Positions 1-20,000 of a stretch of 20,000 nucleotides of DNA are shown here, one piece after another. The stretch is from an uncultured virus (IMG/VR IMGVR_UViG_3300046411_001024) (lineage: Duplodnaviria > Heunggongvirae > Uroviricota > Caudoviricetes). Position numbers and translations under genes: made by a program. The DNA is taken from the IMG/VR virus record IMGVR_UViG_3300046411_001024; one strand, given 5' to 3'. A model generated the notes under the pieces. It ran no database searches. It saw only the letters and a list, made by a program, of their open reading frames with translations, and was not told the origin of the DNA. The number at the start of each line of letters is the position of its first letter. Position 1 is the stretch's first letter.

Positions 1-334
1 AAAAATCTACTGAATCTCTAGAATCTCCTACGAGAGCAGTATTGAATAATGTAGTTTTTTCATTACTTACATTTTTCTCCATAACTTCGAAACTCTCAGG
101 TGTTGGCTCATAAGTATATACATGCTTAGCACCATTCTTTAGTGCTAGGTCTGTAAAGCATCCTATATGCCCACCTACATCCATTACAACTTTATCATTG
201 AAATCTAATTTAGCATATTGAGTCATCTCTTTAATAACGAACAACTCTCCTAAATCTGGTCTGTAAAATAGTCCAGAAGTTTCATCCTTTACTATTTCAG
301 CCACTTGTTCTCTTTCACTTGTAGTACTTATCAT
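1..334 (-). CDS. FkbM-family SAM-dependent methyltransferase (runs off the left edge; not in the ORF track)
   Basis: Manual translation from ATG at 334 (ATGA overlap with upstream stop; GAGG RBS) is open to the window edge: MISTTSEREQVAEIVKDETSGLFYRPDLGELFVIKEMTQYAKLDFNDKVVMDVGGHIGCFTDLALKNGAKHVYTYEPTPESFEVMEKNV...LFNTAL. It shows the FkbM pattern D(V/I)GxxIG, V..EP.P and N.AL. Confidence 0.85.
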   Translation of the reverse strand, partial: MISTTSEREQVAEIVKDETSGLFYRPDLGELFVIKEMTQYAKLDFNDKVVMDVGGHIGCFTDLALKNGAKHVYTYEPTPESFEVMEKNVSNEKTTLFNTALVGDSRDSVDF

Positions 335-1245
335 ATATAATCCTCTTGTTTCCTGAATTTATTAGAAAGAGATGATGAGATTTCAGGTTGCTCTCGTTTA
401 TTATCTCTTGCGTATTTAAAATGGACATCACCGATTTCATCTAAAGTCATATCCTTAAAATGTTTTGCTGGTGGGATACCAACATAAGTTCTTTTTAAAT
501 CAATCAGCATAATCAATCTATGCTCATCAGTATTGTTATGAGCACTATGCATATATTGATTATTAAATCCCCATGGGTGTTGCCAATCAACTTCCTCGCC
601 CTGTGCTTCTAAAAATAAATCTCCCTCAGGTACTATAAGAGGAATATGTATTCTAATATTTTCCCCTTTCTTATTTTCTATACCTATGTGTCTTTCAATA
701 ATACTTTGAGCAGGTAATATACTGTATTCAAGTATAGGGCATCTTTCTTTATAATGCTCAGCAATTTTTTTCATAGTTGGGAATGCTTCAGGATTATATC
801 CGTCTTGCTTTTGTTTGATGTTTAACATTCGCTTTTGAATCTTTTCATCAGCACCAGACCCAACAATATTTGGGTTATGGTATTTCATAACTAAGACTCG
901 CCAAGCATCGTTATTATATTCACCTGCAGTTGATTGACCCTTTAGCATATTATCATCCATACCCACTTGCATCTTTGCTCTAGCAATCTTATCGGGACTT
1001 CCTTCACGAGATCGTTTCAACTGACTGTATATTGATTCTAATGCAGAAGTCGTACCTCTTTTTAGGCAATCTTCTATATCTTCATATTCTGTTAAAAAAT
1101 CCCTTGTTAAATCAGGTACGAAACCCATAAGGAAATCTAACTCGTCATCAAATCTTTTTACATCTCCATAACGAAATATTTTTTGTGTTCTTAGTTTGGC
1201 TATTGCTTCTTTGTCATAACTAAGATGTTCTGGCAAGTTTATCAT
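331..1245 (-). CDS. Aspartyl/asparaginyl beta-hydroxylase (ASPH/LpxO-like) 2OG-Fe(II) oxygenase domain protein
   Basis: The C-terminal half has YSILPAQSIIERHIG...IRIHIPLIVP...FNNQYMHSAHN...RLIMLID, matching the ASPH-family pattern S.L.....I..H.G...R.H..L.VP...F.....H...N....R..L..D. The N-terminal ~150 aa are unrecognised. Confidence 0.8.
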   Translation of the reverse strand: MINLPEHLSYDKEAIAKLRTQKIFRYGDVKRFDDELDFLMGFVPDLTRDFLTEYEDIEDCLKRGTTSALESIYSQLKRSREGSPDKIARAKMQVGMDDNMLKGQSTAGEYNNDAWRVLVMKYHNPNIVGSGADEKIQKRMLNIKQKQDGYNPEAFPTMKKIAEHYKERCPILEYSILPAQSIIERHIGIENKKGENIRIHIPLIVPEGDLFLEAQGEEVDWQHPWGFNNQYMHSAHNNTDEHRLIMLIDLKRTYVGIPPAKHFKDMTLDEIGDVHFKYARDNKREQPEISSSLSNKFRKQEDYI

Positions 1246-1250
1246 GTATT

Positions 1251-3056
1251 TTATCCTTCACAAGCGAGACAGACATCACCATCGGCTATCGCTGATATGT
1301 CTAACTCTTTAATTATCTCCCTTTGTATTCTTCGACTAATTTTATCGGCTTTACCGATCTTTTCACTTCTACAATAATACAGTGTTTTTAGACCAGTCTT
1401 CCATGCTAAGAAGTGAACAGCATGTAAATACTTAATATCTGCGTCAGGTCTAAAGAATAAATTAACTGACTGTGCTTGGTCAATATATTTTTGTCTTTCA
1501 CTGGCATGGTTTATAATCCATTGTTGGTTCATCTCCATAGATGTTTTATATACATCTTTCTCTAAATCTGTTAGGTATTTTAGATGCTGTACTGAACCAT
1601 CATTTGCTATAATACTTGACCATTCATCATCTAGATTTAACTTGCTCTCTTTACTTTTTTTCTCCAGTAGTTTCTGAAGGAATTTATTCTTATTGGTATG
1701 AGATCCAGAAAGTGTATCTTGACGATAAGCATTAGCTCGAAAAGGCTCGATACTAGGAGAAGTATTACCCATGATAATGCTACTACTAGCATTAGGAGCA
1801 ATAGCAAGCATATGGCTAAACCTCCGACCAGTACCAGTAGCATCAGGTGCTTCCCCTCGCTCAATACCCATCTCAATGTTTGCTTTATCCAGTCCAGTTC
1901 TAATATGTTTAAAAATCTTTTCATTTCTATTTCCTGCTATGGCACTTTCATAAGGTATTCCATTTTTCTGTAAGTAAGCATGAAAACCCAAAGCACCTAT
2001 CCCGATAGATCTTTCTTGCTCAGCTGAATACTTGGCACGAGATAATTCAGGTCTAGCATTATCAATAAAATACTGCAAAACATTATCAAGCATTTCAGCT
2101 ACATCTTTCAGGAATGTTTTATTTTTTGACCACTCATCATAGTGTTCTAAGTTCAAAGATGATAAACAACATACAGCAGTTCTTTCCTCATTAGTAGGAA
2201 GTATAATCTCTGAACATAAATTACTTTGGTGAATTTTCAAACCCTTTTCTTTTAGGAACTCTGGCATCTGTTCGTTGCTAGTGTCAATGAAGTGTAGATA
2301 TGGCTCACCAGTCATCATACGAGTTTCTAAAATACTTTGCCATAATTCTCTAGCCGATACATACTCTTTTACTTTTCCATTATGCGGATCCTTGAGTGCC
2401 CATTTATCATCACAGTTTTCATTCTTCATACAGTTTTCGATAATCTGCATAAAGCTGTGTGGGATATTAATACCATGGTGCATATTTAATGCTCGCATGT
2501 TAGGATCGCCAGTCGGCTTTCTCATTTCAATAAATTCTTTAATATCAGGATGGTCAATATTTAAGTACGCAGCATAGCTACCTCTTCTTGTACGACCTTG
2601 ACGATATGCTAATGAAGATGCGTCATACATTTTCATATGTGGCATAACACCAGTAGATTTATCATCGGCACTACGAATACCGAATCCTATGCCTACACCA
2701 CCACCTGACATTGACAACCAGTTAGTTTCTGATAAATTTTGTACTAATCCTTCAGAAGAATCTTCAATATAATTTAAGAAACAACTAATAGGCAATCCTC
2801 TTTTACTTCTACCATAAGATAAAATAGGAGTGGCATAACTTAGCCAATGTTGAGATGAATAATCATACAACCTTTGAGCATGTTCAGGATTAGATGAAAA
2901 AGTTTTTGATACAAAAGCGAATCTTTCTTGCGGAGAAGTTTCATCATCTTTCATATACGATTCTCTTAATCGTATTTTACCAGCATCATCTAGTAGAGAA
3001 TCTCTAGTATAGTCTATTGTGATACCATGTATCTCTGAAATTAATTTATCTTCCAT
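1251..3056 (-). CDS. nrdA: Ribonucleoside-diphosphate reductase class I alpha subunit, short form lacking the ATP cone
   Basis: Motifs ATPILS, PISCFL, SNLCSEI (catalytic N-x-C-x-E), AVCCLSS, AIAPNASSS, TLYYCRS (radical-relay YY) and C-terminal CLAC. Start moved to ATG 3056, one base after the upstream TAA, instead of 3143. Confidence 0.95.
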   Translation of the reverse strand: MEDKLISEIHGITIDYTRDSLLDDAGKIRLRESYMKDDETSPQERFAFVSKTFSSNPEHAQRLYDYSSQHWLSYATPILSYGRSKRGLPISCFLNYIEDSSEGLVQNLSETNWLSMSGGGVGIGFGIRSADDKSTGVMPHMKMYDASSLAYRQGRTRRGSYAAYLNIDHPDIKEFIEMRKPTGDPNMRALNMHHGINIPHSFMQIIENCMKNENCDDKWALKDPHNGKVKEYVSARELWQSILETRMMTGEPYLHFIDTSNEQMPEFLKEKGLKIHQSNLCSEIILPTNEERTAVCCLSSLNLEHYDEWSKNKTFLKDVAEMLDNVLQYFIDNARPELSRAKYSAEQERSIGIGALGFHAYLQKNGIPYESAIAGNRNEKIFKHIRTGLDKANIEMGIERGEAPDATGTGRRFSHMLAIAPNASSSIIMGNTSPSIEPFRANAYRQDTLSGSHTNKNKFLQKLLEKKSKESKLNLDDEWSSIIANDGSVQHLKYLTDLEKDVYKTSMEMNQQWIINHASERQKYIDQAQSVNLFFRPDADIKYLHAVHFLAWKTGLKTLYYCRSEKIGKADKISRRIQREIIKELDISAIADGDVCLACEG

Positions 3057-3057
3057 T

Positions 3058-3612
3058 TTATTTTCCATACTGAATGACGATTGAAAATCTGTGCGTTGGG
3101 CTGTGGATTGTTGGTGGGTTGATTGTGTGGGGTATTGTGCCATCGAATAAAATTATCCTCCCTGGAATATAGAACGATGCCCAGTCTAGGGTATCGTTGG
3201 TTGAGTTAGTAAACAGTGTTTGTCCACCCCAAGACTTTTCCCATTCCATGTTGGGATAATATAGCATGGTTAAATTATGCTCAGCACCAGTATCGCAATG
3301 AAAACGATTTTTATCCTGGATTGTACTAAGGTTAATCCTAGCTTGTGTTATTGTATAGTCATCTAAGTGGTGTTTGATGTGGGAATATGCTTCAATTTTC
3401 TCTATCCCCATATTTTCCACATCAACGAGAGAGAGATTACAATATAAGTTATAGTCGCCTTTAGTCTCCAATCTTTGTACATCAGAGCCACTTAGCGAAT
3501 ACTTTTTGTTTAAGCAATAACTATATAGTCTTTCTCGTTCTTCGAAAGTAAAGATATTATCAAAATACCACAGAGACTTTCCATCGATCTTTCTGAGTCG
3601 TTCTTCAACCAT
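3058..3612 (-). CDS. 2OG-Fe(II) oxygenase (prolyl-4-hydroxylase-like)
   Basis: H-x-D (HCD), LYYPN..W...WGG, PGRIILFDGTIPH (distal His) and R-x-S (RFS) 2OG-binding motif. Confidence 0.9.
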   Translation of the reverse strand: MVEERLRKIDGKSLWYFDNIFTFEERERLYSYCLNKKYSLSGSDVQRLETKGDYNLYCNLSLVDVENMGIEKIEAYSHIKHHLDDYTITQARINLSTIQDKNRFHCDTGAEHNLTMLYYPNMEWEKSWGGQTLFTNSTNDTLDWASFYIPGRIILFDGTIPHTINPPTIHSPTHRFSIVIQYGK

Positions 3613-3623
3613 ATATACTTACC

Positions 3624-3992
3624 CTATTCATCATCCTCGTTATCGTCTATATCAGCCTGTTTGGGCTCATGGTGGGGTCTCTCACAGGGCATCCCACTAT
3701 TATCAAACCACCTGCCATCAGAGGTATGAAAATACTTCTGATAATAAACTCCAGTGGTTTTCATATGGTCAGTACGATATCGTCTAAACTTTTTTTCTTC
3801 TATTTTACCTTTATATTCTTCACCGAACTCACCTTGTAGTAATCTGCGTTGTGCAGCAACATAGCCACCACCATAAATCCTATCAATCCACTCACCATTA
3901 ACAAAATTAGTGACAACCCTTTTGGGTTTGGATTCTTCTATATAATCCTCATCTTCCCACTTTTCTTCAATCAGTGCTTTCTTCATCATCAT
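3624..3992 (-). CDS. Hypothetical protein
   Basis: GAGGAG RBS precedes ATGATGATG (real start may be the second or third ATG); packed in the operon; no recognised motif. Confidence 0.7.
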   Translation of the reverse strand: MMMKKALIEEKWEDEDYIEESKPKRVVTNFVNGEWIDRIYGGGYVAAQRRLLQGEFGEEYKGKIEEKKFRRYRTDHMKTTGVYYQKYFHTSDGRWFDNSGMPCERPHHEPKQADIDDNEDDE

Positions 3993-4449
3993 CTCCTCGT
4001 TCAGTTTTAGTAAATTCTAAATTGGTATTCTCATTTATGTCAACTATATTGTCATTAGCTGGCGAATCTGGTATCTGAAGAGGTTCATCATTTTCACTTC
4101 GTATATCATAATTTACTTCCTCATTACTTCCCATTGGTCTTTTCTCAATAGAAACTAAATCGATGGTATCAAAATCTAAGGTTCCAATAATAACCTTTGC
4201 TTGCTCTTTACCCATCTCGAGCACAAGTATATCTTTCGCAGCAATTAACATACCCATTGATGCACTTATTGCTTGCTTCCCAGTTTTAATACTTGTTAGT
4301 GCTTCCCAAAGTGGTGTAAGAATAAAGTTTTGCTCATACTCATGTTGCTTTCTAACTTCCTCCAACCTATCCGCATCAAATTTTTTCGCAGCATATTCGT
4401 TGATATCAACTATTTCAGCATCTTGTATATTATCTTTATCGTCTGTCAT
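3967..4449 (-). CDS. Hypothetical acidic protein
   Basis: Start reassigned to ATG 4449 (AAGGAG RBS, ATGA overlap with the MaoC-like stop). No recognised motif. Confidence 0.7.
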   Translation of the reverse strand: MTDDKDNIQDAEIVDINEYAAKKFDADRLEEVRKQHEYEQNFILTPLWEALTSIKTGKQAISASMGMLIAAKDILVLEMGKEQAKVIIGTLDFDTIDLVSIEKRPMGSNEEVNYDIRSENDEPLQIPDSPANDNIVDINENTNLEFTKTERGDDDEESTD

Positions 4450-4946
4450 TTTATCTCCTTCCCTTCGGGATTGACCCAATGTCTTCTTTCAAAGTTTGGG
4501 TCGCTTGATTTAAAAAAGTTTCTATCGACACCTTGTTCAAATGTCTCCATTAATCTTTTGGTTGGTCTAAATACTTGACCACTGCCTTTAGCTTTTATGA
4601 TGCCATCGCTCATGTCTTTTATAGCGAATATACCTTCACCAAGTTCACCTGCTTTTCTATCTGTAGCTTTCCATACTTTTCGATAACATTTTACTGTTGT
4701 AGGAAAGTGTATTGGTGCTAGGAAATTAATTTTAAAATTTCTAATAAAAAATCCAGGAACAGGATTAGAATACAATAAGGATATCATTAATGCTCCTGGC
4801 ATAACATTACCCTCTTCATCACCAAAGTGTAAAGGATTATCATCTTGAATAATTTTACAAAAGTTTCTTACCAAGTCTTCAGTAATTTCTACATCATGAA
4901 TATAATCTTTTAATAAGTCTGCTCTATCAAAAGGAACTTCGCTCAT
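4446..4946 (-). CDS. MaoC/PaaZ-like hotdog-fold (R)-specific enoyl-thioester hydratase/dehydratase
   Basis: ITEDLVRNFCKIIQDDNPLHF (D-x-N-P-L-H dyad), MPGAL and INFLAPIH. Start taken at the TAATG overlap with the primase stop (ATG 4952 is also possible). Confidence 0.8.
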   Translation of the reverse strand: MSEVPFDRADLLKDYIHDVEITEDLVRNFCKIIQDDNPLHFGDEEGNVMPGALMISLLYSNPVPGFFIRNFKINFLAPIHFPTTVKCYRKVWKATDRKAGELGEGIFAIKDMSDGIIKAKGSGQVFRPTKRLMETFEQGVDRNFFKSSDPNFERRHWVNPEGKEIK

Positions 4947-5959
4947 TAGCATTTTCTCCATAAGTTAAATTTAGCCACAGCATCAACACCCTCTACACTA
5001 TTATGTTCTATAAGAGCATGTATTGTTAGAGGTGTTTTACCTGCCATAATCATTTCATTAATATCTTTTTCTTTCACACTATCATTCCATAAACAAACAC
5101 GAAACCCATGATTAATCATTTTCTCAATCTGCTTTACTATGGCAGAGTTTCTTGGTTCATTATCAAATACGATAGTACAGTTATCTTTAAACTGACTGAC
5201 TTGTGGTATATTAAAGTCAGCACCAGCTGTAGCAATACAATTATCTAGAAACAAACTATCGATTGGACCTTCGACAACATAAACATGTCTATCTTTATCT
5301 ACTCGGTCGAGACCATATACTTTATGATTTTTTTCATTTGTTTTGATTGTATAATACTTAGGTGTTTCATTTCCGAAAGATCTGCCTTGTATCGCTATTA
5401 ATTCTTTTTCTTCATTGTAAAATGGTATAACTAATCTTGGCTCATCACTTTCTATCTGATGAAACTTCATGACTATATTATTATTCACCCATTCTTTAAA
5501 TCTGGGCACCCAAAAGAAGTGTTGATGAAGATCGTGATTTATGTGTCGTCTTAACAAGAACTTCTTGATTGGGTGCGAGTTATCCAAAGTAGATACTAAG
5601 TTGGCATGTTTTAGCGAGGTATAAGCCAAGTTCGTATCTGTTTTGAATATTTCTAAATCAGGTTTATCTGTAATATGTTTATTATTAGTACTACCAAATT
5701 TTTCAAGGGAGTACTCATTATAGATTCTTTGGTCAACCTGCTTGAGCAAGTTGCCTAGACTACTGCCAGCTTGACAGTTATGGCACTTGTAAAATAACGA
5801 GGACTCTTTTCTATAGATATATCCTCTAGCTTTTGATTGATTTTTTTGTGAGTCTCCACAGAGAGGACAGGAAAAGTTCCATAGATAATCCTTCTGTTGT
5901 TTAAAGTTTCTTACACGAGGTGCAAGCATACTCGCATATTTTGCGTCCACATAAATCAT
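4946..5959 (-). CDS. 61: T4-like DNA primase (gp61)
   Basis: Zn ribbon NFSCPLCGDS...KARGY...YKCHNC, PRLVIPF, QGRS, TOPRIM VEGPIDSLF, DNEPRN and KDINEM; typical gp61 length (337 aa). Confidence 0.95.
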   Translation of the reverse strand: MIYVDAKYASMLAPRVRNFKQQKDYLWNFSCPLCGDSQKNQSKARGYIYRKESSLFYKCHNCQAGSSLGNLLKQVDQRIYNEYSLEKFGSTNNKHITDKPDLEIFKTDTNLAYTSLKHANLVSTLDNSHPIKKFLLRRHINHDLHQHFFWVPRFKEWVNNNIVMKFHQIESDEPRLVIPFYNEEKELIAIQGRSFGNETPKYYTIKTNEKNHKVYGLDRVDKDRHVYVVEGPIDSLFLDNCIATAGADFNIPQVSQFKDNCTIVFDNEPRNSAIVKQIEKMINHGFRVCLWNDSVKEKDINEMIMAGKTPLTIHALIEHNSVEGVDAVAKFNLWRKC

Positions 5960-5966
5960 AGATATA

Positions 5967-5995
5967 ATATTAGTTGAAAAAAACTTAAAAGTAAA
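5967..5995 (-). promoter_or_regulatory. Putative sigma70-type promoter directly upstream of primase
   Basis: Minus strand TTTACT-17 nt-TAATAT, with the -10 ending 7 nt before the primase ATG; no Shine-Dalgarno in between. Confidence 0.45.
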
Positions 5996-6000
5996 GTTTC

Positions 6001-6417
6001 TTACATAAGATAACCAAGTAGTCCCATACCACCTGCAATACTAGCAATTATGCCCATGACATACCACTTATATTGCTCCAGTTTTACAACTTTGTTATCT
6101 AAATTCGTTATTTCTTCAGACATTTTGGCATGCTGTCGACTAGCAGTATCATTAATTGCCTTTTCTGACTGATGGATAGCAGTGACGACTTCTTTCGCAC
6201 CTTCGGTAATTCGCTGATGCAGTACCTTAATATCTCTCTTAATTTCTTCATCGGTTTCTTCTCCCGAATCTAATCTACTGTCATGTACAGCTAGTAGCTT
6301 AGATATTTGAGAAGTGGCTTCACCTATCTTCTCAATAGATACATCGATCTTCTGAATATCATTCTTCAGGTTAGATATTTCGACTTGATTCTTTGCTATT
6401 TCGACTTCACTCGCCAT
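6001..6417 (-). CDS. Coiled-coil protein with C-terminal transmembrane helix (XhlA/holin-like architecture)
   Basis: Long heptad region followed by LEQYKWYVMGIIASIAGGMGLLGYLM; lies directly downstream of the spanin pair. Confidence 0.55.
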   Translation of the reverse strand: MASEVEIAKNQVEISNLKNDIQKIDVSIEKIGEATSQISKLLAVHDSRLDSGEETDEEIKRDIKVLHQRITEGAKEVVTAIHQSEKAINDTASRQHAKMSEEITNLDNKVVKLEQYKWYVMGIIASIAGGMGLLGYLM

Positions 6418-7024
6418 AGTTGTGTACCCTTTGCATTTCTCCTACCCATCTTTGTAATTGTTGAAGTTGCCTTCTTACTTCATTACAAGAGGTGTAGTTA
6501 TCTACAGTTATCGTTGTTAATTCTGAGAGTCGGAGTTTTTCCTCTCCTCTATCGTCTCCATTTTCTTCCCCTCCTCCATCAGTACTTCTGGTGGTGTCGG
6601 GAACTTCATTTTTAATGGCACTGTCGTGGAGCAACCTAACATCGTCAGGAATACTACACTGAGCATCATCGTTTTCATTAAGTAGTTCATTGACCTTCTC
6701 ACTTATTTTATTTCCATTACTTGTTATTCTATTGCTGTCTGCTTCATATTCTTGAGCTAACTCGTTAGAAACTTTTTCAGCTTCAGCTTCAATAAGTTTC
6801 ATTTCTTCTTTCATGTTATTTAGCTCTTCGATAATCGGACCACTAGTCCAAACAGCACCCAATAGAAACGATCCGACGCCAAATAATAATCCAAAAACTA
6901 ATCCCCAACTTTTAGGTATAAGTGGTAAAATAGAAACTATTACAAGTCCTATTAAGCCAACAGCTGTAATACCAAAATAAATTGAAGTGGGTATCCACCC
7001 AAGTATAGTAATTAATGAAAACAT
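6407..7024 (-). CDS. Inner-membrane spanin (Rz-like)
   Basis: Hydrophobic N-terminus, periplasmic coiled coil, CSIPDDVRLLHD and LSELTTITVDNYTSC...LQQLQRW motifs; hosts an embedded lipoprotein ORF in another frame. Confidence 0.75.
   Translation of the reverse strand: MFSLITILGWIPTSIYFGITAVGLIGLVIVSILPLIPKSWGLVFGLLFGVGSFLLGAVWTSGPIIEELNNMKEEMKLIEAEAEKVSNELAQEYEADSNRITSNGNKISEKVNELLNENDDAQCSIPDDVRLLHDSAIKNEVPDTTRSTDGGGEENGDDRGEEKLRLSELTTITVDNYTSCNEVRRQLQQLQRWVGEMQRVHNYGE
6517..6690 (-). CDS. Outer-membrane spanin lipoprotein (Rz1-like), embedded in the i-spanin gene
   Basis: MNYLMKTMMLSVVFLTMLG|CSTTVPLKMKFPTPPEVLMEE...: basic residue, hydrophobic core, lipobox ending G-C (Cys codon 6631-6633) and a Pro-rich 38-aa mature region. 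Start is 6690 or 6678. Confidence 0.75.
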   Translation of the reverse strand: MNYLMKTMMLSVVFLTMLGCSTTVPLKMKFPTPPEVLMEEGKKMETIEERKNSDSQN

Positions 7025-7899
7025 TATAATGCTGTAGTTGATACTACGATATCGTTTGGTTGGTTAAGCATAGTGCTTTTACCAACTGACCTTGCTACAG
7101 GTCTTTTGATATGTCTCCAACTTCCTCCACCATTTCTATTAAATCTTATTGCTTTAGTATCACCCTCTTTTGTTTGTAAGACTATGACACCTTTCGGATT
7201 TTTACGAGCATAATTATATATGGCAGATTGTGTATCATCTGACATATTCAGATACTCTTTCCATTTAGAATATTTCTTTTTCCCTGATTTAAACTTTTTA
7301 AGGACATCGCCTGATACTTGAAATGTAGCAAACTTTCTACCCTTTTTCATTCTAACTGTTGGGGATAAATCTACTCCCCCACCTGACACTGAGTTTGCAG
7401 CAACTTCTTCATCAGTCTGGTCTTTTGGTTTTTTACCAGCTTTTTTCATAGAGATTGCGATTGCTGCTTGTTGTGCAGGCGACTTTGCTTCGATATTAAA
7501 CATATTCCAATATAGATGTTCAATAACTTCTTCGACTAATAATTCTTCTTCTAATAGAGAAATATCTTTTGATATTAAGTCTTCATATTTTTCACGCAAT
7601 ATATGTACTGACTCTTGTCCTTCATATGCTTCACGAATTAGATAATATGCTGCAGCAAGTGAGCCCAGTCTGGTTTTACCACCAGGAGCTTTTTCTACGA
7701 ACTGCTTTAGTTTGAATATTAATCTATGTAAAAAGGTATATGCGTTCTTTTCCTTAGTAGTAGTCAGCTTGTTAGCTTTCTTAAGGATCTTACCTCTCTC
7801 GTCAATAATACCTTCTTTAAAAGCATCAGTGTCTTTAAAAGGTTTTACTAACATAGAAATTATTCTATAAGCAATTATATTATCTACTGTTTTACTCAT
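7024..7899 (-). CDS. Conserved T4-like hypothetical protein, probably virion-associated
   Basis: N-terminal KPFKDTDAFKEGIIDERGK and EEVAANSV.GG motifs recalled from marine T4-like phages; internal basic peptide AKSPAQQAAIAISMKKAGKKPK flanked by Glu-ending sites. Confidence 0.7.
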   Translation of the reverse strand: MSKTVDNIIAYRIISMLVKPFKDTDAFKEGIIDERGKILKKANKLTTTKEKNAYTFLHRLIFKLKQFVEKAPGGKTRLGSLAAAYYLIREAYEGQESVHILREKYEDLISKDISLLEEELLVEEVIEHLYWNMFNIEAKSPAQQAAIAISMKKAGKKPKDQTDEEVAANSVSGGGVDLSPTVRMKKGRKFATFQVSGDVLKKFKSGKKKYSKWKEYLNMSDDTQSAIYNYARKNPKGVIVLQTKEGDTKAIRFNRNGGGSWRHIKRPVARSVGKSTMLNQPNDIVVSTTAL

Positions 7900-8273
7900 A
7901 TCTCTCTTAGTATATCTACGATGCTTTCATCGTGATTTAAACTTGTGGAACGAGTGGATGTTCCTGGAATATATTCGGGAAGTCTGCCTAGATATGTTAG
8001 GAATACAATAAGTGCATTCCAGCTTTCTTCATCCACTTTGAAGAATAGCATATCAGTTGCAGCTTCTCCCCATAAATTATAAATTACGATTATATGATTT
8101 AAAATTAATCTTTCTCTTAGATCTTTGTTCTTTTTATATCTTTGAAATAATTTGTTAAGATATAAAAACTTCTTTAAATCATTTTCAAACTCTTCAAGTG
8201 TCGCACAAGAAGGGTTATCGTAATTATTTAGAGCAAACTGAAGAAAGTTATTTTCTGTCAGTTTTTTTATCAT
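7896..8273 (-). CDS. Conserved T4-like hypothetical protein
   Basis: LTENNFLQFALNNYDNPSC...EF..DL...ERLILNHII...N motif recalled as common upstream of primase in T4-like marine phages; ATGA overlap with the next gene. Confidence 0.8.
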   Translation of the reverse strand: MIKKLTENNFLQFALNNYDNPSCATLEEFENDLKKFLYLNKLFQRYKKNKDLRERLILNHIIVIYNLWGEAATDMLFFKVDEESWNALIVFLTYLGRLPEYIPGTSTRSTSLNHDESIVDILREI

Positions 8274-8460
8274 TGCTCTTCTTTGGTTCTTCAGTTTGAA
8301 ATTTTACAATATCTTCTAATGCTTGAATCGCACCAGTCAACATGTTCATCTCAGCTTGAGTATTAACCACACCTTGATTAAGTTGAATAAGGATCTCTTC
8401 TTTTTTCTTTAGAGAATCTCTGTATCCATCAAGTTTCGCATTAACATCATAATCTGCCAT
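8248..8460 (-). CDS. Small coiled-coil hypothetical protein (possible fibre-assembly helper)
   Basis: AGGAG RBS; heptad pattern with L.GAIQALE; follows a fibre-like gene. Confidence 0.7.
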   Translation of the reverse strand: MADYDVNAKLDGYRDSLKKKEEILIQLNQGVVNTQAEMNMLTGAIQALEDIVKFQTEEPKKSNDKKTDRK

Positions 8461-8483
8461 AATTATCTCCTAAAAATAATATA

Positions 8484-9080
8484 TTAGTTTACAACTACAG
8501 AGTTAGAGCCAATAACACTCCACCCTACAGTAGCAACATACAGTAAAGTGACTGCGTCACCAACTGCATTGAATGTTATAGTAGTACCACCATTTAATGT
8601 TGTAGGTGTAAGGACACAAGATCCTGAACCACCAACTACTACAAAAATTTTAACTTGCCCAACTGTACCATTAGCAAGTGACGCAGCATCTGAACCAGAT
8701 GACAAAGTAAGTTCGGTCACAGCTTTAGTTAAGTCGGCAGTAGATGTTCCTGTTGAAGACTGAGCAGTTTGCGATAGGTATAAACTACCACCACTGATTG
8801 CTACATCCCCATTTACATCAAGTTTCTGTGTTGGAGTTGCTACTCCTACACCAACTCGGTCAGTTGAAGCATCTACATATAATAGATTGTTGTCGTTTAA
8901 TCCTTCGACACGAGTGTCTTGGTCACCACCAGATTCGTTAATAATAACTGGGGTGTCTAAGTTTGCGAATAGATTTGCGACTGTTAGTTTTTTATTAGAG
9001 CCACCTTGAACGATATTCAAGAGATCGGCACCTGCAGCAGAGGTTGCTGCGACTAGTTCTGAAATTTTTTGGTCTGCCAT
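8484..9080 (-). CDS. Virion structural/fibre-like protein
   Basis: N-terminal MADQKISEL...DLLNIVQGGSNKKLT motif, fibre-type RVGVGVATPTQKLDVNG segment, Gly/Thr/Ser/Val-rich beta composition; AGGAG RBS. Confidence 0.7.
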   Translation of the reverse strand: MADQKISELVAATSAAGADLLNIVQGGSNKKLTVANLFANLDTPVIINESGGDQDTRVEGLNDNNLLYVDASTDRVGVGVATPTQKLDVNGDVAISGGSLYLSQTAQSSTGTSTADLTKAVTELTLSSGSDAASLANGTVGQVKIFVVVGGSGSCVLTPTTLNGGTTITFNAVGDAVTLLYVATVGWSVIGSNSVVVN

Positions 9081-9105
9081 AATTTTACTCCTATTTTATA
9101 TTTGC

Positions 9106-9135
9106 AGAATAGGGAGGGTTTTTTACAACCCTCCC
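9106..9135 (-). terminator. Stem-loop between two structural genes (possible intrinsic terminator or mRNA processing/stabilising hairpin)
   Basis: Perfect 9-bp inverted repeat GGGAGGGTT-6 nt-AACCCTCCC at 9112-9135; only a weak U tract (TATTCT) follows on the minus strand. Confidence 0.6.
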
Positions 9136-9163
9136 ACAGTTCTAGGTTTATGTTATTCGGTTA

Positions 9164-10279
9164 TTAAGATCCGAAAGTAAGTGTAGCTACACCATTAGAG
9201 ACTTGCTCTGGTGCACCATTAGCACTGTTCACTTTTACTCTGTACTTCTTACCATTGTGAGTAGTATCAGTCACACCAGATACTGCTAATGTAGCAGTAG
9301 CGAAGTCTGCGTAGATTCCACCATCAGTACCAGCAGCGATGTCAACCCAACGAGTTCCAGTAGCTGTTTGTCTTTGCCACTTGTAGTTGAGTGCACCAAT
9401 CGTACCTACGACTGATCCAGTAGTTAGAGTAATTGTTGCATTTCCACTTGATGTAGTCATTGCAGCAGGTTGTACTGTTATAGCGAATGAGTTAGCAGCA
9501 TCAGATACAGAAGCATCATCAGCAGCATCGTCACCTGCTTGAGCAGCAGTACGAGCCATAGCAACTATACATTCAGCTTGGTATCTTGTATTACCATCTG
9601 AGTCTTGTTTGCCAGATTTAATTGTCCACCAACCAGCACCAGTAATACCTCTTGCTTTGTTTTGAGCAAGTTGTGCTTCGTCAGTATCAACGAACATAAT
9701 GTCCGCAGCAGCATATTTGTTTCCTGCTTTTACGACACTTGCGACAGCTTGTACACCAGCGAAAGTTTGTGCGTTATTACCTGTACCAGAAATTGCGATT
9801 GCAGTTCCAGCTTCGGCATTAGTTTTGTTAGTAGCAACTTTAATATTAGTTGCGTCAACTTTAATTACGAAGTAAGTTGTACCACCAGTTAATCCAGTGA
9901 TATCAGTACCACCACCATTAGCATATATAACAGCATCACCTGTATTTAAGTTATGCGTTCCAGTTGTGATTGTATCAGATGCAGTAGTGACAGCAGAAGT
10001 AGCAACAGTATTAGATGTTGGTGCAGCAATTGTCACACCAGCAGCATCACCTGCTACATATCCGTCTCCTGGATCTGTAATTGTAATTGAAGCAAGAGTA
10101 GAACCAGATAATACTCCAGTTCCAGTTGCTTGAGTGCCAGATGCTGGGGCAGCAATTGCGACTGAAGGAGCGGAACCATATCCACTTCCTAAAGTAGTCA
10201 CATTTAATTTTTTAATTTGCCCAACTTCTAGCCAGTTTGGTCGATTCACATGCGAATCAGAGTCTCCCCACATTGCCAT
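9164..10279 (-). CDS. Virion decoration/fibre protein with C-terminal Ig-like domain
   Basis: MAMWG N-terminus, GxGY...V.IAAP repeats, HNLNTGDAVIY motif, FVDTDEA...GWW core, and C-terminal ITVQP...YKWQ...W.DI...ATLAV...NG.KYRV Ig-like pattern; Ala/Thr/Gly-rich. Confidence 0.75.
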   Translation of the reverse strand: MAMWGDSDSHVNRPNWLEVGQIKKLNVTTLGSGYGSAPSVAIAAPASGTQATGTGVLSGSTLASITITDPGDGYVAGDAAGVTIAAPTSNTVATSAVTTASDTITTGTHNLNTGDAVIYANGGGTDITGLTGGTTYFVIKVDATNIKVATNKTNAEAGTAIAISGTGNNAQTFAGVQAVASVVKAGNKYAAADIMFVDTDEAQLAQNKARGITGAGWWTIKSGKQDSDGNTRYQAECIVAMARTAAQAGDDAADDASVSDAANSFAITVQPAAMTTSSGNATITLTTGSVVGTIGALNYKWQRQTATGTRWVDIAAGTDGGIYADFATATLAVSGVTDTTHNGKKYRVKVNSANGAPEQVSNGVATLTFGS

Positions 10280-10280
10280 A

Positions 10281-11909
10281 TTAGTCTCCTATTTTAGATT
10301 GAAATTGTTTATATGATAAGGGCATCCCTTTGACTGGCTCAACTTTTGGCTCGTTGACGGACTCTAAGTCTCCATCTTCCACCAACTTAATGTAGTCATG
10401 GGCAGAGTCGGTAAGATCTGAAACGATCTCTTCAACTTCTGATATAGTTAGACCATTAAAGGTCTCAAAACTTTCTGCTGCTTTTTTCAAAGCATACTTA
10501 ACTTTTCCATTAGATGCTAATCCTTTTTTCATTTTATTAATTGCATTTGTAGCACCAGTGTAGTTATGTCCAGCCATCTTCTTAGCGATGTCGACAGCTT
10601 TAGCGATTTCTGCATCGGAGAATTCTCCTTCATCAATCATTTCGTCTTTATCTTTTTTCTTTTGTGCGTTTACTGATTTTTTAGATTTCGGTTTCATATA
10701 CTTAGAATGGTCTTCTGTAGTATAAATTTTTAAATCCTCAGTTGGTACTTCTTTTTCAACACCATGTTCGAATTCTACATCATACCAAGAAACATAGCCA
10801 TCGTCAGTTGGTACTGCGTGACTTTCATAAACTGGCTTTCCGAATCCCCATACAATATGTTCTACGACAGTAGCACAGTCATGGTCTTTTGAATGACAGT
10901 TTTCTCTTTCTTCGTTAGCAGTTTTTGCAGCACTAGCGAAATCTTTTTCTGTAGGTGCACCCTTCTCACCTTTTTTACGCATTTTTTCTCCTCGTTTTCT
11001 TTTCATATTTATATTATGATACAGACCAGGACCTTTCTCGTCTATTGCTTCTTCTTTCTTGAATGCATTGGGAGCCATTCTCATATATTCATGCCTTGCT
11101 TTTTTAATTTTGTCACTAATGGCATCAATATTCTTTCCTGCTTTTCTCATTTTATCTCTTTGGATAAGCATGGCTTTAAATGCTGCTGGCATTTCTTCAT
11201 CAAGTGATTCTTTGTTGAGCATTTTGCCATATTCTATTCTGGCTTTTTTAATTTTGTCACTAATAGAATCAATATTCTGTCCCATAGCTTTCATTCTAGC
11301 TTTTTGGTCCAGCATTTTTCTCAAGTCACCATAGTTTCTGATTGTTTCATCAAGCGATTCTTTTTTCATACCACCTGCTTGAATTTTTTTCTTTTCAGCT
11401 TCTATTTCTTTATCAACCACCATAGTGTTTTGACCCATTTTTCTCATGCGTTGCTTCTTTAAAAGTAAATCTGAATATTTTGCATACTTACCTTCAGTTT
11501 TCATAGCTTTTTCTAATTCTTTAGCTTGACCTGAATGTGCTTTAGTTGCACCTTTTAATGCTTTTACTACATCTTTGACAACTTTCTTATCTTTATTGTC
11601 AAGTTTTTCTCCCATGGTTATGCCTTTTGCTTTCTTAAGTTTTGCTTCCGCATCCCTTTTCACTTTGTTAGCTTTCTTTTGCATTTCCTTTGCTCTTTCA
11701 GCAGAGGTCATAGGTTTCATCATGTCTTCGTTTTTGACAGCCTTAGAAACAGCTTTGCGTCTTTTGTGAAGATATTTGTCAGAAGCATCGACATCGCCAT
11801 CGTTGTCGATATCCTTGTCTTTTCTATCTTTAAATTTTTTCTTTACAGCTTTTGAATTCACTGAATCCAATGCTTCCATAAACTCTTGATATCCTAAAAC
11901 TTCTGACAT
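10281..11909 (-). CDS. Lys/Glu-rich modular protein, probable capsid-internal protein
   Basis: Starts MSEVLGYQEFME (capsid-targeting-like); DIDNDGDVD Ca-loop-like motif; three ~48-50 aa repeats; His/Cys module HDCATVVEH...H...WYDVEFEHG; modules separated by LDE/IDE/xEE sites. Confidence 0.7.
   Translation of the reverse strand: MSEVLGYQEFMEALDSVNSKAVKKKFKDRKDKDIDNDGDVDASDKYLHKRRKAVSKAVKNEDMMKPMTSAERAKEMQKKANKVKRDAEAKLKKAKGITMGEKLDNKDKKVVKDVVKALKGATKAHSGQAKELEKAMKTEGKYAKYSDLLLKKQRMRKMGQNTMVVDKEIEAEKKKIQAGGMKKESLDETIRNYGDLRKMLDQKARMKAMGQNIDSISDKIKKARIEYGKMLNKESLDEEMPAAFKAMLIQRDKMRKAGKNIDAISDKIKKARHEYMRMAPNAFKKEEAIDEKGPGLYHNINMKRKRGEKMRKKGEKGAPTEKDFASAAKTANEERENCHSKDHDCATVVEHIVWGFGKPVYESHAVPTDDGYVSWYDVEFEHGVEKEVPTEDLKIYTTEDHSKYMKPKSKKSVNAQKKKDKDEMIDEGEFSDAEIAKAVDIAKKMAGHNYTGATNAINKMKKGLASNGKVKYALKKAAESFETFNGLTISEVEEIVSDLTDSAHDYIKLVEDGDLESVNEPKVEPVKGMPLSYKQFQSKIGD
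11060..11490 (-). repeat. Three tandem ~144-150 nt intragenic repeats (~48-50 aa)
   Basis: GCTTTTTTAATTTTGTCACTAAT is identical at 11098-11120 and 11242-11264; TTCATCAAG(T/C)GATTCTTT occurs at 11196 and 11346. Protein units RMRKMGQN / RMKAMGQNIDSISDKIKKAR / KMRKAGKNIDAISDKIKKAR. Confidence 0.85.
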
Positions 11910-11920
11910 ATTAGTACCCT

Positions 11921-12163
11921 TTACTTAATTAAATTGTCTAGCTCTCTCACTGCTGCAGCTTGTAGTCTATCACCATAAGTTTTTGGTTGCTCTGCTGGTT
12001 TTTCTTCAGCAGGAGTTTCCTCAGCTTTTGGTTCTTCAGCAGGTGCTTCAGCTGGAGTTTCAGCTTTTGGCTCTTCTGCTGGAGTTTCTACAGGTGCTTC
12101 AGTTTCCTGAGTAGCTTCTGGAGTTTCATTCTCTACAGCCACTTTCTCATCTTCATTAATCAT
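11921..12163 (-). CDS. Small Glu/Pro/Ala-rich low-complexity protein
   Basis: AAGGAG RBS before ATG 12163 (overlaps the stop of the upstream small ORF); ETPAEEPKA repeats and a short helical C-terminus. Confidence 0.7.
   Translation of the reverse strand: MINEDEKVAVENETPEATQETEAPVETPAEEPKAETPAEAPAEEPKAEETPAEEKPAEQPKTYGDRLQAAAVRELDNLIK
11983..12130 (-). repeat. Degenerate ETPA/EEPKA coding tandem repeats
   Basis: ETPAEEPKAETPAEAPAEEPKAEETPAEEKPAEQPK; repeated CAGCTTTTGG and GGAGTTTC motifs on the + strand. Confidence 0.75.
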
Positions 12164-12287
12164 TTCGTTCTCCTTCATTGTTGAATTTACTATTATTTAG
12201 TTCTATTTTACTTTCTAGTTCTCGAATTTTACCTTCAAGTTCTAGTACTTTTTGCCTTTCGGACTCATATAATGCAAGATAATCCAT
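12156..12287 (-). CDS. 43-aa coiled-coil small protein (below the ORF-track cut-off)
   Basis: ATG overlaps the ACP-fusion stop (TAATG at 12287); MDYLALYESERQKVLELEGKIRELESKIELNNSKFNNEGERND*; its stop overlaps the start region of the next gene. Confidence 0.6.
   Translation of the reverse strand: MDYLALYESERQKVLELEGKIRELESKIELNNSKFNNEGERND
12194..12200 (-). promoter_or_regulatory. Putative T4-like late promoter (CTAAATA)
   Basis: CTAAATA about 30 nt upstream of ATG 12163; resembles the T4 gp55 late consensus TATAAATA, but short motifs occur by chance in AT-rich DNA. Confidence 0.4.
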
Positions 12288-13252
12288 TATTTGTTGTGTC
12301 CAACTGATAAATCATCGTCATCATCGTCTAAAAGGTCACGCAATTTTTTCTCTCTTTCCTCTTCTTCTTCGAGATATTTGTCTATATCAGTTTCCATACG
12401 ATGCTTTTCATCAGTCCCTGCCATGAATTGTTTATAAGCAGAGTTGCCTGAATGTACTTCTTTACCATCTACTGTATCTGTAGTTGGTCTAAAGATAATA
12501 TCTTCTTCGTCGAATTCAGGTATAGGATAAGGCATATTATCATTTTCGATCTTATACTTAATAACTTCAAAGATATCTCTAAGGGTTTTGACCCACATAA
12601 TCTCAGTATTTTCGATTTGGGCACCAAGCATATCCTCAGCATCCATAATTAGTTCGATAGCATCAAGCGAATCAATATCTAAATCCCTTACGAGGTGAGC
12701 ATCCATACCACCAGCTTCCATAATCTCAGATACTTCTAGCTGTTTAATCTCAGCCAAACCTTCAATAATTTTTTTCTCAAACTCTTCTTCTGATAAGAAT
12801 TTAACATAGTGTACTTGAACAGCTTGTCCTTCGGTAATTGTCAACCTTTTATTTTCATCAATCTCTTGTTTATTTTCTTTTAGCCATTCTTGAGCACCTT
12901 CTAAATTATTATCGCCAATCTGTTCAATCGCCCAATCTACTTTGGATTTGTCAGTTGTTTTAGCAGTTGCTTCCTTATATTTCTCATAATCCTCTAGTTG
13001 TTTTTCTCTAGTAGGAATAGCCATACCCATAACTCTTTTAAGCACACCCTCAGGAAGAGGTGCATTAGGATCTGTACTATAAGGATTTACACTAGGGTTT
13101 GATTCTGTAGGTTTTGTCAACCCACTTTTCATTTCTTCCTCTAGTTGTTTTTGTTGTGCCAGATGTTCTTCTACATCTGCTTCGTTTATAAGTTCATCCC
13201 ATTGTTCGTCAGTTTCTGGGATGTCCACTGGACCATTCTTTTCACTACTCAT
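12287..13252 (-). CDS. Acidic protein with an internal acyl carrier protein (phosphopantetheine-binding) domain
   Basis: AHLVRDLDIDSLDAIELIMDAEDMLGAQI....IMWVKTLRDIFEVI aligns by eye with AcpP [20 protein letters not shown]...I....AEKITTV; attachment Ser195 (codon 12668-12670); GGAG RBS. Confidence 0.85.
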   Translation of the reverse strand: MSSEKNGPVDIPETDEQWDELINEADVEEHLAQQKQLEEEMKSGLTKPTESNPSVNPYSTDPNAPLPEGVLKRVMGMAIPTREKQLEDYEKYKEATAKTTDKSKVDWAIEQIGDNNLEGAQEWLKENKQEIDENKRLTITEGQAVQVHYVKFLSEEEFEKKIIEGLAEIKQLEVSEIMEAGGMDAHLVRDLDIDSLDAIELIMDAEDMLGAQIENTEIMWVKTLRDIFEVIKYKIENDNMPYPIPEFDEEDIIFRPTTDTVDGKEVHSGNSAYKQFMAGTDEKHRMETDIDKYLEEEEEREKKLRDLLDDDDDDLSVGHNK

Positions 13253-13276
13253 ATTATCTCCACTTTGTTAATGTAA

Positions 13277-13624
13277 TTAACTATTTACTTTGGCACCTGC
13301 TCTCCACTGATAGCATGACCAATATTTCGCTTTCCATTTTGGACCTGGATTATCACACCCATGTCTTGCTCTGAAACTTTTTCTCCTTTTAGGATCGTCC
13401 CTTTTAATACTTAGGTTCGGATCTCCGAATCGTACAACAACGACATTACCTTTTGGACCTTTTACATATACCTTAAATTTTTTGTTAGGATTTTCAGAAG
13501 TACGAATAGGATCGTTAAGTGTGACAGTTTTGCCTTGATACTTAGCTTCTTCTAATGTAGGAAGTTCCATAGCTTCGCATACTGCGTCTATGTTATCTTC
13601 TCTATGTTCCTTAAAAGTTTTCAT
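13277..13624 (-). CDS. Small basic virion protein (DUF6321-like) with a capsid-targeting-like N-terminus
   Basis: Begins MKTFKE; KKFKVYVK...VRFGDPNL...RRKSFRARHGC...YWSC..W motif recalled from T4-like phages and large DNA viruses; TAATG overlap. Confidence 0.7.
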   Translation of the reverse strand: MKTFKEHREDNIDAVCEAMELPTLEEAKYQGKTVTLNDPIRTSENPNKKFKVYVKGPKGNVVVVRFGDPNLSIKRDDPKRRKSFRARHGCDNPGPKWKAKYWSCYQWRAGAKVNS

Positions 13625-16600
13625 TATTTTTTCCTAACTCCACCATATGCTTTACCAGTTGCCCCACCATAACCTTTTTTACTTTTAGATCTTTGACCAA
13701 CATAGTTGCCTACAGTTTTACGACCTGTTTGTTTTTTGGCAGTTCTAATTCTACCACCAGCCAGTGCCGATTTAAATTTTTGAGCAGGTTTTACAGATTT
13801 TCTACCATGTAGTCTTTTCTTTTCCATCTGCCTAACACGAGGTGCTAGTTTTAGGGCAATCCTTTTTACTACATGACGCATTTTAGCGATTCTTGCTTCG
13901 GCTCTTTCCCTTTCACCTACAGATAGTTGATTAGGTGCCTTTTTAAAGAATCTTCTTTTCAGTAATTTTACTGCTAATCTTCTTGCTCTACTATTTATAA
14001 CCTGTGTAGAAGAGTGTCGTCTAAGAGCGATTCGTAAACTTCTTGCTCTCCTTGCCTTAGTTCTTCTAACTCTTACTCGGTTTTTAATTCTTTCAGTTCT
14101 ACTTAGTACTTCGTTCAGCTGTTGTTCTAAATCACCCTCAAGATATTCAAAGTTTTCTTGAGTGACTTCGCCTTCTTCATCTTCAACTTCTAATGCTAGT
14201 TCTTCATCATCATATAAGTCAAAGATATCTAGTTTACCATTTATTGGATCTTGCTCAGGGTCAAACATATTGACCACATTTTCGATTTCATCATCGTTAA
14301 GATCGTCAAGCATTGCGTCAGCTTTTGGGTCAGCTACAAATACTTCTAAATCATATGGGTCGTCAGACTTAGGTGTTCCTGATTTTTTTTTAATCTTATC
14401 AGCTTTTGGTTTATCTTCAGTTTCTACTGGCTTATCGATTTCTATTTTAGTCATCGGTTCGCCATCAGCTTCTTCTTTCATAGCCATCTTAGTAGCTGTA
14501 GCATACATTACATCTTTATAATCTTTACCATATCGCTTTTTAAAATCAGCAGTTTTATCTTTCATGCCCTTAACGATATCTTCTCGTTTTTTCATTTGGG
14601 CATCAGTCATTTCCTTTTCTTCTGGTATATCGCCATAAGTTTCACATGGGTCTTTGCCACACCCACAGTTCTTTTTTTGTTCTTTTAATTCAACATCGCC
14701 TTTTTTCTTTTTCTTATTTGGCTCTACTTCATCACTCATTGCTGACCTTGCTTTATCTGCAAGATCTTTATCAGCTTTGCCCCAAGTTCCTTTACCTTTA
14801 CCAATGAAACTATTTACACGAGCGAGTGCCCATTGTTGTTGAGATGCTCCTGGACGATGCCCTGTACCATATGCAGCCATTCCTCTTTTGTAAACCTGCA
14901 TTAATATACCTTTAGGAATACCAGACTTCTTAGCTTTCTTTGCTACAGCTGTGTTTTCTTCTAACCAATCTTCATCGATAACTTGTTTCATTATCTTTTC
15001 ATCGCGAGTAGCTTTACTGTCAACTTCCATAGTGCCATCTACTTTTCTCTTTTCAATACCACCAGCTAGTTTTAACATCTTTTTGTAATCTTGGTAAGAC
15101 ATAATAGACTTAGCAATATTAAAATTACTAGAAGGATCTACTTCATCTACACTTGGTCGTTTTACTTCCCATATTTTCTGCTCATTAGCACCCTCTACTC
15201 CAGGAAGATTTTTCATTCTATCTTTACACTTTTTATATTCAGCATAAAGTTCATCAAACTCTTTTGACCCTTTATCAGCTTTCGCCATTTTCTTTTTAGT
15301 CATAGCCATACGCATCATAAGTTCTGCTCTTAGACCTTGCCTAACTTTACGAGTGACATTTTTACCTACACCCATGATACCATCTTTGCCTTCAGACTCT
15401 TCTTTCTTCACTCCAGGTTTTGTTTCCCTGTTTTTCTTCTGAGCATCTTGAGTTCTAGCACGATCCATCATTTTATCATGCTTCATTTTATCTGCTTCTT
15501 TTTCTTTTTTAATTCTTTCTTTTGTGGCTTTTACATCTTCATCCCAGAAAGCTGTTAAATCTTCAATAGTTTTTAACCATGCTTCGTTTTGTTCTTCTGG
15601 GTCGCCATACTTTTTATGGTATTTAAGTGTATGTTTAGATTTTTTTGTTTTCTTAAAATCGCCTTTTTTATCTAGATCTCCAGCAGCAGGATCGTACTTG
15701 GTAGGATCGCTATCATCTTTTTTAGAATCTTTTTCAAACTCTGCCTTCCTTGCTTTTTTATCTTTAGAAGATACACCTTTATAATATTGGTCAGCTTCAT
15801 CCATAGGATTCTTTACACCACGAAGTGGTTCATCTCTACCAGACTTCTTAGCTTTAGGATCTTCTTTATTAGCAACAGAATCCCAGTTTGATAATGTATC
15901 TTTTAGAGATTTCATGGATTTACCCATACCTCTTGACACATTTAATTTTTGAGCAGGTCTTCTTAGCGAATCGTATTTGTTTAAGATTCCTTCAGATGCT
16001 CCAGGAGACATTTTACCTTTTGAGCCATCATTAAATTCGAATGTATAATTACCTTTTAGATTAATATTTTTTCTAAGTTGTAATACGATAGGATCTACAC
16101 CTGAGCCAGATACTTCGCTCATAAAATCTTTAAATGATTTGTTTTCTACTGCGAACTTCCCTTGTCTCATAATAGCTGGTAAATATTGACGATCGTAATC
16201 TATTCCTGCAGTTTTAGCAGTCTGTAGCATTTTCTTTACGATTTCAGCAAACTCAGGAGTGACTCTTTTTGTTCTTAGTTTTCTAAGACCAAAGTTTATA
16301 AGTTGAGTTGGGTTTGACATTTTCTCAGGGTTATCAACACCCATTGAACCAGCAATAATTCTAGCGACCTTAATCCTATCAGCAGAAGTAAATCTAAATT
16401 TATTCTGTGGGTCAATTTTTAAGTTCTTTTGTTCTTCTAAATCTTTTCTCATATTTGGTTCCTTAGAGAGTAAGTCAGCCAAGTCGGCATTTATTTGGTC
16501 TAAGTAGTCATGTCTTTCTAACTCTCCTATATTATTTAGGGAGTCTGACAATTTCATTTTTATGATAGAATCAGCACCAACTTCTTCCATTAGTGCGTAT

Positions 16601-17604
16601 CCTCTAGACTTAGCTTCCTCTAATATCTTTAATGACTGGTCGACAAGTTTTAAGCATGTAAGCACAGCAACAGGATCTTTATCACTTTCAAATAAATCTA
16701 GAAACTTATCTTTTATTTCGTAGTAATTATGGAAGTGTTCTGTAGTAAACCCTTTAAATACCAATTCATCATTATAATGATAGTCATTTACAGTATTAGT
16801 TTCGGCGATCTGACGAACTTCGTGTAGCCATTTTTTGGATACATTGCCATCTTCGTCAGATACACTAATATAATTTGCCCCACGATCCATAACTTCATAT
16901 ACACCATCAGCGTCTTCAACTACTGCTCCGACATTAAATATCTTCTTCGCTACATAATCTTCTCTTAGTTGAGATGTTGGTAGAATTACTTCTTCTCTAA
17001 TTGGTGGCAGACCCATGCCTTTGCGTACTTCGTTAAATAATCTTTTACTATCAGCCATAGTCATTCTACGAGGGATACCTCGTTTGAAGTCAGTAAATTT
17101 ACCAGAACTGGCAGCAGTTCTCATTTTAGTAGCTGACATTCCCTCAGCCATATCTGAGTCAGGGTCTCTACGACCAGAAGATAATACAGTTATCTTATCA
17201 AAGTTGTAATCTTTACCATTATATTGGTTGAGTAATCTCTTGTATTCAGCAATCCTATCACTACCAGCAATAAGTGTTAGTTCAGTAATCTTTTCTTTTG
17301 TATTGAGATACTTTGCTACTTCTATAATTGTTCTTTGATTAGGCGACTTCGTTGGCACGAAAGGAGCGTTCACACCGAACATCCTTTTCATGTAATAGAT
17401 TTTGCGTTCTTGTTTTAGTGGGTTTTTCTTTTTGTCTTCAGTAGCTGTGACATATATTTTGGAGGGACTGCCTTTTGAACGAGCATACTGGGTCACCTTA
17501 TTGATAAGTAATTCGTGACCAGTGGTTGGAGGATTAAATCTTCCAAACCCTATGACCATTTTTTTAGCAGGCACTTCATTAAGAAGTGTTTTAAAGTCTT
17601 TCAT
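13624..17604 (-). CDS. 1326-aa modular protein: N-terminal cytidyltransferase-like (HIGH/TxGH) nucleotidyltransferase, DUF5824-like segments and an Arg-rich C-terminal module
   Basis: FGRFNPPTTGH, NPL, AGSDR, RDPD and MSATKMR in aa 1-200; YKRGMAAYGTGHRPGASQQQWALARVNSF; very Arg-rich last ~165 aa; starts MKDFKTLLNE. Confidence 0.85.
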   Translation of the reverse strand: MKDFKTLLNEVPAKKMVIGFGRFNPPTTGHELLINKVTQYARSKGSPSKIYVTATEDKKKNPLKQERKIYYMKRMFGVNAPFVPTKSPNQRTIIEVAKYLNTKEKITELTLIAGSDRIAEYKRLLNQYNGKDYNFDKITVLSSGRRDPDSDMAEGMSATKMRTAASSGKFTDFKRGIPRRMTMADSKRLFNEVRKGMGLPPIREEVILPTSQLREDYVAKKIFNVGAVVEDADGVYEVMDRGANYISVSDEDGNVSKKWLHEVRQIAETNTVNDYHYNDELVFKGFTTEHFHNYYEIKDKFLDLFESDKDPVAVLTCLKLVDQSLKILEEAKSRGYALMEEVGADSIIKMKLSDSLNNIGELERHDYLDQINADLADLLSKEPNMRKDLEEQKNLKIDPQNKFRFTSADRIKVARIIAGSMGVDNPEKMSNPTQLINFGLRKLRTKRVTPEFAEIVKKMLQTAKTAGIDYDRQYLPAIMRQGKFAVENKSFKDFMSEVSGSGVDPIVLQLRKNINLKGNYTFEFNDGSKGKMSPGASEGILNKYDSLRRPAQKLNVSRGMGKSMKSLKDTLSNWDSVANKEDPKAKKSGRDEPLRGVKNPMDEADQYYKGVSSKDKKARKAEFEKDSKKDDSDPTKYDPAAGDLDKKGDFKKTKKSKHTLKYHKKYGDPEEQNEAWLKTIEDLTAFWDEDVKATKERIKKEKEADKMKHDKMMDRARTQDAQKKNRETKPGVKKEESEGKDGIMGVGKNVTRKVRQGLRAELMMRMAMTKKKMAKADKGSKEFDELYAEYKKCKDRMKNLPGVEGANEQKIWEVKRPSVDEVDPSSNFNIAKSIMSYQDYKKMLKLAGGIEKRKVDGTMEVDSKATRDEKIMKQVIDEDWLEENTAVAKKAKKSGIPKGILMQVYKRGMAAYGTGHRPGASQQQWALARVNSFIGKGKGTWGKADKDLADKARSAMSDEVEPNKKKKKGDVELKEQKKNCGCGKDPCETYGDIPEEKEMTDAQMKKREDIVKGMKDKTADFKKRYGKDYKDVMYATATKMAMKEEADGEPMTKIEIDKPVETEDKPKADKIKKKSGTPKSDDPYDLEVFVADPKADAMLDDLNDDEIENVVNMFDPEQDPINGKLDIFDLYDDEELALEVEDEEGEVTQENFEYLEGDLEQQLNEVLSRTERIKNRVRVRRTKARRARSLRIALRRHSSTQVINSRARRLAVKLLKRRFFKKAPNQLSVGERERAEARIAKMRHVVKRIALKLAPRVRQMEKKRLHGRKSVKPAQKFKSALAGGRIRTAKKQTGRKTVGNYVGQRSKSKKGYGGATGKAYGGVRKK

Positions 17605-17626
17605 TTATTTGTCCCATCGATTAAAT

Positions 17627-17652
17627 ATACCTATATTTAGGTATTTATTTAT
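17627..17652 (-). promoter_or_regulatory. Putative late promoter cluster (ATAAATA x2, CTAAATA) overlapping a 7-bp inverted repeat
   Basis: Minus strand ATAAATAAATACCTAAATATAGGTAT lies ~25-50 nt upstream of the 1326-aa ORF; ATACCTA-4 nt-TAGGTAT hairpin at 17627-17644. Confidence 0.55.
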
Positions 17653-18892
17653 TCCAACCTTTCAATATTTCAGGAGAAAAATTCAGGCGAGAGAACTCAA
17701 GTCTATCTACCAGTTTTACAGCTTTCCCTGACATCTTGTCAATAGCCACATAACCCTCAACTCCTGTCACTTTAAACCCATTGCGAGTCCTTACAAAAGT
17801 TTTCATAGATCCAATTTGGTTCATTTTATTGATTAGTGTTTGCTTTGCATCCACCATCATATTCATCAGCTTAAATATCTCAACGATTTTTTGTTTGTCA
17901 TTTATAAAAAATGACAGTACATCATTCTTTTTAGCTTTCCAAGTATTCTTACCAGCTTCAGTTTTCTTGCTATCTATTTCTTTCTTATACTTGTTAGCAA
18001 TATAATGAAACATTTGCGTCACATGCTGGCTTGGGTTGGTAATCCTTTTCCCTGCTTTTATCTTAGTATTGTTAAATGCCTTGATATTGATAAGCAAATC
18101 TTTATTAGCATTAATACTGTTCAATATATTAGCATTTACTTTTCTAAACTGAGTACCGATAGCAGATAGTTGCTTAGTAAACTCAGCTGTTTCTTTAGCA
18201 GTCATAGATGCTTGACCTGATACATCTTTATAAGTAGCATCATCAAACCAAACATCGCCACCTAGTATTCCAGGTTGTTTCATTTTCTTAGCAATGTTTT
18301 TACCAAACGATGCTCTAAGAGTATCGAATGTATTTCCAGTATATTCAGTATGCCAGACGATACCCATATGAGCACGACGAATAACATTTGATAATCCTGA
18401 TATAGCAGGAACAGCATAGACGATAGTATTAGGTTGAAAAGTCACCATAGACTGACCATCTATATCTTTTAATTTTAAGTCATTACGACCTGCCCACATT
18501 AAGTCTCCTTGAAAGATACCACGATCTGGTAGAATCTTGGGTAAATATTTCAAGCAAATTAATAGCTTTGCTTGTAAGTCCCCAGATGTATCTTTCTTAA
18601 CATCGGCAGGTGTATAATAAACTTTAGGATCTTTATTGAAGATACCTTTTTTAGCAACAAACTTTTTTCCATTTCTAGGATCTGTACCAGCAAAGATTGC
18701 TGGGGCACCATCCCATTTTACTGTAGCATTTACTTTGTTTGATGATTTACCAGCCAACATATCACGCATACCTTGCATGAAATTAATTGCTCGTCTAGCA
18801 CCAGCGACACCCTCGTCAAAGAGGATGTCTTCAATATGTTCCATATGAACATTTTTTTGCTCAGTAATTAATGTCTTAAATGATTTTACCAT
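17645..18892 (-). CDS. DUF6267-like protein with ATP-dependent ligase-type motifs (putative RNA-ligase-fold nucleotidyltransferase)
   Basis: HMEHIED, TVKWDGAP (K59, motif I KxDG), FVAKK, FQGD (motif III-like), EGYV (aa 379-382, motif IV-like), AVKLVDR (motif V-like); starts MVKSFKTLITE. Confidence 0.65.
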   Translation of the reverse strand: MVKSFKTLITEQKNVHMEHIEDILFDEGVAGARRAINFMQGMRDMLAGKSSNKVNATVKWDGAPAIFAGTDPRNGKKFVAKKGIFNKDPKVYYTPADVKKDTSGDLQAKLLICLKYLPKILPDRGIFQGDLMWAGRNDLKLKDIDGQSMVTFQPNTIVYAVPAISGLSNVIRRAHMGIVWHTEYTGNTFDTLRASFGKNIAKKMKQPGILGGDVWFDDATYKDVSGQASMTAKETAEFTKQLSAIGTQFRKVNANILNSINANKDLLINIKAFNNTKIKAGKRITNPSQHVTQMFHYIANKYKKEIDSKKTEAGKNTWKAKKNDVLSFFINDKQKIVEIFKLMNMMVDAKQTLINKMNQIGSMKTFVRTRNGFKVTGVEGYVAIDKMSGKAVKLVDRLEFSRLNFSPEILKGWNK

Positions 18893-19227
18893 TTTTCGTT
18901 GTATATTAACTCCCCTGTTTCATAATCCCAGCCATTAGTTTTATAGAATTCTTTATCACCTCGAGCAGTCACTCTCATCATCTCTTGGCTAGGTGGATGA
19001 GAAACTGTCATAGGATCGTGGTCAGTACCAACATACTTGAATGCTTTAGATCCTTCCGAGTAGCCACCTTGTCCTTCTAGTTTCATAGGTGGTACATGGT
19101 CAAACTCATATTTACATTCAAGTGGTGGGTCAAACTTTACTGAGTATTTACCAATATCTAAATTAGTACCATAGATATAATCACCATTATCCATTTTCAT
19201 GTATAACATTTCGTGTACTTGTGCCAT
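18886..19227 (-). CDS. Hypothetical protein
   Basis: TAATG coupling with the upstream gene; no recognised motif. Confidence 0.65.
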   Translation of the reverse strand: MAQVHEMLYMKMDNGDYIYGTNLDIGKYSVKFDPPLECKYEFDHVPPMKLEGQGGYSEGSKAFKYVGTDHDPMTVSHPPSQEMMRVTARGDKEFYKTNGWDYETGELIYNEKW

Positions 19228-19409
19228 TAGTAAGGACTCTCTTCCATTTTTTTATCGAACATGTCCTGAGCAATCACATCATTCCAATCTTCTCTATAAG
19301 CAGTTTGTAGCTTATTCTTGAAAAGGTATATGTGTTTCTCATGAGCAGACATACCATCGATCTCATCATTAATTTTATCGATAATTGCATCGGTACTCCA
19401 GTGTGACAT
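19227..19409 (-). CDS. Small hypothetical early protein
   Basis: GGAGG RBS; TAATG overlaps at both ends. Confidence 0.65.
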   Translation of the reverse strand: MSHWSTDAIIDKINDEIDGMSAHEKHIYLFKNKLQTAYREDWNDVIAQDMFDKKMEESPY

Positions 19410-19798
19410 TATTTATCCTCCATATTAATATTTTCGAACTGTTCTTTCCAGAACTGTTCAGTTTTAATTTCTTTAGACATACAAGTTCTGTCAACTTGGT
19501 CTAAAGTAATATGACCAGCTTCATGTAAGTCAAGAAGCATATCACCGAATGGCTCTTGGTTATTTGAATGCCATCTAACGATACTCTCATCATCAACATA
19601 GAAACCACCACTATTCTTAGCAAACTCTACAGAGTTTGAAGTAGTCGACCACTGGTTATCAAAAAAGTCAGATTGCCTTGTATAATCTCTACCAGCGATT
19701 CTGATTTCATCAACACCAACTAATTGGTTCTCAAGAGAATGTACAGTTCTTTGATAAGAACCTTTTTCCTCAGTCATTTTTAAAATTGTCATAGTCAT
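19409..19798 (-). CDS. Hypothetical early protein
   Basis: GAGGT RBS; first gene after a strong sigma70 promoter; VRWHSNNQEPFGDMLLD segment. Confidence 0.75.
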   Translation of the reverse strand: MTMTILKMTEEKGSYQRTVHSLENQLVGVDEIRIAGRDYTRQSDFFDNQWSTTSNSVEFAKNSGGFYVDDESIVRWHSNNQEPFGDMLLDLHEAGHITLDQVDRTCMSKEIKTEQFWKEQFENINMEDK

Positions 19799-19829
19799 AT
19801 TTACCTCTTTTTTATCAATTTATACAGTA

Positions 19830-19858
19830 ATTCTACTCCATTTTTAGACAAATGTCAA
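19830..19858 (-). promoter_or_regulatory. sigma70-type early promoter
   Basis: TTGACA (19853-19858), 17-nt spacer, TAGAAT (19830-19835) on the minus strand, with an A-tract upstream. Confidence 0.85.
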
Positions 19859-19925
19859 GTAAAATCGTCGACCGAATCGTCTTTTTTTTAGACTATTTTA
19901 TTATATAAAAACAGGTACTTATAAC

Positions 19926-20000
19926 CTATTTTTTAAATTCTTTCTTCAATCCTTCTATGGTATTGCTGTTCTTAGTTTTTACTCCTCTAAACATCCTTTC
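19926..20000 (-). CDS. 3' end of an upstream gene entering from the right edge
   Basis: Open frame ERMFRGVKTKNSNTIEGLKKEFKK then TAG at 19926-19928; too short to identify. Confidence 0.45.
   Translation of the reverse strand, partial: ERMFRGVKTKNSNTIEGLKKEFKK

What the first reader, a model, noticed from the sequence alone, without database searches (positions are those of the whole stretch)
17645..18892. Hypothetical DUF6267-like protein looks like an RNA-ligase-fold enzyme, paired with a nucleotidyltransferase
Seen: KWDG (K59), FVAKK, FQGD, EGYV and AVKLV occur in the order expected for nucleotidyltransferase motifs I, Ia, III, IV and V, with a long helical insert before motif IV. Established: ligases and capping enzymes form Lys-NMP at KxDG; T4 Rnl2 has EGYV in motif IV; T4 uses RNA repair (Pnk/Rnl1) against the PrrC anticodon nuclease. 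Inference: a packaged ligase-like enzyme next to a packaged TxGH nucleotidyltransferase could be an undescribed two-enzyme system for RNA repair, nucleotide-signal or cofactor handling, or protein NMPylation at the moment of injection.
Basis: partly seen in the sequence, partly recalled or inferred. Interest (0 to 1): 0.75.

Follow-up and report, generated by a model that had tools for sequence, protein, structure and literature searches.

The report
Hidden ligase family in marine phages
A 'function unknown' gene found in hundreds of T4-like ocean phages folds like an RNA/DNA-joining enzyme, travels with an NAD-type adenylyltransferase and, in this phage, starts with the tag that phage T4 uses to load proteins into its head; what it joins is not yet known.

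Summary
Observation confirmed. ORF 17645-18892 (-) is DUF6267/phrog_455/T4-GC 71. Its five motifs are near-invariant in 123 aligned sequences. The AlphaFold model (pLDDT 93) matches polynucleotide-ligase nucleotidyltransferase cores, RNA ligases first (NgrRnl Z 8.5-8.8, REL1 8.1, T4 Rnl2 7.7), with a basic helical insert and no OB domain. No sequence-level link to Rnl2 was found. Distant homologs in cultured jumbo phages (PA5oct, Paride) have more canonical motifs. The neighbour is NMNAT/PPAT-like (Z 12.8), not a cytidylyltransferase. It is fused to the ligase in 75 of 140 long homologs but unlinked in several phages. Both proteins here carry T4-like capsid-targeting leaders. However, DUF6267 is not listed in three virion proteomes of relatives (all lacking a clear tag), while the partner is in two of those three. 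Seven of nine carriers lack any standard DNA ligase. Best reading: a new ATP-dependent ligase family acting on nucleic-acid ends, probably head-packaged here, only loosely coupled to its partner; activity and substrate untested. The scan noted this family before on at least ten other windows.

The parts
17645..18892 (-). DUF6267 protein, 415 aa: divergent polynucleotide-ligase-type covalent nucleotidyltransferase (K59 motif I; K82; W180/H181; D130; E379; K393), with a basic helical insert (res 232-360) and no OB or C-terminal domain
   Evidence: insert has 24 K/R versus 10 D/E
18860..18892 (-). Capsid-targeting-like leader of the DUF6267 protein (res 1-11, ending in a gp21-type I-T-E site); low pLDDT, outside the folded core
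   Evidence: T4 IPII/IPIII N-termini read; rule matches 56 of 123 rows versus 1.7% of shuffles; pLDDT <50 at res 1-12
17005..17604 (-). HxGH (TxGH) nucleotidyltransferase domain of the 1326-aa neighbour, NMNAT/NaMNAT/PPAT-like, with its own capsid-targeting-like leader
   Evidence: AF2 pLDDT 90.5; Foldseek NadM E 2.2e-6; VIA Z 12.8 to NaMNAT, glycerol-3-P cytidylyltransferase only 8.1; leader
13624..17004 (-). Rest of the 1326-aa protein: a small beta-barrel domain (res ~222-269), a second tag-like site at res 491, DUF5824 (res 832-947) and other modules; reads as a polyprotein of head cargo
   Evidence: (Tudor-like hit Z 7.3); resemblance of modules to separate tagged genes of C48C1 and DLP6 judged by eye
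17634..17652 (-). T4/cyanophage late-promoter-like repeats (ATAAATA twice, CTAAATA) 36-48 bases upstream of the HxGH gene
   Evidence: NATAAATA given as the S-PM2 late promoter in PMC2984593; a consensus match only

Best explanation
DUF6267 is a new, divergent family of the polynucleotide ligase / capping-enzyme covalent nucleotidyltransferase superfamily, closest in shape to the OB-less ATP-dependent RNA ligase cores. Shown: fold, motif conservation, genomic partners, leader. Inferred from the superfamily: K59 attacks ATP to form Lys-AMP, AMP passes to a 5'-phosphate end, and the end is sealed to a 3'-OH, with the basic helical insert gripping nucleic acid in place of an OB domain. Inferred from the leader: in this phage the protein is loaded into the prohead, trimmed after Glu11 by the gp21-type protease and injected, so it can repair broken RNA (slightly favoured by the fold ranking) or phage DNA from the start of infection. 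The HxGH neighbour is an NMNAT-like adenylyltransferase shipped as head cargo. It belongs to the same accessory kit, together with a kinase or a Pol-beta-type transferase in other phages, but need not share a substrate with the ligase.
For: All 50 rows of the VIA second look are polynucleotide ligases: RNA ligases at ranks 1-21 (Z 8.8-7.1), DNA ligases from rank 22 (Z <=6.7). The only two chains at Z >=8 among 48,161 are NgrRnl (8.5, rmsd 3.9, 187 aligned) and REL1 (8.1, 4.2, 197); model 13-402 aligns to Rnl2 4-233. Motif residues near-invariant. Jumbo-phage homologs have ExKxDG, Arg in Ia and Glu in III and link to DUF6267 by profile (hhalign global probability 81.5, E 1.3e-6, 302 columns). 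Other partners are end-processing types: a PSTK/zeta/AAA_33-like kinase fused in 4 of 140 long homologs, and a Pol-beta-like GS..DxD motif fused in P0214 and next door in PA5oct and Phosso. The leader rule matches 54 of 98 long-leader rows and 38 of 59 HxGH rows, versus 10 of 574 control ORFs. A gp21-family protease is on a contig with a 100%-identical DUF6267 gene (G009).
Against: Z values of 7-9 are middling and helical bundles score alike (4hr1 Z 7.8). Foldseek's best PDB E-value is only 0.018, and there is no sequence or profile link to Rnl2. DUF6267 is not among 30 virion proteins of S-SZBM1 or 52 of S-CREM2, and the PA5oct homolog is not flagged although its neighbours are; the cyanophage copies read lack the leader. 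No late-promoter match lies within 150 bases upstream of the DUF6267 start; a sigma70-type site lies about 940 bases upstream. No kinase was found in this contig or three close relatives, all fragments, and no Pol-beta motif in this contig. A gene kept in nearly all cyanomyoviruses looks more like housekeeping than defence-specific repair. The tag rule was written after seeing these N-termini.
Confidence: 0.5

Rival explanations
1. It is the 'missing' DNA ligase of cyanomyoviruses and kin: a housekeeping nick-sealing enzyme for replication and recombination, made during infection and mostly not packaged. The leader is a lineage-specific extra.
For: PMC2984593 states that g30 homologues are absent from cyanomyoviruses and leaves unidentified distant homologues open. 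PF01068 is absent from 7 of 9 carriers, PF01653 from 5 of 5, PF09414 and PF09511 from 10 of 10. The gene follows gp43/uvsX/gp41 in P-SSM4, S-PM2, S-SZBM1 and HTVC008M, and primase/helicase in PA5oct and Phosso. It is not listed in three virion proteomes.
Against: DLP6 and PA5oct carry both it and a standard DNA ligase. It has no OB domain, and RNA ligases outrank DNA ligases in VIA, although Foldseek ranks DNA ligases first. In this window it lies far from gp41/gp43-type genes and is tagged.
Confidence: 0.2
2. An NAD+-fuelled two-enzyme cycle: the ligase-fold enzyme takes AMP from NAD+ and releases NMN, and the NMNAT-like partner turns NMN plus ATP back into NAD+.
For: The partner folds like NMNAT, yet 9 of 12 carrier genomes lack the Nampt/NadV family that would supply NMN. 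Fusions occur in both orders. There is an invariant extra N-terminal HxEHxE motif, and one fusion to an ADP-ribosyltransferase.
Against: No NAD+-dependent ligase is among the 50 rows of either VIA list (one weak Foldseek row, E 0.78), and no domain-Ia-like part is evident. The host could supply NMN. The HxGH enzyme occurs in A4 without a detected ligase-like gene.
Confidence: 0.12
3. A non-sealing nucleotidyltransferase: it caps or blocks 5' ends (AppN or GppN) of phage DNA or RNA, or NMPylates a host protein or small molecule, as T4 Alt modifies host proteins after injection.
For: It lacks the accessory domains that Rnl2 and DNA ligases use for nick sealing (recalled). Motifs Ia and III are altered. 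It shares the cargo signal with Alt-type proteins (PMC9026906).
Against: No capping enzyme is among the listed structural matches. Kinase and Pol-beta-type neighbours fit fill-and-seal repair better.
Confidence: 0.12
4. The ligase resemblance is superficial or the enzyme is dead; the protein is a nucleic-acid-binding internal protein.
For: Only middling Z-scores and no significant sequence link to ligases.
Against: The invariant residues are the charged ones at predicted catalytic positions (K59, K82, D130, E379, K393) and persist in homologs at about 14% identity.
Confidence: 0.06

Closest known systems
ATP-dependent RNA ligases: Naegleria NgrRnl (Rnl5, PDB 5cot/6vt1), trypanosome REL1 (1xdn), T4 Rnl2 (1s68/2hvq), T4 Rnl1, fungal Trl1
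   Same: Nucleotidyltransferase core aligned over 180-210 residues, Z 7-8.8; motif order I-Ia-III-IIIa-IV-V; EGYV in IV as in T4 Rnl2.
   Different: 11-14% identity; no profile match; about 115 extra residues between IIIa and IV; Asp in III and Lys in Ia; single Lys in V followed by DRxEFS; ends 22 residues after motif V; capsid-targeting-like leader.
ATP-dependent DNA ligases (T4 gp30, archaeal and human LigI; PF01068)
   Same: KxDG motif; Foldseek's first 12 rows are DNA ligases or ligase-containing complexes; VIA Z up to 6.7.
   Different: No OB or DNA-binding domain; no PF01068 hit; lower Z than RNA ligases.
T4 internal proteins IPI-III and Alt (capsid-targeting sequence, gp21 cleavage, injection)
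   Same: Leader with hydrophobic residues at CTS positions 4 and 7 and a terminal Glu (PMC9026906 passages).
   Different: The cargo is a ligase-fold enzyme and an NMNAT-like enzyme; T4 has neither gene; packaging untested here.
Phage NMNAT / NadM / NARP2 and the cyanophage 'cytidylyltransferase' (T4-GC 190, phrog_395/3041)
   Same: The neighbour belongs to the cyanophage family by sequence, which is reported in virion proteomes and called NMNAT-like (PMC10665884, PMC9146016, PMC9602691).
   Different: Usually no Nampt in the genome, no Nudix or kinase fusion here, well below NMNAT model cut-offs; activity never measured in the papers read.
Phage RNA-repair sets (T4 Pnk/Rnl1; RlaP plus Rnl in jumbo phages, PMC7824862)
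   Same: Ligase accompanied by a P-loop kinase or a Pol-beta-type transferase in some genomes.
   Different: Here the constant partner is an HxGH enzyme; the kinase is sporadic; the passages read do not list this family.

Membership tests
Polynucleotide ligase / capping-enzyme covalent nucleotidyltransferase superfamily | Nucleotidyltransferase core fold | tested here: met
   VIA Z 8.5-8.8, rmsd 3.7-3.9, 185-188 aligned to NgrRnl; all 50 rows ligases; middling Z, so moderate strength
Polynucleotide ligase / capping-enzyme covalent nucleotidyltransferase superfamily | Conserved motif I Lys (KxDG) plus motifs III, IV, V in order | tested here: met
   K59, D130 (Glu in jumbo homologs), E379, K393 near-invariant
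Polynucleotide ligase / capping-enzyme covalent nucleotidyltransferase superfamily | Covalent Lys-NMP intermediate | not testable with these tools
   needs an alpha-32P-NTP/NAD assay
Polynucleotide ligase / capping-enzyme covalent nucleotidyltransferase superfamily | Motif residues cluster in one pocket | tested here: inconclusive
   model coordinates and residue pairs are not returned; only alignment ranges (model 13-402 to Rnl2 4-233) fit
Rnl2 family (PF09414, T4 gp24.1) | Sequence/profile similarity and C-terminal helical domain after motif V | tested here: not met
   no Pfam hit; hhalign probability <1% to an 18-sequence Rnl2 profile (shallow profile); protein ends 22 residues after K393
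ATP-dependent DNA ligase (PF01068) | C-terminal OB domain after motif V | tested here: not met
   model ends with a short helix after motif V; no Pfam hit
NAD+-dependent DNA ligase | Domain Ia and LigA-type core | tested here: inconclusive
   not listed in VIA top rows; one weak Foldseek row
mRNA capping guanylyltransferase | GTase core plus OB domain, GTP specificity | tested here: inconclusive
   not among listed PDB matches; no OB domain; nucleotide preference untested
T4-type capsid-targeted internal proteins | N-terminal CTS ending in a gp21 site | tested here: met
   (post-hoc rule); gp21-family protease in G006, G007, G009
T4-type capsid-targeted internal proteins | Presence in virions and injection | tested here: inconclusive
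   partner listed in S-SZBM1 and S-CREM2, not flagged in PA5oct; DUF6267 listed in none of the three, whose copies lack a clear tag; no proteome of a tagged carrier was read
NMNAT/NaMNAT (neighbour) | HxGH Rossmann-type adenylyltransferase fold | tested here: met
   Z 12.8, rmsd 3.3, 155 aligned; PPAT ties at Z 11.8
NMNAT/NaMNAT (neighbour) | NMN/NaMN binding and NAD synthesis | not testable with these tools
   NCBIfam scores far below cut-offs; needs an assay
NARP2 (Nampt plus Nmnat) | Nampt partner in the genome | tested here: inconclusive
   PF04095 in 3 of 12 carriers and absent from the 73%- and 65%-complete close relatives; this phage's own genome is a fragment

The most novel reading that the evidence does not exclude
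A virion-delivered, self-recharging nucleotidyl-transfer kit conserved from marine cyanomyoviruses to Pseudomonas jumbo phages. An OB-less ligase-fold enzyme runs on NAD+ (or on ends pre-adenylylated by its partner) and the NMNAT-like partner regenerates the donor, so the phage can seal or cap nucleic-acid ends before any phage gene is expressed, even in starved or dormant hosts.
Probability: 0.15. Interest if true: 0.85.

Novelty: new variant of a known kind. Interest (0 to 1): 0.6.

Why it matters
The gene is in 469 phage records, nearly all marine cyanomyoviruses plus pelagiphage, methylophage and Stenotrophomonas phages, and is annotated as hypothetical in the rows listed. These phages were reported to lack a DNA ligase (PMC2984593), so a ligase-fold core gene makes that question directly testable. 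If it seals RNA or DNA it is a new ligase family; if it is injected it adds an enzyme class to phage head cargo. Distant homologs in PA5oct and Paride, which grow on laboratory P. aeruginosa, give a genetic system.

Tried and rejected
Sequence and profile searches of the PDB gave nothing significant for the ligase or the partner. hhalign to a T4 Rnl2 profile failed. The Atlas gave only unnamed viral clusters. A complex prediction of the two domains with ATP and Mg returned no verdict (score 0.00, mark 0.32) and is not used either way. S-CREM2 ORF112 (408 aa, abundant in virions) was suspected to be DUF6267; rejected, since the homolog maps at 58.9-59.8 kb. 'Cytidylyltransferase' as the partner's activity is disfavoured: cytidylyltransferases score Z 7.7-8.4 against 11-12.8 for NMNAT/PPAT. 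A TmcAL-like reading (weak profile hit E 0.17) ranks lower by structure (Z 9.4-9.6). The kinase is not a fixed part: 36 phage records, 9 full-length, none from cyanophages. PF19782 and phrog_455 found no ligase part in Callisto, CBB, A4, Cr30 or K64-1, but they also missed Callisto's real distant homolog, so these negatives are weak. A GTDB scan gave one hit on a MAG contig (exact-peptide search, low sensitivity). No tRNA lies in the window. Supplement searches for S-SCSM1 and PA5oct gene ids returned nothing, so S-SCSM1's full virion list and the PA5oct expression class were not seen. No capping enzyme or NAD+-dependent ligase appeared in the VIA lists; this does not exclude them.

Full report
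Context. The window is bases 1761-21760 of a 43-kb virus record from a T4-like phage of the Kyanoviridae neighbourhood: primase, NrdA and a head protein lie in the window, and contigs with 86-100% identical copies of the gene carry a gp21-family prohead protease. The ORF at 17645-18892 (-) is Pfam DUF6267 and phrog_455 and matches T4-GC 71 of P-SSM4 and S-PM2. It matches 469 phage records, 454 of them named Synechococcus, Cyanophage or Prochlorococcus; T4 has no match.

Observation. Motif III has Asp (440 of 460 rows) and motif Ia has Lys, where T4 Rnl2 has Glu99 and Arg55.

Fold. The AlphaFold model has mean pLDDT 93.1 and pTM 0.90, with a disordered leader and helices from 232 to 360. Foldseek gives no PDB hit at E <=0.001; its first 12 rows are DNA ligases or ligase complexes, best E 0.018. 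VIA against 48,161 chains gives two at Z >=8, NgrRnl and REL1, then T4 Rnl2 7.7, Trl1 7.5 and Rnl1 7.0, mixed with helical bundles. The second look lists 50 rows, all ligases, RNA ligases first. The aligned range covers the whole Rnl2 nucleotidyltransferase domain, and the protein ends just after motif V, so there is no OB or Rnl2-type C-terminal domain. Sequence methods find no link to known ligases. The fold call is good but not overwhelming.

Distant members. BFVD returned a 446-aa PA5oct protein at E 3.7e-5 and 14% identity. A 446-aa ORF in the related phage Callisto, which I take to be its counterpart by length and genus and not by accession, keeps H-L, EKIDG, SR, a Glu in motif III, PN, EGYV and KIVDK. 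It is 98-100% identical in 11 Pseudomonas phage records, including PA5oct gp228 and Paride, with weaker matches in RsoM2USA and Phosso. A profile of the PA5oct, RsoM2USA and Phosso proteins aligns to DUF6267 over 302 columns (global hhalign probability 81.5, E 1.3e-6). In PA5oct and Phosso the gene lies after primase and helicase, as in a second group of DUF6267 loci. Short cyanophage forms lack about 100 residues, much of it from the insert.

Partner. Residues 10-200 of the 1326-aa neighbour fold like NMN/NaMN adenylyltransferases and PPAT (Foldseek E 2.2e-6; VIA Z 12.8 and 11.8) more than cytidylyltransferases (Z <=8.4). Its distribution mirrors the ligase-like gene in cyanophages (375/61/24 versus 369/61/24 records) but is wider, 564 records in all. 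Among 140 long homologs of the ligase, a set chosen for length, 75 carry a fused HxGH domain or motif, 70 after and 5 before the ligase; 4 carry a P-loop kinase and one an ADP-ribosyltransferase. In 80 IMG/VR loci the HxGH gene follows within 1 kb in 30, of which 15 are close relatives of this phage; 17 of the other 50 have at least 5 kb downstream without it. It lies about 97 kb away in G001 and 65 kb away in S-CREM2, and is present but unlinked in PA5oct, RsoM2USA and Phosso. Phage A4 has it with no detected ligase-like ORF in 353,000 of 355,528 bases. So the ligase seems to need the partner's company more than the reverse. Since the 1326-aa protein itself looks like a string of head-cargo modules (partly by eye), fusion may reflect co-packaging and not a shared reaction. 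Following a lead from earlier notes of this scan, I found a Pol-beta-like motif in 2 of 140 long homologs (one convincing), in PA5oct gp231 (virion-flagged) and in Phosso gene 447, but not in this contig; the same pattern hit 4 of 1082 control ORFs.

Packaging. T4 IPII and IPIII start with the capsid-targeting sequence, whose residues 4 and 7 direct targeting and 8 and 10 processing (PMC9026906, passages). A rule built from it, after I had seen these N-termini, matches both window proteins, 56 of 123 DUF6267 rows and 38 of 59 HxGH rows. It matches 4 of 59 ORFs of the own contig, 10 of 574 jumbo-phage ORFs, 6 of 81 T4 ORFs and 1.7% of shuffles. Against this: in S-SZBM1 the HxGH protein is among 30 virion proteins and DUF6267 (gene 141) is not (PMC9146016, passages and table). 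In S-CREM2 the same holds among 52 (PMC10665884, passages and sections 18-19). In PA5oct neither is flagged in GenBank although neighbours are. The DUF6267 copies in those three lack a clear leader. S-SCSM1 reports an NMNAT in virions (PMC9602691, passages; homology to this partner not checked), while S-SCSM2R's 23 virion proteins as described do not include its NMNAT (PMC12801897, passages). Late-promoter-like words precede the HxGH gene but not the DUF6267 gene; a sigma70-type site lies upstream of three small genes before it, though promoter-like sites are not above chance in that region.

Other ligases and NAD genes. Of nine carriers only DLP6 and PA5oct have a PF01068 DNA ligase. None of five has PF01653, and none of ten has PF09414 or PF09511; T4 was positive for the three ATP-dependent families. 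Some carriers are incomplete. PMC2984593 (passages) notes that cyanomyoviruses lack g30 and might have unidentified distant homologues. Nampt/NadV occurs in 3 of 12 carriers.

Mechanism. Most likely, K59 forms Lys-AMP from ATP and the enzyme adenylylates and seals 5'-phosphate ends, using the basic insert (24 K/R versus 10 D/E) to hold nucleic acid; in this lineage it is head-loaded and injected. My odds: ligase-superfamily enzyme about 0.9; nucleic-acid sealing about 0.7; RNA slightly ahead of DNA; packaged in this phage about 0.6; direct catalytic coupling to the HxGH enzyme about 0.25. The rivals are the missing housekeeping DNA ligase, an NAD+/NMN cycle, a capping or NMPylating enzyme, and a dead protein.

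Novelty. 'DUF6267' is in 0 papers of the library. Searches on cytidyltransferase, cyanophage, virion and ligase terms showed no listing that assigns a ligase fold to this family. The passages read in PMC7824862 and PMC9503650 do not name it. PMC7318152, PMC7238727 and PMC2993671 were seen as passages only. The library holds only CC-licensed PMC papers and bioRxiv, and supplements were mostly not seen. The partner's family and its presence in virions are in print. This scan has noted the same family on at least ten other windows; those notes are unchecked and are not counted as support. Verdict: a new, divergent family within a known enzyme superfamily, in an undescribed gene set, with substrate open. 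Interest 0.6.

Noticed in passing
window 13624-17604 (-): The 1326-aa protein seems to be a polyprotein of modules that are separate tagged genes in C48C1 and DLP6 (DUF5824, an Arg-rich C-terminal module), with an internal tag-like site at residue 491.
   Followed up: partly
window 12287-13252 (-): A 321-aa acidic protein with an internal acyl-carrier-protein-like domain (PP-binding E 4e-5) in the head-cargo block; the same contig has FabI-like and AcpS-like ORFs near 38.6-40.4 kb (judged from N-termini). Relevant because the HxGH fold also fits PPAT.
   Followed up: no
window 10281-11909 and 13277-13624 (-): Two more basic proteins with capsid-targeting-like N-termini; the 115-aa family is also found fused to DUF6267 (P0124, by eye).
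   Followed up: partly
L019-L083 (for example L036, L052, L076): A second group of large phages (estimated 270-350 kb where checked) places DUF6267 after primase and helicase amid many genes with M-K/R-x-x-E-type leaders and next to IscU- and IscA-like genes (by eye), with no HxGH gene nearby.
   Followed up: partly
L182 7597-8310; L184 5193-6053: Unannotated Pol-beta-superfamily-like nucleotidyltransferases beside the ligase-like gene in PA5oct (virion-flagged gp231) and Phosso.
   Followed up: partly
L002 5992-7767: S-PM2 has DUF6267 fused to the HxGH domain in LN828717 (591 aa), while the older record AJ630128 shows the match in two pieces, suggesting a frameshift or a sequencing error.
   Followed up: no
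P0412: DUF6267 fused to an Alt-like ADP-ribosyltransferase domain (PF03496, E 2.3e-22).
   Followed up: no
window 331-1245 and 3058-3612 (-): Two 2OG-Fe(II) oxygenase genes (Asp/Asn beta-hydroxylase-like and 2OG-FeII_Oxy_3) flank nrdA.
   Followed up: no
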